Source: an uncultured Gammaproteobacteria bacterium (GTDB lineage Bacteria; Pseudomonadota; Gammaproteobacteria; Poriferisulfidales; GCA-002705445). Taken from it: 64,000 nucleotides of DNA. The notes under the pieces are model-generated. The model had not been told where the DNA came from. It ran no database searches and worked only from the letters and a program-made list of their open reading frames with translations. A program made the translations under genes and the position numbers. The stretch spans positions 564 through 64,563 of the forward strand of contig CAJXAV010000001.1 of NCBI GenBank assembly GCA_913050095.1, in the 5' to 3' direction. The number at the start of each line of letters is the position of its first letter. The first letter of the stretch is position 1. Positions 1 to 64,000 of this stretch are shown piece after piece.

Positions 1-263
1 CACGAAGTATATTTATATTGCCACCTACACTTAAAATTCTGGAAAAAAGACTAAGAGAAAGAGCAACAGATGAGGAAAGTGTAATTTTAGAGAGACTAAA
101 GAATGCAAAAACTGAAGTTACCAAAGCACCATTATATGATTACATTTTGGTGAATGACGATTTTGATAATTCTCAAAGTCAATTAACAATTTATATAAAT
201 GATATTAATACTGATATAGCAGAGAAAATACGTAAAGAACCTTTGATAGATATTGATTTTTAA
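1..263 (+). CDS. gmk: guanylate kinase, C-terminal fragment (gene starts upstream of window)
   Basis: ORF runs in frame from the window edge; the C-terminal sequence resembles Gmk and it lies immediately upstream of rpoZ-spoT, as in the E. coli gmk-rpoZ-spoT cluster. Confidence 0.65.
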   Translation, partial: RSIFILPPTLKILEKRLRERATDEESVILERLKNAKTEVTKAPLYDYILVNDDFDNSQSQLTIYINDINTDIAEKIRKEPLIDIDF

Positions 264-308
264 AGTATTATTTACCTACACATTAATTTTTTTATAAGGG
301 TATACGGG

Positions 309-710
309 ATGGCAAGAATAACAGTAGAAGACTGCTTAGAAAAAGTAGATAACAGATTTCATTTAGTTAGAGTTGCAAGCAAACGAGCTAGGCAGTTAAT
401 GAATGGAAAAGAGCCATCACTCGAATGGGATAATGATAAAGCAACTGTTGTCGCTTTAAGAGAAATTGCAGCTGGAAATATAACTGAAGAAATGTTGGAA
501 GAAAAACCGGTAATCAACGAAGAAGACGGCATTTTTGAGCAAGCTGAGATTGATGCAGAAATTGGAGCACTATTAAGTGAAGATGCGGAATCAAGTAATG
601 AAGAATCCTTAGATGTTAAGTCAGAAGATAGCGAAATTAATAACCAAGAAGCACCTCTAGAAGCTGAAGTTATAACTCAGGATGGAATAGATACTTCTAA
701 AACAGATTAA
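309..710 (+). CDS. rpoZ: DNA-directed RNA polymerase omega subunit with a long acidic C-terminal extension
   Basis: N-terminus [30 protein letters not shown] is the canonical omega signature; it sits between gmk and spoT. Confidence 0.9.
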
Positions 711-728
711 TTTGGATAATTATATGAT

Positions 729-2912
729 ATGGCTGAGACTTCAAATTTAAAAAATCATAATTTGAACCAGCAAAGTTCGTCTAACCCCGCGCTTAATAGT
801 CTTTTAAAAAAATCAAAAACTTATTTAACTACGAACCAAATACTTCTTATCCGAGAAGCCTATACATTTAGTAATGAAAGTCACCAAGGTCAAGTGCGAA
901 AAAGTGGGGAACCATATATTAATCACCCACTTTCTGTAGCATCTATTCTTGCAGAGATGAAAATGGATGCTGTTAGCATAGCTGCTGCAATACTACACGA
1001 CGTTGTTGAAGATACAGCAGCTGGAAAAGATGATATACAAAAAAGATTTGGCTCAGAAATTGCAAAAATAGTAGATGGTGTAAGTAAAATTGATAAAAAT
1101 ATAAAATTTATATCTAGAAATGAAGCTCAGGCAGAAAATTTCAGTAAAATGATGTTAGCAATGTCTAACGATTTAAGAGTAATTTTGGTTAAACTAGCTG
1201 ATAGACTCCATAATATGAGAACTTTAGATTGTCTCTCAAAAGAAAAAAAATTAAGAATTGCCAAAGAAACTTTAGAAATTTATGTTCCAATAGCTTTAAG
1301 ATTAGGAATGAATAAATTAAGACTTGAGTTAGAAGAAATTTCTTTTAGAACTATAAATCCTTTACGATATAAAATTATTAGAAATGCAGTAAAAAACCAC
1401 AGAGGAAATAAAACCAAATTTTTAGATGACATTAAAGAAAAAATTAATGATAGATTGTCAGACTTAAATATTAAAGCCGATTTATATGCTCGACAAAAAA
1501 ATCCCTATAGTATTTATAAAAAAATGAAAAAAAAGAATTTGAGTTTTAATGCAGTTTTCGACATTTATGGTATTAGAGTTGTTGCTAGCAAAATTGATGA
1601 GTGTTACAGAATATTTGGTGCCACACATAATCTTTTTAAGCCAATACCTGGAAAATTTAAAGATTATATTGCCATCCCAAAATCAAATGGTTATCAAGCT
1701 CTTCATACGGTTCTATTTGGTCCAAATGCAATTCCTATAGAGATTCAAATAAGAACAAAAGAAATGGATCAGTTTGCTGAGTCTGGAATTGCATCTCATT
1801 GGCAATATAAGACTGGTGGTCACTCTTCAGCCCAAGCATATGCTAGAGATTGGTTGCAGAAAATCATGGAAATGAAGCAAAATACATTAAATTCCGTCGA
1901 TCTCCTTGAAAATATAAAAGTTGATTTGTTCCCAGATGAAATTTATGTTTTTACGCCAAAAGGAGAAATAAAAGAATTGCCTTACAGAAGTAGCGTTATT
2001 GACTACGCATATGCGATCCATTCAGATGTCGGAAATAAATGCACATCAGCAAAAATTAATAATATTGATGTTCCTTTAAGCACTACTTTATCTTCAGGTC
2101 AAACGGTTGAAATTATAACAACACCTTTAGGAAAGCCGAATCCGTCATGGCTAGAGTTTGTTGCAACAGTAAAGGCAAGAACAAATATAAAAAGTTACTT
2201 AAGAAATATGCAATCAGAACAAGCAGCAGACCTTGGTTTGAGAATACTAGACAAAGCTTTGTATGATTATGGGACTTCTTATACAGAAATTCCCTATCAT
2301 TCAATAAGAAGGTTATTAAATGAATATAATTTAAAAGATATAAATGATTTGTTCGTAGAAATAGGCTTAGGAAATATAGTTCCACATTTGGCTGCTCAAA
2401 ACATCGCGATTAAAAAAAGTTTTGTTAAACAAAAATATCATGATTGGGTTTCAAAAGTTTTAGGTTCTAAAAAAGTTGAAAACATCGCTATAAAAGGAAC
2501 GGAGGGATTAGTTTTAAACTATGCTAAATGTTGTAGACCAATTCCTGGAGATGAAGTTGTAGGTTTAACTTCTTCAGGCAATGGGTTTGTGGTTCATAGA
2601 TTAGTTTGTAATAATATAAAAAAAATAAAATCAAAAAAACTTTTTATAGAATGGTCAGATGATGTTGAGGGTGAATATCAAACTCAAATAAGAGTTTTTT
2701 CTGAGAAGCAAAGAGGAGTTCTTGCCAATGTTGCAGGTGTAATTTCACGACTTTCATGTAATATAGAAAATGTAAAATTTGATGAAGAACAAAACCCTTA
2801 TGCATCTTTTGTATTTACTTTAGAAGTAAAGAATAGAAAACAACTTGCAGATGTAATAAAAGAGCTAAAAAAACTAAAAAATATTAATAAAGTAATGAGG
2901 ACAGTAGGATAA
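729..2912 (+). CDS. spoT: bifunctional (p)ppGpp synthetase/hydrolase
   Basis: 727 aa; the HD hydrolase motif (ILHDVVEDT) is intact and a RelA/SpoT synthetase motif (YQALHTV) is present, with a C-terminal regulatory region; rpoZ-spoT-recG synteny. Confidence 0.85.
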   Translation: MAETSNLKNHNLNQQSSSNPALNSLLKKSKTYLTTNQILLIREAYTFSNESHQGQVRKSGEPYINHPLSVASILAEMKMDAVSIAAAILHDVVEDTAAGKDDIQKRFGSEIAKIVDGVSKIDKNIKFISRNEAQAENFSKMMLAMSNDLRVILVKLADRLHNMRTLDCLSKEKKLRIAKETLEIYVPIALRLGMNKLRLELEEISFRTINPLRYKIIRNAVKNHRGNKTKFLDDIKEKINDRLSDLNIKADLYARQKNPYSIYKKMKKKNLSFNAVFDIYGIRVVASKIDECYRIFGATHNLFKPIPGKFKDYIAIPKSNGYQALHTVLFGPNAIPIEIQIRTKEMDQFAESGIASHWQYKTGGHSSAQAYARDWLQKIMEMKQNTLNSVDLLENIKVDLFPDEIYVFTPKGEIKELPYRSSVIDYAYAIHSDVGNKCTSAKINNIDVPLSTTLSSGQTVEIITTPLGKPNPSWLEFVATVKARTNIKSYLRNMQSEQAADLGLRILDKALYDYGTSYTEIPYHSIRRLLNEYNLKDINDLFVEIGLGNIVPHLAAQNIAIKKSFVKQKYHDWVSKVLGSKKVENIAIKGTEGLVLNYAKCCRPIPGDEVVGLTSSGNGFVVHRLVCNNIKKIKSKKLFIEWSDDVEGEYQTQIRVFSEKQRGVLANVAGVISRLSCNIENVKFDEEQNPYASFVFTLEVKNRKQLADVIKELKKLKNINKVMRTVG

Positions 2913-3295
2913 TGACAAAAGAATATATTTATACAGATAAAGCGCCTTCAGCTATTGGGGCTTATTCACAAGCAGTTAAATTTGAAAATACAATATACTT
3001 ATCAGGTCAAATTCCTTTGGATCCAAAAGAAATGGTTTTAGTTTCTAGTGATATTAATGATCAAATCGAACAAGTTTTTGTAAATTTAAGCCATGTATTG
3101 AATGAAGCAGGTTCATCACTTGACAAAATATTGAAGTTGAATGTTTATTTGACAGATTTACAAAATTTTTCAAAAGTTAATGAGCATATGGAAAAAATTT
3201 TTAATAAGCCATATCCAGCTAGAGCAGCAATAGGAATAAAAGATCTCCCAAAAGGCGCGTTAATAGAAATAGATGCAATAGCTTCATCAAAATAA
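2912..3295 (+). CDS. ridA: RidA/YjgF family reactive-intermediate deaminase
   Basis: 127 aa with the conserved YjgF/RidA N-terminus (APSAIGAYSQAV...YLSGQIPLDP); 1-nt overlap with the spoT stop. Confidence 0.8.
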   Translation: MTKEYIYTDKAPSAIGAYSQAVKFENTIYLSGQIPLDPKEMVLVSSDINDQIEQVFVNLSHVLNEAGSSLDKILKLNVYLTDLQNFSKVNEHMEKIFNKPYPARAAIGIKDLPKGALIEIDAIASSK

Positions 3296-3299
3296 ATCA

Positions 3300-5363
3300 A
3301 TGGTCAAGAATCTTTTAGATCTTAAAGGTATAGGAGAAAAAGGATTAATTAAGTTAAACAGAATAGGTATAAGAACCATTGAAGATCTTCTATTTCACCT
3401 TCCAATTAGATATCAAGATAGAACAAAGATTACAAATATTTCTGAAACAATACCTGGAAAAATGTATTTTATTGAGGGAATTATAGAAAAAACTAGTGTA
3501 ATTTTTTATAAAAAAAGAATGCATATAGTAAGAATTTCAGATGGAACTGAAACAATGCAATTAAGATTTTTTTACTTCAATAAAAACCAAATCAAAAACT
3601 TTGAAATAGGAGCAAGTATTAGGTGTTATGGTGATGTAAGAAACATAAATAATATTAAGGAAATCATTCATCCAGAGTATCAATTTTTTGATAAAAAATA
3701 CCCTCCCGAACTTGATGACTATTTTACTCCAGTGTATCCACTGACAGATGGACTTCATCAAAGTAGTCTTAGAAATTTCATAAAACAATCTTTAGCACTT
3801 CTAAAATCAAAAGAAATATTATTTCCTGAAATTTTATCAAAAGAAATTTTAAAAAAATATAATTTAGTAGACATAAATTCTGCGATTTACAATATACATA
3901 TGCCAAATAAAAAAATAAGTTATGAAAACTTAGTAAACTCAGAAAATAAAAATAAAAAAAGGTTGGTATTTGAAGAACTTTTGGCACATCAATTAGTTTT
4001 TAAAAGAATAAGAGTTTTTAATAAAACACTTTCATCTTTTCAATTAAACGATAATGATAAGCCTATAAAAAAACTTATTGGCAATCTTCCATTTGAGCCA
4101 ACTAAATCTCAATTAGAAGTGATGAAAGAAATAATTAGTGATATGCAACAAGATAAACCCATGACGAGGCTCGTTCAAGGTGATGTTGGTTCAGGAAAAA
4201 CTTTAGTTGCTTTATTTGGTGCACTTCATGCTATAACAAATGGTTATCAAGTAGCTTTTATGGCCCCAACGGAAATATTATCTGTACAACATTATCAAAG
4301 TATAAAATTAATGTTAAAAGATTTTAATATCAACATAGCTTTATTATATGGCGGAATGAAAACTAAAGAAAAAGAAACTATTATTGAAGATATTAAGCTC
4401 GGCAACATAGATTTAATTATAGGTACACATGCTTTAATACAGAATCAAATAAAATTTTTTAATTTAGCATTAGTTATAATAGACGAGCAGCATAAATTTG
4501 GTGTCCACCAAAGAATGACGCTTTCGACAAAAGGTAAAAATTCAGAAACTTATCCTCATCAATTAATTTTAACTGCTACACCTATACCACGTACATTGGC
4601 TATGACTTTATATGGTAATTTAGATTACTCAATAATTAATGAAATGCCAAAAGGTAGACAAACGATAGAAACTATAGCTTTATCTGAAAGCAGAAGAAAA
4701 GAGATTTTTAAAAAAATTAGTAAAATATGTAATGAAGGTAGCCAGGTATATTGGGTATGTCCACTTATTGACGAATCTGAAGTATTAGAGTGCAAAGCGG
4801 CAACAAATACTTATGAAGAATTGCGCTTGGAACTTAAAGATATCAGTATCGGATTAATACATGGGAGAATGAAAATACAAGAGAAAGAAAAGGTTATGGA
4901 AAGTTTTAGGAATAAAAAAATAGATCTTTTGGTATCTACAACAATCATTGAGGTTGGACTAGACGTTCCAAATGCCACAGTTATGATAATAGAAAATTCT
5001 GAAAGAATGGGTTTATCACAATTACATCAATTAAGAGGGAGAGTAGGCAGAGGAGATAAAAAAAGTACATGTATACTATTATATAAAAATGGTTTAAGCG
5101 ACATAGCAAGGGATAGAATCGATATATTAAGAAGATGCACAAACGGTTTTGATATTGCTAAGGAAGATTTAGAAATTAGGGGACCCGGTGAGATATTGGG
5201 TAAAAAACAAAAAGGAGATATTAATTTTAAAATTGCAAATATAACAAGAGACTATAAATATATAAAAGAAAGTATAGAGTGTTCTAAAAGTATTTCAGAA
5301 AAAACATCTGAATTACTTGTTAAGAGATGGATTAATGAAAAAATTGAAATTGGTAAAGTATAA
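3300..5363 (+). CDS. recG: ATP-dependent DNA helicase RecG
   Basis: 687 aa; Walker A GDVGSGKT, DEQH box and helicase C motifs; conserved position after spoT. Confidence 0.9.
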   Translation: MVKNLLDLKGIGEKGLIKLNRIGIRTIEDLLFHLPIRYQDRTKITNISETIPGKMYFIEGIIEKTSVIFYKKRMHIVRISDGTETMQLRFFYFNKNQIKNFEIGASIRCYGDVRNINNIKEIIHPEYQFFDKKYPPELDDYFTPVYPLTDGLHQSSLRNFIKQSLALLKSKEILFPEILSKEILKKYNLVDINSAIYNIHMPNKKISYENLVNSENKNKKRLVFEELLAHQLVFKRIRVFNKTLSSFQLNDNDKPIKKLIGNLPFEPTKSQLEVMKEIISDMQQDKPMTRLVQGDVGSGKTLVALFGALHAITNGYQVAFMAPTEILSVQHYQSIKLMLKDFNINIALLYGGMKTKEKETIIEDIKLGNIDLIIGTHALIQNQIKFFNLALVIIDEQHKFGVHQRMTLSTKGKNSETYPHQLILTATPIPRTLAMTLYGNLDYSIINEMPKGRQTIETIALSESRRKEIFKKISKICNEGSQVYWVCPLIDESEVLECKAATNTYEELRLELKDISIGLIHGRMKIQEKEKVMESFRNKKIDLLVSTTIIEVGLDVPNATVMIIENSERMGLSQLHQLRGRVGRGDKKSTCILLYKNGLSDIARDRIDILRRCTNGFDIAKEDLEIRGPGEILGKKQKGDINFKIANITRDYKYIKESIECSKSISEKTSELLVKRWINEKIEIGKV

Positions 5364-5369
5364 ATAATA

Positions 5370-6089
5370 TTATGATATTATAACTTTTAGCATTTTATCA
5401 TTTGAAGGGTCATCTGAAACTAAAATTCTATTGTTTTTAAAAATTTTACTTACTTCTTCGCCAATTCTTTCATTACCACAAACAAAAGTAATATCTTCGT
5501 TAATTATAAATTTTATAGTTTTTATTATTTTTAAAAAGTTTTTAAATATTTCAATACTAGTTATGCAGACATGAGTAACATCTTTAAATTTTAAATTATC
5601 AATTTCGTTAATATTATTTGGTAAACATCTTTTATAAATATTGCAGTCTTTAAGAACAAAATTATTTTTTCTCAATTCTTTATTTAAAAAATCTCTTCCG
5701 CCTTCCCCTTTTATAATTAAAACAGTTTTATTATCAATTTTATTATTTTTTATCTCATCGAGTAATGATTCACTAGTAAATTTTTCTTTTGGAACGATAT
5801 CAACCTTCATATTCATACCATTTAAAAATTCTTCCGTTGACTTTCCGATTGCACCAATAGTTTTTCCTGATAAATTAGTTATTGGATATTTTTTAGCTAA
5901 TGATAAAACAGAATTTTGACTTGTAAAAATTATGAAATTTGATTTTTCTATATTTGAAATATCCTCTTTAGTAGGGGTCAAATTTTCTATTGTTATAGCC
6001 GGAAATATAAAGTTTTTTATATTTGCTTTTTTAAGCATCATAGAAAATTTTATTGACTGATCTAATTGTCTTGTTATAAGAATATTCAT
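5370..6089 (-). CDS. hemD: uroporphyrinogen-III synthase
   Basis: 239 aa immediately downstream of hemC on the same strand and abutting it with no gap; HemD-like size and composition. Confidence 0.7.
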   Translation of the reverse strand: MNILITRQLDQSIKFSMMLKKANIKNFIFPAITIENLTPTKEDISNIEKSNFIIFTSQNSVLSLAKKYPITNLSGKTIGAIGKSTEEFLNGMNMKVDIVPKEKFTSESLLDEIKNNKIDNKTVLIIKGEGGRDFLNKELRKNNFVLKDCNIYKRCLPNNINEIDNLKFKDVTHVCITSIEIFKNFLKIIKTIKFIINEDITFVCGNERIGEEVSKIFKNNRILVSDDPSNDKMLKVIIS

Positions 6090-6090
6090 T

Positions 6091-7014
6091 TTATAAAAGT
6101 TCTCTGCCTCCCTTTTCCTCTATTCCCTTAGCAACATTTAATGCTATTTCTTTAAATTCTTTTAACGAACCTTTCCCTTGATTATAAATTTTTGTTTTTC
6201 CATCTAGTGAGCCAATCATTGCTGTTAAATGTATATCGTTATTTTTTATTATTGCATTTGCACCAACAGGTGTACTGCAACTAGCTTCAAAATATTCGCT
6301 AATTATTCTTTCTGATTTAACGCATAAACTTGTTTTTTTATTATTTAATTTAGCAACTAAATTATTAATTATTTTATTATCTTTTTTTGTTTCTATTCCG
6401 ATAGCACCCTGTCCTATAGCAGGAACCCAAATTTTTTCGTCCATAAATTCTGAAATATTTTTTTCTAAACCGAGTCTTTTTACACCGGCTGCAGCTAAAA
6501 TTATCCCATCAATTTCACCATCTAATACTTTTTTTATTCTGGTATCAATATTCCCTCTCATATCGAGAATCTTGATATTTGGGTAATCATGTTTTAAATT
6601 ACAAATTCTTCTTACGCTTGAAGTTCCAATATTTGACCCCTTTGAAAATTCTTTTAAAGAATTATATTTTTTAGATATTAAAACATCTCTGCAATCCTCT
6701 CGCTCAAGTATGGAGCTTATGGTTAGGTTTTCATGCATTTCTGCTGGCATGTCTTTCATTGAATGAACTGCTAGATCGCATTCATTATTTAATAAAGCAT
6801 ACTCAAGTTCTTTTAAAAATAACGATTTTCCTCCAATATCATATAGAGGCTTATTTAATATTTTATCCCCTGACGTAGTAATCTTTATGAGTTCAATATT
6901 TATTGAATTATCAATATTTTTTAGTAATTGGCTAACTTTCCTTGCTTGCCATAACGCTAAAGGACTTTTTCTTGTAGCAATTCTTATAATTTTAGGCATT
7001 AAACTTTCGTTCAT
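6091..7014 (-). CDS. hemC: porphobilinogen deaminase (hydroxymethylbilane synthase)
   Basis: N-terminal IRIATRKSPLALWQA signature of HemC; 307 aa. Confidence 0.9.
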   Translation of the reverse strand: MNESLMPKIIRIATRKSPLALWQARKVSQLLKNIDNSINIELIKITTSGDKILNKPLYDIGGKSLFLKELEYALLNNECDLAVHSMKDMPAEMHENLTISSILEREDCRDVLISKKYNSLKEFSKGSNIGTSSVRRICNLKHDYPNIKILDMRGNIDTRIKKVLDGEIDGIILAAAGVKRLGLEKNISEFMDEKIWVPAIGQGAIGIETKKDNKIINNLVAKLNNKKTSLCVKSERIISEYFEASCSTPVGANAIIKNNDIHLTAMIGSLDGKTKIYNQGKGSLKEFKEIALNVAKGIEEKGGRELL

Positions 7015-7066
7015 ATTGTCAACTTAATGTTATACTTGTTCTAATTATATTAGATATTATTTCACA

Positions 7067-8467
7067 ATGGCAAAGAATACAAAAAAACCTTGGCAGGGAA
7101 GATTTAAAGGAAAAACGAATAAGTTCGTTGAAGATTTTACTTCGTCAATTAATTTTGATTATAGACTTGCGTATTATGATATTTTGGGCTCAGAAGCGCA
7201 TTCAAGAATGCTGAATTCGATTGGAATTTTGAATAATAGTGAACTTAAAAAAATTCTGTCTGCTCTGAAAAAGGTAAATAAAAAAATAATGAATGGTGAT
7301 ATGAAGCATAATAATTCACTAGAAGACATACATATGCATATTGAACATGAGTTAATAGAGTTAATAGGAGATACTGCAAAAAAAATTCACACTGGGAGAT
7401 CAAGAAATGATCAGGTTGCCACAGATGTAAGAATGTATGTGAGAGATGAAATTCTTACAATTTTGGATGACATAAATGAACTTCAAAAAACGATTATAAA
7501 AATAGCTGAAAAATATTCTTCTAGTATTATTCCTGGATTTACCCACTTACAGGTGGCACAGCCAGTAACTTTTGGATTCATTATGATGGCATGGTTTTTT
7601 ATGCTAGAAAGAGATAAAGAGAGATTTGTAATGAGTTTTCCTAATGTAAATCTTTGCCCTCTAGGATCTGGCGCAATGTCTGGTTCTTCCCATAAACTTG
7701 ACAGAAAATTTGTATCTGATTTCCTAATGTTTGACGGTATTACAGATAATGCTTTAGATAGTGTTAGCGACAGAGATTTTATAATAGAGTTTATAAGTAA
7801 TTCATCTTTGCTAATGACGCATTTATCAAGATTTTCAGAAGAAATTATAATATGGAATTCTACTATGTATAATTTTGTTGATTTAGATGATCAGGTATGT
7901 ACAGGCTCGTCTATTATGCCTCAAAAGAAAAATCCAGATGTTTTAGAATTAATAAGAGGAAAAACAGGAAGCATTTACGGGCAACTAATGAATATTTTAA
8001 CAATAATGAAATCCCAACCTTTTGCCTACAATAGAGATAATCAAGAAGATAAGCCAGCATTATTTAATTGCGGTGATACTATAATAAAATGTCTTAAAGC
8101 AATGAATATCTGTCTTGAAAACTTAAAGTTAAATGAAAGCATCACAAAAGAAGCTGCTAAAAAAGGCTTTTCAACAGCCACTGATTTTGCGGATTATCTA
8201 GTAAAAAAGAGTGTGCCCTTTAGAGACGCACATGAAATTGTTGGTAAGACAGTTGCATATGCAATTAGCAAAAAATTGAGCTTAGACGAATTGACTGTCG
8301 TAGAATTTAAATCATTTTGCAAAAGTATTGAATCTGATGTTTATGAATCATTAAAAGTCGAAGGCTCTGTAAATAGTAAAAAAACTTTTGGTGGGACATC
8401 AAAAAAAGAAGTACTAAGACAAATTAAAAAAGCTAAAAAACTTATAAATGCATATGAGAAGGGTTAA
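7067..8467 (+). CDS. argH: argininosuccinate lyase
   Basis: 466 aa; N-terminus WQGRF...EAHSRML and fumarate-lyase signature GSSIMPQKKNPD. Confidence 0.9.
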   Translation: MAKNTKKPWQGRFKGKTNKFVEDFTSSINFDYRLAYYDILGSEAHSRMLNSIGILNNSELKKILSALKKVNKKIMNGDMKHNNSLEDIHMHIEHELIELIGDTAKKIHTGRSRNDQVATDVRMYVRDEILTILDDINELQKTIIKIAEKYSSSIIPGFTHLQVAQPVTFGFIMMAWFFMLERDKERFVMSFPNVNLCPLGSGAMSGSSHKLDRKFVSDFLMFDGITDNALDSVSDRDFIIEFISNSSLLMTHLSRFSEEIIIWNSTMYNFVDLDDQVCTGSSIMPQKKNPDVLELIRGKTGSIYGQLMNILTIMKSQPFAYNRDNQEDKPALFNCGDTIIKCLKAMNICLENLKLNESITKEAAKKGFSTATDFADYLVKKSVPFRDAHEIVGKTVAYAISKKLSLDELTVVEFKSFCKSIESDVYESLKVEGSVNSKKTFGGTSKKEVLRQIKKAKKLINAYEKG

Positions 8468-8594
8468 AAATTTTGTAAACATATTTTTTTTCATTTTGTC
8501 CATTTTTTTTATTAATGGATGTGGGCAAACAGGAGACTTATACTTACCTGAAGAAGCAAAGAATACTTTTAAGATAAATGAATATGAAACATAA
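8454..8594 (+). CDS. lptM: small lipoprotein LptM (YifL family), 46 aa
   Basis: Below the ORF-track size cutoff. Encodes MRRVKNFVNIFFFILSIFFINGCGQTGDLYLPEEAKNTFKINEYET: a signal peptide, a lipobox Cys and the CGQxGxLYLP motif typical of LptM/YifL, which sits upstream of lysA/dapF in many gammaproteobacteria. It overlaps the argH 3' end (14 nt) and the lysA 5' end (17 nt) in different frames. Confidence 0.55.
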   Translation: MRRVKNFVNIFFFILSIFFINGCGQTGDLYLPEEAKNTFKINEYET

Positions 8595-9825
8595 AAACGG
8601 TACCTATTTAATAGATGATGTACCAATCCAAGATATTGCGAAGAAATATGGAACACCTTGTTTTGTATATTCAGAAAGCTCTATCATTAGCAATTTTCAA
8701 GAAATTAGCAATATATTTTGTAATGAAAAAAGAAGTGTTTATTATTCTGTAAAAGCTAATTCAAGTTTAACTATTCTAAAGTTATTATCAAATTTGGGAG
8801 CAGGATTTGATATTGTATCTATTGGAGAACTTAATAGGGTAATTAAGGTAGGCGCTGACCCTAAAAAAATTGTTTATTCAGGAGTTGGGAAATCTGAGAG
8901 CGACATAGAAAGTTCAATCCAGTTAGGTATAAAATGTTTGAATGTCGAATCTTTTGCCGAGCTTGAAAGAATAAATAAAGTGGCTTCTAAATTAAAAATT
9001 AAAGCGCCTGTTGCAATTAGAGTTAATCCAAATATTGACCCAGGCTCTCACGAATATATTTCTACAGGTCTAGAATCAACAAAGTTTGGTATTAATTTAA
9101 AAAATATGATGGAAGCCTTTATTTATGCAAATAAAGAAGAATATATAAACCTTATTGGTGTTGATTACCACATTGGATCACAGATAGAAACTTTAGAGCC
9201 TTTTATTGAGGCTGTTGTTTCGGTGTCTAAAATAATTAAAGAATTAGAAAATAATAAAATACATATAGATTTTATTGATATGGGTGGCGGCCTAGGAATT
9301 GATTATTCAAATAATAAAGTGCCATCAATGAGACAATTCGGGGAAGCAATTAATAAGGCTTTAATCGATAATTCTTTAGAAAATTATAATTTAATTTTAG
9401 AATTAGGAAGAAGCATTGTAGGTAATGCTGGTTATTTAATTACTAAAGTTGAGTATATTAAGAACGATAGTGAAAAAAACTATGTGATTGTTGATGCAGG
9501 AATGGATAATTTAATTAGACCAGCATTATATAATGCTTGGCATAATATAATAAGTACAAATAAAAATAGTACAGAGGAGATATTATGTGATGTTGTAGGG
9601 CCAGTATGTGAATGCGCTGATTTTCTTGGTAAAGATAGAAAGCTTGTAGTCGAGCAAGGTGATTTACTTATTATAACTTCATGTGGCGCATACGCTTCTT
9701 CAATGTCAAGTAATTACAACTCAAGACCAAGGCCATCAGAAGTTATAATAAGAAAAAATAAACCAATTTTAATTACCAAAAAAGAAAAATTAGAAGATTT
9801 ATATTCTAGAGAAATAATTATTTAA
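8578..9825 (+). CDS. lysA: diaminopimelate decarboxylase
   Basis: 415 aa PLP-dependent fold III decarboxylase (YSVKAN... motifs); lies upstream of dapF. Confidence 0.9.
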   Translation: MNMKHKNGTYLIDDVPIQDIAKKYGTPCFVYSESSIISNFQEISNIFCNEKRSVYYSVKANSSLTILKLLSNLGAGFDIVSIGELNRVIKVGADPKKIVYSGVGKSESDIESSIQLGIKCLNVESFAELERINKVASKLKIKAPVAIRVNPNIDPGSHEYISTGLESTKFGINLKNMMEAFIYANKEEYINLIGVDYHIGSQIETLEPFIEAVVSVSKIIKELENNKIHIDFIDMGGGLGIDYSNNKVPSMRQFGEAINKALIDNSLENYNLILELGRSIVGNAGYLITKVEYIKNDSEKNYVIVDAGMDNLIRPALYNAWHNIISTNKNSTEEILCDVVGPVCECADFLGKDRKLVVEQGDLLIITSCGAYASSMSSNYNSRPRPSEVIIRKNKPILITKKEKLEDLYSREIII

Positions 9826-9829
9826 TGAC

Positions 9830-10654
9830 ATGAAAAAAATAAATTTTATAAAAATGCAAAGCCTCGGAAATGATTTTGTCATTATTGATAATTTAAAAAA
9901 AAGCCATAAGTTATATAAAAAAGATATAAAAAAAATATCAGACAGACATCATGGTGTTGGTTGTGACCAAATTTTGGTTCTAGAAAAATCAATAAAAAAA
10001 GATATCGCATTTCATTACAGAATATATAACAAAGATGGTACACAATCTGGCCAGTGTGGCAATGGCGCAAAGTGTGTTGCAAGGTATTACTTTGATAATT
10101 ATTCAAAAAGAAAAAAAGAAATAAAGATTGAAACACTAACAAATAAAATGGTACTTACAAATATTAATAACAATCATATTAAAGTTGAAATGGGAGTACC
10201 AAGTTTCAATATAAAAGATAAAGTAAGTAAAAAAAATAATTTTACCTATAAAGGAAATAAGTTATTTTTTGAATCAGTTTCTATAGGAAATCCACATGCA
10301 GTATTCATCTTAAAAAATGTTGAAACTATTGATTTAGATGATTTTGCTGAAAAATTTAATAGTAAAAAAATTTTTAAAAAAGGTGTTAATATAAGTGTTA
10401 TTCAAAATATAAAAAAAAATAACTGGAAAGCTAGAATATATGAAAGGGGTTCCGGAATAACAAATGCCTGTGGTTCAGCTGCATGTGCAATTTCAGCAGT
10501 AGCAAAAAAAAATTTAGCAAACTCCTCAAAAGATATTTATATTCATATGAAAGGAGGTAAAGCACATGTGGAATGGTCTGGAAATTCAAAAGACCCAATG
10601 TACTTATTTGGTGAATCAGAATATATTTTTAATGGAACTTTAGAAATTAAGTGA
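9830..10654 (+). CDS. dapF: diaminopimelate epimerase
   Basis: 274 aa; catalytic-cysteine motifs GNGAKC and ACGSAA; dapF-yigA-xerC synteny. Confidence 0.9.
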   Translation: MKKINFIKMQSLGNDFVIIDNLKKSHKLYKKDIKKISDRHHGVGCDQILVLEKSIKKDIAFHYRIYNKDGTQSGQCGNGAKCVARYYFDNYSKRKKEIKIETLTNKMVLTNINNNHIKVEMGVPSFNIKDKVSKKNNFTYKGNKLFFESVSIGNPHAVFILKNVETIDLDDFAEKFNSKKIFKKGVNISVIQNIKKNNWKARIYERGSGITNACGSAACAISAVAKKNLANSSKDIYIHMKGGKAHVEWSGNSKDPMYLFGESEYIFNGTLEIK

Positions 10655-10655
10655 G

Positions 10656-11345
10656 ATGGAGCAAAAAAATAAAAAAAAAGTATCAGAAAATACATTATTA
10701 AAAAAAGATGTATTAGAGTATTTATCTAAGAATCCAGAATTTATAAATAATAATATAGATTTATTAAATAAAATGTTTGCACTATCGAAAAAAGATGAAA
10801 ATATTATTACTTTTGAAAATATAAGAATTAAATCATTAATAAATGAAAATATATTATTAAAGGATAAGCTTAAAGAAATAGTCAAAACCGCTAAAGATAA
10901 TAAAGAAATCCAAGAAAAATTATCAAAATTTTCTAACGAGGTAATCTCTTTTAGAAAAGTGGATTTATTAATTAATTATATAGAAGAATTTATCGATAGA
11001 GAATTCCCATCTATAAAAATAAATTTTAATCTTATCAAATTAAATGGTTTCAATGACCTTGGTACCAAATATTTCTCGTCAAATAAGGATCTAATAAATA
11101 CAATATTTTTAAAAAAAACTCCTATCTTGTTAACAAAAGCAGAAATTAAATTATATTCATTAGAAAAATTTATAAATAACAAAAACGAAGCATTAGTAGT
11201 TTGTCCTTTAGGAATAGAATACCCAGTCGGTATAATTTTTGTAACATATAAAAGCGAAATGATGGGCTTAAATCTTCAATTTGATTTATTAAGTTCATTG
11301 ACAGAAACAATTTCTTATTCTCTTGAGCAATATATTCAAAGGTAA
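10656..11345 (+). CDS. DUF484 family protein (YigA-like)
   Basis: 229 aa ORF sitting exactly where E. coli yigA sits, between dapF and xerC; the family call rests on position, no motif was identified. Confidence 0.6.
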   Translation: MEQKNKKKVSENTLLKKDVLEYLSKNPEFINNNIDLLNKMFALSKKDENIITFENIRIKSLINENILLKDKLKEIVKTAKDNKEIQEKLSKFSNEVISFRKVDLLINYIEEFIDREFPSIKINFNLIKLNGFNDLGTKYFSSNKDLINTIFLKKTPILLTKAEIKLYSLEKFINNKNEALVVCPLGIEYPVGIIFVTYKSEMMGLNLQFDLLSSLTETISYSLEQYIQR

Positions 11346-11347
11346 CG

Positions 11348-12283
11348 ATGAGTAATCAAAAATTAACAGCTTTACTTGATGACTATATTTTTCATATAGA
11401 TAAAGTTGTAAATTATTCAAATAATACAATCTCGTCTTATAAAAGAGACTTAAATTCTTTTATAATTTACTGCAAAAAAAATAATATTTCAAATCTTAAG
11501 CTGATTGATGAAAAAGTTATAAGAGATTTTGTATCTTATCTTCATAGAAATGGAATTTGTCCTAAGTCCATAAAGAGATATCTATCAAGTATAAGAAGTT
11601 TTTTTAATTTTTTGATAAAAAATAATATTATAAAAAATAATTATGCAGAAAATGTAAAATCTCCAAAATCAGAAAAAAATTTACCTGAGATTCTTCAACA
11701 TGAAGATATTAATCTTTTGGCAGATTCTAAAATAAAAGAAACTAACTTCTATAAAAATAAAGAGTTATTGGTTCGTGATACAGCTATTTTCGAATTATTT
11801 TATTCTTCTGGTTTAAGACTAAGTGAATTAGCAAATATTAGATTTTCAGATATAAATTTTAAGGAGTCCTTATTAAGAGTAGTAGGAAAAGGTAGTAAAA
11901 CTAGGATTGTGCCTGTTGGATCAAAAGCCGTAAAAGCAATTGAATTATGGTCAGAAGTTAGAAAAAAATATTTAATAGATGCAACAGATTTTTTATTTAT
12001 AGGATTGCGAGGAAAAGTTCTTTCACCGAGGAATATACAATTAAGAATGAATATATTAGCAAAGGCGTCAGGGGTTAAACAAAAATTGTATCCGCATAAA
12101 TTAAGGCACACTGTAGCTACCCATTTATTAGAATCTTCAGGTAATATAAGAGCAGTTCAGGAGTTTCTTGGGCATGAGAATATTAGCACTACACAGATAT
12201 ATACACATCTTGACAACCAGTATCTCATGACTGTTTATGATAAAGTACATCCAAGAACGAAGAAAAATTTGAAAAAGGAATGA
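11348..12283 (+). CDS. xerC: tyrosine recombinase XerC
   Basis: 311 aa; tyrosine recombinase catalytic region (HKLRHTVATHLLE...GHENISTTQIYTHL); conserved dapF-yigA-xerC-uvrD context, so a core gene rather than a phage integrase. Confidence 0.85.
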   Translation: MSNQKLTALLDDYIFHIDKVVNYSNNTISSYKRDLNSFIIYCKKNNISNLKLIDEKVIRDFVSYLHRNGICPKSIKRYLSSIRSFFNFLIKNNIIKNNYAENVKSPKSEKNLPEILQHEDINLLADSKIKETNFYKNKELLVRDTAIFELFYSSGLRLSELANIRFSDINFKESLLRVVGKGSKTRIVPVGSKAVKAIELWSEVRKKYLIDATDFLFIGLRGKVLSPRNIQLRMNILAKASGVKQKLYPHKLRHTVATHLLESSGNIRAVQEFLGHENISTTQIYTHLDNQYLMTVYDKVHPRTKKNLKKE

Positions 12284-12286
12284 ACA

Positions 12287-12646
12287 ATGCCAATTGATAT
12301 ACCGATAGAAATAAATTTGCATCAACAATCAGCATATATAACTTTAAAATATTCTGATAGGACGTTTGATTTAGCAGCTGAATATCTCAGAGTTTATTCT
12401 CCGTCAGCTGAAGTAATGGGACATGGTCCAGGACAAGAAAAACTTCAAGTAGGAAAAGAAAATGTTTCGATAAAAGAAATTGTTCCTGTTGGAAATTATG
12501 CCATACAAATAGTTTATGATGATGGACACGATACTGGAATATATTCGTGGGAATATTTGTATGAATTAGGCTGCGAGTATTCAGAAAAATGGACTAATTA
12601 TCTTAAAAGGTTAAAGGAAGCCGGGTATGAACGAGTCGAACAATAA
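12287..12646 (+). CDS. DUF971 (gamma-butyrobetaine hydroxylase-like N-terminal domain) protein
   Basis: 119 aa; a DUF971-like ORF commonly found upstream of ubiE; overlaps the ubiE start by about 20 nt. Confidence 0.65.
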   Translation: MPIDIPIEINLHQQSAYITLKYSDRTFDLAAEYLRVYSPSAEVMGHGPGQEKLQVGKENVSIKEIVPVGNYAIQIVYDDGHDTGIYSWEYLYELGCEYSEKWTNYLKRLKEAGYERVEQ

Positions 12647-13382
12647 AAATAACGCAACTTTTGGATTTAAAAAAGTTACAGAAACTGAAAAAAAAAATTT
12701 AGTAAATAATGTTTTTACTTCAGTAACTGAAAGATATGATTTAATGAATGATTTAATGTCATTTGGTTTGCATAGGATTTGGAAAAAATATTTTATTTTA
12801 TGTTCGCATATTAAAAAAGGTGACAAAGTATTAGATTTAGCCTCTGGCACAGGTGATATTACAAAATTGATAAGCGAAGAAGTAGGAAAGAAAGGCTTAG
12901 TTGTGTCTTGTGATATAAATTATTCAATGTTAAATCAAGGCCGTAATAACCTTATTGACAGTGGTATTTTAGGGAATATTTTTTATGTTCAGTCTGACGC
13001 ACAATTATTATCATTTGAAAATAATAGTTTTGACCATGTCACAATGGCTTTTGGTCTTAGAAATACTGCCAATATTAGTAGTGCATTAGATTCGATATAT
13101 AATGTTTTAAAGCCCGGAGGAACAATACAGGTTTTAGAATTTTCAAAAGCAGAAAAAATTATAGAAAAACCATATGATATTTTTTTAAATAATTTTGTTC
13201 CTTTTTTAGGTAAATATGTTGCAAACGATGAAAATAGTTACAAATATTTAGCTGAATCAATAACAATTCATCCGTCTCAAAAAGATTTAATAAAAAAAAT
13301 GGAAAGTAGTAACTTTAAAAACTGCAAATATAACAACCTCTCATTTGGAGTTGTTTCAATTCATAAAGGGTACAAATTATAA
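12627..13382 (+). CDS. ubiE: ubiquinone/menaquinone C-methyltransferase UbiE
   Basis: 251 aa; SAM-binding motif DLASGTGD and a UbiE-like N-terminus. Confidence 0.9.
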   Translation: MNESNNKNNATFGFKKVTETEKKNLVNNVFTSVTERYDLMNDLMSFGLHRIWKKYFILCSHIKKGDKVLDLASGTGDITKLISEEVGKKGLVVSCDINYSMLNQGRNNLIDSGILGNIFYVQSDAQLLSFENNSFDHVTMAFGLRNTANISSALDSIYNVLKPGGTIQVLEFSKAEKIIEKPYDIFLNNFVPFLGKYVANDENSYKYLAESITIHPSQKDLIKKMESSNFKNCKYNNLSFGVVSIHKGYKL

Positions 13383-13383
13383 A

Positions 13384-13953
13384 ATGATTTTAGAAAAAAT
13401 TAACAAATTGATATCCGATATATTAGAAGTTAGTAACATAAATGAAGAAGATTTTAGATATTTGAATGGTAAAAATATAAATATAGTTTTAAAAAATACT
13501 TCAACAGTTTTATATATAAATATCAATGATGAAAGAATAGTATTAAATGAAGTTAGCTCTTCTGAGCCGGATCTCATACTAGAAGGCAGCCCAATTGCTT
13601 TTATAAATTTTGCAAATGATTCTAGTAAAGATGAAAATATAAAAATCTATGGTCAGGCATCTTTAGCAGAAAGTTTCTCAAAGATTATTTCAAAAGCTAA
13701 TATTAATTGGGAGCAGTTAGTATCAGAATATACAAATGATGAAATCGCATTTTACTCTAAAAAAATATTTGTTTTTTTAAATGAGAAAAAAAATGATTTT
13801 AAAAATAGTTTTATTCGTAATACAAAAGAATATATTAGAGACGAAACAGATATCTTACCATCTAAAGAATCTATTCAAGAACATATTAAAAATGTTGATG
13901 ACCTTAGGAATAGAATTGATTTTTTGGATGCTAAAATTAAAAAAATTAAATAG
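13384..13953 (+). CDS. ubiJ: ubiquinone biosynthesis accessory factor UbiJ (SCP2-domain, YigP-like)
   Basis: Lies between ubiE and ubiB as in E. coli. I prefer the in-frame ATG at 13384 (MILEKINKL...) over the ORF-track start 13345, which overlaps ubiE. Confidence 0.6.
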   Translation: MILEKINKLISDILEVSNINEEDFRYLNGKNINIVLKNTSTVLYININDERIVLNEVSSSEPDLILEGSPIAFINFANDSSKDENIKIYGQASLAESFSKIISKANINWEQLVSEYTNDEIAFYSKKIFVFLNEKKNDFKNSFIRNTKEYIRDETDILPSKESIQEHIKNVDDLRNRIDFLDAKIKKIK

Positions 13954-13965
13954 ATTTAATAAATT

Positions 13966-15498
13966 ATGAAACAAATTTTAAGATTAATAAAAATTTATAT
14001 AGTCATAATGAGGAATTCATTAGACAAAGATATATTTAATTTTAAGTATTTATGGGTATTTAAATTTTTCAGAATTTTATTTCCAAACTTATGGATACGA
14101 AATACTTCTATTTCCAGAGGTGAAAGGATTAAAAATACCTTTGAAGAATTAGGTCCAATATTTGTAAAATTAGGCCAGACAATTTCAACAAGGAAAGATT
14201 TATTGCCCTCTGATATAGCAGAAGAACTCGTTAAGCTTCAAGACAAAGTCAAACCATTTTCTGGTGAAGTAGCCAAAAAAGAAATCGAAGTAGCATTGAG
14301 TGACACTGTTGATAATATTTTTGATGATTTTGATATCAACCCTTTGGCATCAGCGTCAGTTGCTCAGGTGCATTCTGCAAAATTAAATAATAAAGATATA
14401 ATTATCAAAGTATTGAGACCTGGAATAGAAAAACTTATTAAAAACGACATAAATCTAATGTATTTTCTTGCAAATACAATTGACAAATTTTGGGAAGAAT
14501 CAAAAAGATTAAAGCCGAAAGAAATAGTAAGTGAATACGAAAAGGTTATATATGGCGAACTTGATCTTGTTAAAGAAGCTTCAAATGCAAACCTTTTAAG
14601 AAAAAACTTTGAAGAATCAACTTATTTATATGTTCCAGAGATTTATTGGGATTACACAAGACAGAATGTTCTAGTTATGGAAAGAATTTTTGGAATACAA
14701 ATTAGCGATATTAAAGAATTAAATGAAAATCAAATTAATATTAAAAGATTAGCAGAGAAGGGTGTAGAAATATTTTTTACTCAAGTTTTCCAGCACAATT
14801 TTTTTCATGCAGATATGCATCCCGGTAATATCTTTGTTTCATATGAAAATCCAGAAGATCCGAAGTATTGTGCTGTAGATTTTGGGATCATGGGATCTTT
14901 ATCAGAAAGCGATCAAAAATATCTAGCTTTAAATTTTCAAGCTTTCTTTAGAAGAGATTATAAAAAAGTTGCTGAACTGCACGTAGATTCAGGTTGGGTC
15001 GGCGAAAATACCAGAGTTGATGAATTTGAAAACTCAATTCGAAGTGTTTGTGAACCAATATTTGAAAAGCCTTTAAAAGAAATATCGTTTGGAAATTTAT
15101 TACTTAGATTATTTTCGGTTGCAAGGCAATATGATATGAATGTCCAGCCACAGCTCGTACTACTTCAAAAAACACTTCTTAATATTGAAGGTTTAGGAAG
15201 AGATTTGTACCCAGATCTTGATTTATGGGTTACTGCCAAACCTTTTTTTGAGAACTGGGCAAAAAATAATATGAGTTTATCTTCAATAGTAAAAAAAATG
15301 TCAAAAAATAGTACAAAGTTTATAGATGAAATAACTGATTTCCCAGAAACAATGTCTTTAATAAAAAAGAAATTAAAAAATAATGAATCTCAAAAAGAAA
15401 TAAATCAATTAAAGTCACAAATTAAGAACACGCAATTAAAAAATATGATCTTGTTTTTAATACTGGCATTTATGATTTTATTAGAAGCTATCAAATAA
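13966..15498 (+). CDS. ubiB: ubiquinone biosynthesis ABC1-family kinase-like protein UbiB
   Basis: 510 aa; ABC1/ADCK kinase-like motifs (ASASVAQVHSAKL, HADMHPGNIF) and a C-terminal TM segment. Confidence 0.85.
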   Translation: MKQILRLIKIYIVIMRNSLDKDIFNFKYLWVFKFFRILFPNLWIRNTSISRGERIKNTFEELGPIFVKLGQTISTRKDLLPSDIAEELVKLQDKVKPFSGEVAKKEIEVALSDTVDNIFDDFDINPLASASVAQVHSAKLNNKDIIIKVLRPGIEKLIKNDINLMYFLANTIDKFWEESKRLKPKEIVSEYEKVIYGELDLVKEASNANLLRKNFEESTYLYVPEIYWDYTRQNVLVMERIFGIQISDIKELNENQINIKRLAEKGVEIFFTQVFQHNFFHADMHPGNIFVSYENPEDPKYCAVDFGIMGSLSESDQKYLALNFQAFFRRDYKKVAELHVDSGWVGENTRVDEFENSIRSVCEPIFEKPLKEISFGNLLLRLFSVARQYDMNVQPQLVLLQKTLLNIEGLGRDLYPDLDLWVTAKPFFENWAKNNMSLSSIVKKMSKNSTKFIDEITDFPETMSLIKKKLKNNESQKEINQLKSQIKNTQLKNMILFLILAFMILLEAIK

Positions 15499-15500
15499 AG

Positions 15501-17651
15501 ATGAGCCTAGATTATAATCTTAATAACCTTAATGAAGCTCAAAGAGATGCAGTATGCAATTTATCTAAAAATTGTTTAGTGATAGCTGGGGCGGGCAGTG
15601 GTAAAACCAGAGTTTTAATTCAAAGAATATTATGGCTAATAGAAGATAACGATTATTCTCCATTCTCTATATTAGCTGTGACTTTTACAAATAAAGCAGC
15701 AAGAGAAATAAAAACAAGACTATCAGAAAACATTGATAATAATATTGATAGCATGTGGGTAGGAACATTTCATGGTATATGTTACAGAATATTAAGGGCA
15801 AATTATGAAAAAGCTAATCTAGTCAAAAATTTTCAGATTATCGATAGTGATGATCAGGTAAGAATCATCAAAAGAATTATGAAAGATAACGAGATTGATA
15901 ATTCTCAAGTTATTCCAAAACAAGTAGCTTGGTATATTAATAAAAAAAAGGATCAAAGTATTAGGAGTAATAAAACTAAAAACGATGACTTTATAAATAT
16001 TCAATATAATAAAATTTATAAAATATACGAAGAATATTGTAATAATAGTGGTCTTGTAGATTTTGGTGAAATTATTTTAAGAACTTTGGAATTACTAAAA
16101 AACAATGATGAGATAAGAGCGTATTACCATAGATTATTTAAATCTATATTAATCGACGAATTTCAAGATACAAATACAATTCAATATGATCTTATAAAAA
16201 TCTTAACAAGCACGGAAACCTCCATTTTTGCTGTTGGCGACGACGATCAATCTATTTATGGATGGAGAGGAGCTAAGGTTGAAAATATAAAAAAATTGCA
16301 GAAAGATTTTAAGAATACAAATGTATTTAGGCTTGAGCAGAATTATAGATCATCAGGAAATATATTAAATGCAGCTAATAGCATAATAATTAACAATAAT
16401 TCAAGAATGGGAAAAAATTTATGGACAGAGGATAAAAGTGGAGACTTAATAAAAATTTTCTCAGCTAGTGACGAAATTGATGAAGCAGCTTTTGTGGTTG
16501 AAACTATTGAGCAGCATATTTCTGAAAATTACAAGAGAAGTGAAGTAGCAATATTATATCGGTCAAATGCTCAATCTAGAATATTTGAGGAAAAATTCGT
16601 TTCCAAAGGTATCCCATATAAAATTTATGGCGGCTTTAGGTTCTTTGAAAGGGCCGAGATAAAAGATGTGATTGCTTATATGAGACTTGCTACGAGCAAC
16701 GATGACGACAACTCTTTTGAAAGAATTGTAAACACACCACCAAGAGGTATAGGAGAAAAAACAAAAAATTTATTAAGAGAATTTTCAAAAGAAAAAGAAA
16801 TATCTTTATTTAAATCTATACCGTTAGCATTAGAAGAATCAATTCTGAGTAAAAAAGCTGGAGAGTCATTATCAAAATTCTGCAATCTTATAAATATAAT
16901 ATCATCAATTTTAGAAAAAGATGATTTGCCGCATCAAATAAATGAAATAATCAAAGTTTCAAATATAAAGTCAATTTATGAAAAAAATAAAACTGAACAG
17001 TCAAGATCAAAATTAGAAAATTTAGATGAGTTAATTTCTGCTGCTCAGGAGTTTATTAATACTGATTTAGATCAAAATGAGACTATTATTGACGCCTTCT
17101 TAACGCATACATCATTAGAATCAGGAGAAGGACAAGGAAATGAATGGGATGAATGTATACAACTCATGACTCTGCATTCTTCAAAGGGTTTAGAATTTCC
17201 AATTGTTTTTTTGGTTGGGCTGGAAGAAAATTTATTTCCAAGTAGAATGTCAATTGAGGAAGATAATCTAGAAGAAGAAAGAAGACTCTGTTATGTTGGC
17301 ATTACTAGAGCAAGAAAAAAGCTGTATATTTCTCACGCTCAAATGAGAAGACAATATGGAACAGAAAATTATTGTATGCCATCAAGATTTTTAAATGAAA
17401 TTCCCGAAGAAGTTATTGAGGAAATTGGTTATAACCCAAAAAAAATATTTAAAAAAGAAAATTCTATGGTTTATAAAAATATTCGTAATGAAAATAGTAT
17501 AATGGGTAAAAGAGTTTTGCATAAAAAATTTGGAGAAGGGGTGGTGATTTCAACGGAAGGTTCTGATTCTAATACTAGAGTTCAAGTATCTTTTGATAAT
17601 TCAGGTTGCAAATGGCTAATTTTGGCTATAGCAAATTTGGAGATTATTTAA
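15501..17651 (+). CDS. uvrD: DNA helicase II UvrD
   Basis: 716 aa SF1 helicase (GAGSGKTRVL); the UvrD-type C-terminal Tudor-like tail (GKRVLHKKFGEGVVIS...) and position after xerC favour UvrD over Rep. Confidence 0.85.
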   Translation: MSLDYNLNNLNEAQRDAVCNLSKNCLVIAGAGSGKTRVLIQRILWLIEDNDYSPFSILAVTFTNKAAREIKTRLSENIDNNIDSMWVGTFHGICYRILRANYEKANLVKNFQIIDSDDQVRIIKRIMKDNEIDNSQVIPKQVAWYINKKKDQSIRSNKTKNDDFINIQYNKIYKIYEEYCNNSGLVDFGEIILRTLELLKNNDEIRAYYHRLFKSILIDEFQDTNTIQYDLIKILTSTETSIFAVGDDDQSIYGWRGAKVENIKKLQKDFKNTNVFRLEQNYRSSGNILNAANSIIINNNSRMGKNLWTEDKSGDLIKIFSASDEIDEAAFVVETIEQHISENYKRSEVAILYRSNAQSRIFEEKFVSKGIPYKIYGGFRFFERAEIKDVIAYMRLATSNDDDNSFERIVNTPPRGIGEKTKNLLREFSKEKEISLFKSIPLALEESILSKKAGESLSKFCNLINIISSILEKDDLPHQINEIIKVSNIKSIYEKNKTEQSRSKLENLDELISAAQEFINTDLDQNETIIDAFLTHTSLESGEGQGNEWDECIQLMTLHSSKGLEFPIVFLVGLEENLFPSRMSIEEDNLEEERRLCYVGITRARKKLYISHAQMRRQYGTENYCMPSRFLNEIPEEVIEEIGYNPKKIFKKENSMVYKNIRNENSIMGKRVLHKKFGEGVVISTEGSDSNTRVQVSFDNSGCKWLILAIANLEII

Positions 17652-17666
17652 ATAAGTGGTGAAATT

Positions 17667-18743
17667 ATGAAAAGAAGAGATTTTTTTAAAAGTTTTAGTA
17701 GTCTTGCTTTACTAGGTTCACTTCCGCAAGTTGTTAAAGCAACAAAAAATAAACCTGAATATAATTGGAAAATGGTTACAACGTGGCCTAAGAATTTTCC
17801 TGGTTTAGGAACCGGAGCACAATATTTAGCAGACACAATACAAAATTTATCAGGTGGAAGGATAAAAGTCACAGTTTATGGAGCTGGTGAACTAGTTCCC
17901 GCATTTGAGATTTTTGACGCGGTTTCAAGCGGTGTAGCAGAATTAGGCCATGGATCAGCATATTATTGGAAAGGCAAAAACGATACTTTTCAATTCTTTT
18001 CAACTGTGCCTTTTGGGATGACTTCAACCGAAATGAATTCTTGGCTTTACAAAGGTGGTGGAATGGAATTTTGGGAACAAGCATATAGTGATTTTAATTT
18101 AGTTCCTATGGCAGCTGGAAACACTGGTGTTCAAATGGGGGGATGGTTTAATAAAGAAATTAATTCTTTGGAAGATTTAAAGGGTTTAAAAATGAGAATT
18201 CCTGGGCTTGGCGGTGAAGTTTTAAAAAGAGCGGGTGGAACCCCTGTTAATTTACCTGGAGGAGAATTATTTACAGCACTTAAAACAGGGACAATTGATG
18301 CAACAGAATGGGTTAGCCCATACAATGACTTGGCTTTCGGCTTTCACAAGGCTGCTAAGTATTACTATTATCCAGGATGGCATGAGCCGGGAACAACACT
18401 GGAATGCTTTGTAAATAAAAATGCTTTTAGTGGTCTTCCAGAGGATTTACAACAAATTGTTTTAGGGGCAGCAAAGATAGCTAATTTAGATATGCTGTGT
18501 GAATTTATTTCAAAAAATAATGATGCTTTAAATATTTTACAAAATAAACATAAGGTTGATATTAGACCTTATCCAAAAGAAGTGATGCAGGAACTTTATG
18601 AAATTTCCAAGGATGTTGTTATGGAATTATCATTGAAAAATGATTTTGCAAAAAATGTATATAAATCATATACTTCATTTCAAAATAAAACTAAAAACTG
18701 GAATGAAATTTCAATTAAATCTTATTTAAATATTGAAAAATAG
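17667..18743 (+). CDS. TRAP transporter substrate-binding protein, DctP family, with a Tat signal peptide
   Basis: 358 aa; twin-arginine N-terminus MKRRDFFKS; DctP-family conserved blocks (WKMVTTWP..., DLKGLKMRIPG). Confidence 0.75.
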   Translation: MKRRDFFKSFSSLALLGSLPQVVKATKNKPEYNWKMVTTWPKNFPGLGTGAQYLADTIQNLSGGRIKVTVYGAGELVPAFEIFDAVSSGVAELGHGSAYYWKGKNDTFQFFSTVPFGMTSTEMNSWLYKGGGMEFWEQAYSDFNLVPMAAGNTGVQMGGWFNKEINSLEDLKGLKMRIPGLGGEVLKRAGGTPVNLPGGELFTALKTGTIDATEWVSPYNDLAFGFHKAAKYYYYPGWHEPGTTLECFVNKNAFSGLPEDLQQIVLGAAKIANLDMLCEFISKNNDALNILQNKHKVDIRPYPKEVMQELYEISKDVVMELSLKNDFAKNVYKSYTSFQNKTKNWNEISIKSYLNIEK

Positions 18744-18834
18744 AAAGTCTGTACCAAATGCCATTATTAACTTATAATAATGAAAATTTAAATAGATAAT
18801 TTAGAATCTATAGTTATTAAAATGTGGGGAAAAA

Positions 18835-19452
18835 ATGCAAGAATTACTATCAAATCAATGGATTAATTATTCAATTTTGTTGTTAAATGCAATTGTAGCA
18901 GGCCAAATTTTATGGTTTGCAATAAACATCAAATCATCAAAAATATTTCAATATGTTATTTTTACTTTAGGTATGTCTTATGCAATAGCAATAGGCGGTA
19001 TTTTTAAAGCACCTGGTTTCATCTTAAACCCGGAAGTTGAAGTATTTTGGTTATTTGTAAATGCTTTGTTTGGAATGTTTATAATATATTCATTTATAAA
19101 AAATGTAAGTACTCCAGTTCTTTTAAGTTATGCATGTATGGCTTTTGCTTTAATTGGTTCTGTTACTGTATTTACAGGTATATTAGAATTTGGCATGAGG
19201 TATATGCCAACAATTCTCTTTTACACAATATGCATATATTCTGGTGTAGGTTTAATCATATATCAGGTTAAGGTTGCTACAATGCAAAGAATGCAAAAGA
19301 GATTGGGATATATAGCAGCTGGATTAATTTTCACTGTTGTCTGCCTTAATGCTTTTGATACTTATCAGTTGGTAAGAGATACTGCATATACTGATGTTTC
19401 CACAGGTTGGGAAGGCGGTATTACTGAACAACAAGATGAATTAAGTAATTGA
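18835..19452 (+). CDS. hypothetical polytopic membrane protein (5-6 predicted TM helices), function unknown
   Basis: 205 aa ORF with multiple hydrophobic helices and no recognisable motif; it sits between the TRAP binding protein and the convergent dctQM. Confidence 0.5.
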   Translation: MQELLSNQWINYSILLLNAIVAGQILWFAINIKSSKIFQYVIFTLGMSYAIAIGGIFKAPGFILNPEVEVFWLFVNALFGMFIIYSFIKNVSTPVLLSYACMAFALIGSVTVFTGILEFGMRYMPTILFYTICIYSGVGLIIYQVKVATMQRMQKRLGYIAAGLIFTVVCLNAFDTYQLVRDTAYTDVSTGWEGGITEQQDELSN

Positions 19453-19462
19453 TACTTCCTAA

Positions 19463-20821
19463 TTAGTTAAAAATCTTATTTGGTAACCATGTTGTAATTT
19501 CTGGAATAAATATTATCAAAATAATTGTTATTATTTGAATTGCTATAAATGGTATAACTCCTTTGTAAATATCAAACGTATTAATATCTTTAGGTATCAC
19601 ACTTTTTAGATAGAATATTGCAAATCCAAAAGGCGGAGTTAAAAAAGATGTTTGAAGGTTTATAGCAATTAAAATTCCTAACCATATTGGGTCAATTCCC
19701 ATTGACAGTAAAATAGGTGCTACAACCGGTATAACAACGTAAGTTATTTCAATAAAATCTAAAATGAAACCCAATATAAAAATTGCGAACATTACTATTG
19801 CAAGTTTAGTATAAATACTTCCGGGCATATCAGACAACAAATTGTTTATAAAAATATCACCTTCTAGACCACGAAAAACTAAAGAAAAGATTGTGGCTCC
19901 AATAAGCAACACGAAAATCATACTTGTTATTTTTGATGTTTTAATCAAGACATCTTTGATTACAATATAGTTAATTTTTTTGTTTATTGCAGCTAATAAG
20001 GAGGCGCCAATCGCCCCAAAAGAAGATGCTTCAGTTGGTGTAGCAATACCAAATATTATTGAACCCAACACAGTTATTATTAGAAATAACGGTGCATATA
20101 ATGACATAAAAATTTTTGAGCTATTTGGTCTGGTATTTAATTTTATTTCTGGGATAAGATCTTTTCTAAAGTTTGAAATTAATAATATATATATTATATA
20201 GAATCCAACTAAAATTAATCCTGGAAATATTGCCCCAGCAAAAAGATCACCAACTGAAACACTTTCTTGAGAAAATATTCCAAGCATGTTTTGTGCTTCT
20301 TGATAAGAAGAGGATATTACATCACCTAATAAAATTAAAATTATTGATGGAGGAATAATTTGACCAAGAGTACCAGATGCTAGAATAGTCCCTGTAGCAA
20401 TTTTAACATCGTATTTTTGTTTTAACATTGTAGGTAATGATAATAAACCCATAGTGACAACTGTTGCTCCAACTATACCAGTGCTTGCAGCAAGTAGAGC
20501 GCCAACAATAATTACGGATATTCCTAAACCTCCTTTTATATTTTTAAATAATGACGACATTGATTCTAAAAGGTCTTCAGCAATCTTAGATTTTTCAAGC
20601 ATTATGCCCATAAAAATAAACATTGGAATCGCAACGAGAGTTTCATTTGTAATTAGCCCAAAGATTCTACTTGGAAGAGCATAGAGGAGCGTTAAATCAA
20701 AATTACTATTAAGACTACAAGCAAAAGCAAATAAAATAGAAACGCCAGAAAGAGTAAAAGCAACTGGATAGCCTAACATTAGAACAAAAATTACAATTAA
20801 AAAAAGGGATATTGATAGCAT
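19463..20821 (-). CDS. dctM: TRAP transporter large permease DctM
   Basis: 452 aa; highly hydrophobic, 12-TM DctM-like. Confidence 0.85.
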   Translation of the reverse strand: MLSISLFLIVIFVLMLGYPVAFTLSGVSILFAFACSLNSNFDLTLLYALPSRIFGLITNETLVAIPMFIFMGIMLEKSKIAEDLLESMSSLFKNIKGGLGISVIIVGALLAASTGIVGATVVTMGLLSLPTMLKQKYDVKIATGTILASGTLGQIIPPSIILILLGDVISSSYQEAQNMLGIFSQESVSVGDLFAGAIFPGLILVGFYIIYILLISNFRKDLIPEIKLNTRPNSSKIFMSLYAPLFLIITVLGSIIFGIATPTEASSFGAIGASLLAAINKKINYIVIKDVLIKTSKITSMIFVLLIGATIFSLVFRGLEGDIFINNLLSDMPGSIYTKLAIVMFAIFILGFILDFIEITYVVIPVVAPILLSMGIDPIWLGILIAINLQTSFLTPPFGFAIFYLKSVIPKDINTFDIYKGVIPFIAIQIITIILIIFIPEITTWLPNKIFN

Positions 20822-20823
20822 AT

Positions 20824-21321
20824 TTAATATTTCCCTTTAGAGTTTTTAATTAATTCAGATATACCTTGTAATGCTAGGATAGTTGGCAAAATTAATATAT
20901 ATATTTTTAAGACATATAAAATTTGTAATCCACCTGCTTCTTTTGAAGACTCTAAAAGAAAAATAGAAGACGTCACATAGTTAAAGCTAGTAAAAAATAT
21001 TACTAAACAAGTTGGTATTAAAAATAATAATGTTCCGTATAAATCAATAATTTTTTTTTTATTTAAAGAAAATCTATCATAAAAAATATCAATCCTAACA
21101 TGCATATTGTCTTTAAGTGTGAAGCCTGATCCTATAATGAATATAAAAGCATGTAAGTAAATTATAGTTTCTTGGATTGCGATACTTCCAAAGTCTAATG
21201 CATATCTCATAAATGCAACTAAAAAAGTAATTAGAATCATTGGAATTATTAGGTAAGACGATATGGTACCTATTTTTTCGTTAAAAAGATCTATTTTTTC
21301 TGAAATTTTTTTCATCATCAA
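20824..21321 (-). CDS. dctQ: TRAP transporter small permease DctQ
   Basis: 165 aa with 4 TM helices, directly upstream of dctM; its start overlaps the thrB stop. Confidence 0.75.
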   Translation of the reverse strand: MMMKKISEKIDLFNEKIGTISSYLIIPMILITFLVAFMRYALDFGSIAIQETIIYLHAFIFIIGSGFTLKDNMHVRIDIFYDRFSLNKKKIIDLYGTLLFLIPTCLVIFFTSFNYVTSSIFLLESSKEAGGLQILYVLKIYILILPTILALQGISELIKNSKGKY

Positions 21322-22262
21322 ATTTTTATTTCATATGTATTATTTCTTCTATCTAGAAGAATCTTTTTAAATTTATCTGGATCTAATTGATGTGTAATTT
21401 CACCATCAGTAGGAAAGAACTTGTCATGTAATCTCGAAAGCCAAAATCTTAACGCGGCATGTCTTAGAACTTGTTGCCAAATATTTTTTTCGTTTAATTC
21501 AATCTTTCTAATTTGGTCATATGATTTTAATAATGCATCTTGCATCTCAATATCAATGGAAAAATCATTATTTAAACACCAATCATTTACAACAATCGCA
21601 ATATCATAAAGATAATAACCGTTACAAGAATAATAAAAGTCTATTACTCCAGTCAGATCCTCCTTTATAAACATCGCATTGTCTCTAAAAAGATCCGAAT
21701 GAATAATTCCACTTGGCAAATCTTTGTTTGTGCATAAAATTTGATTTTGTATTTCTTTACTTATAAGAATATTATCTTTTTTATCAAGATAAGGCTCAAG
21801 TTTATTAGCTGTTTTTTGAAACCAATTACTCTCTCTTAAACCTTCATTATAACTATTATATTTTTTTGAATAGAGATGGATTTTTCCTAATATTTCTCCA
21901 ATTTGTATACACATTTTTCTGGTTGGTTTTTTATTTGATAAAGTCTTTCCTGGTAATAGTGTAAAAATAGTAAGTGGTTTATTTTGAAAATTTAAAATAC
22001 ATTCACCATCTTTTGTTTCTAACGGAGTTGGGCAAGGAATATGATTTTTTGATAAAACGCCCATTAATTCAATGGCATAATTTAAATTTAGTTCTGGATC
22101 TTCAAAAATAGTTAATATGTACTTGCCACTAGTTGTCGTTAAATAAAAATTTGAATTTGTAATACCTTCATTAATTCCTTCAATATGAACGTATTTACCA
22201 ATATCGAATCGAGTTAGTAATTGTTCTAGTTCTTCTTTTGTAAGTCGTGTATAAACAGACAT
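21318..22262 (-). CDS. thrB: homoserine kinase type II (APH-fold ThrB, Pseudomonas type)
   Basis: 314 aa; MSVYT... N-terminus plus HADLFRDN and RFWLSRL motifs shared with non-GHMP homoserine kinases; divergent from polA as in Pseudomonas. Confidence 0.8.
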   Translation of the reverse strand: MSVYTRLTKEELEQLLTRFDIGKYVHIEGINEGITNSNFYLTTTSGKYILTIFEDPELNLNYAIELMGVLSKNHIPCPTPLETKDGECILNFQNKPLTIFTLLPGKTLSNKKPTRKMCIQIGEILGKIHLYSKKYNSYNEGLRESNWFQKTANKLEPYLDKKDNILISKEIQNQILCTNKDLPSGIIHSDLFRDNAMFIKEDLTGVIDFYYSCNGYYLYDIAIVVNDWCLNNDFSIDIEMQDALLKSYDQIRKIELNEKNIWQQVLRHAALRFWLSRLHDKFFPTDGEITHQLDPDKFKKILLDRRNNTYEIKI

Positions 22263-22309
22263 AGGATTTTAAGTATTTTTTTGATAATGATTATAGCAAT
22301 ATAGAGCGT

Positions 22310-25030
22310 ATGAATGTAAAACAAAAAGAAGATTTTTTAGTATTATTAGACGGTACTGCATATTTATATAGGGCATATCATGCTCTACCCCCCTTAAAAA
22401 ATTCGAAAGGTGACAATACAGGTGCCATACATGGCTTTCTAAAGGCATTAAATAAGATATTGGATGATTATAAGCCTAAATATATTGGATTGATATTTGA
22501 TGCAAAAGGTAAGAACTTTAGACATGAAATATATGATCAGTATAAAGCCAATAGATCTTCAATGCCGCCAGAACTGATAGAGCAAATACCAGTGCTATAT
22601 GAAATATTAGAATCACAAGGTTATCCACCAATAATTATTGATGGTGTAGAGGCTGATGACGTTATCGGGACACTATCAAAAAAATTTAAAACAATTAAAG
22701 AGGTTAAAATATTTTCAGGAGACAAGGATTTTGCCCAATTAGTAGATAAGAAAATTAGCATAATAAATCCGATAACATTAGATGTAATGGATCAAAAAGG
22801 AGTAAAGAAAAAATTTGATGTTGGTCCAAAGAATATAATTGATTATTTGGCATTAATGGGAGATAAGTCAGACAATATCCCTGGCGTTCCTGGGGTTGGA
22901 GGCAAAACAGCTTCTAGACTAATTAATAAATTTGGCAATGTTGAAGAAATAATTGAGAAAAAGGAATTGGTTCCTGGAAAAGTTGGTGAATCTTTGAAGT
23001 CAAATATTGATCAATTAAAACTTTCAAAAATTTTAGCAACTATAAAAACAGATGTTGATATTAAACTAAATTTATTAGATTTAGAAAAAAAGGATTCAAA
23101 TGATAATAAATTAATAGATATATACAAGAGATTAGAGTTAAATTCCTTCTTGAAAAATGAATCTAAAGAAAAATATTTAGAAAAAAACAAAGAAGTAAAT
23201 GTTGAAAAAAAAATATCAAACAAATTTGATATAATTCATGATAAAAAAAAATTTATATCGATCTTAAAAGATATTAAAGAAAAAAATTTCTTATCATTTG
23301 ATTTAGAAACAACAAGTTTAGATTATATGATGGCTGAAGTTGTTGGAATATCATTTGCACTAAATACAAAGAAAAGTTTTTATGTTCCAATAGGTCATGA
23401 AGCAGACAAAAAATATAATCAACTTTCATTATCATTTGTAATGGATAACTTTAAGCCTATTCTAGAATCTCATCAAATAAAAAAACTTGGTCATAATTTA
23501 AAATACGATAGAAATGTTTTAAGAAATTATGACATAGTTTTAAATGGAATAGAGCACGATTCAATGCTTCTATCATATATTTACGACCCAACAGCAATAA
23601 GGCATGGGCTGGATAATGTTGCGGAAAAATACTTATCATATAAAACTATCCATTATGAAGATGTTGCTGGGAAGGGCGCAAAGCAAATACCTTTTTCTAA
23701 AGTTAATATAGACATAGCAGCCGAGTATGCTTGTGAAGATGCCTTAGTAAGCTATGAGTTGTATTATTATTTTTGGAAAAAATTACAAGAAGATAAAAAC
23801 GTAGTTAAAGTATACCAAGATATAGAGATGCAACTAATGCCAGTTTTATCAGATATTGAGAGAAATGGAGTATTGGTAGATTCAAAAAAGCTAGAAAAAC
23901 TTAGTTCGGAATTAGAAAGTGAATTAAAAAAAATACAAAAAAAATGTTATGAAATCACTGGAAAAGAATTTAATCTAAACTCGCCAAAACAATTACAAGA
24001 AATATTGTATATAGATTTAAAAATACCAATAAACGGAATAAAAAAAACTGCATCAGGAAACCCTTCAACTGACGAAGATACACTCCAATATTTAAGTCAG
24101 GCTCATGAATTACCTAAATTAATACTAGATTTTAGATCATTAAATAAGCTTAAGACAGGTTATACAGATAAGTTACCTTTGCAAATTTCAAAAAAAACCG
24201 GAAGAATTCATACTTCATATCAGCAAGCAATTACTGCAACTGGAAGACTATCATCAACAGAACCTAATTTACAAAATATACCGATTAAGAGTCAGCAAGG
24301 AAAAAAAATTAGGGAAGCATTTATAGCTGAGCCAAAAAAGAAAATTTTTGCTGCTGATTATTCTCAGATAGAATTAAGAATTATGGCTCATTTATCTAAA
24401 GATAAAAATCTTCTAAAAGCTTTTAAAGATAAAACAGATATTCATTCTTTTACTGCTGCAGAGATATTTAACATAGATATTGATAAAGTTACAGATGAAA
24501 ACAGAAGAGCTGCAAAAGCAATAAATTTCGGATTAATTTACGGAATGTCATCTTTTGGACTCTCAAAGCAACTTGGTATACCAATTCCTGAAGCGAAAAA
24601 TTATATGGATATTTATTTTGAAAGATATCCTAAAATAAAATTATTCATGAGTAAAACAATAGATTTTGCAAATAAGAATGGTTATGTTGAAACAATTTAT
24701 GGACGAAAATTATACCTACCTGAGATTAATTCAAAGCAACCTCAACGAAGAAAATACGCAGAAAGAACTGCTATTAATGCTCCCGTTCAGGGTACTGCTG
24801 CAGATATAATTAAAATTGCTATGATTGAAATCAATAAATGGCTTTATGAGAAGAAGTCAAAAACAAAAATGATTATGCAAGTGCATGATGAGTTAGTTTT
24901 TGAAATACATGATGATGATGTAAGTCATGAAGTTAGCCATATAGTCAATATTATGCAGGACTGTGTTAAGTTAGATTTACCATTAGAAGTTAATTATGGA
25001 ATAGATAAAAATTGGGGTGATGCACATTGA
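22310..25030 (+). CDS. polA: DNA polymerase I
   Basis: 906 aa with 5'-nuclease, 3'-5' exonuclease and polymerase domains (RRAAKAINFGLIYG, QVHDELVFE). Confidence 0.95.
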   Translation: MNVKQKEDFLVLLDGTAYLYRAYHALPPLKNSKGDNTGAIHGFLKALNKILDDYKPKYIGLIFDAKGKNFRHEIYDQYKANRSSMPPELIEQIPVLYEILESQGYPPIIIDGVEADDVIGTLSKKFKTIKEVKIFSGDKDFAQLVDKKISIINPITLDVMDQKGVKKKFDVGPKNIIDYLALMGDKSDNIPGVPGVGGKTASRLINKFGNVEEIIEKKELVPGKVGESLKSNIDQLKLSKILATIKTDVDIKLNLLDLEKKDSNDNKLIDIYKRLELNSFLKNESKEKYLEKNKEVNVEKKISNKFDIIHDKKKFISILKDIKEKNFLSFDLETTSLDYMMAEVVGISFALNTKKSFYVPIGHEADKKYNQLSLSFVMDNFKPILESHQIKKLGHNLKYDRNVLRNYDIVLNGIEHDSMLLSYIYDPTAIRHGLDNVAEKYLSYKTIHYEDVAGKGAKQIPFSKVNIDIAAEYACEDALVSYELYYYFWKKLQEDKNVVKVYQDIEMQLMPVLSDIERNGVLVDSKKLEKLSSELESELKKIQKKCYEITGKEFNLNSPKQLQEILYIDLKIPINGIKKTASGNPSTDEDTLQYLSQAHELPKLILDFRSLNKLKTGYTDKLPLQISKKTGRIHTSYQQAITATGRLSSTEPNLQNIPIKSQQGKKIREAFIAEPKKKIFAADYSQIELRIMAHLSKDKNLLKAFKDKTDIHSFTAAEIFNIDIDKVTDENRRAAKAINFGLIYGMSSFGLSKQLGIPIPEAKNYMDIYFERYPKIKLFMSKTIDFANKNGYVETIYGRKLYLPEINSKQPQRRKYAERTAINAPVQGTAADIIKIAMIEINKWLYEKKSKTKMIMQVHDELVFEIHDDDVSHEVSHIVNIMQDCVKLDLPLEVNYGIDKNWGDAH

Positions 25031-25630
25031 TTAATTATTTTTACAAACTTCTTCAATGATTTTTAGGACATCAATAACACCATCTCCATTTTTTGATGAA
25101 AAAGTATTTATGTTTTTTATATTTTTATAAGTTAAAAATTCATCTTCTACAATTTTTTTAGATTTCATTTTTTCATTTTTACTGACTTTGTCAGATTTTG
25201 TTATAATTATGTTTGATTTTATATCAAAACTCGAACATAAATCTATCATAGACCTGTCGAGATCCTCGACGCCCCTCCTAATATCTATTGCAATAAACAT
25301 TCCAGCAATATTTTTTCGATTTGACAAATAGTTTAAAACCATTTTTTCCCATAATTTTGAAACACTTTTAGGCGTATTTGCATAACCATATCCTGGAATA
25401 TCAACAAAGCTTATGTTGTTATTAATTAAGAAAAAATTGATTAATTGAGTTCTACCAGGTTTTTTACTAGTAATTGCAAGTTTCTTCCTGTTGCATATTT
25501 TATTGAGCATACTTGATTTTCCAGCATTAGACTTGCCAGCAAAAAAAAATTCTGGATATATGTCTTCTGGATAATGTGATGGTTCTGTGCCGCTTTTAAC
25601 AAAATCTGATTTTTTTATATTTAGATGCAT
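25031..25630 (-). CDS. engB: ribosome biogenesis GTP-binding protein EngB/YihA
   Basis: G1 motif GKSNAGKSS and EngB-like sequence. I place the start at the internal Met (MHLNIKK...), giving about 200 aa; the ORF-track N-terminal extension to 25738 would overlap the cytochrome c4 gene. Confidence 0.8.
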   Translation of the reverse strand: MHLNIKKSDFVKSGTEPSHYPEDIYPEFFFAGKSNAGKSSMLNKICNRKKLAITSKKPGRTQLINFFLINNNISFVDIPGYGYANTPKSVSKLWEKMVLNYLSNRKNIAGMFIAIDIRRGVEDLDRSMIDLCSSFDIKSNIIITKSDKVSKNEKMKSKKIVEDEFLTYKNIKNINTFSSKNGDGVIDVLKIIEEVCKNN

Positions 25631-25715
25631 TTTTTTACTTTTAATATATTGGTTTTTTATAAAATAGTATACAATGTTTAAAAATGGAATTATGAAATAT
25701 ATTTGAGGAGAATCA

Positions 25716-26351
25716 ATGCATAACAAATTATTCAGCAAGGCATTTAGCCTTTTTTTGGTGCTATTGCTGGTTCCAAGTTATTTAACTGCTGATGATAATC
25801 TGATTAAATCAGGTGAGCAAAAGGCTATGGTATGTACAGCGTGTCATGGTGTTCAAAATAGCGCAAATCCTGAGTGGCCAAATTTATCACAGCAAAGTAC
25901 AAGGTATCTTGTAGAGCAACTTCATGCCTTTAGGGATGGAACAAGAAAAAATGCCCTAATGAGCTCCCAAGCCATGAATCTCACAGACCAAGATATTCTT
26001 GAAATTGCAAAGTACTATAACAGCATTCCAGCAAAGAAAGGAAAAATAACCGCTGAAGATAATATTGTGACTCTTGGGCAGACTATATATCGTGGAGGAA
26101 TCAAAGACAGAGACATACCAGCTTGTATTTCATGTCATGGTCCAAAAGGTTTGGGCATAGATAGGACAGGATATCCAAAAGTTTCGGGTCAACATGCAAT
26201 ATATTTAGAACATAGACTGCAAGAATATAAAGAAGGTTATGACGATAGAGATGCTATTGGAAAAAGTTTTTCAATAATGAGCTCTATTTCTTTTAAATTA
26301 TCTAATAAAGAAATGAAAGCATTATCTGAATATCTTCAAGGCTTGTATTAA
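25716..26351 (+). CDS. cytochrome c4 (dihaem)
   Basis: 211 aa; signal peptide and two CxxCH haem-binding motifs (CTACHG, CISCHG); the engB-cc4-dsbA arrangement is conserved in gammaproteobacteria; GAGGAG RBS. Confidence 0.85.
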   Translation: MHNKLFSKAFSLFLVLLLVPSYLTADDNLIKSGEQKAMVCTACHGVQNSANPEWPNLSQQSTRYLVEQLHAFRDGTRKNALMSSQAMNLTDQDILEIAKYYNSIPAKKGKITAEDNIVTLGQTIYRGGIKDRDIPACISCHGPKGLGIDRTGYPKVSGQHAIYLEHRLQEYKEGYDDRDAIGKSFSIMSSISFKLSNKEMKALSEYLQGLY

Positions 26352-26371
26352 ATTTTACAAATTATGAAATT

Positions 26372-27007
26372 ATGATTAAAAAAATATTAATAACCTTTAT
26401 TATCTTAGCTTCAAATGCTTTTGCGGATAAAAAATTTGAAGAGGGTATTGATTTTGAAATTATGGATAATAGGCCAAGCGCATATCAACTTAAAGAAGTT
26501 AATAAAATTGACGTTGCGGAAGTGTTTTGGTACGGATGCCCACACTGTTATGTTTTCGAAGAATACCTTTCAAAATGGGATAAAAAGAATGATAAAGATG
26601 TAAATTTTTTTAATATACCAGCAGTTTTTAACAAAACATGGCTACTGCATGCAAAAACATTTTATACAATTATGGCATTAGAAAATTCTTCAGAATTGCA
26701 TAAAAACTTTTTTTACGCATATCACGAGCAGGCTAGAACATTTTCTAATAAAGAATCCATAATAAACTTTTTTAATAGCCAAGGTGTTGATCCCAGCAAA
26801 GCGAAATTAATTTTTGAATCTGAACAGGTTGCAAAAAAAGTTCAAGAAGCAAACTACAAACTAGAGACATATAAACTTGGCGGGGTTCCAGTGATGATTA
26901 TAAATGATAAATATAAAATTTCTGGTAATATGGCTAAAAGTTATGACAGGATGATTGAAATATCCGAATATATTATAGATCTAGAGAGAGCAAATAGGGC
27001 AAAATAA
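26372..27007 (+). CDS. dsbA: thiol:disulfide interchange protein DsbA
   Basis: 211 aa; signal peptide and thioredoxin-fold CPHC active site. Confidence 0.8.
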   Translation: MIKKILITFIILASNAFADKKFEEGIDFEIMDNRPSAYQLKEVNKIDVAEVFWYGCPHCYVFEEYLSKWDKKNDKDVNFFNIPAVFNKTWLLHAKTFYTIMALENSSELHKNFFYAYHEQARTFSNKESIINFFNSQGVDPSKAKLIFESEQVAKKVQEANYKLETYKLGGVPVMIINDKYKISGNMAKSYDRMIEISEYIIDLERANRAK

Positions 27008-27015
27008 CACTTGAT

Positions 27016-27088
27016 GCGCTTATAGCTCAATTGGATAGAGCGTCAGCCTCCGGAGCTGAAGATATAGGTTTAACTCCTATTGAGCGCT
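27016..27088 (+). tRNA. tRNA-Arg (anticodon CCG)
   Basis: Manual cloverleaf fold: acceptor GCGCTTA/TGAGCGC (one G-U pair), D-arm GCTC-AATTGGATA-GAGC, anticodon arm TCAGC-CTCCGGA-GCTGA (anticodon CCG), 4-nt variable loop, T-arm ATAGG-TTTAACT-CCTAT. CCA is not encoded. Confidence 0.75.
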
Positions 27089-27128
27089 CAGTTAAAAATT
27101 TAGTATTTAATAAGAACAAGGAAAATTA

Positions 27129-27779
27129 ATGAATGATAAACAATTTATGACGACTTTTTTAGGTGTTATGGGAGCACTTGCAATAATATTTTTTATTATT
27201 TTTTTTATCGCACAAATTATTGTGCCATCAACAAAAGTAGCAGATGAATTCACAAATAATAATATTGTAAATAGAATAGAGCCAGTTGGAAAATTAAATT
27301 ACTCAGGTTCGTCTGAGTCTGCTGAAAATACAGAAGTAACATCTGTTGATACTGTGAGAGAATCACGTTGTGATGCAAATTCAGCTAATAATACAACTCA
27401 TATAGTTAAAATGTTAAACGAGGGAAGCCAAGGACCTATGGTTTTTGAGCCAGCTTTTATCAGAATTAAAACATGCGATAGTATCCGATTTGAAATGACT
27501 GACGCTGGGCATAATGCTGTTACAGTTGCCGCGCCCGATGATAGTATTCCTTTTGATACTAAGTATAAACCAACACATACTGTGCAATTTGATACTAACG
27601 GATTATATTTATACAAATGTGCCCCTCACGCAATGATGGCAATGGCTGGAATCATCCAAGTTTCTGATGCTAATAATAAAAATCAAATGAAATCAGAGAT
27701 AGAGAAATTTGAAGCCGGTGTAATGATGCAACCTGTAAAAACAAGAATGTCAGATTTATTTAAAGAAAATATAAAGTAA
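27129..27779 (+). CDS. membrane-anchored type-1 copper protein (pseudoazurin-like cupredoxin)
   Basis: 216 aa; N-terminal TM anchor, linker, then a cupredoxin domain with type-1 Cu ligands (His in GHNAV; YKCAPHAMMAM supplying Cys, His and Met), matching the pseudoazurin C-terminal motif. Confidence 0.7.
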   Translation: MNDKQFMTTFLGVMGALAIIFFIIFFIAQIIVPSTKVADEFTNNNIVNRIEPVGKLNYSGSSESAENTEVTSVDTVRESRCDANSANNTTHIVKMLNEGSQGPMVFEPAFIRIKTCDSIRFEMTDAGHNAVTVAAPDDSIPFDTKYKPTHTVQFDTNGLYLYKCAPHAMMAMAGIIQVSDANNKNQMKSEIEKFEAGVMMQPVKTRMSDLFKENIK

Positions 27780-27789
27780 GAAAATAACT

Positions 27790-28053
27790 TTAATTTTTTT
27801 CCAAATTCGCGATCTTTGCCTCTAATTCATTAATTTTTTCTTGGCATTTTTTTAGAAGAGCGACTTGTATATCATATTCTTCTCTTGAAACTAGATCGAG
27901 TTTTTGTAAAACGCCTTCTGCTCCAGATTTTAGCGTTTTTTGCATCTCTTCTTTTGAGCTTTTAAGAGATTCAGGCATTATATCCTTAATTTTACTTGCA
28001 AACTCATCAACATTTTTGGGATCAAATTTAAACATTTTTTTAATATAAGTCAT
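27790..28053 (-). CDS. ubiK: ubiquinone biosynthesis accessory factor UbiK (YqiC/BMFP family)
   Basis: 87 aa coiled-coil protein with the conserved LDLVSREEYDIQ core shared with E. coli UbiK (LDLVSREEFDVQ). Confidence 0.7.
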   Translation of the reverse strand: MTYIKKMFKFDPKNVDEFASKIKDIMPESLKSSKEEMQKTLKSGAEGVLQKLDLVSREEYDIQVALLKKCQEKINELEAKIANLEKN

Positions 28054-28197
28054 TTAATAAAGTAATTCTACTAAATTATATAAATATGTAAATAAAACAA
28101 AATATAAATATCTTTTCATATTTAGTAATTTAGCCTTTTTATTTCAAAGTAAGAATAAGTCCTTCAAAATAAATAATTTTATTGACTTGATAGATTG

Positions 28198-28214
28198 TGG
28201 CATGAAGCTTGCAT
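28198..28214 (+). promoter_or_regulatory. sigma-54 (RpoN) -24/-12 promoter upstream of the TorF-family porin gene
   Basis: TGGCAT-gaagc-TTGCAT matches the TGGCAC-N5-TTGCA consensus with correct GG/GC spacing, 45 nt upstream of the ATG at 28260. Confidence 0.55.
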
Positions 28215-28259
28215 TATTTTCTATGAGATATCATAACTTAAAAAAAAGGAGATTAGAAA

Positions 28260-28988
28260 ATGATTAAAATTTTAAAAAGTTTATTAGCTGGTTTTGTTTT
28301 GCTTACTGCATCCATTGCCTCTCAAGCTGAAACTGAAATATCTTATAGCGGTAATATAGGGTTTATGTCGGATTACATGTACAGAGGAATTCATCAATCC
28401 AGTAGCTCTGCAATGGGTGGTTTGGATATAGAATACGGTGGATTTTATATTGGTACATGGTTTGCTGATTTACAAGAAGATGGCTGGGTTTCGGGTTCAC
28501 ACAGAGGGTTCGAATATGATGTTTATGCAGGGTTTGGATTTGATTTAACTGACTCAATATCTGCATCAATTGGATACACTATTTATAGATATACTGACAA
28601 AGGTGCCTCTGCATTTGATGATGATTACGATGAAGTCAATTTAGGACTTGGTTTTGCAGCCTCGGAAAACCTTTCTTTTGCTATAGATTATGCTATTGGG
28701 GAAAATACAGCGACAGATCAATCAGAGACAGATTACGATGTTTTAACTATATCGGCAGATTATATGGGTATTTATCTTTTAGTCGGCCAATGGGGCGTAT
28801 CAGAAGATGATGCTTCTAAAAGTGAAGTTGACGCTTCCTGGTGGGAAATTGGGTACAGTAGATCTGTAGGTGATTTTGATTTATCAGCTGGATTTGTTTT
28901 ATCAGAGCAAGAATTAGCACAAGCATCAGATACTGGTGAAGATGGAGACTTTTCAAGATTTGTTTTTTCAATGAGCACATCTTTTTAA
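28260..28988 (+). CDS. outer-membrane beta-barrel protein, TorF/Gcw_chp (TIGR02001) putative porin family
   Basis: 242 aa; signal peptide (…ASQA/ET), alternating-hydrophobic beta-strand pattern, a C-terminal aromatic residue and conserved SDYMYRGI.../GFYIGTWFA blocks. Confidence 0.65.
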   Translation: MIKILKSLLAGFVLLTASIASQAETEISYSGNIGFMSDYMYRGIHQSSSSAMGGLDIEYGGFYIGTWFADLQEDGWVSGSHRGFEYDVYAGFGFDLTDSISASIGYTIYRYTDKGASAFDDDYDEVNLGLGFAASENLSFAIDYAIGENTATDQSETDYDVLTISADYMGIYLLVGQWGVSEDDASKSEVDASWWEIGYSRSVGDFDLSAGFVLSEQELAQASDTGEDGDFSRFVFSMSTSF

Positions 28989-29074
28989 TAACTATAAAGG
29001 AAAAAAAATTCAAAAAATTCTTAAGACTCCTTACTTAAGACTCCTCGAGAAGCCACAAAGGGCTGATCATCTAA

Positions 29075-29101
29075 GGGAAGGGCAACCTTCCCTTTTTTTT
29101 T
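29075..29101 (+). terminator. rho-independent terminator after the porin gene
   Basis: GGGAAGG-GCAA-CCTTCCC hairpin (7-bp stem, GNRA-like loop) followed by T9. Confidence 0.75.
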
Positions 29102-29126
29102 GCTAAAGGTATACTGATATATGAAC

Positions 29127-29141
29127 GCACTAATATTGTGC
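29127..29141 (+). promoter_or_regulatory. putative NtrC enhancer-binding site
   Basis: GCAC-N7-GTGC dyad (cGCACtaatattGTGCa) resembling the NtrC consensus TGCACCA-N3-TGGTGCA, about 100 bp upstream of the glnK sigma-54 promoter. Confidence 0.4.
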
Positions 29142-29234
29142 AAATAATTTAAACCCTTTTAAAAAAACGCCAAATTTTTTTTTATGATAAGGAGAACTAG
29201 TATTTTTGTTGATATTCATAATTAAAATATATTT

Positions 29235-29250
29235 TGGCACGGTAAATGCA
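29235..29250 (+). promoter_or_regulatory. sigma-54 (RpoN) -24/-12 promoter of glnK-amtB
   Basis: TGGCACG-gtaa-ATGCA is a near-perfect match to TGGCACG-N4-TTGCW, 38 nt upstream of the glnK ATG. Confidence 0.65.
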
Positions 29251-29267
29251 TATTTATATATGCTTAA

Positions 29268-29627
<360 letters not shown>

Positions 29628-29648
29628 CAAATTATGAGGGTTTAAATT

Positions 29649-30887
29649 ATGGAAGGTCAAGTAATTGAATTAGCATATGCACTAGACACATTTTACTTTC
29701 TAGTAATGGGTGCATTTGTAATGTGGATGGCAGCAGGTTTTTCAATGTTAGAAGCTGGTCTTGTACGTTCGAAAAGTACTGTTGAAATATTAACAAAAAA
29801 TATAGCGTTATATTCTATAGCTTCAATCATGTATATGGTTGTTGGTTACAATTTAATGTACCCAGCTGATGGCAATGGAATAGTCCCAGCTGTTAGCTTT
29901 TTCCTTGGCGGTGATAATGAGACTGCTGATGTTTTATCAAGTGGTGGTGAAATTTATTATTCAGCATTATCAGATTTTTTCTTTCAAGTAGTTTTCGTAG
30001 CCACAGCTATGTCTATAGTGTCTGGTGCTGTTGCTGAAAGAATGAAACTGTCTTCATTTTTGCTATTTTGCATTGTAATGACAGGATTAATATATCCAAT
30101 ACAAGGTTATTGGAAATGGGGTGGTGGTTTTTTAGATGAAGCTGGATTTTTAGATTTTGCTGGGTCTGGAGTTGTGCATTTATGTGGAGCAGCTGCAGCA
30201 CTAGCAGGGGTTTTACTTTTAGGCGCAAGGAAAGGTAAATACGAAAATGGTAAAATAAATGCTATACCTGGAGCAAATATGCCTTTAGCTACCCTTGGTA
30301 CATTTATATTATGGCTGGGTTGGTTTGGTTTTAATGGCGGATCTGAATTGATGGTATCAAATGTTACGGAAGCAAATGCGGTTGCTATGATATTTGTAAA
30401 TACAAATGCTGCTGCTGCTGGCGGTGTAATTGGTGCATTATTATTTTCTAAAATTTTATTTGGAAAATTTGATTTATCAATGTCACTTAATGGTGCAATT
30501 GGCGGTTTAGTTTCTATAACTGCTGAACCATTAACACCAACACCAGAGCTCGCTGCAATAATTGGTGCAATTGGCGGGATTCTTGTTGTTATTTCTATTA
30601 TTGTACTAGATAAATCTAGAATAGATGATCCTGTGGGAGCTATTTCTGCTCATGGAACTTGCGGCATATGGGGTATAACAGCTGTTTGCCTGTCTAACGC
30701 AGATGCCACGTTAGGTGTTCAACTATATGGCGCCTTAATAATTTTTGCATGGACATTTACAATGGCTCTAATATTTTGGGCAATTCTTAAAATGGTAATT
30801 GGTATTCGAGTTTCTGAAGAAGCTGAAGAAATGGGTGTCGATGTTGCCGAATGTGGAATTGAAGCTTACCCAGAATTTAAAAAATAA
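29649..30887 (+). CDS. amtB: ammonium transporter AmtB
   Basis: 412 aa Amt/MEP family with conserved blocks (DFAGSGVVH, FGFNGGS). Confidence 0.9.
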   Translation: MEGQVIELAYALDTFYFLVMGAFVMWMAAGFSMLEAGLVRSKSTVEILTKNIALYSIASIMYMVVGYNLMYPADGNGIVPAVSFFLGGDNETADVLSSGGEIYYSALSDFFFQVVFVATAMSIVSGAVAERMKLSSFLLFCIVMTGLIYPIQGYWKWGGGFLDEAGFLDFAGSGVVHLCGAAAALAGVLLLGARKGKYENGKINAIPGANMPLATLGTFILWLGWFGFNGGSELMVSNVTEANAVAMIFVNTNAAAAGGVIGALLFSKILFGKFDLSMSLNGAIGGLVSITAEPLTPTPELAAIIGAIGGILVVISIIVLDKSRIDDPVGAISAHGTCGIWGITAVCLSNADATLGVQLYGALIIFAWTFTMALIFWAILKMVIGIRVSEEAEEMGVDVAECGIEAYPEFKK

Positions 30888-30907
30888 AATTTTTAAAATC
30901 GAAATAG

Positions 30908-30939
30908 CGTGCATAATTTTTATTGTGCACGTTTTTTTT
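30908..30939 (+). terminator. rho-independent terminator of glnK-amtB
   Basis: CGTGCATAAT-tttt-ATTGTGCACG hairpin (10 bp including one G-U pair) followed by T8. The ORF-track ORF 30799..30987 lies across it and is spurious. Confidence 0.75.
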
Positions 30940-30949
30940 ATTATATTAT

Positions 30950-31999
30950 TTATAAATTTTTTGCAAAATCAATCATTCTGTTTGTAGAAATAAAAGCTTT
31001 TTTTCTTATTTCTTCATCTACTTTAATTTCGTTGTTTTCTTGAACTAAAGTTTCAATTAAATTATCAAGATTATTCATTGCCATCCATGGGCAATGTGCA
31101 CAGCTTATGCATGTAGCACCTTTCCCACCTGTTGGCGCTTCAATAAGAACTTTTTCTGGTGCTGCTTTTTGCATTTTATAAAAAATCCTGTTGTCAGTTG
31201 CGACAATCATTTTTTTATTTGGTAAATCTTTACAAGCTTTGATTAACTGTGAAGTCGATCCTACGACATCAGCAAGTTCAATTACATTTTTAGGTGACTC
31301 AGGATGTACCAGTACTGCAGCATCTTTATTTTCTTTCATTAACTTTAAAAGAGAACTAGCTTTAAATTCTTCATGAACAATACAGCTTGCATTCCATAAT
31401 TTCATATCAGCATTTGTTTTATCTTTTATATAGCTACCTAAATGTTTGTCAGGAGCCCATATAATTTTTATATTTTTTTTATTGAGATGCTCAATTAATT
31501 TTACAGCTATACTGGAAGTAACTACCCAATCAGCCATTGCTTTAACTTCAGCACTTGTGTTTGCATAAACTACTAATTGTCTATCTGGGTACTTTTCTCT
31601 AAATTTATTTAAGTCTGGCGCTGGGCAGTTTAGATCGAGAGAACATTCTGCTTCAAGTGTAGGCATTAAAATCTTTTTTTCGGGATTGAGTATTTTTGCA
31701 GTTTCTCCCATAAAACGAACACCTGCTACAATTAGCATCTTAGAGCTCTGATTTGCCCCAAATTTGGCCATTTCTAGAGAATCAGATACATTGCCACCAG
31801 TTATCTCTGCAACTTCTTGAACATCAGGATGAGTGTAATAGTGAGCAATAATTTTTGCATCTTTTTCCTTTAATAATCTTTCAATTAAGTTTATTTTATC
31901 TTCTTTAGTTTTTGCATCATAAACTGGAGAACTATTCAAAATATCAATAGTTTTTGGAAAAGATTCATTAACAAATTTTACATTATTTAATTTATTCAT
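30950..31999 (-). CDS. nadA: quinolinate synthase A
   Basis: 349 aa; NadA motifs ([10 protein letters not shown]; Cys residues for the Fe-S cluster). Confidence 0.9.
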
Positions 32000-32414
32000 T
32001 AATTATATGATACTTGATATTATTTTCTTCTAGAGTGCCCAATGTCTTCTTGAGTAATTTTTGACTAGTATATGGTCCTAGCGTAACTTTTGTTATCAAT
32101 GTGCCGTTCATAAAATATTTATCTAAATTTGGCTTTAAGCCTAAAATACTAACCCTAGCCCTAATTTTATCTACTTCATGGTGTTTTGCAAATATTCCTA
32201 ACTGGACAAAATATCTTATTTCACCCGGCTCTTTTTTATTACTATTAAATAATAAGCTATTTTTTAAAGATATTATATTATCTGTAAATATGTATTTTTT
32301 AAAAATTTTATTAAAATGATTTGTCTCTGAAAAAAATATAATATAGAAAATAACTGAAAGAAAAATAAATACGATTACTCTAAACAAAATATTTAATTTG
32401 TTTTTTTTATTCAT
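31992..32414 (-). CDS. SPOR-domain membrane protein (DedD/FtsN-like septal peptidoglycan-binding protein)
   Basis: 140 aa; N-terminal TM anchor and a C-terminal SPOR fold ([14 protein letters not shown]...[10 protein letters not shown]); downstream of argS as in Pseudomonas. Confidence 0.65.
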
Positions 32415-32420
32415 AAAATA

Positions 32421-34133
32421 TTACATTTTTTCCGGCATGCTTATCCCAATAATTTTACTACTGTTTAAGAAGACATATCTGCATGCTTCAATCAAAGAAA
32501 GCCTAGCATTTCTAAGTTCTTCATCTTCAACTAATATTTGTGATTTATTATAGTATGAATGAATTTCCTGAGCTAATTCTTTCATGTAATTTGTTAATAA
32601 GTGTGGCTCATATCTTAATGCTGATTTTTTGATTACTTCGGGGTAATAAGAAAGTTTCTTTACAATATTTAGTTCTTCTTCTTCAGCTAAAAGTTCTAAA
32701 AATTTTTTATTAAACTTAAAATCCATATTATTTTCTTTTGACTGCTTGAAAATACTGCATATTCTCGCATGAGCATATTGAACATAGTAGACCGGATTAT
32801 TGCTATTGTTTGATTTTGCTAATTCAATATCAAAATCCATATGTTGATCTGCTTTTCTTGCAAGATAAAAAAATCTTGTGGCATCTTTACCAACTTCTTT
32901 CAATAATTGTTCTAGTGTGACAAATTCACCTGATCTTGTAGACATTGAAACTTTATCTTTCCCTCTATATAGGTTTGCAAATTGTACTAATAAGATAGTT
33001 AATTTTGATTTTCCTTTTGAAAAAATATTGAAGGCTCCATTTATTCTAGGAATATAACCATGGTGGTCTGCTCCCCAAATATTAATTACATGATCAAATT
33101 TTCTTTTAATTTTATTGTTATGATATGCAATATCAGTTGATAAATATGTATGATCTTTATTTTCTTTTACAAGTACTCGATCTTTTTCATCTCCGAGGTC
33201 CATTGATTTAAACCACAAAGCTTTATCTTTCTCATAAGTAAAATTATTTTTATTTAAATAATTAATTATATCCTTCAAATCATTGTTTGTTACTAATGTT
33301 GATTCTGAGAACCATGAATCAAAATCTACACCTGAAATATTAAGAGTTTTTTTAATATTATCTAAAATAAAATCTACAGAAGTGCTTTTAATTTTTTTAA
33401 ATTTTTCTTGAGATAAATTATTTTTTACATTTAAAATATAAGTATCTAAATCGGAGTTATATAAATTATTTAAATCTTTTATAAAAAATTTAGTGTTATT
33501 ATTTCTATGGACTTCAGCTGCAATATCCCAAACGTAGTCGCCTTTATATAAATCTTCATAGTCTAAATTTATGCTTTCGTCTATCAATTGATGGTATCTT
33601 TGTAAAACAGATAATGTCAAGATATCTATTTGTTTTCCTGCGTCATTTACATAATATTCTTTTGAAACATTGTAGCCACTTTCTTTAAAAAGATTAGATA
33701 AGCAGTCTCCATAAGCGGCTCCTCTTCCATGCCCCACATGAAGTGGACCAGTAGGATTTGCTGAAACAAACTCAATCAATACATTTAAATTAGCTCCTAT
33801 TTCATTTTTACCAAACAAGTTTTTTTCGTTTAGTATTTGCGTAATTACACTAAATTGACTACCTTTTGAAACAAAGAAATTTATAAATCCAGGACCTGCT
33901 ATTTCAACCTTGACAATATTTTCATTTTTTTCAATTCCTTTAATTATTTCTTTTGCTAAATCCTTTGGATTTGTTTTGTATTGATTTGAATATTTCATAG
34001 CTATGTTTGAAGAAAAATCACCAAATTTTTTATCTTTACATAAATTAACTTCAATATTTTCAATTAAAATACTTTTATCCTTATTAATTTTATATAAGGA
34101 TTTTCTAATTAAATCTTTAATGATATTTTTCAC
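32421..34133 (-). CDS. argS: arginine--tRNA ligase
   Basis: 570 aa class I aaRS; HIGH-type motif PTGPLHVGHGRGA. Confidence 0.95.
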   Translation of the reverse strand: MKNIIKDLIRKSLYKINKDKSILIENIEVNLCKDKKFGDFSSNIAMKYSNQYKTNPKDLAKEIIKGIEKNENIVKVEIAGPGFINFFVSKGSQFSVITQILNEKNLFGKNEIGANLNVLIEFVSANPTGPLHVGHGRGAAYGDCLSNLFKESGYNVSKEYYVNDAGKQIDILTLSVLQRYHQLIDESINLDYEDLYKGDYVWDIAAEVHRNNNTKFFIKDLNNLYNSDLDTYILNVKNNLSQEKFKKIKSTSVDFILDNIKKTLNISGVDFDSWFSESTLVTNNDLKDIINYLNKNNFTYEKDKALWFKSMDLGDEKDRVLVKENKDHTYLSTDIAYHNNKIKRKFDHVINIWGADHHGYIPRINGAFNIFSKGKSKLTILLVQFANLYRGKDKVSMSTRSGEFVTLEQLLKEVGKDATRFFYLARKADQHMDFDIELAKSNNSNNPVYYVQYAHARICSIFKQSKENNMDFKFNKKFLELLAEEEELNIVKKLSYYPEVIKKSALRYEPHLLTNYMKELAQEIHSYYNKSQILVEDEELRNARLSLIEACRYVFLNSSKIIGISMPEKM

Positions 34134-34141
34134 AAAATTAC

Positions 34142-36130
34142 TCAGTCATAGTCAATTGGATCTATGTCAATAGTCCATCTAATTTTATTTGAATAGGGTA
34201 TATCCTTTATTGAAGGAATACAATCTCTGATGACATAATTTAATTTAGTTTTATTTTTTGCTTGTATAACTAAATTTAAATTATATAAATCTGATTTTTT
34301 CTGCATAGTTGAAGGCATTGGTCCAAATATTTCTATTTCTTTGTTTTTTTCAATGATTTTTTTTATATTTTCTAAGAATTTTTCAGCATCAATATATTTT
34401 TTTGCTTTGGCATGAACAATTCCCCAGCTTCTATGTGGTGGAAGTCTTAAATTATCTCTTAAAGACAATAGATTTATCATCCATTTTTCATAACCATATT
34501 TTATTAAGCAATTTAGGTCTTCGTTTTCTGGGAAAGAAGTTTGAAGGATCACTTCACCTTTTTTACTTCCCCTGCCAGACCTTCCCGCCACTTGAATAAG
34601 TTGTTGGGCAAGTTGTTCAATAGCTTTTAATCTAGGACTAAATAAGCTTTGGTCAATATTCATAATTACTACAAGAGTAATATCTGGAAAATTGTGCCCC
34701 TTAGACAGCATTTGTGTTCCTATTAAAATATCATATTTATTATTTTTTATGTCATTAAAAATTTTCTCTGTTTGACCTTTTTTTCTTGTATTGTCAGAGT
34801 CAATTCTAATAACACTAGATCTATAAAATTGTTTTTTTATTAGTTCTTCAATTTTTTCTGTGCCTTCACCGATATAAGCTATGTCGTTTGAATTACATTT
34901 CAAACATGAGTTATTAAATTTTGTTGCTCGTCCACAATGGTGGCACATTAGTAAATTTTTATTTTTATGGAATGTCATATTTAAGTTACATTCATTACAT
35001 TGTGGAACCCAACTACACTCTCTACATGTTATTAAAGGAGAGTAACCTCTTCTATTTAGAAATATTAAAGTTTGTTCATTATTTTCTAGTCTATTATTTA
35101 TAGAGGAAATTACTTCGTCGGCTAGAACTATATTTTTTTTTCTATTAGACATATTTATCACTTTTAAATCTGGCAGAGATTGGTTATTAATTCTATTTCT
35201 CATTTTTATATGAGTATATTTTTGTTTAATTGTGTTTAGCATAGTTTCAGAAGAGGGAGTCGCACTACCTAAAATTATTGGAATATTTTTATTCTTTGCT
35301 CGGTAAATAGCAATATCTCTAGCATTATATCTAGCTTCAGAATTATTTTTAAAGGAAGGGTCATGTTCTTCATCTACAATTATCAAACCTAAATTTGGAA
35401 TTTTTAGAAATACCGAAGACCTTGTCCCGATTATGACATCGGTTTTACAATTTTGTATTAAAGTCCAATTCGTAAATTTTTTCTTTGGCGTTAATGACGA
35501 ATGATATTCTACGACTCTAATATTACTAATTCTGAAATATTCAATAAGTTCCGGAATAAGATTTTTCTCTGGAACAATAATTAATGTTTGCAATTTTTTT
35601 TTATAAATTTGTTCTTGAATATTTTTATAGACCTCAGTTTTACCACTTCCTGTAATTCCATCCAGAAGAAAACACTCGTAACTATTTAAAGATTGGCTTA
35701 TTGTTTTTATTGCATTTGATTGTTCTGCTGTTGGTATAATTTTATGTTTTATTTTAGTTTGTTTGATATCAATTTTATCCTCAATTTCTATTGGTAAATT
35801 ATTTCCTTGCCTAAATAAAGAAGGTAATCCAATACTAAGTACTTGCCCTATTGGCGCGTGATAATACATTGAAACCCAACTAAACAAATTTAAAGTTTCT
35901 AAATCAAGAAGTGGCTTTGTATCTATAATTTTGATGATTTTTTTTAATTTATAATCAAAAGAACTATTTTTTTCAGTTATCTGCATAACAAATCCATGAA
36001 TCTCTTTTTTACCAAACTCAATACAAACTCTACAACCCGGCTTCAATAAACCCATATTTTCAGGTATTTCATAATCAAAAAGATTATGAAGAGGCTTTGT
36101 AATGGCTATTTTGGCAATATTTTTATTCAT
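34142..36130 (-). CDS. priA: primosomal protein N' (replication restart helicase PriA)
   Basis: 662 aa; Walker A GITGSGKTEVY, DEEH box and a C-terminal Cys-rich zinc-binding region. Confidence 0.9.
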   Translation of the reverse strand: MNKNIAKIAITKPLHNLFDYEIPENMGLLKPGCRVCIEFGKKEIHGFVMQITEKNSSFDYKLKKIIKIIDTKPLLDLETLNLFSWVSMYYHAPIGQVLSIGLPSLFRQGNNLPIEIEDKIDIKQTKIKHKIIPTAEQSNAIKTISQSLNSYECFLLDGITGSGKTEVYKNIQEQIYKKKLQTLIIVPEKNLIPELIEYFRISNIRVVEYHSSLTPKKKFTNWTLIQNCKTDVIIGTRSSVFLKIPNLGLIIVDEEHDPSFKNNSEARYNARDIAIYRAKNKNIPIILGSATPSSETMLNTIKQKYTHIKMRNRINNQSLPDLKVINMSNRKKNIVLADEVISSINNRLENNEQTLIFLNRRGYSPLITCRECSWVPQCNECNLNMTFHKNKNLLMCHHCGRATKFNNSCLKCNSNDIAYIGEGTEKIEELIKKQFYRSSVIRIDSDNTRKKGQTEKIFNDIKNNKYDILIGTQMLSKGHNFPDITLVVIMNIDQSLFSPRLKAIEQLAQQLIQVAGRSGRGSKKGEVILQTSFPENEDLNCLIKYGYEKWMINLLSLRDNLRLPPHRSWGIVHAKAKKYIDAEKFLENIKKIIEKNKEIEIFGPMPSTMQKKSDLYNLNLVIQAKNKTKLNYVIRDCIPSIKDIPYSNKIRWTIDIDPIDYD

Positions 36131-36246
36131 TTAGTAAAAAAATTATTTATCTTTGTATTATTATTTTGTAATGTTAATGTTATATTTTAGTAAAAATTAT
36201 AATTAATATTATTTTACACCTTTAAATATAAGGGGTCATAATTAAG

Positions 36247-36825
36247 TTGGATAATCTAAATCAACAAATATTAAGAACAGACGTTTCTGGCATGCCAATA
36301 GAATGGGTTACATATCAGAATGCAGTCAGATTACATTTTAATGATCAAATAGCTTATACTTGTGGAAGTAATATTATGACAATTCATGGTGGTATTAATG
36401 CCGCATCAAATATAAGAAGTAAAGTTACTGTAAATTCTATAATAGCAACATATGGAAGTAATAAAAAAAACGTAGACGAATGCTCGCCACCGTTAAATAA
36501 TCGAACGCTTTTTAAAAGAGATAATCATCTATGTTTATATTGTGGCAACAAGTTTGATACAGATAAACTTTCAAGGGATCATGTGACACCACTATTCCAA
36601 GGCGGAAGAGACCTATGGGCAAATGTAGTTTCAGCTTGTAAGAGATGCAATAACGCAAAAGCTGGAAGAACACCAGAACAGGCAAATATGGAATTACTTG
36701 CAATACCTTTTGTTCCAACCCATGCGGAGTATATATTTCTTCAGGGAAAAGTTATCTTATTTGATCAAATGGAATTTTTGAAACAACATTTCCCCAGAAC
36801 AAGTCCTTTACGTAATAGGTTATAA
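36247..36825 (+). CDS. HNH endonuclease with an uncharacterised ~100-aa N-terminal domain
   Basis: 192 aa. The C-terminal HNH motif (CLYCG...DHVTPLFQGG...N...CKRCNNAKAGRTPEQA) is unambiguous. The ORF-track start is TTG; an internal ATG at 36292 is an alternative start. Confidence 0.75.
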   Translation: MDNLNQQILRTDVSGMPIEWVTYQNAVRLHFNDQIAYTCGSNIMTIHGGINAASNIRSKVTVNSIIATYGSNKKNVDECSPPLNNRTLFKRDNHLCLYCGNKFDTDKLSRDHVTPLFQGGRDLWANVVSACKRCNNAKAGRTPEQANMELLAIPFVPTHAEYIFLQGKVILFDQMEFLKQHFPRTSPLRNRL

Positions 36826-36884
36826 GACAATATATATATTGTTACTAAAAACTTTTCTTTTGTTTATAATATAAATTCAAAACT

Positions 36885-37982
36885 ATGAAATATAAATCTT
36901 ACGAAAATTACAAGCATGGCGACGAGAGAAAAATTGGTGTTCTCTTAATTAACTTAGGGACGCCTGATGAACCTACAACTTCCTCAGTTAGAAGGTATTT
37001 GTCGGAATTTTTATCTGATCCTAGGATTGTTGAAATTCCAAAAATTATCTGGTGGTTAATATTAAATTTAATAATACTAAACATACGACCAAAAAAAAGC
37101 AGGGATTTATACCGAAAGATTTGGTTAAAAGAAGGCTCTCCTTTGTTAGTTATATCAAAGAATATAGTAAATAAATTAAAAAAACCTGAATATTCGTTTA
37201 GTCAAAATTCTATTGTTATAGATTTAGCAATGAGGTATGGAAATCCGTCTATTAAAAAAGCACTTGAAAGCTTTAAAAATGAGAATATTAATAGATTAGT
37301 AATAATACCAATGTTTCCCCAGTATTCGGCTGCAACCACGGCATCAATTTTTGATAAAATCTCATTAGAATTACGTAGCTGGCGAAACATTCCAGATATA
37401 AGATTTTTATCTTCATATCATGATAACGCACACTACATAAACGCATGTGCGCAAAAAATTAAAAGTTCTTGGGAAAAAAAAGAAAAAGCAAAAAAATTAG
37501 TTTTTTCATTTCATGGCTTACCACAAATAAATTTGCACAAAGGTGACCCATATCATTGTTATTGCCATAAAACAGCGAGGTTAATCGCAAAAGATTTAAA
37601 TATAGACGAAAAAGATTATATCGTTACATTTCAATCACGATTCGGAGCACAAGTTTGGTTGCAGCCATACACAGATGAAGTGTTAGAAAAATTGGCAAGT
37701 GATGGCATTGATAGTGTAGACATATTTTGCCCAGGTTTCCTGTGTGATTGTTTAGAAACACTTGAAGAAATTAATATGCAGAGTAAGGAAAATTTTCTTG
37801 CAAAAGGCGGAAAATCATTTAATTACATAACTGCTTTGAATGACGAAAAAAATAGTACAGATGCTTTAGCAAATATAATATCAAATGAAGTTTTGGGTTG
37901 GGATAATACAATTCTTAATCTTAAAGAAAATCTTGAGATAACTAAGAACTTATATAATTCCCATAAATATAATAAAAAATAA
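36885..37982 (+). CDS. hemH: ferrochelatase
   Basis: 365 aa; HemH N-terminus (LINLGTPDEPT...RRYL) and overall similarity. Confidence 0.9.
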   Translation: MKYKSYENYKHGDERKIGVLLINLGTPDEPTTSSVRRYLSEFLSDPRIVEIPKIIWWLILNLIILNIRPKKSRDLYRKIWLKEGSPLLVISKNIVNKLKKPEYSFSQNSIVIDLAMRYGNPSIKKALESFKNENINRLVIIPMFPQYSAATTASIFDKISLELRSWRNIPDIRFLSSYHDNAHYINACAQKIKSSWEKKEKAKKLVFSFHGLPQINLHKGDPYHCYCHKTARLIAKDLNIDEKDYIVTFQSRFGAQVWLQPYTDEVLEKLASDGIDSVDIFCPGFLCDCLETLEEINMQSKENFLAKGGKSFNYITALNDEKNSTDALANIISNEVLGWDNTILNLKENLEITKNLYNSHKYNKK

Positions 37983-38398
37983 TGAAAATAATATTTACGA
38001 TAATTTTTCTTCCAATTATAGAAATTTACTTGTTTGTAAAAATAGGAACAGAAATAGGTCCTACTTCAACAATAATTTTTACACTTTTAACTGCAATATT
38101 AGGAGTTGCAACCATTAGATATCAGGGCCTTGCATCTTTCGTGCAAGCTAGGCAATCAATGCTAAATGCAAACCATCCAGGAATTGAGATTTTGAGCAAC
38201 TTAATGCTTTTTATTAGTGGGATTTTTTTACTAATTCCAGGTTTTTTTACTGATTTTATTGGTATTTTAATACTTTTACCCCCTACGCGTATAATTCTAG
38301 TAAATTTATTAATAAAAAAAGCTTTTTCAGGATTAAAAAGCAGAACACATCATGCTTCAAAAAATAAAGATTATATTGATATAGATCCTGATAATTAA
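37982..38398 (+). CDS. fxsA: FxsA family membrane protein
   Basis: 138 aa; FxsA signature (PGFFTDFIGILLLLPPTR); located upstream of groESL as in E. coli. Confidence 0.8.
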   Translation: MKIIFTIIFLPIIEIYLFVKIGTEIGPTSTIIFTLLTAILGVATIRYQGLASFVQARQSMLNANHPGIEILSNLMLFISGIFLLIPGFFTDFIGILILLPPTRIILVNLLIKKAFSGLKSRTHHASKNKDYIDIDPDN

Positions 38399-38401
38399 AT
38401 C

Positions 38402-38429
38402 TTGACTTTTCCCTTATGATCAATAAAAT
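38402..38429 (+). promoter_or_regulatory. putative sigma-70 promoter of groESL
   Basis: TTGACT-N16-TAAAAT immediately upstream of and abutting the CIRCE operator. Confidence 0.45.
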
Positions 38430-38455
38430 TAGCAGTCTCCTAAAGAGAGTGCTAA
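38429..38455 (+). promoter_or_regulatory. CIRCE inverted repeat (HrcA operator) upstream of groES
   Basis: TTAGCAGTC-N9-GAGTGCTAA versus the consensus TTAGCACTC-N9-GAGTGCTAA (one mismatch), 33 nt upstream of the groES ATG. Confidence 0.65.
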
Positions 38456-38487
38456 AAATTGATTAAAATATACCGGGAGTTAATAGT

Positions 38488-38775
38488 ATGAAAATTAGAC
38501 CTTTGCATGACAGAGTAGTCATAAAAAGAATGGAAGAAGAAAAATCTTCGCCAGGCGGCATAATTATTCCTGATAGCGCAACCGAAAAACCTATCAAAGG
38601 TGAAGTTGTTGCCGTTGGTAACGGAAAAATTCAGGAAAATGGAAATGTTCAGCCGCTAGATGTGAAAGTTGGGGACATCGTTTTATTTGGTAAATATTCT
38701 GGAACAGAAGTTAAAGTAGATTCTGATGAATTAGTCGTAATGAAAGAAGATGACATTATGGCGGTTATAGATTAA
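38488..38775 (+). CDS. groES: co-chaperonin GroES
   Basis: 95 aa; canonical GroES sequence. Confidence 0.95.
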
Positions 38776-38808
38776 AAATTTTTTAAATTAAATAACATTG
38801 AAAGGTGA

Positions 38809-40488
<1,680 letters not shown>

Positions 40489-40512
40489 GCGTAAATGCTC
40501 AAAAAATATAAA

Positions 40513-40540
40513 AAGTCCTGCAAGTCAGGGCTTTTTTTTT
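40513..40540 (+). terminator. rho-independent terminator of groESL
   Basis: AAGTCCTG-caagt-CAGGGCTT hairpin followed by T9. Confidence 0.75.
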
Positions 40541-40553
40541 GCATAATGTACTT

Positions 40554-41096
40554 ATGAACATAGAAAACCATTTATTAGAAAACGTTAAATTTTTGAATTC
40601 TGAAAATTTTGATAACAGACCGGATAATATAAATATATCTTTGATAGTGATTCACAGCATTAGTCTCCCACCAACAATTTTTGGCAATAATTTCGTAGAA
40701 GACTTTTTTCAAAATAAATTAAAAAAAACTGATGATGAATATTTAAATAAAATTAGAAAAATGAAAGTTTCATCTCATCTTTATATAAAAAGGACTGGCG
40801 AAATTATACAATTTGTACCTTTCAATAAGAGAGCATGGCATGCAGGAAAGTCATCGTACGAAAATATTGATAATTGTAATGATTATTCTATTGGAATTGA
40901 ATTGGAAGGCTGCGAGGATATCTCTTATGAAGAGTTACAATACAAAAACTTATCTATAATTATAAAAAGTTTAATGAAAAAATATAAATACATAAATGAA
41001 GATAGGATAGTATCGCATTCTGATATAGCGCCTGGACGTAAATTAGATCCTGGCCCATTATTTGACTGGAAAAGACTTAAAACCATGATAAAATAA
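40554..41096 (+). CDS. ampD: 1,6-anhydro-N-acetylmuramyl-L-alanine amidase AmpD
   Basis: Amidase_2 motifs (VIHSISLPP, KRAWHAG, IGIELEG). Start placed at the ATG at 40554; the ORF-track start at 40539 is a TTG inside the groEL terminator T-run. Confidence 0.8.
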   Translation: MNIENHLLENVKFLNSENFDNRPDNINISLIVIHSISLPPTIFGNNFVEDFFQNKLKKTDDEYLNKIRKMKVSSHLYIKRTGEIIQFVPFNKRAWHAGKSSYENIDNCNDYSIGIELEGCEDISYEELQYKNLSIIIKSLMKKYKYINEDRIVSHSDIAPGRKLDPGPLFDWKRLKTMIK

Positions 41097-41122
41097 CTAT
41101 AATTATTTAAAGGAGTATTGAT

Positions 41123-41218
41123 ATGACAGGTTGGGCTTGGATTACAATAGGTGCGGTGGTACTAGCAGTTGTGATAATGCAAATTGCTGCCAGATTTGCG
41201 GATTACGACGAAAAATAA
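41123..41218 (+). CDS. small hydrophobic peptide (31 aa, single predicted TM helix), unknown function
   Basis: MTGWAWITIGAVVLAVVIMQIAARFADYDEK is preceded by a strong Shine-Dalgarno (AAAGGAG, 7 nt before the ATG); it lies in the 180-bp ampD-gshA gap and is below the ORF-track size cutoff. Confidence 0.4.
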   Translation: MTGWAWITIGAVVLAVVIMQIAARFADYDEK

Positions 41219-41277
41219 AATAAAATTTTAAAGTAAGTAGACTTTTAACTTTCCTCTCTGAAATTTAGGTAAAAAAA

Positions 41278-42843
41278 ATGATTGATAAGTTTTTAGCAAA
41301 TTTATCCAAGCATTCTTGTTCGTTATTTTTAGCAAACTCGAAAATTGGTTTAGAAAAGGAATCACTTAGGGTAGACAAGAATGGGACAATTTCATATAAG
41401 ATGCATCCAGATATTTTTGGTTCGTCTTTAACAAATAAGTATATAACGACAGATTACTCTGAGGCATTAATAGAAATTGTAACACCACCATGTAACTCTC
41501 ACAATGAGGCTATAGAATACCTAGAAAACATAATTGCTTTTATATACAAAAATTTAGATGATGAATATTTATGGCCAGCAAGTATGCCATGTATAATAGC
41601 TGGTGATAAAAGTATACCGATCGCATATTATGGAACATCAAATTCTGCAAGGATGAAAACAACCTATCGAAGAGGTTTAGGAAATAGATATGGCAGGATA
41701 ATGCAGGTTATTTCAGGTATTCATTTTAATTACTCATTCTCAGATGCTTTTTGGAAAGAATACTCTAATTTCAAGAAAACAAAAAAAAATTTAAAAGATT
41801 TTAAGTCAGAACAATATTTTATAATATCAAGAAATTTATTAAGAAACGGATGGGTAATAGCATATCTATTTGGATGTTCTCCAGCAGTTTGTAAATCTTA
41901 TTTATCTGGCAAGAGTACAACTTTAAAGTCTTTTGATGACTATACATATTATGAAAAAAACGCAACTTCTTTAAGAATGGGAGATATTGGGTATCAAAAC
42001 AATAAAGAAGAAGATATGGGTGTACATATTGATTATAATTCAATTGAAAAGTATTCAAAAAGTCTTGACGATGCTATAAAAAGTCCGTGCAAGGAATATA
42101 AAAAAATCGGGGTTTACAAAGATGGATATTATAAACAAATAAACGAAAACATCTTACAAATAGAAAACGAATATTATAGTACAGTTAGACCAAAACCAGA
42201 CCCAAATTTAAAAATGAGACCATCAAAGGCACTTCTAGAAAGTGGAGTAGACTATATTGAATTAAGGTCAATTGATAATAATATATTTTGTAATACTGGA
42301 ATTGAAAAAAATCAGATGTATTTTATAGAATTACTTATAATGCACAGCCTTTTTAGCAGCGAAGAAAATATATCAAAAGAAGAATACAAAGAGATTAAAA
42401 ATAATTTAACCACGGTTGCTCATAACGGAAGAGATAAGAATTTTACATTAGCAAAGCATGGTAAAAATATTCCGCTGAAATCAGAATTAAGTAAAATTCT
42501 AAAAGAGCTAGAAAGTATTGCAATTATGATGAAAGGAATGAAGAATGATGATGTATACATGCAAAGTATAGAGGATCAAAAACAAAAAATAGAAAAAAAT
42601 GAAAAATTACCCTCAAATTTAGTTTTAGATAAAATGATAAAAAATGGATATAGTTTTTATGAGTTTTGTATGGAGAATATATGGAAACAACAAAAATATT
42701 TTTCTAACTTAAGAGCTAATAATCATATTTTAAAATTATTAATTAGAGAGTCTGAATTATCAAATATTAAGAAAAAGGAATTAGAAAAAAAGGAAAATGA
42801 GAAATATGAAGATTACGTTAAAAATTATTTTTTAGATATATGA
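41278..42843 (+). CDS. gshA: glutamate--cysteine ligase (type 1 GshA)
   Basis: 521 aa; E. coli-type GshA N-terminal region and conserved blocks. Confidence 0.9.
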   Translation: MIDKFLANLSKHSCSLFLANSKIGLEKESLRVDKNGTISYKMHPDIFGSSLTNKYITTDYSEALIEIVTPPCNSHNEAIEYLENIIAFIYKNLDDEYLWPASMPCIIAGDKSIPIAYYGTSNSARMKTTYRRGLGNRYGRIMQVISGIHFNYSFSDAFWKEYSNFKKTKKNLKDFKSEQYFIISRNLLRNGWVIAYLFGCSPAVCKSYLSGKSTTLKSFDDYTYYEKNATSLRMGDIGYQNNKEEDMGVHIDYNSIEKYSKSLDDAIKSPCKEYKKIGVYKDGYYKQINENILQIENEYYSTVRPKPDPNLKMRPSKALLESGVDYIELRSIDNNIFCNTGIEKNQMYFIELLIMHSLFSSEENISKEEYKEIKNNLTTVAHNGRDKNFTLAKHGKNIPLKSELSKILKELESIAIMMKGMKNDDVYMQSIEDQKQKIEKNEKLPSNLVLDKMIKNGYSFYEFCMENIWKQQKYFSNLRANNHILKLLIRESELSNIKKKELEKKENEKYEDYVKNYFLDI

Positions 42844-43238
42844 GTTTTAGAATATTACAATTAGATGGTTTAGCAGTTAATATAAAAAAAGATAATAATG
42901 AATTATTTTTTTACTTTCAAAATGCCAATATTAGAAAGACAATGGACGACGCAGAAGAAAAAACGTTGTGGACTCAAGATGGTAAAATAAAATTGACAAA
43001 TGTGTCTGATTTTCAAAATTTAGAATTACTCGATTATAAAATTGAATCAATAGAAATTAGTTATGATTTTTATACCTATAAAAATATGCTAATGCTTCCT
43101 TTTTTAAAAAAAGGGGTTATTGATTTAAAAATAAAATTTAAAAACGAAGACAATATTATAAATATTAATTGTCGTGAAATAGAAATTATTTTAAAAGATA
43201 ACGCGAAATATATTCGTCATATAAAGAAAACGGAGTAA
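42840..43238 (+). CDS. hypothetical protein (132 aa, no recognisable domain)
   Basis: Its ATG overlaps the gshA stop (ATGA) and the next gene starts 5 nt after its stop, implying co-translation within a gshA operon; composition matches the surrounding genes. Confidence 0.5.
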   Translation: MSFRILQLDGLAVNIKKDNNELFFYFQNANIRKTMDDAEEKTLWTQDGKIKLTNVSDFQNLELLDYKIESIEISYDFYTYKNMLMLPFLKKGVIDLKIKFKNEDNIININCREIEIILKDNAKYIRHIKKTE

Positions 43239-43242
43239 AAAA

Positions 43243-44145
43243 ATGAAATTGTATATGGTTGAGCATAATAATTTAGAATTATTAGCTATTAGTGATGATG
43301 GAAAAGAGTTTCTTGTTCCTAAGATGTTAGATAATTGCCCTGATTTTTATAAAACTGTTCAGAATTTCTTAAATTATAATAATAAAAATAAAAATGCTGA
43401 GCTTTTGGATTTCATAGGAAGCTCAAATCTAAATTCAATATCTATTCAAAAAAATAAAATTTTAGCGCCAATACAAAGACCGCAGCAAAACATAATTTGT
43501 ATGGGTTTAAATTATGAAGATCACATAAAAGAATCTGAAAAAGTTTTTCTAAAGGATATTAAAAGACCAAAACATCCAATAATTTTTACTAAATCATCAT
43601 TGAGTATCAATTCTCCATATGGTGAAATACCTTTGAGAAAAGAAGTTTCAGAAGAAATTGATTGGGAGTCAGAATTAGCAGTAATTATTGGTAAAGCTGG
43701 AATTCGTATTAAAAAAGAAGAGGCATATGAATATATTTATGGTTATACAGTATTAAACGATGTTTCTGCTAGAGATATCCAAAGAAATCATAAACAGTTT
43801 TTTTTAGGGAAAAGTCTACCAGGCTCGTGCCCAATCGGGCCATGCATAGTGTCAAAAAATGAAATAAATAATCCACATAACTTAAAAATATCTTGTAGAG
43901 TCAACGATCTTATTAAACAAGAATCTAATACAAGTTATCAAATTTTTGATATTCCTACACAATTAGAAACAATTTCAAAAAGCACTTATCTTATGCCTGG
44001 TGATATTATAGCAACAGGTACGCCGAGTGGTGTTGGATTTGCAAGAACTCCGCCAGAATTTTTAAAAGATGGCGATATTGTTGAGTGTGAAATCGAAGGA
44101 ATTGGCAAAATCATAAATAAAGTAATTGACAGATCTTACCAGTAA
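43243..44145 (+). CDS. fumarylacetoacetate hydrolase (FAH) family protein
   Basis: 300 aa; FAH-fold conserved blocks (ICMGLNYEDH, ESELAVIIGK, PGDIIATGTPSGVG). Confidence 0.8.
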   Translation: MKLYMVEHNNLELLAISDDGKEFLVPKMLDNCPDFYKTVQNFLNYNNKNKNAELLDFIGSSNLNSISIQKNKILAPIQRPQQNIICMGLNYEDHIKESEKVFLKDIKRPKHPIIFTKSSLSINSPYGEIPLRKEVSEEIDWESELAVIIGKAGIRIKKEEAYEYIYGYTVLNDVSARDIQRNHKQFFLGKSLPGSCPIGPCIVSKNEINNPHNLKISCRVNDLIKQESNTSYQIFDIPTQLETISKSTYLMPGDIIATGTPSGVGFARTPPEFLKDGDIVECEIEGIGKIINKVIDRSYQ

Positions 44146-44882
44146 TTTTCAGTTGTTATATGCCCAGGTGAATTTCTTCTGTGTTTTTTTAAACCAATTT
44201 TTTTTAATGCTAGTGTTGTATCTTTAACCATATCAGGGTTTCCACATAGCATTACATGAGTTTCTTTAGGATTCATTTCAACTCCAGCTTTATTTTGTAG
44301 TTCATTTTTAGCTATACTATTTGGAATCCTTCCTTTGATAGAGTGTTCTGTATTCTCTCTACTAACGTATGTAATATAAATGAATCGATCTCCATATTTA
44401 TCGCTAATTTCCTTTATAGTTTCTTGATATGTAAGTTCTTTACTGTATCTAACAGCATGAACTAGTATTACTTTTTTAAATTTACTCCATGATTCATCTG
44501 TTTTTAAGATCGATAGGTATGGGCCTATGGCAGTTCCAGTAGCTAACATCCATATATTATCTACACTTGGTATTTCTTCTAATATAAGAAAACCATTACC
44601 TGTTGGGCCAACATTTATTTGTGCGCCATTATCAAGTTTCTGAAGTGCAGTTGAAAGTGGACCATTTGGAACAGATACAGAGTAAAACTCTAAGAGTTCT
44701 TCATTTGGTGAATTAACAAAAGAATATGGTCTTGCAATTTCTTGATTATCAATATTTAAAGAAATCTTTGTATATTGCCCAGCAATGAATTTTACTTCAG
44801 GAGCACTAATTCTTATAGAGTATAGAGAATCTGTCCAATGTTTGACACTTACAACTTCTCCTTGTATCCATTTTTTTGTCAT
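44136..44882 (-). CDS. fpr: ferredoxin/flavodoxin--NADP+ reductase
   Basis: 248 aa; FAD-binding RPYS-type motif (RPYSFVNSP) and an NAD(P)-binding domain; same length as E. coli Fpr. Confidence 0.8.
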   Translation of the reverse strand: MTKKWIQGEVVSVKHWTDSLYSIRISAPEVKFIAGQYTKISLNIDNQEIARPYSFVNSPNEELLEFYSVSVPNGPLSTALQKLDNGAQINVGPTGNGFLILEEIPSVDNIWMLATGTAIGPYLSILKTDESWSKFKKVILVHAVRYSKELTYQETIKEISDKYGDRFIYITYVSRENTEHSIKGRIPNSIAKNELQNKAGVEMNPKETHVMLCGNPDMVKDTTLALKKIGLKKHRRNSPGHITTENYW

Positions 44883-44971
44883 AATATTATAAATAATCTC
44901 GCTAAAATGGTTATACTATACATAATTGTGCATAAAACAATCTATATAATATAAAAACAAGCAAAAATTAT

Positions 44972-46486
44972 ATGAAAATAAATTACATAAAAGAAATAAA
45001 TGAAAGCAATGTATACGATGTTGCAGAAAAAACACCATTGACATTGTTGACTAAAATTTCTACAAAATACGAGAATACTATTTATTTAAAAAGAGAGGAT
45101 TTACAGCCTATTTTTTCTTTCAAATGCCGTGGGGCATATAATAAAATTAGCAATCTTAATAAAACACAGATAGCTAAAGGAATAATAGCTGCATCAGCGG
45201 GTAATCATGCCCAAGGCGTTGCATTATCAGCCTCTAAATTAAATATTGATGCTAAAATTGTAATGCCAACAACAACACCATCTATAAAAATAGAATCTGT
45301 AAAAAAATTTGGTGTGCAAGTTGTCCTTTTTGGTGATTCTTTTGATGAGGCGTATGATTTTGCAGTAGAGGCCTCAAAAAAAGAAGAAAGGGTGTTCATC
45401 CATCCATTTGATGATCCATTGGTAATAGCAGGACAAGGCACAGTAGCAAAGGAAATAGTGGAGCAATCTAATGAGGAACCCGATATTTTTTTTATACCAG
45501 TTGGAGGTGGCGGCCTTATGTCAGGGATGTCGATTTACTTAAAAAAGTATTATCCAAATGCAAAAATATATGGAGTTGAGTCTGAGGATGCGCCAACTTT
45601 ACATACGTCCTTGGAGAATAATAAACCAACTAGCTTAGACCAAGTTGGGTTATTCGTTGATGGATGTGCGGTAAAAAGAATTGGTGATGAGACGTTCAAT
45701 ATATCTAAAAATTATGTCGACGGTGTGATATTAGTGTCAATTGATGAAACTTGCGCAGCTATAAAAGACATATATGAAGACACAAGAGTAATGTCTGAGC
45801 CAGCTGGAGCATTGTCGGTAGCAGGAATGAAAAAGTTTATTGTAAGCAACAATATAAAAAATAAAAAAATTGTGACTATAAACTCTGGTGCAAATCTTAA
45901 TTTTGATAGATTAAGGCATGTAACTGAAAGAGCAGAGATAGGAGAAGGTAGAGAAGTTTTGTTATCAGTTAAAATTCCTGAAAAATCTGGTAGCTTTAGG
46001 GAATTTTGTGAAGTAATAGGCAGAAGAAGTATTAGCGAGTTTAATTATAGATATGCTAGTAATAATTCAGCAAATGTTTTTGTAGGTATAAAGACTGATA
46101 ATATAGCCGAAGACACAAAAAAAATATCTAGCGACTTAAATAGTAAGAATTATGATTTTATAGACCTTACTAAAGACGAGGTTGCTAAATTACATTTAAG
46201 ATATATGGTGGGCGGGAAGCCAAACTCAAAAATTAATGAAAAACTATTTCGATTTGAGTTTCCTGAAAAACCTGGAGCATTATTAAATTTTTTAAATAAA
46301 ATGAAAAGTGATTGGAATATCACTTTATTTCATTACAGAAATCATGGTTCTGCATTTGGAAGGGTTCTCGTCGGAATTGATATTTTAGATTGTAGTGAGC
46401 ATGATTTAGGAGAATTTTTGACAGATTTAGGTTATAAGTTTACCGATGAGACGAATAACAAAGGATATTCATCTTTTTTGAAATAA
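44972..46486 (+). CDS. ilvA: threonine dehydratase, biosynthetic (with C-terminal ACT-like regulatory domains)
   Basis: 504 aa; PLP Lys motif (SFKCRGA), GGGGL glycine loop and two C-terminal regulatory domains. Confidence 0.9.
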   Translation: MKINYIKEINESNVYDVAEKTPLTLLTKISTKYENTIYLKREDLQPIFSFKCRGAYNKISNLNKTQIAKGIIAASAGNHAQGVALSASKLNIDAKIVMPTTTPSIKIESVKKFGVQVVLFGDSFDEAYDFAVEASKKEERVFIHPFDDPLVIAGQGTVAKEIVEQSNEEPDIFFIPVGGGGLMSGMSIYLKKYYPNAKIYGVESEDAPTLHTSLENNKPTSLDQVGLFVDGCAVKRIGDETFNISKNYVDGVILVSIDETCAAIKDIYEDTRVMSEPAGALSVAGMKKFIVSNNIKNKKIVTINSGANLNFDRLRHVTERAEIGEGREVLLSVKIPEKSGSFREFCEVIGRRSISEFNYRYASNNSANVFVGIKTDNIAEDTKKISSDLNSKNYDFIDLTKDEVAKLHLRYMVGGKPNSKINEKLFRFEFPEKPGALLNFLNKMKSDWNITLFHYRNHGSAFGRVLVGIDILDCSEHDLGEFLTDLGYKFTDETNNKGYSSFLK

Positions 46487-46492
46487 AAAAAA

Positions 46493-46508
46493 GGCCTCTT
46501 AAGAGGCC
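46493..46508. terminator. bidirectional rho-independent terminator (perfect palindrome)
   Basis: GGCCTCTT|AAGAGGCC flanked by A8 upstream and T3 downstream; it serves convergent ilvA (+) and the lysine-rich gene (-), and the T-run is stronger on the minus strand. Confidence 0.7.
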
Positions 46509-46531
46509 TTTAATATTGCTACCTAACGAAA

Positions 46532-46858
46532 CTATCTTTTCCTTCTTGTAGTTTTACGTTTAGCTACTTTCTTTTTAACTTTACGCTTAGCTACTTTCTT
46601 CTTCACTTTACGCTTAGTTACTTTCTTCTTCACTTTACGCTTAGTTACTTTTTTCTTCACTTTACGCTTAGTTACTTTTTTCTTTGCTGCTTTTCTTTTT
46701 GTTACTTTTTTCTTAGCTTTCTTTTTAACTTTACGCTTAGTTACTTTTTTCTTAGTTACTTTACGCTTAGTTACTTTCTTTTTAGCTGCTTTTCTTACAA
46801 CTTTTTTCTTTGCAGCTGACTTTCTTACTACCTTCTTCTTCTTTCGTTTAATGGCCAT
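46532..46858 (-). CDS. histone H1-like lysine-rich (poly-K) DNA-binding protein, repeats of KKKVTKRKV
   Basis: 108 aa, over 60% Lys/Arg with tandem 9-aa repeats; intact ORF with a strong GGAGG Shine-Dalgarno 7 nt upstream of the ATG; resembles AlgP, BpH1 and Hc1-type bacterial H1-like proteins. Confidence 0.65.
   Translation of the reverse strand: MAIKRKKKKVVRKSAAKKKVVRKAAKKKVTKRKVTKKKVTKRKVKKKAKKKVTKRKAAKKKVTKRKVKKKVTKRKVKKKVTKRKVKKKVAKRKVKKKVAKRKTTRRKR
46578..46790. repeat. 27-bp tandem coding repeats (unit about CACTTTACGCTTAGTTACTTTCTTCTT)
   Basis: At least five near-identical tandem copies visible within the lysine-rich gene, each encoding KKKVTKRKV. Confidence 0.8.
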
Positions 46859-47094
46859 TTAAATCCTCCAAAACACTTAAAAGTTGGTTATCAAATAAAA
46901 GTGTAATGATCTAAATACAAAATACAATCTTTTTTTTTATTTAAAAACATAACTTTTAAAGATTGTAGGTAAATACATTGAAAAAATATTTTTTTTTGTT
47001 GTTTTTACAAATATTTCTTAATATTTTATTTTAATTTTTCATTTTTAAAGCTTTTTTGTTAATTAATTAACTTATTTCTTGGTTTTTTAATAAA

Positions 47095-47225
47095 ATTTTT
47101 TAAGTTTTTAAGTTTTTTTTTAGTATTTTTTAAGTTTTTAAGTTTTTTTTTAGTATTTTTTAAGTTTTTTTTGTTTTTTTACAGTTATTTTAAGTTTTTT
47201 TTGTTTATTTTTTGTTTTTTTAGTC
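47095..47225. repeat. T-rich intergenic tandem repeats (perfect 30-bp duplication plus degenerate copies)
   Basis: 47101-47130 and 47131-47160 are identical (TAAGTTTTTAAGTTTTTTTTTAGTATTTTT), followed by two copies of TAAGTTTTTTTTGTTT...; these are phased A-tracts on the minus strand. Confidence 0.8.
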
Positions 47226-47294
47226 TTTTTATAAAAAAATTATGTTTTTTTGTTTTTTTTTATAAATTTTTAAATTTTAGATGATTTTGAAAGG

Positions 47295-47466
47295 AAAAAA
47301 CCGATGTACCGTTATTATTAATTTTCCTTGAACCGTTGAGTTCAGGTGGGTCTAAGTTTAAAACTTTAGGCTTCCTAAATAATAGGTTTGCACACCAGAT
47401 TTTAGTAACTTAATCCCTTTTAAAAAATTAGGAACAAAGATATAACAACAATATCGTGTACATCAG
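47295..47466 (-). ncRNA. ssrS: 6S RNA (ssrS)
   Basis: On the minus strand immediately downstream of zapA, the conserved ssrS position. The sequence contains GGAAGCCUAAAG and CACCUGAACUCAACGGUUCAAGG, matching E. coli 6S GAGAAGCCUUAAAAC and CACCUUGAACCAAGGGUUCAAGG. The 5' GAUGUAC...GUUGUUAU and 3' AUAAUAAC.GUACAUC ends pair as a closing stem, followed by a U-run. Confidence 0.65.
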
Positions 47467-47523
47467 TTCTTATTTGAATATATCAAATTAGTTCGTTATA
47501 GACCAGTGTATAAAATATGAAAA

Positions 47524-47826
47524 TTAATTTTGAATTAACAAGTCTAATTTTTGATTTAAATTAGAAATTTTTTGTTTCACTGAAGAATTCAATGTGTTTG
47601 TCATATCTTTATGATTTAATGAATCACTTGCGAAATTTAAAGCTGAGATTACAGCAATTCTATCAAGACCAATAGTTTTTCCTTCAGCTTTTGTCTTCAT
47701 CATTTTATCATTCAGTAGCTCGGCTGATTTCATCAAAGCATCTTTTTCATTACTGGCGCAGAAAACGTCATAGTTTTGATTAAGAATTTTAACTGTTACA
47801 GGGATTTTGTTACTTTCATTGTCCAT
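47524..47826 (-). CDS. zapA: cell division protein ZapA
   Basis: 100 aa; ZapA-like N-terminal sequence (VTVKILNQNYDV...) and conserved position upstream of ssrS and divergent from pepP. Confidence 0.8.
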   Translation of the reverse strand: MDNESNKIPVTVKILNQNYDVFCASNEKDALMKSAELLNDKMMKTKAEGKTIGLDRIAVISALNFASDSLNHKDMTNTLNSSVKQKISNLNQKLDLLIQN

Positions 47827-48059
47827 TACTGAGTGTACTCCAGCGATCTTAGTCTATTTATTATTCCTTCTACTTTTGTTTGAACTTTTTGATTTTTTTC
47901 TTTGATTTTGAATTTTTCAGACACTTCTTTTTCTTGTCTTTCTCTTAGAAGTTGATTTTCTTTCTTTAGTTCTAAATATTTGTTAGACAATATCTCTATT
48001 TTGCTTTCAAGTTCGTCTAGCTCTTTATTTAGTTCAGATATTATGTGATCATTATTCAT
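47826..48059 (-). CDS. coiled-coil protein of the TIGR02449 / ZapB-like family
   Basis: 77 aa all-coiled-coil (heptad Leu/Glu/Lys pattern) directly upstream of and overlapping zapA, as in Pseudomonas. Confidence 0.55.
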   Translation of the reverse strand: MNNDHIISELNKELDELESKIEILSNKYLELKKENQLLRERQEKEVSEKFKIKEKNQKVQTKVEGIINRLRSLEYTQ

Positions 48060-48143
48060 ATATTAGTTATATTATTCTTGCAGGCTTTGTAGGTCAATAG
48101 AAAATTACTAATTTATTTATATATAATTTTTTGACAAGTGAAT

Positions 48144-49445
48144 ATGAAATTATCAGAATTACAGAATAGAAGGCTAGCATTGATTAGTGAAATGCCAGAA
48201 AATTCTGTGGCTATATTATCATCTGCTAATAGAAATTATAGGACTAGAGATGTTGAAAATCCTTATAGGCAAGATAGTGATTTTTTATATATCAATGGTT
48301 TAAGCGAACCAAATCTTGTAAGTATTATTTATAAAGAAAACAATGAACCAAAAACAGTTCTATTTCGCGATAATACATCTGAACATGAGAAAATATGGGA
48401 AGGAAACCGCCTGGATAACAATGATATAAAAAAGCTTTATGGTTTTAACGAAATTCTTAACTATAGCGATTATAAAAATAAAATTCTAAATTATCTGGAA
48501 AATAAAAATAGCTTGTATATAGAGCTTGGAATAAATTGTGAATTAGACGATATTATTCAAAAACAGGTTAAAAAATCTGGAAAAAATGATAGAAAAAAAT
48601 CTGTATTTCCAAAAAAAATTGTAGCATTACACTCAATAACCCACAATTTAAGATTAATAAAGAGTGATTATGAGATAAAAATGATAAAAGATGCAGTAAA
48701 TGTGTCAATCAATGGCCATAAAGAGGCAATGAAAAAGGCAAAACCTGGAATTTATGAATACGAATTAGATGCAGAAATAAAGTATATTTTTAATAAAAAT
48801 AATATGCATCATGCATATATGTCAATCGTTGGAAGTGGAAATAATGCGTGCACACTCCATTATATAAAAAATGATTGTTTACTTAAAGAAAACCAGTTGG
48901 TGTTAATTGATGCTGCTGCAGAGAATCAAGGATATGCATCGGATATCACAAGAACATTTCCTGTAGGTGGAAAATTCACAGAAAAGCAATCAAAAGTATA
49001 TGATGTAGTTTTAAAAGCCCAAGAAAAAACCATTGATTTTGTCAGACCAGGGGTTACTTGGGATGATGTACATCAAGTAACGGTTAATGAGATATCAATG
49101 GGTTTAATAGAGTTAGGTTTATTAAATGAAAGTATTGAAAAAGTTATTGAAGAAGAATTATATAAAGATTTTTTTATGCACAAGACAGGGCATTGGCTTG
49201 GCCTTGATGTACACGATGTTGGAGAATATGAAAATATTAAGTTTAAGCCCGGAATGATAATAACAGTCGAGCCTGGAATATACATTTCATCATTAAATAA
49301 AAAAATTCCAAAAGAATGGAGAGGTATAGGAGTTAGAATTGAAGATGATGTGTTGATAACTAAAAATGGAAATGAAGTATTAACATCTGGGCTTGCAAAA
49401 AAACGCTCCGAAATTGAATTATTGTGTGATATGAAAAATGGATAA
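48144..49445 (+). CDS. pepP: Xaa-Pro aminopeptidase
   Basis: M24B peptidase with metal ligands (DAAAE..., HGLGLDVHD, E-x-G); start placed at the ATG (MKLSELQNRRL), which aligns with the E. coli PepP N-terminus; the ORF-track start 48138 is a GTG. Confidence 0.9.
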   Translation: MKLSELQNRRLALISEMPENSVAILSSANRNYRTRDVENPYRQDSDFLYINGLSEPNLVSIIYKENNEPKTVLFRDNTSEHEKIWEGNRLDNNDIKKLYGFNEILNYSDYKNKILNYLENKNSLYIELGINCELDDIIQKQVKKSGKNDRKKSVFPKKIVALHSITHNLRLIKSDYEIKMIKDAVNVSINGHKEAMKKAKPGIYEYELDAEIKYIFNKNNMHHAYMSIVGSGNNACTLHYIKNDCLLKENQLVLIDAAAENQGYASDITRTFPVGGKFTEKQSKVYDVVLKAQEKTIDFVRPGVTWDDVHQVTVNEISMGLIELGLLNESIEKVIEEELYKDFFMHKTGHWLGLDVHDVGEYENIKFKPGMIITVEPGIYISSLNKKIPKEWRGIGVRIEDDVLITKNGNEVLTSGLAKKRSEIELLCDMKNG

Positions 49446-50649
49446 AGAAAAAGATAATATAATTATGATTGGGGCAGGCTTAACAGGATTAGCTTTTTGT
49501 AACTTATTAAAAAACACAAATTTAAATATATCCTTGGTAGATATGCAGCCAAAATCATTTTATAAAAAAATAGATAATAATAGATATATAGTATTATCAA
49601 ACACAAGCAAAATTATATTTGATAGTTTAGGTCTATGGAGCAAAATAAATACGCATTGTACAAAAGTAAAAAATATACATATTTCAAAAAAAAATATATT
49701 CGGTTCTACAATTGTAAAATCAAAAGACGAAAATTTAGATTCTCTTGGTTATCAAATCTCAATTAAAGAATTAATTAAAATTCTTTATGAAAATATTGAA
49801 AAAGAAAAAAATATTAAATTTATTCATGAAGCAAAAGTTATGAATGTAAAACAAAGTAATGGTGTTAAAGTAAAATATATCAAAAATTCAATAGAAAAAA
49901 TTATCACGTCAGATGCAGTAATTTTCTCGACCGGCTCATCAGAAGATATTATTAGTGAAATTTTTCTAGACAAAGTACAAAAAGATTACCAACAAAATGC
50001 AATTACATGTGAACTAGTATCTGACATATACAATTCAGAAACTGCATTTGAACGATTTACAAATAAAGGGATCATAGGATTAATACCTAGAAAAGAAAAT
50101 TCTTGGACATTAATATATTCAACAAATAAGGAAGAAACTGAATTAATCAATAAATTAGAAGAAACAGGCTTAAAAAATTATTTTCAAGATCTAATGGGTA
50201 AAAAATGCGGTAATATAAAAAATATCAAAAACATAAAGACTTATCCATTAAAAATGAAATATTATAAAAACTGTGCAAAGGATAACATGTGTCTCCTAGG
50301 TGATGCTGCCCATACATTACATCCTATAGCAGCACAAAGCTTTAATTTATCATTAAGAGATTGCACACAATTAACAGAAATAATAAAAAAATCAAATCTA
50401 AAAAATAAAGATAACTTTTCAGCAATATTTAAGGATTATTATGAAAAGAGAGAAAGAGAAGTGAATAGGCTACTAAAATTCACTGACTATCTCGCTTCTT
50501 TGATCCATGGCAAAGGTTTTTTTAGAAATAATCTTTTAGGAGTATCGTTTTTAATTATGGATATGAACAAATCTTTAAGGGTAAATGTGATTCGATACCT
50601 ATTAGGGGTGAATTTCTCACACTCGTTAATTTCAAATTTAAAAGAATAA
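49438..50649 (+). CDS. ubiH: FAD-dependent ubiquinone hydroxylase UbiH
   Basis: 403 aa; FAD-binding GxGxxG (IGAGLTGLA) and a UbiH/Coq6 family C-terminus; pepP-ubiH-ubiI synteny. Confidence 0.8.
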   Translation: MDKEKDNIIMIGAGLTGLAFCNLLKNTNLNISLVDMQPKSFYKKIDNNRYIVLSNTSKIIFDSLGLWSKINTHCTKVKNIHISKKNIFGSTIVKSKDENLDSLGYQISIKELIKILYENIEKEKNIKFIHEAKVMNVKQSNGVKVKYIKNSIEKIITSDAVIFSTGSSEDIISEIFLDKVQKDYQQNAITCELVSDIYNSETAFERFTNKGIIGLIPRKENSWTLIYSTNKEETELINKLEETGLKNYFQDLMGKKCGNIKNIKNIKTYPLKMKYYKNCAKDNMCLLGDAAHTLHPIAAQSFNLSLRDCTQLTEIIKKSNLKNKDNFSAIFKDYYEKREREVNRLLKFTDYLASLIHGKGFFRNNLLGVSFLIMDMNKSLRVNVIRYLLGVNFSHSLISNLKE

Positions 50650-50651
50650 TT

Positions 50652-51806
50652 ATGAATGCAGATATTATTATCGTTGGATCAGGTATTGTAGGAATGTCAC
50701 TAGCACTCTCTTTAAGTAAAGAAAACAAGAAAATTATAATAATTGAAAAAAATTTAAATGCTAGCAAAAAGATCAACAGAGTTTACTCGATTTCAGAAAA
50801 GACAAAATTTTTCTTCGAGGATATTGATGTTTGGAGGAGTATTAAAGAAGTAAATAATATAGACGGTATGTTTATTTATTATAGAAAGTATAGTGAAAAA
50901 AATCTATTAAGCTTTACAAAAAAGGAAAGCAACAAAAACATAGGGTATATAGCTCAAAGCAAAAATATTGTTCAAGAGCTTATGAAAAAGATTGAAAAAG
51001 ACGAAAAAATAACATTTATTGACAATTGTGAAGTTGAATTAATAGAAGATAACAAAAAAAATATTAAAGTATTAACAAATACAGATGTAAAAATTACGGC
51101 TTCATATTTATTTAGTTGTGAAGGCTCAAAATCAAGCATAAAAAGGAGCTTAGGTATTAAAAATATATATGATGACTATGCTTCACAAGCATTGGTTTTC
51201 AATATAGCTCATGAAATACCAAATAAAAATAAAGCATATCAAATTTTTCTTGAAAGTGGTCCAGTAGCTTTTTTGCCAGTATCAAGTAACTCATTTTCAA
51301 TGGTAATAAGTGTAAAAAATGAAAAATACGATGAAAAAAATTTTTGCGAAGACAGTATTCTCAAATTTATTAAAGATATTACAAATAATAGTTTTGGTAA
51401 AATTTCATTATCATCAAAAATAAATACATTTAAATTGATTGGTTATGATTCAGAAACATATAAGTCTGGAAAAGTATTATTTGTTGGAGATTCAGCTCAC
51501 TCTGTTCATCCACTTGCAGGCATGGGTTTAAACTTGGGAATATCAGATATTATTGAAATTAGAGATACATTGCAGAAAAGTAGTTACAAATTCGAAAACC
51601 AGAACTTTTTTTCAGGCTATGCAAGAAAGCAAAAAATTGTTAATAAAAATGCAAGACAACAACTAAAACTTATTGAGATTTTATACTCTTTTGAAAATAA
51701 ATTAGCTGGAAGTGTTATTAGAGCTGCAATGTCAAATCTACAGGGTATGCAGTATATTAAAGAAAAAATTATTAAGCATGCAAATAACAATTTAAGTTTT
51801 TTTTAA
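50652..51806 (+). CDS. ubiI: FAD-dependent ubiquinone hydroxylase UbiI (VisC) / UbiF-like
   Basis: 384 aa; GSGIVG FAD motif; paralogue immediately after ubiH as in E. coli ubiH-ubiI. Confidence 0.7.
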   Translation: MNADIIIVGSGIVGMSLALSLSKENKKIIIIEKNLNASKKINRVYSISEKTKFFFEDIDVWRSIKEVNNIDGMFIYYRKYSEKNLLSFTKKESNKNIGYIAQSKNIVQELMKKIEKDEKITFIDNCEVELIEDNKKNIKVLTNTDVKITASYLFSCEGSKSSIKRSLGIKNIYDDYASQALVFNIAHEIPNKNKAYQIFLESGPVAFLPVSSNSFSMVISVKNEKYDEKNFCEDSILKFIKDITNNSFGKISLSSKINTFKLIGYDSETYKSGKVLFVGDSAHSVHPLAGMGLNLGISDIIEIRDTLQKSSYKFENQNFFSGYARKQKIVNKNARQQLKLIEILYSFENKLAGSVIRAAMSNLQGMQYIKEKIIKHANNNLSFF

Positions 51807-51810
51807 AGAA

Positions 51811-52509
51811 TTATCCATAATTTATATATTCACTAATTAAGTTACATTGTTTTTCTTCAAAAAATTTTTTCACACTATCGTGATAGATAATTTCACCATT
51901 ATCCATAAATATTATTTCACTACCAATTCTTTTTATTTGAGAAATATCATGGGATGTCATAAATATTTTGACTTTATTATAAGATAATTCGTTTATAATA
52001 TTTTCTATATCATTCTTATATGCTGGATCAAGTTGAGATGTTGGCTCATCTAAAAAAATAATTTTTGGGTTACCTATAATAGACATGCCTATTGCAACTT
52101 TTTGTCTTTCACCACCTGATATGTATTTTGTATTAACATTTGAAATATTTTTGATATTTAGTTTATCAATTATTTTATCAACATAATTTTTTTCTGTTAT
52201 ATTTTTCTTTTTTGCAACATATAATAAGTTTTCATATGCAGTTCTGTTTAAAAGAATTGGTGTTTGAAATACCATAGATTGCTCTCTTTTTATATCAGAA
52301 ATATAAAATTCGCCCCATTTTATTTTATTATTATTTTGTGTCTTTATTAATCCATGCAGAATTTTAAGAAAAGTACTTTTGCCAGATCCATTATTACCAG
52401 CCACGATTGTTACATTATTATTATTACATTCTATATTGATATTTTTTAAAATATTTTTTCCATTAACAACATAATTTAAATTCTTAACTTTTAGAGGTAA
52501 AATATTCAT
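51811..52509 (-). CDS. ABC transporter ATP-binding protein (small, no TOBE domain; TupC/ModC-like)
   Basis: 232 aa; Walker A GNNGSGKST, signature SGGERQ, Walker B IIFLDEP. Confidence 0.75.
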   Translation of the reverse strand: MNILPLKVKNLNYVVNGKNILKNINIECNNNNVTIVAGNNGSGKSTFLKILHGLIKTQNNNKIKWGEFYISDIKREQSMVFQTPILLNRTAYENLLYVAKKKNITEKNYVDKIIDKLNIKNISNVNTKYISGGERQKVAIGMSIIGNPKIIFLDEPTSQLDPAYKNDIENIINELSYNKVKIFMTSHDISQIKRIGSEIIFMDNGEIIYHDSVKKFFEEKQCNLISEYINYG

Positions 52510-53193
52510 TTAACTTATTTTCCTAAGTGATTTAATTAATAAAGTAATAATGAATGATATTAATATCAAAATTAGTCCAAGAGCAACTGCTAGCTCGATA
52601 CTTCCCTTGCTTGTTTCAAAAGCAATAGCTGTTGTCATAACTCTTGTGTAATGATTAATATTTCCTCCAACTATCATTACAGCACCTACTTCGGCACTAG
52701 CTCTTCCAAATCCAGTTAAAGCTACAGTTACAAGAGCATATCTGCATTCATATATTAAGGTTTTCAACTTAGAAAAATTATTTAGGTTTAGGGAATTTAA
52801 TAATAAATTATAGTCTTTATTTTTTTTATAAACTTCCTCGTATGTTAGTGATATAACAATTGGGATAATAAGTAGTGTTTGAGCAAGAATCATCGCAGTT
52901 GGAGTATATAATATGTCGAGAAAACCAAAAATACCTTTTTTAGATACTAGCGTATATATCAAAAGACCTAAAACAACCGGAGGCATTCCCATTAAAGTAT
53001 TAGAAATTAGAACTATTAAAGACTGATATTTATTTTTGTATAGAGCTAAAAATGCACCAAATGGTATGCTAATTGAAACAGCAATAATTAGTGCTGATAA
53101 AGTAACTTTAAGAGAAAGATTTATAATTTCAAACAAATCATCATTTAAAGTTATTATTAAATCAAAAGCAGTTTCAAGAATATTAATTAGCAT
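52510..53193 (-). CDS. ABC transporter permease, CysTW/ModB/TupB-like (anion type)
   Basis: 227 aa, about 5-6 TM; EAA-loop-like motif GRASAEVGAVMIVGGNI resembles molybdate/tungstate/sulfate permeases. Confidence 0.65.
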   Translation of the reverse strand: MLINILETAFDLIITLNDDLFEIINLSLKVTLSALIIAVSISIPFGAFLALYKNKYQSLIVLISNTLMGMPPVVLGLLIYTLVSKKGIFGFLDILYTPTAMILAQTLLIIPIVISLTYEEVYKKNKDYNLLLNSLNLNNFSKLKTLIYECRYALVTVALTGFGRASAEVGAVMIVGGNINHYTRVMTTAIAFETSKGSIELAVALGLILILISFIITLLIKSLRKIS

Positions 53194-53929
53194 TATTTTC
53201 TAAATTATTTTTTACAATTTCGAAGCACTCTTTTGCAATAGATTTTCTGTCCTTATCATTTACGTATACCAAATCTGATATTGTAACCTCAGCGACAATA
53301 TCGTTTTGAAGTAAAACTTTAAGAATACTAAAAAATAAAGAATTACCCCTAACAAATGGAACACTAGGATGAATATTTTTATTTATGTGTGGGTATTTTA
53401 TAATTACACACTGAATAGGTGAACCGGTGTTTATGCAGCTAGCAAAAAGTCTAGGTTTAAACTTAAGCAATCCTTTGCCCCCTGATGACGTACCTTCAGG
53501 AAAAATAGTCACATTCCTATTATTTTCAATAAAATTAGAAATTTTATCTACTGCTAATGAAGCAGCATTTTTTGCTCCTCTATTTATAAAAAGCATATCC
53601 ACAGCTGTAGTGATTCGTCCAATAATTGGCCAACGACTAACTTCAATTTTTGATAAAAAAGTTGTTTTAAAAGTACTTCCTAAAATAATTATATCCAACC
53701 AAGAAGAATGATTTGATATAATTAGATAATTACCTTCTTTGATTTTACCTTTAATAATTGTCTTTACTTGAATAATATCTAGAATTTTTTTAAACCATAA
53801 TCTTATTTTTTCAGATTGAATATCATCTGCACAAATTTCAAAATCTCCAATATCAGAAATTATTTTTTTTGTATTTGTTATGTGCAATATGAACTTAAAG
53901 AGTTTTTTTAAAAAATTAATTATTTTCAT
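53183..53929 (-). CDS. 1-acyl-sn-glycerol-3-phosphate acyltransferase family protein (PlsC-like)
   Basis: 248 aa; acyltransferase HxxxxD motif (NHSSWLD) and FPEGT motif. Confidence 0.75.
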
Positions 53930-55971
53930 AAAATATTTATCCTAGAAATAAATTCCTCGATATCGTAAATTGGTTGTTCACATGAAAAATTTGTACATAT
54001 GTAAGCTGTTGTTTTATTGTTAACTATTTTATCATCAATATTTGCGTAACCAGTATTATTTTCGGTAATTAAATAATAGTCTACATAAGACTTGTTTAAA
54101 TCAATTAATTTATCAAGCCAAATCTCTGCATCCTTTGATTTATCTAAGGATTTTATGATTACAAGTATAAATGGATTTTTAATTAATGAGTAACTATCTA
54201 AGAAAGAACTATGCGCATTAGGTGCATTATTTATTTGTTCGGATGCAAACATAAATGTTGAGCTTGCTGCATCTATATATTTTGTATTATTCATTAAAAA
54301 TCCCAATTTAATTAGAACTCTTGCTGCAATACTGTTCCCAGACGGAAAAGCTTCATCAGCTGTCGGTTTTGGTTTTTGTATAAGATTTTCATGATCATTT
54401 GCAGTAAAAAAAAATCCCCCATTTTCCTTATCTAAAAATTTTTCAATTAAAATATTTGATAAAGTAACTGCTTTATCAAATAAATTATTATTCCATTTTA
54501 CTGATAAGAAATTTAGAATAGAGTTTATTAAAAATGCATAATCATCGAGATAAGCATTTATATGAGATTTCCCATCTTTATATGTAGCGTGTAGTCCGTT
54601 TTTAAAAACCATATTATTAATTAAAAAATTAATTGCTTTTTCACAAGCTAATAAATAACTTTCATCTTTTGAGATTTTATAAAAATCTACTAAAGATTTT
54701 ATTGTAAGAGCATTCCAAGACGTTAGTACTTTCTCATCTACAAAAGGTTTTTTTCTTTTTTCACGAATTACTTTTAGTATATTTAAACTTTCTTCTAGAA
54801 TTTTATAATCTATATTTTTTTCCTTAGATTTAAAATTTTCTTTTTTATTATAAGAAACATAAAGGTGATATTTTTTTTCAAAGTTTTCTTCTTTATTAAT
54901 GCCAAAATATATAGAAAATACTTTGAACTGATCTCTACTTAAATGTGATTTTATTTCATTTTTATCCCAAATATAATATTGACCTTCTCCTGTGTCAGAA
55001 TCTGCATCTATACTTGAATAAAATCCACCTTTATCAGATTGCATCTCGTTTAATATCCAATCTGCTATTTTTCTCGCAGTAGTAAAAAACTTTTTATCCT
55101 TTGTAATTTCGTATGCTTTACAATAACATTCTAGGAGGCAAGCATTGTCGTATAGCATTTTTTCAAAGTGGGGTATCATCCAAATATCGTCTACAGAATA
55201 TCTAAAAAAACCACCTCCAATTTGGTCATTAATTCCACCTTCTTGCATAGATGTTAGGCTATAAAGAGCCATATTAAGATTCTTGCGCGCATCTTTATCT
55301 AAATCCTGATAAAAGTTTAGAATATGCATTATTACTCCCGGCTGAGGAAATTTTGGAGCTGATCCAAATCCACCCATTACAGGATCAAAAATTTTTTCAA
55401 TATTATTTATGAATTTTTTTTCTATATCTTCTTCAATCGCTTTATTATTTTTATTTGTTTTATGTATATTTTCGAGAGCTTTAATTATTGACTCATTATG
55501 ATTAAGTACTTCTTCATAATTTTCTTTGTAGTATTCAGAAACTTTAATAAGTAAGTCTTTAAAACTTGGTAAATTATATTTTGCGGTATTTGGGAAATAA
55601 GTTCCTCCAAAAAATGGTGCTTGATTATCATGACATAAAAACATAGTTAAGGGCCAACCACCTGATCTTTGGTTCAGTAATATCTGTGAAGTTTGGTATA
55701 TTTTATCTAAGTCTGGCCTTTCTTCTCTATCAACTTTGATATTAATAAAATGTTTATTCATGATTTCAGCTGTTTCATTATCTTCAAAAGATTCATGGGC
55801 CATAACGTGGCACCAATGACAAGCCGAGTACCCAATAGATAGTAATATTGGCTTATTTTCAAATTTTGCTTTATCTAGAGCTTCTTGGCACCAGGGATAC
55901 CAATCAACAGGATTTTCAGCATGTTGTTGCAAATAAGGGCTAGTTTCTTTAGACAGACGATTTGTTATCAT
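53926..55971 (-). CDS. thioredoxin-domain protein YyaL (DUF255 plus N-acylglucosamine-2-epimerase-like six-hairpin domain)
   Basis: [17 protein letters not shown] and CHWCHVM thioredoxin-like motifs. Start placed at the internal Met (MITNRL...); the ORF-track start 56034 would overlap lgt. Confidence 0.75.
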
Positions 55972-56012
55972 AGCTCTGGTATTATATACATTTATAATAA
56001 AAAATATTACTA

Positions 56013-56783
56013 ATGATACACAATATAGATCCAATTTTTATTTCAATAGGTGAATTCCATATATATTGGTATGGAATAATGTATCTTTTAGCTTTTTTAG
56101 CCGCTTGGTTACTAGGAAATTATTTTATAAAAAAAAGAATCGTTAAAATTAGTGAAGATCATTTTTCTGATTTATTATTTTATAATTTTGTTGGGGTTCT
56201 AGTTGGGGGAAGAGTAGGGTATTCAATCTTTTATAATTTTTCATATACGTTTGAAAATCCCATAAGCATCTTATATTTGTGGAATGGAGGTATGAGCTTT
56301 CATGGCGGATTTATTGGAGTCATTTTTAGCATTTTTTACTTTTGCAAAAAAAATAAAGTATCTTTTTTTGAAATATCTGATTTTTTAGTAAGGCTGGTTC
56401 CAATTGGTTTATTTACTGGAAGGATTGGTAACTTTATTAATGGTGAATTATGGGGGAAACCAACAGATTTAATTTGGGCTGTAATTTTTCCCAAAATTGA
56501 TAATATGCCAAGGCATCCAACACAAATATATGAGGCCTTTTTTGAAGGATTTGTATTATTTATTATTTTAAATTTTATGGTGAGTAAGGATATTAAACCG
56601 TCAGTTTTGACTTCATACTTTTTAATACTTTATTCATTATTTAGATTTCTTATAGAATTTTTTAGAGTTCCTGATTCACACATTGGATATCTTGCATTTA
56701 GTTGGGTTACAATGGGGCAATTATTATGTTTTCCAATGTTTATTTTAGGTTTATTTATTTTAAAGTATAGGAAAGGAAATTGA
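56013..56783 (+). CDS. lgt: prolipoprotein diacylglyceryl transferase
   Basis: 256 aa; Lgt signature (IYWYGIMY, ...[13 protein letters not shown]). Confidence 0.9.
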
Positions 56784-56790
56784 TATTATT

Positions 56791-57585
56791 ATGAAACAGT
56801 ACCATGATATGCTTGACCACGTAATAAAAAATGGCTCGAAAAAAAATGATAGAACAGGAGTTGGAACTATCTCATCTTTTGGTTATCAAACAAGATTTGA
56901 TCTTTCAAACGGTTTCCCTCTTGTGACAACAAAAAAATTGCACCTTAAATCGGTTATTCATGAGCTTTTATGGTTCATAAGTGGAGATAGCAATATTGAT
57001 TATTTGAATAAAAATGGAGTAACCATTTGGGATGAATGGGCTGACGCAAATGGTGATCTTGGAAAAATTTATGGAGTTCAGTGGAGAAGTTGGAAAAAAA
57101 ATGATAATACTTATGTAGATCAATTAGAAAATTTGATTGATAATTTAAAGAATAATCCAGATTCTAGAAGACATATAATTTCTGCATGGAATGTAGGAGA
57201 GCTTGATCAAATGGCATTACCACCATGTCACTGTTTGTTTCAATTTTATGTTGCCGATAATAAGCTTTCATGCCAGCTTTACCAAAGAAGCGCAGATGTT
57301 TTTTTGGGGGTACCATTTAACATCGCATCATATTCTCTTTTTGTACATATGATCGCTCAGGTATTAAAATATGAGGTTGGTGAGTTTATATATTCTGTAG
57401 GAGATTTACACTTGTATAATAATCATTTGAAGCAAGCAAAAATACAACTAGCTAGAAAACCCTACGATCTACCATTTCTAAAAATTAATGAAAAAGTTGA
57501 TAACATTTTTTCTTTTAAATATGAAGATTTCCAAATAATAAATTATAAGTCTCATCCTCATATAAGTGGGGAAATCGCAGTTTGA
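56791..57585 (+). CDS. thyA: thymidylate synthase
   Basis: 264 aa; ThyA active site (PPCH...LFQFYV); lgt-thyA synteny. Confidence 0.95.
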
Positions 57586-58070
57586 TAAAAAATCTCTCAA
57601 TTATTGTTGCAATGTCTAAAAATCGAGTAATTGGTAAAGATAATGGTATGCCATGGCACTTATCAGATGATTTAAAAAATTTCAAAAAACTCACGACAGG
57701 AAAAACCATAATTATGGGTAGACTAACTTATAATTCAATAGGTAAACCGTTGCCTGACAGAAAAAATATCGTTTTATCAAGAAATTTAAAAGATGAGAGA
57801 GTTATAGTTACTGATAATTTAAATGAATCACTTGAAAAATTTAAACACGAAAAAGAGGTTTTTATTATAGGTGGTGAAGATATTTACCGCCAAACAATAT
57901 CTTTAATTAATAAATTATATTTAACAACAATCGAAGATGTTATAGAAGGAGATAAATATTTCCCAGTTATAGATATTTCAAAATGGGAACTTATAGAAAA
58001 AACTATTTATAAAAAAGATGAATCAAATTCTCATAATTTCAAAACTGAAGTATATGTAAAAAATTTCTAA
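57582..58070 (+). CDS. folA: dihydrofolate reductase
   Basis: 162 aa; DHFR motifs ([23 protein letters not shown]). Confidence 0.9.
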
Positions 58071-58885
58071 CATTTTATTTGGATTTTTTTTATTTTTTTA
58101 TCTTTTAAAATCTTAATTGCTGTAAGTTTGTTACCCCAGGCGCAACCAGTATCAATAGATATAAAGTTATTTTTTTCTTTATAACCAAGAGTTGACCAAT
58201 GGCCTATGATAACTTTATATTTTTTATATATGTTATTATTAAATTCATACCAAGGGCTTGAGTTATTAGTAATTTTATTATCGGGATTTGATTTATTGTC
58301 AAAATTTAAAGACAAGTCTTGATTTAGATATCGCATTCTAGTAAATACATTTACTGAAAAGATTAGTTTTTCTTTTTCACTTAGACTGTTACTCCATTGA
58401 TTTGGGTTATTTGTCCATAAGGTTTCCAGAAACTCTTTACATTTTTTACTTTTAAGTGATTCTTCAATCTTTGCTGAAAGCAATAGCATTTCATCGAACG
58501 TCCATTTAGGATAAATACCAGCATGTACTAAAATATATTCATGTTTTTCATCAATATGCACGAGTTTTTGATTTTTTAACCACATGATTATTTCATCTAC
58601 ATCTTTGCTAGATAAAATATCATAAAATTTATTTTCACTGTAAGGCCAAGGACTTGCTTTGAAATATGATGCTAGTAAATAAAAATCATGATTTCCTAAA
58701 ACAGTTATGGCGCTTGATTCCAATTCCATAATATATTTTATTACATCATATGAGTTTGGTCCGCGATTAACTAAATCGCCAGTTAGCCATAATTTATCTA
58801 TCTTAGGATTAAAGTTAATTTTATTTAGCAAATTTTTAAATTCTTTATAGCAGCCTTGAATGTCACCAATTGCAAAAATAGCCAT
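58067..58885 (-). CDS. apaH: bis(5'-nucleosyl)-tetraphosphatase, symmetrical
   Basis: 272 aa; metallophosphatase motifs (GDIQGC, GDLVNRG, GNHD). Confidence 0.9.
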   Translation of the reverse strand: MAIFAIGDIQGCYKEFKNLLNKINFNPKIDKLWLTGDLVNRGPNSYDVIKYIMELESSAITVLGNHDFYLLASYFKASPWPYSENKFYDILSSKDVDEIIMWLKNQKLVHIDEKHEYILVHAGIYPKWTFDEMLLLSAKIEESLKSKKCKEFLETLWTNNPNQWSNSLSEKEKLIFSVNVFTRMRYLNQDLSLNFDNKSNPDNKITNNSSPWYEFNNNIYKKYKVIIGHWSTLGYKEKNNFISIDTGCAWGNKLTAIKILKDKKIKKIQIKC

Positions 58886-59266
58886 TTAATTAAGAATTTT
58901 TGGAGTGCTTAAAGAAAATAAAGGTATTTTAGCATCAAATTCATATCCATTATCTGCAACCATTTGATAGGTGCCATGCATAGTTCCTACTGGAGTATTA
59001 ATTATTGTTCCACTGGTATATTCAAAAATTTCATCCACTTTTAGTCTAGGTTGCTCACCGACTACCCCTAAACCAGTTACCTCCTCAATTTTTCCATTTG
59101 CGTCTGTAATAATCCATTGCCTACTAATTAGTTTTGCGGGAATTTTTCCTTCATTTTTAATAGATACAGTATAAGAAAATACATATTTACTCTCGCTTGG
59201 ATATGATTGATCTTCAATATAATCAGTTTTTACATTTATATTTATTTTATATAAACTTTCCATCAC
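58886..59266 (-). CDS. apaG: ApaG (DUF525) protein
   Basis: 126 aa; conserved rsmA-apaG-apaH order. Confidence 0.85.
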   Translation of the reverse strand: MMESLYKININVKTDYIEDQSYPSESKYVFSYTVSIKNEGKIPAKLISRQWIITDANGKIEEVTGLGVVGEQPRLKVDEIFEYTSGTIINTPVGTMHGTYQMVADNGYEFDAKIPLFSLSTPKILN

Positions 59267-60020
59267 TCTTTAAATCTCTATATAATTTTATCATTTCAGA
59301 TATTGATAATTCTTCTGCTCGCTTGTTAATACTATCATAATAGATATCAGAATTTATACTTATACAATTTTTAATTTTCTTTCTTCTTGTGTTAAATATC
59401 TCTTTTACAAAAAGAAGGAACTCATCAGTCTCATGATCTTTTAAAAGGCAAGATTTTAGTGGCGTTAAGGAAACAAAAGATGAGAATATCTTAGGTTCCG
59501 GATAAAAATCATTTGGTTTTATATCAATATATTTTTCAACCTTAAAGAATACTTGAGTTAAAACGGATAATCTTCCATAAGTTTTTTTCCCGTGCTCAGA
59601 TATTAATCTATCAACAAATTCTTTTTGCATCATGAAATGAATATTTGAAATATAGTGAATATTGTCAATACATTTAAGAATTAATTTTGTTGATATATTA
59701 TATGGAATATTACCAACTATTCTAAATTTTTTTTTATCTAATTCTTTTATATCAATTTTTAAAATATCTTCATTTATAATTTTTATATTATTATTATATT
59801 TTTTGTTTAGTAAATCACACAAATTATTATCTTTTTCAACGCCAATATAATTTTTTGTTTTTGAGGTAATAAAATCTGTCAAAGCACCTTTTCCTGGCCC
59901 AACTTCAATTATATGATCATCTTTTTTTATGTCTAGTATTTCTAATATAGTGTTGATTGTATATTTGTTTATTAAAAAATTTTGGCCTAATTTTTTATTT
60001 GGCTTGATTTTATTTTCCAT
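59247..60020 (-). CDS. rsmA: 16S rRNA (adenine1518/1519-N6)-dimethyltransferase
   Basis: 257 aa; KKLGQNFL and EVGPG SAM-binding motifs. Confidence 0.9.
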   Translation of the reverse strand: MENKIKPNKKLGQNFLINKYTINTILEILDIKKDDHIIEVGPGKGALTDFITSKTKNYIGVEKDNNLCDLLNKKYNNNIKIINEDILKIDIKELDKKKFRIVGNIPYNISTKLILKCIDNIHYISNIHFMMQKEFVDRLISEHGKKTYGRLSVLTQVFFKVEKYIDIKPNDFYPEPKIFSSFVSLTPLKSCLLKDHETDEFLLFVKEIFNTRRKKIKNCISINSDIYYDSINKRAEELSISEMIKLYRDLKSDGKFI

Positions 60021-60996
60021 ATTTTCTTTTGGCTATATCAATTGCAGTTTGGATAGCAGCTTCAAGGCTTTTTGAATCGGCTTTATTTGTACCTGCAATA
60101 TCAAGAGCTGTTCCGTGATCAACAGAGGTTCTTATAATTGGAAGGCCTAGAGTTGTATTTACGATATCACCAAATCCTAATGTTTTTATTACAGGTAAAG
60201 CTTGATCATGAAACATTGATAGAACTAAATCTGAGTCAGTCCTATTAAAAATAGTATCAGCGGAATATGGCCCACCAATATTACAACCTCGTTTTTGGAG
60301 AATTTTTATTGTTGGTATGATAATCTCTTTTTCTTCAAGCCCAATAAACCCGTCTTCACCAGCATGAGGATTTAAACCACAAATATTAATTTTTGGATTC
60401 GCTATTCCAAAGCTATCCTCAAGCTCCTTAATAATAATATTTATATAGGATTCAAGCCTTTCACTCGTAATAAGATTTGAAACTTTTGATAATGGTACAT
60501 GAGTCGTAAGTAGAGCAATTTTTAATTTCTTTGAATGAAGCATCATTACTGGAGTGCCCCCAGTTTTTATAGAAATATATTCTGTATGACCAGAAAAATC
60601 TTCGCCATATGCCATTAAGATGTTTTTTTGAACTGGGCCGGTAACAATAGCACTAGCTTTTTTTTCTAAACATGCTTGAATTGAAATATTTAATGATTCT
60701 AAAATCATAGGAGCATGTTTTATGCTTGGTTTTCCAATATCTACCTTATTACTATTATTAATATTATGAACAAGCAGCTCATTTTGAGAGCAAACTGGTA
60801 GATTGTTATCATTCAAATCTACTTTTAAAAAATTTATATTTTTTTTTAATAATTTTGCTCTTTCTTCTAGTAATTTTATATTTGTAATTGCAATTGTATG
60901 AGCCTCAAATTTTTTTTGGGGTATATCTAGCAATATATCATAACCTATACCAGAGGGATCTCCAGGTGCTATAAGGATTTTAGGTAAATTTTTCAT
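60010..60996 (-). CDS. pdxA: 4-hydroxythreonine-4-phosphate dehydrogenase
   Basis: 328 aa; PdxA motifs (GDPSGIG, TTHVPL, DHGTALD). Confidence 0.9.
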   Translation of the reverse strand: MKNLPKILIAPGDPSGIGYDILLDIPQKKFEAHTIAITNIKLLEERAKLLKKNINFLKVDLNDNNLPVCSQNELLVHNINNSNKVDIGKPSIKHAPMILESLNISIQACLEKKASAIVTGPVQKNILMAYGEDFSGHTEYISIKTGGTPVMMLHSKKLKIALLTTHVPLSKVSNLITSERLESYINIIIKELEDSFGIANPKINICGLNPHAGEDGFIGLEEKEIIIPTIKILQKRGCNIGGPYSADTIFNRTDSDLVLSMFHDQALPVIKTLGFGDIVNTTLGLPIIRTSVDHGTALDIAGTNKADSKSLEAAIQTAIDIAKRKYGK

Positions 60997-62348
60997 TCAG
61001 AAAATGGATCCCATGAATTAGTATTTTTTAAATCTCTCTTTTTAAGATTTATATTTCTTTGATTTTTCTTATTATTTTCAGAAACATATTTTATAAAATT
61101 TTGTTCTTTTAGTTCTATAAACCATGCATCAATAACTTCTCTTGTTCTACTAGAAGTAATGTATTGCCTAGCTAAATTTTGCATTATTATTTCAGTATTA
61201 TCTTGATCTCTTCTACCAAGAACTTCTAGAATGTGCCAACCAAATTGTGTAGTAAAAGGTTCGCTAATTTTATTTAGTGGTAAACTAGTAACCTTATCTT
61301 CAAAGGCTGGAACAAAAGATCCTGGATTTGTCCATTCGAGTATACCGCCAGACGCTGCAGACATCGTATCATCTGAATGCGCTCTTGCAACATCAGAGAA
61401 TGATTCACCATTTTCAATTCTGATTTTTAATTCTATAAGTTTTTCTTTTGCTTCTTTGTCTGAAACAATTGCGGTTCTTTTTATCAATACATGCCTAGCT
61501 TTTACTTCTTGAATATTAATATTTGTAATTTCTTTTTTATCTTCTAAATAGCAAATATAATATCCATTTAGTGTTTCTATAATTTCACTAACACTTCCTT
61601 TTTTTAAGGTTTCAAGTTCTTTCAAAAATATTTTTGGGATCTCGCTAAGCTTTCTCCAGCCAAGATCGCCACCCGTCATTGCATTACCACTATCCGAGTA
61701 ATTTTTAGCAAGTGATGAAAAACTTTCCCCATTAGAGAATTTATTTTTTATCATTTTAATTTTTTTTACTGCTTCATTTTTTTCACTAATTGAAGGTGTC
61801 TCTGTTAATGAGATTAATATATTTGATATTTTATATTTATTATTTTCTTTAAAGACATGAGATTGATGCTTTATAAAATCTTCTATTTCTTTTTTGCTAA
61901 CTTTAATTTTTTCTGAAACAACACGTCTTTGCACCTGTCTAGTAATTATTTCTTCTTTTATAACATCTCTATATGCATTATAGTCTATGCCCTTATTTAT
62001 AAGGCTTTCTCTGTATTCTGAGAGTGTAACCTTGTTTTTTTGGGCCATATCCTCCATGGCATTATCGATCATCCATTCTTTTACTTCTAATCCATTCCTG
62101 CGCGCATAATTAATTTGTAGCCTAGTATTAATCATGTGATCTAAAACTTGTTTTCTAAAAGCCTCTAAATCATTTGGAATTGGCTGGTTATTAATTCTAT
62201 AATTATTCATAACGAATTTTAATTTTTGCTGATATTCATTTTGAGTTATTACATCATCTTCAATTATGACAATTGCTTGATCCAAAATTTTTGCAAATGA
62301 ACTTGTGCAAAATAATATTATTCCTATTATTGATATTATGTATTTCAT
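60993..62348 (-). CDS. surA: periplasmic chaperone / peptidyl-prolyl isomerase SurA
   Basis: 451 aa; signal peptide and two parvulin domains (FGWHILEV); lptD-surA-pdxA synteny. Confidence 0.85.
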   Translation of the reverse strand: MKYIISIIGIILFCTSSFAKILDQAIVIIEDDVITQNEYQQKLKFVMNNYRINNQPIPNDLEAFRKQVLDHMINTRLQINYARRNGLEVKEWMIDNAMEDMAQKNKVTLSEYRESLINKGIDYNAYRDVIKEEIITRQVQRRVVSEKIKVSKKEIEDFIKHQSHVFKENNKYKISNILISLTETPSISEKNEAVKKIKMIKNKFSNGESFSSLAKNYSDSGNAMTGGDLGWRKLSEIPKIFLKELETLKKGSVSEIIETLNGYYICYLEDKKEITNINIQEVKARHVLIKRTAIVSDKEAKEKLIELKIRIENGESFSDVARAHSDDTMSAASGGILEWTNPGSFVPAFEDKVTSLPLNKISEPFTTQFGWHILEVLGRRDQDNTEIIMQNLARQYITSSRTREVIDAWFIELKEQNFIKYVSENNKKNQRNINLKKRDLKNTNSWDPFSE

Positions 62349-62357
62349 TATGTTTTA

Positions 62358-64000
62358 TTAGTATTCTTTATTGACGTAACCTTTAATACTATCAGCAAGT
62401 AAATTTCCTAATGGAGTACCTACATCAGTAAATCCTTTTAGCATTATCTGGAACTGTATATCTTTTTCATATGTATTAGAACTTATTTTATATCTTCTTT
62501 GGACAAGTCTAGCTTTCCAGCAGCAGCTTTCATATTCCAAGCCAGCTAATGTTTCTATATCACCAACATTTTCTGCATCAAAATTATTTTTAAAGTCATA
62601 ATTCCATCTACCTAAAATATTCATACGGCTGTTTATACCCCATGCAAAACTTACATCTCCTTGTTCAATTCCATCCTTTCTATATCTATAGCTCGCATTA
62701 AATACATTATTTCCTTCGCCTCTATATTGAAGAGAGTGTATATTTCTTTCAGTTTTTTTATTACCGCCTTTTGTATCATACAAAAAAGTTGACGAAAAAT
62801 TTATATTTTTTATAGGTCTAAACTGAAGTTCTGCAACTATGTTTGAATTTGCTCTAGTATAGTTTGTATTATTATCAATAGATATATTTCTATCTTCAAA
62901 ATATATTATTTGACCAATACTGGCAGTGAATACATTTCTTAATTCTTCTAAATCATAAAAGTTTGAAGAAAGTGAAACTGTCATTTGATTAGTATCATTA
63001 TTTCTGTCTAAACCAGAAAAACTATTGTCCCTAAATAGTTGCGAATACGAAAAATCATTTAATCCAGAGTCAAATATTGGTATATCATCCTGATTCTCTT
63101 TTCCAGAATAAAGATAGAATATTCTTGGTTTGATTTGATGAGCTATATTTGTATTTTGTATTTGTTTTGATAATGTCATTTCACTATCTAAAGAAAATAT
63201 TGGTATTGTTTTACTTGGAGAAGAAGAGAATCCAGCACTTTGTTTATCTAAGTCATAACTCGTATGTTGTAATTTTAATCTTGGTTTTATGCTCAAACCC
63301 TTCATATAAAAAGTTCTATCCATACCTAATTGTAAGTCGACTCTAGTGCCATCAACTTTGGATATATGGTCCCATTTAGCAAGAGAAGATGTTAAGTCAA
63401 AATTTAGCAAATCATTATCCCATCTTTTGTTGATACTGATTTGGGGCAAAATATCATAAGGTTGCGATGAAGGGCTAATATTTCTATCAAAAGTTTGGTA
63501 ACCTTGAAATCTAGCATTGATATTAAAGTCATTGAGAACAGTTTTGAGTGTTGCATGCCTTGTTCTGTAAGTTGTGCTACTCCTTGCTATTCCAACACCA
63601 AAATCATCGAAGTAATCTTTATCAGAAAACTTATCATACAATAAGTCAACTTCTATGTTGTTACGAAAGGTTTGTTTGTGACTAATGTAAAAATTATATC
63701 TATCATTATTTGACCTTGTATTTTTTCCGGATTTTTTATATTCAGAATCATCGTCAAGATATGATAAAAATATAGAACCAGAGTATTTTTTATTTAAATA
63801 TCTAAAATTGGATTCAATCTGACTGCCGCGTTCTTGAATATAAGATGGCGTTATCAGCATATCCATATTTTCTGCAATATTCCAATAAAATGGCTGTACT
63901 ACGTCAGGTCCTTTGACCCAGCTTCCAGAAAAGTCAGTAACTAAAAATCCAGTTTTTCTCTGCTCGTCTAGAGAAAATTGCATGTATGGACTATAAAAAA
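62358..64000 (-). CDS. lptD: LPS-assembly protein LptD (Imp/OstA), C-terminal portion; gene continues beyond the window
   Basis: Over 541 aa of beta-barrel sequence ending in a terminal aromatic residue, upstream of surA; the 5' end lies outside the window. Confidence 0.85.
   Translation of the reverse strand, partial: FYSPYMQFSLDEQRKTGFLVTDFSGSWVKGPDVVQPFYWNIAENMDMLITPSYIQERGSQIESNFRYLNKKYSGSIFLSYLDDDSEYKKSGKNTRSNNDRYNFYISHKQTFRNNIEVDLLYDKFSDKDYFDDFGVGIARSSTTYRTRHATLKTVLNDFNINARFQGYQTFDRNISPSSQPYDILPQISINKRWDNDLLNFDLTSSLAKWDHISKVDGTRVDLQLGMDRTFYMKGLSIKPRLKLQHTSYDLDKQSAGFSSSPSKTIPIFSLDSEMTLSKQIQNTNIAHQIKPRIFYLYSGKENQDDIPIFDSGLNDFSYSQLFRDNSFSGLDRNNDTNQMTVSLSSNFYDLEELRNVFTASIGQIIYFEDRNISIDNNTNYTRANSNIVAELQFRPIKNINFSSTFLYDTKGGNKKTERNIHSLQYRGEGNNVFNASYRYRKDGIEQGDVSFAWGINSRMNILGRWNYDFKNNFDAENVGDIETLAGLEYESCCWKARLVQRRYKISSNTYEKDIQFQIMLKGFTDVGTPLGNLLADSIKGYVNKEY

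Follow-up and report, generated by a model that had tools for sequence, protein, structure and literature searches.

In Escherichia coli and other Proteobacteria, the gene for the P-II signal protein, glnK, is followed by the gene for an ammonium channel, amtB, and the pair is preceded by a -24/-12 promoter with an NtrC dyad upstream, all of which is shared by the locus described here. Both glnBK and amtB are core members of the NtrC regulons reconstructed in 19 proteobacterial taxa (PMC5343134). In Herbaspirillum seropedicae, expression of the nlmA-glnK-amtB operon (formerly orf1-glnK-amtB) requires NtrC and rises strongly when nitrogen is limiting, a condition in which the nlmA product is found in membrane fractions (PMC3023670). 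By analogy, our locus shares with this operon the presence, immediately before glnK-amtB and on their strand, of a gene for a secreted or membrane protein that is apparently under Ntr control; H. seropedicae is, however, a betaproteobacterium in which nlmA-glnK-amtB forms one operon, whereas the clade studied here has two transcription units (porin; glnK-amtB). We regard nlmA-glnK-amtB as a possible experimental precedent, likened to our locus by gene order and regulation and not by the sequence of NlmA. The Azoarcus gene “ugk” (upstream of glnK) may presumably be a case similar to nlmA. In Methylomonas sp. DH-1, the porin gene RS14350 has been placed experimentally in the NtrC regulon as part of an NtrC-activated porin-glnA unit, and it is linked to nitrogen-assimilation genes, with glnB-amt/glnK in divergent orientation (PMC12799797). 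That porin is linked to glnA and not to glnK-amtB, and its family is not stated.

The locus lies in a 64-kb stretch of DNA, analyzed throughout and referred to as the window, and would represent a nitrogen-starvation (Ntr) gene cluster of a streamlined, ~30% G+C, uncultured marine gammaproteobacterium. Three genes follow one another on the forward strand in the order porin-glnK-amtB: a putative outer-membrane porin of the TorF/Gcw_chp family (28260-28988; 242 aa), glnK (29289-29627; PF00543 at 117.2 bits, NF007946 at 180.4 bits), and an amtB of the “marine subtype” of ammonium transporters (29649-30887; TIGR03644 at 649.8 bits, cut-off 514), which starts 21 nt after glnK. A reading of this DNA made from the sequence alone (hereafter the sequence-only reading) had placed a porin gene directly upstream of glnK-amtB, and the profile scores (TIGR02001, P-II, TIGR03644) bear out these gene families. 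The divergent neighbor upstream of the porin is ubiK (BMFP family), on the reverse strand at 27790-28053 (NF047835 at 72.6 bits, PF04380 at 78.5 bits). Two sigma-54 type -24/-12 promoter elements, both intergenic and oriented toward their genes, precede the porin (28198-28214, forward strand; TGGCAT-GAAGC-TTGCAT, 45 nt before the ATG at 28260) and glnK-amtB (29235-29250, forward strand; TGGCACG-GTAA-ATGCA, 38 nt before the ATG at 29289); they score 20.2 and 19.7 bits, values that are only relative because the matrix frequencies are rough approximations to the published consensus. Unlike the E. coli type of glnK-amtB locus, the window encodes an AmtB of the marine subtype (TIGR03644), has only one recognizable dyad, and places ahead of the pair a gene for an outer-membrane porin that has a sigma-54 promoter to itself. 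A terminator scan placed an intrinsic terminator 3' of amtB (30906-30941, forward strand), consisting of a 12-pair stem followed by a T run.

A second intrinsic terminator from the same type of scan lies 3' of the porin (29073-29103, forward strand; stem GGGAAGG...CCTTCCC, hairpin at 29073-29094, then T9), and across 13 lineages its stem is conserved and its loop is variable in length and sequence. The proposal of the sequence-only reading that a terminator between porin and glnK yields separate but co-regulated transcripts holds for the clade of the window. The same untranslated region contains a conserved element (29016-29052, forward strand) built around the tandem direct repeat CTTAAGACTCCT, present twice (29020-29031 and 29034-29045), which is unique in the window and nearly base-for-base conserved in clade relatives. 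In metagenomes, 20 of 22 exact matches to this element lie at the same locus; of the two off-locus matches, the one inspected (L108) proved to be a 16-bp tandem repeat unrelated to the element and situated in high-G+C DNA. The element has a stable predicted fold (z = -4.0) and no Rfam match at the gathering threshold, the matches of an E-value search falling far below the gathering scores of their families. No covariation supporting the hairpin was found, and because the 13 sequences contain no compensatory changes, an RNA structure is unproven.

To place this arrangement in a wider context, we compared it with distant porin homologs, comprising 67 proteins from 67 species at 33-42% identity. 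The porin gene stands directly upstream of glnK in 29 of these, 26 of which have amtB next, and within 1-3 kb of glnK in eight more, whereas 30 of the 67 are unlinked to glnK; the synteny suggested from the sequence alone is thus found, in 29 adjacent loci and eight within 3 kb. Collinearity of the whole region was considered and rejected as an explanation, with nadA, argS, polA, and other flanks shared only in the close clade. The order ubiK-porin-glnK-amtB persists down to 33% porin identity, and the linkage is more than whole-region collinearity because the outer flanks differ between lineages. The gene ubiK is itself kept beside the porin or glnK in many lineages, and a divergent copy of it flanks the porin on the upstream side in 17 of 19 close loci and in 22 of the 29 distant loci adjacent to glnK. 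Spacing between porin and glnK in distant loci falls to 14-20 bp, with no internal sigma-54 site, and such porin-glnK-amtB loci are therefore likely to be single operons. As distant relatives have one promoter for porin-glnK-amtB, the clade of the window appears to be a derived variant in which a terminator and a second sigma-54 promoter have split the operon. In the cultured species Oceanicoccus sagamiensis (CP019343), whose porin gene lies at about 1,829,204-1,829,848, ubiK and porin-glnK-amtB occur together with a sigma-54 site of 18.2 (relative) bits and a CGCAC-N7-GTGCA dyad. No porin upstream of glnK-amtB was found on plasmid or chromid records of Aquabacterium, Acidithiobacillus, and Acinetobacter, no betaproteobacterial homolog of the porin surfaced in protein searches, the results of which were gammaproteobacterial or unnamed, and full-text literature searches returned no description of the linkage of this porin to glnK-amtB.

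The genomic neighborhood also bears on what the porin may carry. Ammonium as its main substrate is a serious candidate that we place just short of an even call. The porin could instead be nitrogen-regulated and yet admit urea, methylamines/TMAO, polyamines, or amino acids, or act as a general small-cation channel that raises permeability during starvation, a reading we consider unlikely though far from negligible. In favor of this reading, the family takes its name from TorF of the Shewanella TMAO-reductase locus, and another member lies directly upstream of kdpFABC, a K+ uptake system, without a sigma-54 site. Furthermore, 30 of the 67 distant homologs with NtrC and sigma-54 sites have no amtB beside them, and a sub-lineage of the clade (L005, L006, and L017) has kept glnK and the porin gene with its sigma-54 promoter and lost amtB, together with both the glnK promoter and the dyad. 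From these losses and the unlinked homologs it follows that the porin is not strictly dependent on an adjacent AmtB. Against these points, glnK-amtB is by far the commonest and most conserved neighbor of the porin, in many cases within a single operon at a spacing of 14-20 bp, and no urea, amine, or amino-acid uptake genes lie beside the homologs whose neighbors were inspected. The kdpFABC-linked member in turn hints at small-cation channels within the family, K+ being close to NH4+ in size. Other TorF/Gcw_chp members are found beside metal-efflux genes, and compared with all of these the window porin belongs to a distinct, tight, marine clade: of the clusters at 50% identity, only a single one exceeds 300 bits, and the second best reaches 181 bits.

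Evidence for nitrogen control comes from the window and from the distant loci alike. In 55 of the 67 distant loci, the 300 nt preceding the porin contain a sigma-54 site of at least 14 (relative) bits, and this upstream site is the top-ranked of its 12-kb locus in 47 of the 67, against a chance of ~1% per locus. Upstream of the porin promoters, 29 of 73 loci have an NtrC dyad matching at 9/10 or better, where 0.021 per locus would be expected, and 55 of 73 have one matching at 8/10 or better (0.124 expected per locus), in a scan that took in copies unlinked to glnK, such as that of Colwellia. Because sigma-54 sites are present in 55 of 67 loci and dyads far above chance in the 73, the porin subfamily probably belongs to the NtrC/sigma-54 regulon, whether linked to glnK or not. 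Sigma-54 sites and NtrC-type dyads are also kept by homologs without linkage to glnK, and this supports nitrogen control independently. Within the window, the sole match of at least 9/10 to TGCAC-N7-GTGCA is the presumed enhancer (UAS) at 29126-29142, CGCAC-TAATATT-GTGCA (CGCACTAATATTGTGCA, 9/10). An NtrC-like dyad about 100 bp before the glnK promoter had been noted from the sequence alone, and its center indeed lies 102 bp upstream of the -24 GG; in 13 lineages, its GCAC and TGC(A) cores vary little or not at all. The 64-kb window encodes no rpoN, no ntrB/C, and no GAFTGA protein.

In the clade of the window, the only NtrC dyad precedes glnK and not the porin. No dyad of at least 7/10 is present in positions 27900-28190, upstream of the porin promoter in the window, and none of at least 9/10 occurs within 260 nt upstream of this promoter in any close relative, so that the nearest dyad to it is the one at glnK, 935 bp downstream. 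Long-range activation by NtrC enhancers is established in enteric bacteria, and by analogy it is plausible that the glnK enhancer, at a distance of 935 bp, could activate the porin promoter. We infer that in this clade NtrC activates the porin promoter and that porin expression responds to nitrogen. Alternatively, the promoter may depend on sigma-54 with an enhancer-binding protein and signal other than NtrC, the two units being neighbors without co-regulation. Such an arrangement would be in keeping with the absence of an NtrC dyad upstream of the porin promoter from all lineages of the clade, with the terminator between the porin and glnK-amtB units, and with a different palindrome, AAGCATGGATGCTT, found upstream of the porin promoter in several relatives. 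This palindrome is, however, absent from the window and its closest relatives, canonical NtrC dyads stand 65-190 nt upstream of the porin promoter in distant homologs, and a streamlined genome of ~1.1 Mb would be unlikely to keep many enhancer-binding proteins; we consider a different activator improbable, and sigma-54/Ntr control of the porin highly probable.

The porin itself has the features expected of an outer-membrane barrel. It matches TIGR02001 at 89.3 bits (cut-off 47.15), with residues 1-242 on profile positions 1-244, and PF09694 at 62.2 bits (cut-off 24), the only family returned by a Pfam scan, so that its assignment to the TIGR02001/Gcw_chp type, made earlier from the sequence alone, now rests on a full-length match above both curated cut-offs. 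A signal peptide with a hydrophobic helix at residues 2-20 ends in ...ASQA|ETE, and the C-terminus, ...STSF, closes with Phe. The AlphaFold2 model is a beta-barrel of 12-14 strands (mean pLDDT 86.9, pTM 0.79), and its best PDB matches in Foldseek are OmpG, VhGalP, and KdgM (E 3e-6 to 1e-4; for KdgM, a TM-score normalized to the target of 0.75-0.77). The protein models as a small monomeric outer-membrane beta-barrel like OmpG and KdgM, and is similar in predicted fold and size to OmpG, KdgM, NanC, and VhGalP. It falls outside the KdgM/OmpG sequence family, matching PF09694 only and having only 11-16% identity to its structural matches, and the likeness is one of fold and probable mode of action only. 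With KdgM it shares, by analogy, a gene placed beside a matching uptake system and co-regulated with it. Channels of the KdgM type, which transport acidic sugars, have a lining of basic residues, unlike the window porin, which is strongly acidic: the mature protein has 40 D/E against 7 K/R, a net charge of ~-33. Marine secreted proteins are often highly acidic, and acidity is no proof of cation selectivity. Residues E85, D87, Y89, E125, and N127 are invariant in the family and, as they alternate with hydrophobic residues in predicted strands, should face the lumen.

The family is large and diverse. A genome scan for homologs was seeded with a 13-sequence alignment, a search for relatives of the porin gave 2314 clusters at 50% identity with E below 0.001, and a profile built from the glnK-linked homologs reached ~4,000 clusters at 90% identity with E below 1e-10. 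No conserved stretch of 7-10 residues was present in a very diverse alignment of 40 sequences. The searchable literature yielded no functional study of any TIGR02001/PF09694/TorF-family member, and the porin might be no solute channel at all, acting instead as an accessory or structural Ntr protein that faces the outer membrane or periplasm; NlmA, originally “probably periplasmic”, is likewise described only as membrane-associated (PMC3023670). The signal peptide, the C-terminal Phe, the confident 12-14-strand model, the monomeric porins OmpG, KdgM, and VhGalP as nearest solved folds, and the conserved polar and charged residues that are predicted to point into the lumen make this very improbable.

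The promoter assignments rest on both statistics and conservation. Each element has one mismatch to the 11 specified bases of TGGCAC-N5-TTGCW, and with up to one mismatch this consensus has five matches in the window against 1.17 expected, a count reached in none of 100 shuffles; the remaining three matches fall within ORFs. Under the sigma-54 weight matrix, the porin and glnK sites rank first and second of ~128,000 window positions, and in 30 Markov shuffles the top score, on the same relative scale, had a mean of 15.9 and a maximum of 19.9, with a second-best score of at most 17.0. The sequence-only reading had located both elements correctly, in sequence, coordinates, and their distances of 45 and 38 nt, and a matrix scan for RpoN sites makes them the two best in the window. 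The porin element is kept in 12 of 13 clade lineages and the glnK element, TTGGCAC...ATGCAT, is invariant in 13 of 13; their GG and GC dinucleotides, 10 nt apart, keep both identity and spacing unchanged in lineages down to 60% protein identity, in intergenic DNA with a mean column identity of 45-67%. That the elements are chance likenesses in A+T-rich intergenic DNA, the genes using sigma-70 promoters, is scarcely credible against the first and second ranks of the two sites and the GG/GC conservation at fixed spacing across lineages and 55 distant species, and the abundance of sigma-70-like hexamers is uninformative here, with 15 found against 15.4 expected in such A+T-rich DNA.

Under the reading we favor, a sigma-54/NtrC-controlled cluster of an acidic porin with glnK-amtB that scavenges ammonium, scarce fixed nitrogen would lead phosphorylated NtrC to bind the dyad at 29126-29142. 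Bound NtrC would activate sigma-54 RNA polymerase at two promoters, that of glnK, 100 bp away, and, through a DNA loop of ~0.9 kb, that of the porin. The induced cell would then make a cation-selective outer-membrane channel, through which NH4+ would be conducted, along with the inner-membrane AmtB and with GlnK as plug and regulator of AmtB, and porin, AmtB, and GlnK would together form a two-membrane route for ammonium scavenging. We hold this model as a whole with moderate confidence. More tentatively, and with somewhat less assurance than for ammonium as substrate, the TorF/Gcw_chp subfamily may constitute an outer-membrane channel that is induced through NtrC/sigma-54 and dedicated to ammonium or small cations. 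Such a channel would be widespread among marine Gammaproteobacteria and would provide, before AmtB-GlnK, the first step of high-affinity ammonium uptake across two membranes.

Ammonium, which marine heterotrophs prefer to other nitrogen sources, is present at nanomolar levels. To our knowledge, models of its uptake include only the inner-membrane Amt channel and leave the outer membrane to general porins. If the porin is the outer-membrane partner of AmtB, a missing and regulated step would be added to bacterial ammonium acquisition, and ammonium would cross the outer membrane by a regulated, selective path instead of through general porins. The idea is open to direct test in cultured carriers, among them Oceanicoccus sagamiensis, Simiduia aestuariiviva, and strain HTCC2143. 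If true, it would also give metatranscriptomics a new marker for nitrogen limitation and supply a function for a large family of “putative porins”.

HMM scans of the window, which has a G+C content of ~29%, bore out the gene calls of the sequence-only reading. A 242-aa ORF (28260-28988, + strand) matches TIGR02001 (89.3 bits, cut-off 47.15) and PF09694 (62.2 bits, cut-off 24) over its full length, as expected of a TorF/Gcw_chp porin, and is followed by the P-II protein gene glnK (29289-29627, +) and by amtB of the "marine subtype" TIGR03644 (29649-30887, +; 649.8 bits, cut-off 514). Divergent ubiK (27790-28053, -) lies on the porin side and convergent nadA on the other. The positions that the same reading gave for the -24/-12 elements before the porin (28198-28214) and glnK (29235-29250), the NtrC-type dyad (29126-29142) and the terminator after the porin gene (29073-29103) were all exact on re-check. 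We scored every window position on both strands with a simple RpoN position weight matrix, and the two proposed promoters ranked first (porin, 20.2 bits) and second (glnK, 19.7 bits), the scores being meaningful only relatively since the matrix frequencies were approximated from the published consensus. Shuffled sequences gave a top score of 15.9 on average and 19.9 at most, and a second-best of no more than 17.0. The pattern TGGCACN5TTGCW, with at most one mismatch, has five matches in the window against 1.17 expected, a number reached in no shuffle; the remaining three fall within ORFs. The observation of sigma-54-type sites before the porin gene and glnK-amtB is real. Elsewhere in the window are a 6S RNA gene (47294-47472, -; 88.5 bits) and a match to RF03531, the Clostridioides "sRNA within helicase gene" (17244-17343, +; 67.6 bits), which lies within a 716-aa helicase ORF and probably reflects conserved coding sequence, not an sRNA.

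A genome scan limited to one genome per species yielded 80 loci, in which glnK, amtB, ubiK and nadA were placed by tblastn and the same sigma-54 matrix was applied. The proposed synteny extends well past close relatives: the porin precedes glnK in 19/19 close-clade loci and lies directly upstream of it in 29 of the 67 distant homologues (33-42% identity), among them Halioglobus, HTCC2143, Simiduia, Spongiibacteraceae, Cellvibrionales, Thioalkalivibrio, Ectothiorhodospiraceae and Thiohalophilus. Next to these 29 pairs, amtB follows in 26 and divergent ubiK stands upstream in 22. Simple collinearity was rejected as the cause of this linkage because the outer flanks nadA, argS and polA are common to the close clade only. 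A further 8/67 distant porins, all of the OM182/K189A group, are separated by 1.1-2.7 kb from a downstream glnK-amtB-amtB and lie beyond ubiK, and 30/67 are without linkage to glnK. Seven loci of the OM182/K189A group (L026, L032, L035, L047, L057, L060, L069) have glnK and then two tandem amtB genes, 64-67% identical to the window AmtB, with the porin across ubiK (and comM) under its own TTGGCCC-type sigma-54 site. Three distant loci (L020-L022) have porin-glnK and no amtB.

In 55/67 distant loci the 300 nt before the porin include a sigma-54 site scoring 14 bits or more, and in 47/67 the porin-upstream site is the single best of the whole 12-kb locus, where the chance of the top site landing in that stretch is ~1%. 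These sites follow the consensus YTGGC(A/C)C(G/A)-N4-(T)TGC(T/A) and stand 39-119 nt from the start codon. A TorF-family gene upstream of kdpFABC on a Sphingomonas plasmid served as control and showed no sigma-54 site (-0.2 bits). The matrix scan found no second site between porin and glnK in the 29 glnK-adjacent distant loci, and spacing there falls to 14-20 bp, which points to a single porin-glnK-amtB operon. Since those loci are without the second promoter and 16/19 loci of the window's clade have one before glnK, the split two-promoter arrangement is derived. The cultured Oceanicoccus sagamiensis has ubiK beside porin-glnK-amtB, with an 18.2-bit sigma-54 site and a CGCAC-N7-GTGCA dyad.

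The window dyad, CGCACTAATATTGTGCA at 29126-29142, is its sole match of at least 9/10 to TGCAC-N7-GTGCA. We searched the 260 nt preceding porin sigma-54 sites of at least 13 bits in 73 loci for such dyads and found them at 9/10 or better in 29 (expected 0.021 per locus) and at 8/10 or better in 55 (expected 0.124 per locus), usually 65-190 nt upstream of the sigma-54 site and in some loci as two dyads. Because the dyad-bearing set takes in porins that do not adjoin glnK (Colwellia, and loci L040, L053, L055 and L085), the porin subfamily, judged by its upstream sites, appears to belong to the NtrC/sigma-54 regulon wherever its gene lies. The window's own clade has no dyad of this type in the 260 nt before the porin promoter, and the only one at the window locus, the presumed enhancer of glnK, comes 935 bp after the porin -24 element. 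As NtrC sites in enteric bacteria are position-independent enhancers acting over kilobase distances, one dyad could, by analogy, serve both promoters.

Close porin relatives (57-100% identity) are numerous in marine metagenomes and gammaproteobacterial MAGs, on contigs of up to 1.06-1.11 Mb with ~30% G+C. Across 13 lineages the ubiK-porin intergenic region has a mean column identity of 45%, and TGGCA(C/T)-N5-TTGCAT is kept with the porin Shine-Dalgarno in 12/13. The exception, L013, is a Pilon-polished nanopore assembly in which an 11-bp gap (alignment A7) removes the -24 element, and may be either real promoter loss or assembly error. In the porin-glnK spacer of 13 lineages, TTGGCAC...ATGCAT, the dyad cores GCAC and TGC(A), the adjoining block ATAATTTAAAC and the terminator stem are invariant or nearly so; the terminator loop differs in length and sequence, the pattern expected of a terminator selected for structure. 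The glnK leader (29250-29288) holds a conserved near-palindrome, GCATAT(A/T)nATATATGC, overlapping the -12 element, a possible 5'UTR hairpin. Loci L001, L002 and L008 carry two tandem sigma-54-like elements, TTGGCATAAACCTTGCA and ATGGCATAAACATTGCA, ~45 and 92 nt before the porin start, apparently a promoter duplication. A palindrome GAAGTTT-AAGCATGGATGCTT-AAGCTTC, which may be a regulator site or hairpin, is conserved in L007, L009, L013, L015, L016 and L019, where it precedes the porin promoter by ~100-150 nt, and was not found in the window or its closest relatives. A sub-lineage with a porin 63% identical to the window's (L005, L006, L017) is without amtB, and the sigma-54 promoter of glnK has been lost there together with the NtrC dyad; glnK itself, the terminator and the porin gene with its sigma-54 promoter (20.7-20.9 bits) are retained.

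A 3' untranslated element (29016-29052) separates the porin stop codon from the terminator; it contains a tandem repeat of CTTAAGACTCCT (29020-29031 and 29034-29045) with two CUCCU motifs resembling an anti-Shine-Dalgarno. The element is unique within the window and near-identical in relatives, and 20/22 exact metagenome matches sit at this same locus. No Rfam family matches it at gathering score, and covariation was not observed; it may be a small RNA derived from the 3'UTR or a site that a protein binds. The same 12-mer recurs in a 16-bp tandem repeat, ATCTTAAGACTCCTGT, of about five copies on an unrelated high-G+C metagenome contig (L108, 2767-2850), a likeness judged coincidental.

The porin begins with a signal peptide, cleaved after ASQA, and ends in Phe. 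AlphaFold2, given 39 sequences, produced a confident model (mean pLDDT 86.9, pTM 0.79) that predicts a closed barrel of 12-14 strands, for which Foldseek found the monomeric porins OmpG, VhGalP and KdgM as the nearest solved folds (E 3e-6 to 1e-4, target-normalised TM-score up to 0.77, identity 11-16%). The mature protein has 40 Asp+Glu versus 7 Lys+Arg, and its homologues are comparably acidic. Family-invariant residues including E85, D87, Y89, Y109, Y111, E125 and N127 alternate with hydrophobic residues in predicted strands, from which we infer that they line the lumen of the modelled barrel; acidic and aromatic side chains there would be apt for passing a small cation, which is suggestive only. 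TorF-family genes also occur directly upstream of the K+-uptake genes kdpFABC on Sphingomonas parapaucimobilis plasmid NZ_CP155753.1 (L089) and, on Marinobacter salarius plasmid NZ_CP021334.1 (L088), with a CusA/CzcA metal-efflux gene on one side and a two-component system on the other, contexts that hint at small cations as what the whole family serves.

The searchable literature holds no account of TorF/Gcw_chp function or of its glnK-amtB linkage. The closest possible precedent is nlmA-glnK-amtB of H. seropedicae, which is NtrC-dependent and 21-fold induced by nitrogen limitation, when NlmA is detected in membrane extracts (PMC3023670). A "porin"-glnA unit in Methylomonas sp. DH-1 is NtrC-activated by experiment (PMC12799797), and a comparative NtrC regulon reconstruction gives a core of glnA, amtB, glnBK and ntrBC with no porin mentioned (PMC5343134). 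In SAR11, an OmpU porin is commoner under nitrogen limitation and was proposed to speed ammonium diffusion (PMC3870248), so the porin-ammonium idea is regarded as plausible in the field. The comparative evidence strongly supports the regulation and synteny that had been proposed, and ammonium or small nitrogen compounds are a reasonable hypothesis for the substrate. The system is of an ordinary kind: the cluster is of the Ntr regulon, and its porin family is already annotated. Too little appreciated is that glnK-amtB has a widespread and conserved partner in an uncharacterised outer-membrane channel; the resulting hypothesis is concrete and can be tested in cultured strains.

Follow-up and report, generated by a model that had tools for sequence, protein, structure and literature searches.

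The window (the whole 64,000-nt stretch of DNA analysed, from an uncultured gammaproteobacterium) carries on its minus strand a short open reading frame (ORF) for a lysine-rich polycation. This ORF is a genuine conserved gene and not a repeat artefact, as an earlier note on this DNA had proposed, because its synteny, reading frame, start codon, Shine–Dalgarno (SD) sequence and terminator are conserved and its termini are under purifying selection. The polycation belongs to no annotated family.

The polycation gene and its signals

The product of the ORF (MAIKRKKKKVVRKSAAKKKVVRKAAKKKVTKRKVTKKKVTKRKVKKKAKKKVTKRKAAKKKVTKRKVKKKVTKRKVKKKVTKRKVKKKVAKRKVKKKVAKRKTTRRKR) contains 54 Lys, 14 Arg, 18 Val, 10 Ala and 9 Thr residues together with one each of Met, Ile and Ser, and lacks Asp, Glu, aromatic residues, Gly, Pro, Asn and Gln altogether (Table 1). 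Its net charge is about +68 over 108 residues, or +0.63 per residue. Family-wide the composition is 52% Lys, 15% Val, 14% Ala, 11% Arg, 5% Thr and 0.2% Pro.

The canonical SD sequence that had been read in front of the ORF is indeed present, and among the 61 ORFs of at least 100 amino acids in the window the polycation gene is the only one with the full GGAGG. The bidirectional terminator proposed for the gene is borne out only in part. On the minus strand a hairpin with a 9-bp stem (five G–C pairs) is followed by eight T residues and lies 20 nt past the polycation stop codon. Read towards ilvA, on the plus strand, the stem runs into TTTAATATT, a weak T-run, and the terminator scan made no call there. 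The stem shows compensatory changes in relatives (GGCCTC/GAGGCC, GGCTCC/GGAGCC, GACCTC/GAGGTC, GCCCCA/TGGGGC and GGGTCC/GGACCC). The G+C content of the window is 24–35%, mostly about 28%.

Table 1 Features of the polycation locus, with coordinates in the window
Feature	Coordinates	Strand	Basis and remarks
ilvA (threonine dehydratase)	44972..46486	+	Pfam PALP and Thr_dehydrat_C; convergent, synteny anchor
Intrinsic terminator	46490..46511	-	AAAGGCCTC-TTAA-GAGGCCTTT then T8; common to the polycation gene and convergent ilvA
Polycation gene	46532..46858	-	108 aa, 63% K+R, no acidic residue
Tandem repeat core	46553..46684	-	Tandem Repeats Finder; near-perfect 27-bp (9-aa) repeat, KKKVTKRKV / KKKVAKRKV
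SD sequence GGAGG	46865..46869	-	6 nt 5′ of the polycation ATG; kept in all relatives
Predicted promoter-like block	46900..46938	-	Alignment of 35 distinct upstream regions
Helically phased A-tract array	46921..47250	-	Fourier analysis; 330 bp, abuts the promoter
6S RNA (ssrS)	47294..47472	-	Rfam RF00013, 88.5 bits; upstream of the polycation gene, same strand
zapA	47524..47826	-	Pfam PF05164, 1.7e-16
zapB-like gene	47826..48059	-	TIGR02449, 2e-10

Conservation as a protein-coding gene

The ORF is intact and occupies the same slot (zapB-zapA-6S RNA ... ORF ... ilvA) in 50 of 50 complete related loci from other samples, which represent 43 distinct DNA sequences. No relative had the ORF absent or frameshifted, an outcome that the earlier note had named as contrary to its reading. 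The exact window protein is also encoded on the Tara Oceans contig L001. Scanning metagenomes for a DNA pattern that spans the SD sequence and the first ten codons of the gene returned 40 loci, all of them syntenic with ilvA and/or zapA-6S; 36 contain complete ORFs of 80–152 aa and four are truncated by contig ends. Every syntenic contig retrieved through IlvA likewise has this slot filled by an intact ORF, with lengths of 129 aa in the long-read contigs L009–L011, 123 aa in L013 and L014, and 119 aa in L018–L021. In L017, a relative at 68% IlvA identity, the ORF encodes 97 aa.

The slot is also filled in a distant clade that has IlvA 58% identical and a G+C content of about 41% (on contigs 387 kb and 2.4 Mb long). 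The polycation gene is thus not a by-product of AT bias, nor is it confined to streamlined, AT-rich genomes. In this clade the protein has the form MAVKRK(TAKRK)n...KKRR up to the stop codon, and the two copies, of 137 and 122 aa, are three pentamers apart.

Selection on the protein is seen at its ends. Over the N-terminal 34 codons pN/pS is 0.30 (pS 0.48, pN 0.14). The N terminus is conserved as MAIKRKKKKVVRK.AAKKKVVRKAAKKKVTKRK, with the family pattern MAIKRKKKKVV.K..AKKKVVRKAAKKKVTKRK, and the conserved C terminus, which reads ..KRKTTRRKR before the stop codon in the window, has the family pattern KRK..R(R/K)K(R/K). Between these ends lies a lineage-specific middle region.

Two sequences that share the N terminus were rejected as members. 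P0004 (L007), which seems to continue into a globular C-terminal domain, is an assembly chimera with a jump in G+C after ~200 nt and unrelated neighbours. P0002 (L008), which has an EF-hand-like tail, lies on a contig of 523 bp whose next ORF matches phrog_16028 (E = 8e-17); we treated it as a chimera, and it could alternatively be a phage-captured copy of the polycation gene. A search of 2.9 million viral contigs for the SD plus start-codon DNA pattern gave no match.

Repeats and length variation

The ORF had been described as over 60% Lys and Arg and made of 27-bp repeats, and the counts agree: Lys and Arg account for 63% of residues, and within the repeat core Tandem Repeats Finder identifies 4.9 copies of a 27-bp unit with 95% matches and no indels. 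Outside the core, the ORF has degenerate periodicities of 15, 30, 69 and 96 bp. The best repeat period is divisible by 3 in all 43 distinct genes (15, 27, 30, 39, 54, 69, 72, 75, 81, 84, 99, 102 and 123 bp across the family), and the many indels among the 50 loci are all in frame.

The body of the polycation is built from Lys-rich modules of 4–5 residues (VKKK, VAKKK, VTKRK and TAKRK) that are nested in higher-order DNA repeats of 15–123 bp. The family contains 9-aa units (KKKVTKRKV and KKKVAKKKV), 5-aa units (VAKKK × 10 in L045 and TAKRK × about 22 in L062) and 27-aa units (× 3.2 in L009 and × 3.9 in L030), as well as units of 28, 33 and 34 aa.

The variation in length through copy number that the repeats had led the earlier note to expect is found both across the family (80–152 aa) and in the window's species (90, 108 and 126 aa), on contigs that are mostly short-read assemblies, so that repeat collapse could account for part of it. 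Loci whose adjacent ilvA 3′ ends are at least 96% identical over 330 nt were placed in one species-level group, and six of the nine groups with several members contain proteins of different lengths (94/115/118/124/128/138, 95/110/123, 80/94/102, 98/152 and 98/116 aa, and the three lengths of the window's group). A codon-level comparison of the window, L001, L026, L036 and L040 shows that the alleles of the window's group differ by exact 54-bp blocks, each equivalent to two units. The three long-read contigs from one population (L009–L011) are identical, and were fetched by exact IlvA identity, which biases them towards one strain. Several contigs stop inside the polycation gene (L002, L015, L016, L033, L034, L048 and L049), indicating that the repeat fragments assemblies. 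Slippage or unequal recombination among the repeats would change the length of the protein in frame, while selection would maintain both of its ends, its reading frame and its composition.

Codon use

Of the Lys codons in the polycation gene 43% are AAG, versus 15% in the other ORFs of the window, and of its Arg codons 50% are CGT, versus a background of 4%; these counts are not independent, since repeats copy their own codons. The longest A-run in the gene is 6 nt (6–8 nt family-wide), against a mean of 11.7 nt when the protein is recoded with background usage. Recoding of this kind reached a longest A-run of 6 nt or less in 0 of 2,000 simulations, and shuffling the observed Lys codons did so in 0.4% of trials. 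Poly(A) causes ribosome and polymerase slippage. The codon choice looks like selection against slippery poly(A) runs, and this avoidance fits a translated product. We rejected the CGT preference as a mark of high expression, since CGT accounts for just 1 of the 21 Arg codons of GroEL; avoidance of purine or A runs, or inheritance through repeat copying, would explain the bias better.

Neighbourhood of the gene

The minus-strand order is zapB-like gene, zapA, 6S RNA, a 435-nt A-rich spacer, the polycation ORF and the terminator, and pepP-ubiH-like genes are divergent from zapB. We take this to be the pepP/zapA-ssrS neighbourhood that is classical for gammaproteobacteria; the polycation gene presumably stands where E. 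coli has ygfA/fau. 6S RNA was found in the relatives' loci too, and an Rfam scan at E ≤ 1 returned only 6S RNA and terminator-like noise. No terminator was detected by a scan between 6S RNA and the polycation ORF. In the distant 41% G+C clade an EVE-domain gene sits between the two, which weakens the idea of an obligatory 6S RNA-polycation operon. Because the A-tract array described below is kept despite the intervening EVE gene, the adjacency of 6S RNA appears to be incidental and the polycation gene to have its own promoter.

Predicted promoter and phased A-tract array

The predicted promoter-like block consists of A9 (46930-46938), a −35 element TTGTAT (46922-46927), a 16-nt spacer and a −10 element TACACT (46900-46905). 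Alignment of the 35 upstream regions shows the conserved blocks AAAAAAAAGATTGTAT and ATCATTAAACT. The terminal conserved block of the array reads A9-GATTGTAT-16 nt-TAAACT, with a −10 element of TACACT in the window and TATAAT in L017. The polycation gene is most likely transcribed from this predicted promoter, which would give it a 5′ untranslated region of about 40 nt; the segment is highly conserved, and folding it yielded no stable structure (z = -0.38).

The adjoining array comprises 25–27 tracts of at least four A residues, is 62% A on the coding strand and has a period of about 10.25 bp; 30-bp tandem units lie inside it at 47082-47232 (Tandem Repeats Finder). Its Fourier power is 0.74, versus 0.21 ± 0.07 in shuffled sequences, and 0 of 300 shuffles reach 0.74. 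It also gives the strongest phasing in the 64-kb window (0.70, with a runner-up of 0.27 and a 99th percentile of 0.15). A-tract phasing at 10.0–10.25 bp is present in the window and in all 11 AT-rich relatives tested, L017 included. In the 41% G+C clade the spacer is 79% A+T and has both A-tracts and T-tracts phased at 10.5–10.75 bp; this phasing is weaker, and beats nearly all shuffles when A-tracts and T-tracts are each taken alone.

Phased A-tracts bend DNA, and sigma-70 promoters are stimulated by bends that lie upstream of them and by A-rich UP-like elements. H1 and bacterial nucleoid proteins bind preferentially to curved or A-tract DNA. Several nucleoid proteins control their own synthesis by way of curved DNA, and the hns gene is repressed by its own product through a bend upstream. 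We infer that the array is intrinsically curved DNA adjoining the promoter, where it may act as a promoter enhancer and/or an autoregulatory site. The polycation gene is probably strongly expressed.

Family searches and predicted structure

Scanning the window protein with hmmscan against Pfam (E ≤ 1), NCBIfam and PHROGs gave no match, and neither did four orthologues against Pfam at E ≤ 10. The linker histone, Hc1, Hc2, AlgP and HU models do not match the polycation; HMMER composition filters could mask weak low-complexity matches, so the negative Hc2 search is not proof of non-homology. With phmmer against the PDB the sole match is the ribosomal protein eL33, at a non-significant E = 0.21. 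Both a word-indexed search of 5.8 billion proteins and a full phmmer search of 1.84 billion representatives returned nothing beyond fragments of the polycation gene itself and K-rich sequences that matched by chance, and an exact-sequence look-up in a clustered collection of 15 billion proteins did not find the window protein or the four orthologues. A literature search found no paper describing this polycation. Its low complexity makes filing by homology impossible, and homology to known nucleoid proteins cannot be shown from such a sequence.

AlphaFold2, run on the single sequence, predicts one helix spanning residues 2-107 (pLDDT 91, pTM 0.38). We read this model as helical propensity and not as a fold, because a +68 helix would require a polyanion to exist. 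An amphipathic helix was considered and rejected: the V/T/A residues at positions 4, 5 and 9 of each 9-mer scatter round the helical wheel and form no hydrophobic face.

Comparison with known basic proteins

Lys-rich H1-like bacterial proteins have been known as a concept for decades. The earlier note had likened the polycation to H1, AlgP and Hc1, and this holds as a compositional and architectural analogy; it breaks down in that no model of these proteins matches, and in a Val-rich, nearly Pro-free composition with protamine-like charge density. What differs from Hc2, AlgP and H1 is the Val composition, the charge density, the lack of a partner domain, the host, the synteny and the A-tract array.

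Hc2 (HctB) and the Hc2-like or BpH1 proteins of Bordetella, Burkholderia, Herminiimonas and Ralstonia are likewise small and almost wholly basic. Hc2 has conserved flanks around a variable number of higher-order elements of Lys-rich pentamers, and its frame is never lost (PMC2848022). The polycation resembles it, in architecture only, in that its conserved flanks enclose basic pentamers grouped into higher-order elements, which strains gain and lose in frame. The pentamers of Hc2 have two positive residues in five and are otherwise mainly Ala (PMC2848022), whereas those of the polycation have three to four in five, with Val as the main spacer. Unlike Hc2, the polycation has no match to PF07382, and in contrast to the chlamydial host of Hc2 its hosts belong to another phylum, being marine Gammaproteobacteria that are free-living and are not known to have a developmental cycle. 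Neither the 6S/zapA ... ilvA synteny nor a phased A-tract array is described for hctB in PMC2848022. Hc1 (HctA, PF07432) combines an N-terminal dimerisation domain with a Lys-rich C-terminal tail, whereas the N terminus of the polycation is itself polybasic (MAIKRKKKK...) and has no Pfam match.

In AlgP a helical N-terminal domain of 124 aa is joined to KPAA repeats, and the net charge is +55 in 352 aa (PMC9239181). The polycation shares with the C-terminal domains of AlgP and PhaF tandem short Lys repeats, intrinsic disorder, a capacity to bind polyanions (DNA, polyP or RNA) that is expected by analogy, and an unstable repeat region. It differs in that AlgP repeats are Pro-rich with one positive residue in four, whereas the polycation has no KPAA motif, almost no Pro across the family and no second domain. 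In Actinobacteria, PAKKA/AKKA-type Lys repeats in the tails of MDP1/HupB, HupS, Ku and TopA are reported to raise DNA affinity. Such tails are appended to folded DNA-binding domains, whereas here the repeat is the whole protein and there is no match to the HU fold (PF00216).

The C-terminal tails of H1 and the protamines are polycations without fixed structure that neutralise the charge of DNA and so condense it, and the charge density of our protein is about at the protamine level. H1 tails gain helix upon DNA binding. Unlike H1/H5 (PF00538), the polycation has no winged-helix globular domain (Pfam is negative and AlphaFold gives a single helix). It is built from K/V/A/R/T where H1 tails use K/A/P, with Val and Thr in place of Ala, Pro and Ser, and it is Lys-based whereas protamine is Arg-based. 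There is no evidence of common descent with H1 or protamines, and the likeness to H1 and Hc2 holds only as an analogy of composition and architecture. Basic phage proteins offer no parallel either, in that no PHROG matches the polycation.

Proposed role and alternatives

We put at about even chances the reading that, by analogy, the polycation is an H1- or protamine-like nucleoid protein that coats and compacts DNA, a reading based on the architectural parallel with Hc2/BpH1-type proteins and on the curved-DNA promoter. Over its full length the polycation would make non-specific contacts with the nucleic acid phosphate backbone, and the resulting charge neutralisation would condense or bridge the chromosome, as H1 C-terminal tails, protamines and chlamydial Hc2 do. 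The helical propensity in the AlphaFold model suggests that the protein may become helical upon charge neutralisation. The curved array might then boost the promoter and/or serve as a preferred site by which the protein limits its own synthesis.

A rather unlikely alternative, though one that deserves weight, is that the polycation acts on RNA or the ribosome and not on the chromosome; its binding of rRNA, mRNA or 6S RNA would then make it a chaperone, a translation modulator or a counter-ion that stabilises ribosomes. Electrostatics are indifferent to DNA versus RNA and a +68 polycation binds any polyanion, of which ribosomes and rRNA are the most abundant in the cell. PhaF, which has an H1-like tail, is reported as an RNA-binding translation activator (PMC12818456), and MDP1 is reported to condense RNA (PMC13639343). 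The gene also follows ssrS in the same orientation, the scan having detected no terminator in the interval, and eL33 is the only PDB match, albeit a non-significant one. Against this, the homology to a ribosomal protein that the earlier note had named as contrary evidence was not found: Pfam and NCBIfam give no match to a ribosomal or RNA-binding family, and the gene lies among ilvA, ssrS and zapA, outside any ribosomal operon. Length variation at the strain level, from 90 to 138 aa, is unlike a stoichiometric ribosome component, and the 6S link is unconserved, in that the distant clade has the EVE gene in between and keeps the gene's own AT-rich phased upstream region. AlgP is enriched on polyP granules and required for their spacing (PMC9239181), and the charge of the polycation is higher still than the +55 of AlgP, which would suit a protein that coats granules of polyP or another polyanion and tethers them to the nucleoid. 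The polycation has neither a structured N-terminal domain like that of AlgP nor KPAA repeats, however, the locus contains no ppk or granule genes and there is no evidence of granules in these cells, making this role very unlikely.

It is scarcely credible, and largely refuted by the conservation data, that the locus is non-functional as a protein gene, in the sense that the repeat is non-coding or selfish, or part of the curved DNA and open by chance, or that an antisense frame encodes the product. Purine-rich repeats are naturally stop-poor, base composition leaves two antisense frames with few stops and, in some members, with none, and no protein family matches. But the sense ORF has stayed open at every complete locus through many in-frame indels, the remaining sense frames are rich in stops, and the ATG, GGAGG and terminator are conserved, in addition to the low pN/pS and the avoidance of poly(A) runs. 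The 41% G+C clade keeps the gene with a different repeat unit and the same protein logic. The antisense (Phe/Leu-rich) frame was rejected as coding: its start-to-stop ORF ranges from 9 to 146 codons across relatives, is unconserved and has no SD sequence.

The nucleoid reading can be extended into a more speculative proposal, which we regard as improbable: that the polycation and the A-tract array make up one self-limiting chromatin module and that an abundant, uncultured lineage of marine gammaproteobacteria relies on this protein as its main counter-ion for packaging DNA. Free protein in excess of the available DNA would bind the 330-bp array cooperatively and switch synthesis off, so that the level of the polycation would be coupled to DNA content. 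Expansion and contraction of the repeat would tune protein length, and hence DNA footprint, between strains.

Implications

Bacterial chromatin beyond model organisms is poorly known. To judge from this locus, uncultured marine Gammaproteobacteria of a widespread group may carry a dedicated protamine-like polycation that standard pipelines miss: no Pfam or NCBIfam model matches it, trypsin would reduce it to peptides of 1–4 residues and its repeats break short-read assemblies at the site. Strain typing in metagenomes could use the gene as a natural VNTR marker whose alleles stay in frame, much as hctB is used for Chlamydia. Its natural series of lengths from 80 to 152 aa, with varied repeat grammars, would make it possible to relate DNA condensation to the length and spacing of a polycation. 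The association of a nucleoid-protein-like gene with putatively curved promoter DNA is conserved, and makes the autoregulation model directly testable.

Other features of the window

One Rfam match, slightly above the gathering score of 65.2, is to RF03531 (n00280, 'C. difficile sRNA included into helicase gene'). It falls within a UvrD/Rep helicase open reading frame (15501-17651), and what the model picks up is therefore probably not an sRNA but the conserved coding sequence of the helicase. Separately, the + strand carries at 309-2912 the gene rpoZ, for RNA polymerase omega, and after it a RelA/SpoT-family gene of full length, which is an ordinary gammaproteobacterial context.

Features of the window and of related contigs
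Feature	Sequence	Position	Strand	Remark
RF03531 match	window	17244-17343	+	67.6 bits
Phased A-tract array	window	46921-47250	-	between 6S RNA and polycation gene promoter
6S RNA gene	window	47294-47472	-	3' of zapB-like and zapA genes
zapB-like and zapA genes	window	47524-48059	-	upstream of 6S RNA
EVE-domain gene	L062	7345-7797		PF01878, E = 1e-60
EVE-domain gene	L063	7231-7683		PF01878, E = 1e-60
Protein P0004	L007	1-400		polycation 5' UTR and first ~45 codons, then high-G+C gene tail
Protein P0002	L008	165-514		AT-rich contig, 523 bp

Gene neighbourhood of the polycation gene

The arrangement of zapB-like and zapA genes followed by 6S RNA is common to other Gammaproteobacteria, and the slot that the polycation gene occupies in the window is that of ygfA/fau in E. 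coli. No terminator was detected 3' of the 6S RNA in the window. In the distant 41% G+C clade (L062 and L063) an EVE-domain gene separates the 6S RNA from the polycation gene.

Truncated and joined copies

Many short-read contigs stop within the polycation repeat (L002, at 7560-7728, L015, L016, L033, L034, L048 and L049), among them SI036_bin62, the sole close GTDB representative genome, and MAGs will consequently often lack the gene or carry it truncated. Two contigs join the polycation N-terminus to other sequence. The neighbours of the joined gene on L007 are unrelated, and this contig is most likely an assembly chimera that arose through the Lys-codon repeats. On L008 the promoter, UTR and N-terminus are the same as those of the polycation gene and lead into an EF-hand-like tail (DLNKDGKVTFADV). 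Next on this contig comes an open reading frame matching phage family phrog_16028 (E = 8e-17). The sequence represents a chimera or else a copy of the gene carried by a phage.

Leader and A-tract array

The 5' UTR of the polycation gene is near-invariant apart from an 11-nt duplication of the motif AAC(A/C)AACTTTAA, which the upstream-region alignment places between the -10 box and the Shine-Dalgarno sequence in some lineages (for example L018, L022, L027, L039, L041 and L048). The array further upstream has the top A-tract periodicity within the window, with 25-27 A-tracts phased at ~10.25 bp. Arrays also lie 5' of the orthologous gene at L009, L013, L017, L018, L032, L038, L041, L043, L048, L049, L054, L062 and L063. 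Phasing is kept as a property in both clades while the underlying array sequence itself varies, and the array is probably intrinsically curved DNA.

Follow-up and report, generated by a model that had tools for sequence, protein, structure and literature searches.

The ssrS gene of E. coli (b2911) encodes a 6S RNA of 183 nt, is transcribed from two promoters and yields transcripts that are processed by RNases. It occupies the locus ubiH-pepP-ygfB <> zapA-ssrS-fau, where fau (ygfA) is cotranscribed with ssrS (Chae et al. 2011, as cited in PMC7641849), and the 3' end of the RNA is ascribed to Rho-dependent termination and trimming in work cited in the same article. The family is well studied (Wassarman and Storz 2000 and later work, again as cited in PMC7641849). 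A wider survey has documented a ZapB->ZapA->SsrS->(FAU1)->EVE array in beta- and gammaproteobacteria, head-to-head with YgfB->PepP->UbiH (Bell et al., BMC Biol 2020, PMC7641849). In such neighbourhoods ssrS is nearly always present, often unannotated, and ilvA recurs nearby (PMC7641849). On 6S RNA in SAR86 our search of the literature yielded no relevant work.

We have analysed a 64-kb stretch of DNA (the window; 64,000 nt) from an uncultured gammaproteobacterium. The minus-strand segment 47472..47294 is best explained overall, at a probability of roughly 0.96, as ssrS, encoding a canonical 6S RNA of ~175-179 nt in an AT-rich, uncultured marine gammaproteobacterium. Sequence and structure place it in the 6S family, and the locus also shows compensatory changes in relatives, synteny and conservation of a promoter-like element. 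The gene is of a known kind and sits at its usual site, detectable by the standard Rfam model and annotation, and it was missed by metagenome gene-calling because only proteins were called there. The finding says nothing new on how 6S RNA works. Mildly unusual are the absence of fau and ygfB, a promoter that is apparently the gene's own, an ACTAGT-like motif, and the A-rich repeats and Lys-rich protein gene downstream. Its value is for annotation, in that the gap after zapA is not empty and holds the global transcription regulator 6S RNA, and for comparison, in that a very AT-rich, apparently streamlined genome retains 6S at its ancestral site yet drops the usual neighbours fau and ygfB.

The gap downstream of zapA

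The genes of the locus are as follows.

47294..47472, minus strand: 6S RNA (ssrS) gene, from the RF00013 match, the minimum free energy (MFE) fold and covariation in relatives
47524..47826, minus strand: zapA (Pfam PF05164 ZapA, E 1.7e-16; NCBIfam ZapA models)
47826..48059, minus strand: gene for a ZapB-like, TIGR02449-like coiled-coil protein (TIGR02449 E 2e-10, ZapB E 3.4e-4, both matches under the curated cut-offs)
48138..49445, plus strand: pepP, Xaa-Pro aminopeptidase (Pfam AMP_N and Peptidase_M24), divergent from zapA-ssrS
49438..50649, plus strand: gene for a ubiH-like flavoprotein (FAD_binding_3), following pepP
44972..46486: ilvA, further downstream of ssrS

A reading of this DNA made from the sequence alone had proposed an unannotated 6S RNA gene in a 665-bp gap after zapA that lacks any protein ORF, and had suggested a covariance-model search and a folding analysis. 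The gap is as described: from the zapA stop at 47524 to the start of the next ORF at 46858 it measures 665 bp and holds no ORF of at least 40 aa, the only ones being two spurious plus-strand frames of 37 and 25 aa in low-complexity sequence. When the whole 64-kb window was scanned against all 4227 Rfam families, RF00013 (6S/SsrS) matched 47472..47294 on the minus strand only, with 88.5 bits and an E-value of 3.6e-16. This score is nearly twice the gathering score of 46.4 bits. The match is full length, covering model positions 1-187 of 187, and carries a small bias term. No second 6S match was found within the 64-kb window, and a permissive Rfam search of 46400-48200 gave no credible match beyond 6S, its extras being sub-threshold matches on the terminator that follows the Lys-rich gene downstream and a single weak one, also below threshold, within zapA. 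The sequence-only reading had placed the gene at 47295-47466; the locus was right, and the covariance model moves the 5' end six bases further out, giving 47294-47472.

In comparison with E. coli 6S, the RNA belongs to the same RF00013 family and the same length class (179 versus 183 nt). About 45% of aligned positions are identical (79/179), at a far lower GC here (31% across the 6S region, in DNA of 28.9% GC). The blocks common to both genes are GGUGUGCA/GGUGAGCA, GGTG.GCA, AAGCC.UAAA and CACCU..GGUUCAAGG. Two 6S-like blocks had been quoted for the minus strand and both were found where they had been placed, GGAAGCCTAAAG at 47375..47364 and CACCTGAACTCAACGGTTCAAGG at 47348..47326. Their likeness to E. 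coli was borne out by alignment of CACCT..GGTTCAAGG and AAGCC.TAAA with the real E. coli ssrS sequence.

The 6S RNA starts ~51 nt past the zapA stop on the same strand, a context downstream of zapA that supports the assignment without strictly defining it. The gene order, ubiH-pepP <> zapB-like-zapA-ssrS, places the RNA at the same site after zapA as in E. coli and likewise divergent from pepP-ubiH. The zapA-ssrS linkage invoked in the first reading is real in E. coli and is documented across beta- and gammaproteobacteria (PMC7641849). Compared with the array of PMC7641849, the order of the ZapB-like gene, zapA and ssrS, the head-to-head pepP-ubiH and the nearby ilvA all match, whereas FAU1, EVE and YgfB are missing and are replaced by ~430 bp of A-rich repeats and a gene for a Lys-rich protein. 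In tblastn searches with the proteins of E. coli, which has both genes, and with those of a more distant Oceanospirillaceae locus, L006, neither fau (ygfA) nor ygfB was found at the locus or anywhere else in the 64-kb window (best E 0.39). Locus L006 itself retains the two genes, its Fau homologue being 39% identical to that of E. coli. Their absence from the window fits a streamlined genome (28.9% GC).

Fold and comparative structure of the RNA

The 179-nt RNA has an MFE of -49 kcal/mol (z = -5.6), and none of 200 dinucleotide shuffles was as stable. The reverse complement folds worse, at -34.5 kcal/mol. As the sequence-only reading had anticipated for 6S, the RNA forms an extended rod made up of a closing stem, a central bubble, and an internal stem capped by a CCUA/UAGG hairpin, seen in the MFE and centroid structures and in the consensus of eight sequences. 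The same rod, central bubble and apical stem make up the architecture of E. coli 6S. The parts of the RNA, numbered so that position 1 corresponds to window position 47472, are the following.

47448..47468, minus strand: 5' arm of the closing stem (RNA 5-25), pairing with 47318-47299; helix 1 of the comparative structure
47418..47430, minus strand: 5' side of the central bubble (U43-A55), UAAUUUUUUAAAA, single-stranded in the comparative structure
47374..47386, minus strand: apical hairpin CCUA-UUAUU-UAGG, which caps the internal stem, with two pairs doubly changed in relatives
47335..47347, minus strand: 3' strand of the central bubble (A126-C138), inside the conserved block CACCUGAAC..GGUUCAAGG
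47299..47318, minus strand: 3' arm of the closing stem (RNA 155-174); helix 1 of the comparative structure

In the closing stem, nucleotides 5-18 pair with 162-174 and 20-25 with 155-160, and the C162-G18 pair is invariant. A second helix joins 33-38 and 41-42 to 139-148. The central bubble, U43-A55 opposite A126-C138, has 13 nt on each strand, and the internal stem begins with G56-G58 paired to C123-C125. The block CACCUGAAC..GGUUCAAGG on the 3' side of the bubble is invariant in close relatives and common to E. coli. The apical hairpin had already been recognised in the sequence-only reading (CCTATTATTTAGG, 47386..47374), and it is present in both the MFE and the consensus structures. The closing stem had been recognised in part. 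Its GATGTAC (47464..47458) and GTACATC (47309..47303) arms exist, whereas the additional helix GUUGUUAU/AUAAUAAC was in the wrong register; that helix was rejected, as the MFE fold and covariation support pairing of U20-U25 with A155-A160 and of C162 with G18.

Comparison was made with 20 related loci from marine genomes and metagenomes that carry a full-length 6S. Seven were genome loci of marine gammaproteobacteria retrieved with PepP as a handle; all seven resemble the window in having a full-length 6S (66.8-98 bits) upstream of pepP and opposite to it in strand, with exactly one 6S match each. The other 13 came from metagenome contigs searched with the conserved 3'-bubble block, and every one gave a full-length 6S match, at 57-78 bits. 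Four loci were excluded: L007 and L008, labelled Deltaproteobacteria and Sandaracinus, with a PepP of 40% identity and no 6S match; L004, cut 372 nt upstream of pepP and likewise without a 6S match; and L011, a spurious Ruminococcus locus kept out of the 6S scan.

Across eight sequences, 19 of the 50 pairs are doubly changed yet still paired, and the count rises to 27 of 50 with 22 sequences (18 distinct, E. coli included). Standard pairs fill 92.9% of cells among the 18 distinct sequences, versus 31-48% when the partners are slid by 1-3 columns, and no column shuffle out of 500 reached any of the observed covariation measures. The tested structure was derived from the same sequences, which somewhat favours it; even so, the margin is wide, and 10 of the 19 pairs in the closing stem are doubly changed, with 97.7% of its cells paired. 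Two invariant G-U pairs (columns 8/177 and 36/152) would read as A-C on the other strand, and this fixes the transcribed strand. Four contigs from strains that share one and the same ZapA also agree fully in their 6S sequence (100% identity), while the adjoining spacer carries indels.

An alternative arrangement is predicted for the 3' strand of the bubble, which can form a local hairpin CCUGAAC/GUUCAAGG of -6.9 kcal/mol when folded alone. RNAalifold predicted this hairpin on the 22 sequences as well, in a fold where local hairpins replace the helices flanking the bubble. We did not take that fold as the main structure and preferred the canonical one because it has more compensated pairs and agrees with the Rfam model. 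The local 3' hairpin is read as a known alternative 6S conformation, which we take to be the counterpart of the rearranged form of E. coli 6S that arises on synthesis of product RNA (pRNA).

Transcription, proposed function and rival explanations

Three elements at or near the ends of the RNA bear on its transcription.

47502..47507, minus strand: ACTGGT, the local form of an ACTAGT-like motif, from alignments of upstream regions
47477..47485, minus strand: extended -10-like element TGATATATT (TGn + TATATT), from conservation upstream of the RNA
47295..47300, minus strand: U6 run directly after the closing stem, a candidate intrinsic termination site by its sequence

The element TGATATATT belongs to a block of 11 nt, TTTGATATATT, which stops 4 nt short of the Rfam start. 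This block is identical in 17 of 19 other close-relative loci and reads TTTGGTATATT in the remaining two; it lies 11-15 nt upstream of the Rfam start, in intergenic sequence that otherwise varies. Transcription is predicted to start at A47471, A47470 or G47469, 6-8 nt downstream of the -10 and no more than 3 bases from the 5' end of the model. Such conservation directly upstream suggests that the RNA has its own promoter, and that ssrS is probably transcribed from this extended -10 element, which lends indirect support to transcription of the 6S RNA itself. Just ahead of the RNA a simple sigma-70 promoter scan of 46400-48200 returned no site, so the support for this promoter comes from conservation and geometry. 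A good -35 hexamer is lacking, the position being held by TGGTCT in the window and TAGTTA in relatives. At this location, ~20 nt upstream of the -10, nearly all close relatives (L001-L025) keep a palindromic ACTAGT-like motif between variable flanks. The hexamer TAGTTA of the relatives would have a 17-nt spacer. The motif resembles TTGACA poorly and could be a site for a regulator. The single proximal, extended -10-like element conserved here differs from the two promoters of E. coli ssrS.

At the 3' end, the TTTTTT noted in the sequence-only reading is indeed present at 47300..47295; it had been given too much weight, being only partly conserved, since the 3' tails of relatives are pyrimidine-rich with a clean U-run in some only. 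The closing stem has a high AT content for a terminator of the intrinsic type, and a terminator scan of 46400-48200 did not call the stem and U-run. Intrinsic termination at this point is plausible, and the U-run after the closing stem contrasts with the Rho-dependent termination and trimming described for E. coli. The likely primary transcript would start at about 47471-47469 and end in or near the U-run at 47300-47295. Its length, 179 nt by the Rfam model and ~170-177 nt between these predicted ends, is that of a 6S RNA (~180 nt).

More tentatively, and with the odds somewhat against it, ssrS may form a self-contained unit in this streamlined marine lineage, with an extended -10 (TTTGATATATT), an ACTAGT-like element that is possibly regulator-bound and its own stem/U-run end, uncoupled from the fau and ygfB that are absent from the 64-kb window. 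If this were true, it would be a minimal 6S locus with little or no nuclease processing, unlike that of E. coli.

We infer expression, polymerase binding, pRNA synthesis and the positions of both RNA ends. By family membership, the long, mostly double-stranded rod would present a central bubble that imitates the melted DNA of an open promoter. Apparently transcribed from its own extended -10 promoter and possibly ended at the closing stem and U-run, with no fau following, the RNA would occupy the sigma-70 RNA polymerase holoenzyme and lower sigma-70-dependent transcription in slow growth. Once nucleotides return, the polymerase would use the 5' bubble strand as template for a short pRNA. This synthesis would refold the RNA, in part by forming the CCUGAAC/GUUCAAGG hairpin of the 3' strand, and would release the enzyme. 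The E. coli pRNA start, U44, aligns with A44 here, with U43 and U46 beside it. Because the aligned base is an A, the exact start is not transferable from E. coli, and the template start is predicted at about U43-U46 (47430-47427).

Three other explanations of the locus were weighed. Second 6S RNAs exist, as in the 6S-2 of Bacillus and the second 6S of Legionella, and the gene might accordingly be a diverged paralogue with the main ssrS elsewhere in the genome. In favour of this, the search covered 64 kb of the genome and the aligned pRNA start base differs from that of E. coli, but the locus is the ancestral, zapA-linked position of ssrS, the score against the general 6S model is high, and the loci of all seven relatives' genomes have one 6S match each, upstream of pepP. 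We regard a paralogue as very improbable. Still less credible is a structured 3' UTR or terminator that merely belongs to the zapA transcript and has no separate function. The RNA does begin only ~51 nt after the zapA stop on the same strand and does end in a stem and U-run; a terminator, however, needs no 179 nt matching every element of the 6S model, and such a reading leaves unexplained the conserved, unpaired bubble sequence common to E. coli, the 27 compensated pairs and the promoter-like element conserved in the stretch from zapA to the RNA.

Intergenic AT-rich DNA that matches by chance, or a 6S remnant that has decayed and lost its expression, might be suspected from the 31% GC of the region, the long AT-rich gap and the low-complexity repeats near it. 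The E-value of 3.6e-16 with its small bias term, the z of -5.6 against dinucleotide shuffles and the covariation effectively refute both forms of this idea, the least probable of the three. Purifying selection on pairing is apparent across 18 distinct sequences, and strains whose adjoining spacer has indels keep the RNA at 100% identity. The first assignment as 6S, made on both sequence and position, is in this way upheld by RF00013, the fold, synteny and the compensatory changes in relatives.

The A-rich spacer and other features of the window

Between the 6S RNA and the next ORF lies a tract of ~430 bp (about 46860-47290) that is extremely A-rich on the minus strand. Tandem repeats with periods of ~10 and ~30 occupy 47082-47232 (e.g. 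AAAAACTTAAAAAATACTAAAAAAAACTT), and the phasing of A-tracts at ~10 bp suggests that the DNA ahead of the Lys-rich gene is intrinsically bent. Between zapA and this ORF the gap measures 636, 665 or 725 bp among strains with identical ZapA and 6S, and relatives also have A-rich spacers, without conserved sequence. The Lys-rich ORF (46532-46858, minus strand) encodes 108 aa made up of nearly nothing but KKKVTKRKV-type repeats, with a histone-H1-like composition and a 27-nt repeat in the DNA; it matched no Pfam or NCBIfam family. Its position is conserved in relatives, with lengths of 108-128 aa. Downstream of it, at 46511..46490, lies a strong hairpin that resembles a terminator.

One of the related loci, L005 (JAYQIN010000002.1), lies on a 1.1-Mb contig labelled 'Thiothrix sp.', with a PepP 77% identical to that of the window. 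It has the same AT-rich order of zapA, 6S and Lys-rich protein as metagenome-assembled genomes of unclassified marine Gammaproteobacteria, and the 'Thiothrix' label looks doubtful.

Elsewhere in the window, RF03531 (n00280, 'C. difficile sRNA included into helicase gene') matched 17244-17343 on the plus strand with 67.6 bits against a gathering score of 65.2. The match falls wholly within a 716-aa UvrD/Rep-like helicase ORF (15501..17651), over the region of the conserved EERRLCYVGITRA motif, and almost certainly represents conservation of coding sequence, not an sRNA. A single tRNA-Arg(CCG) gene was identified at 27016-27089 on the plus strand by both Rfam and ARAGORN.
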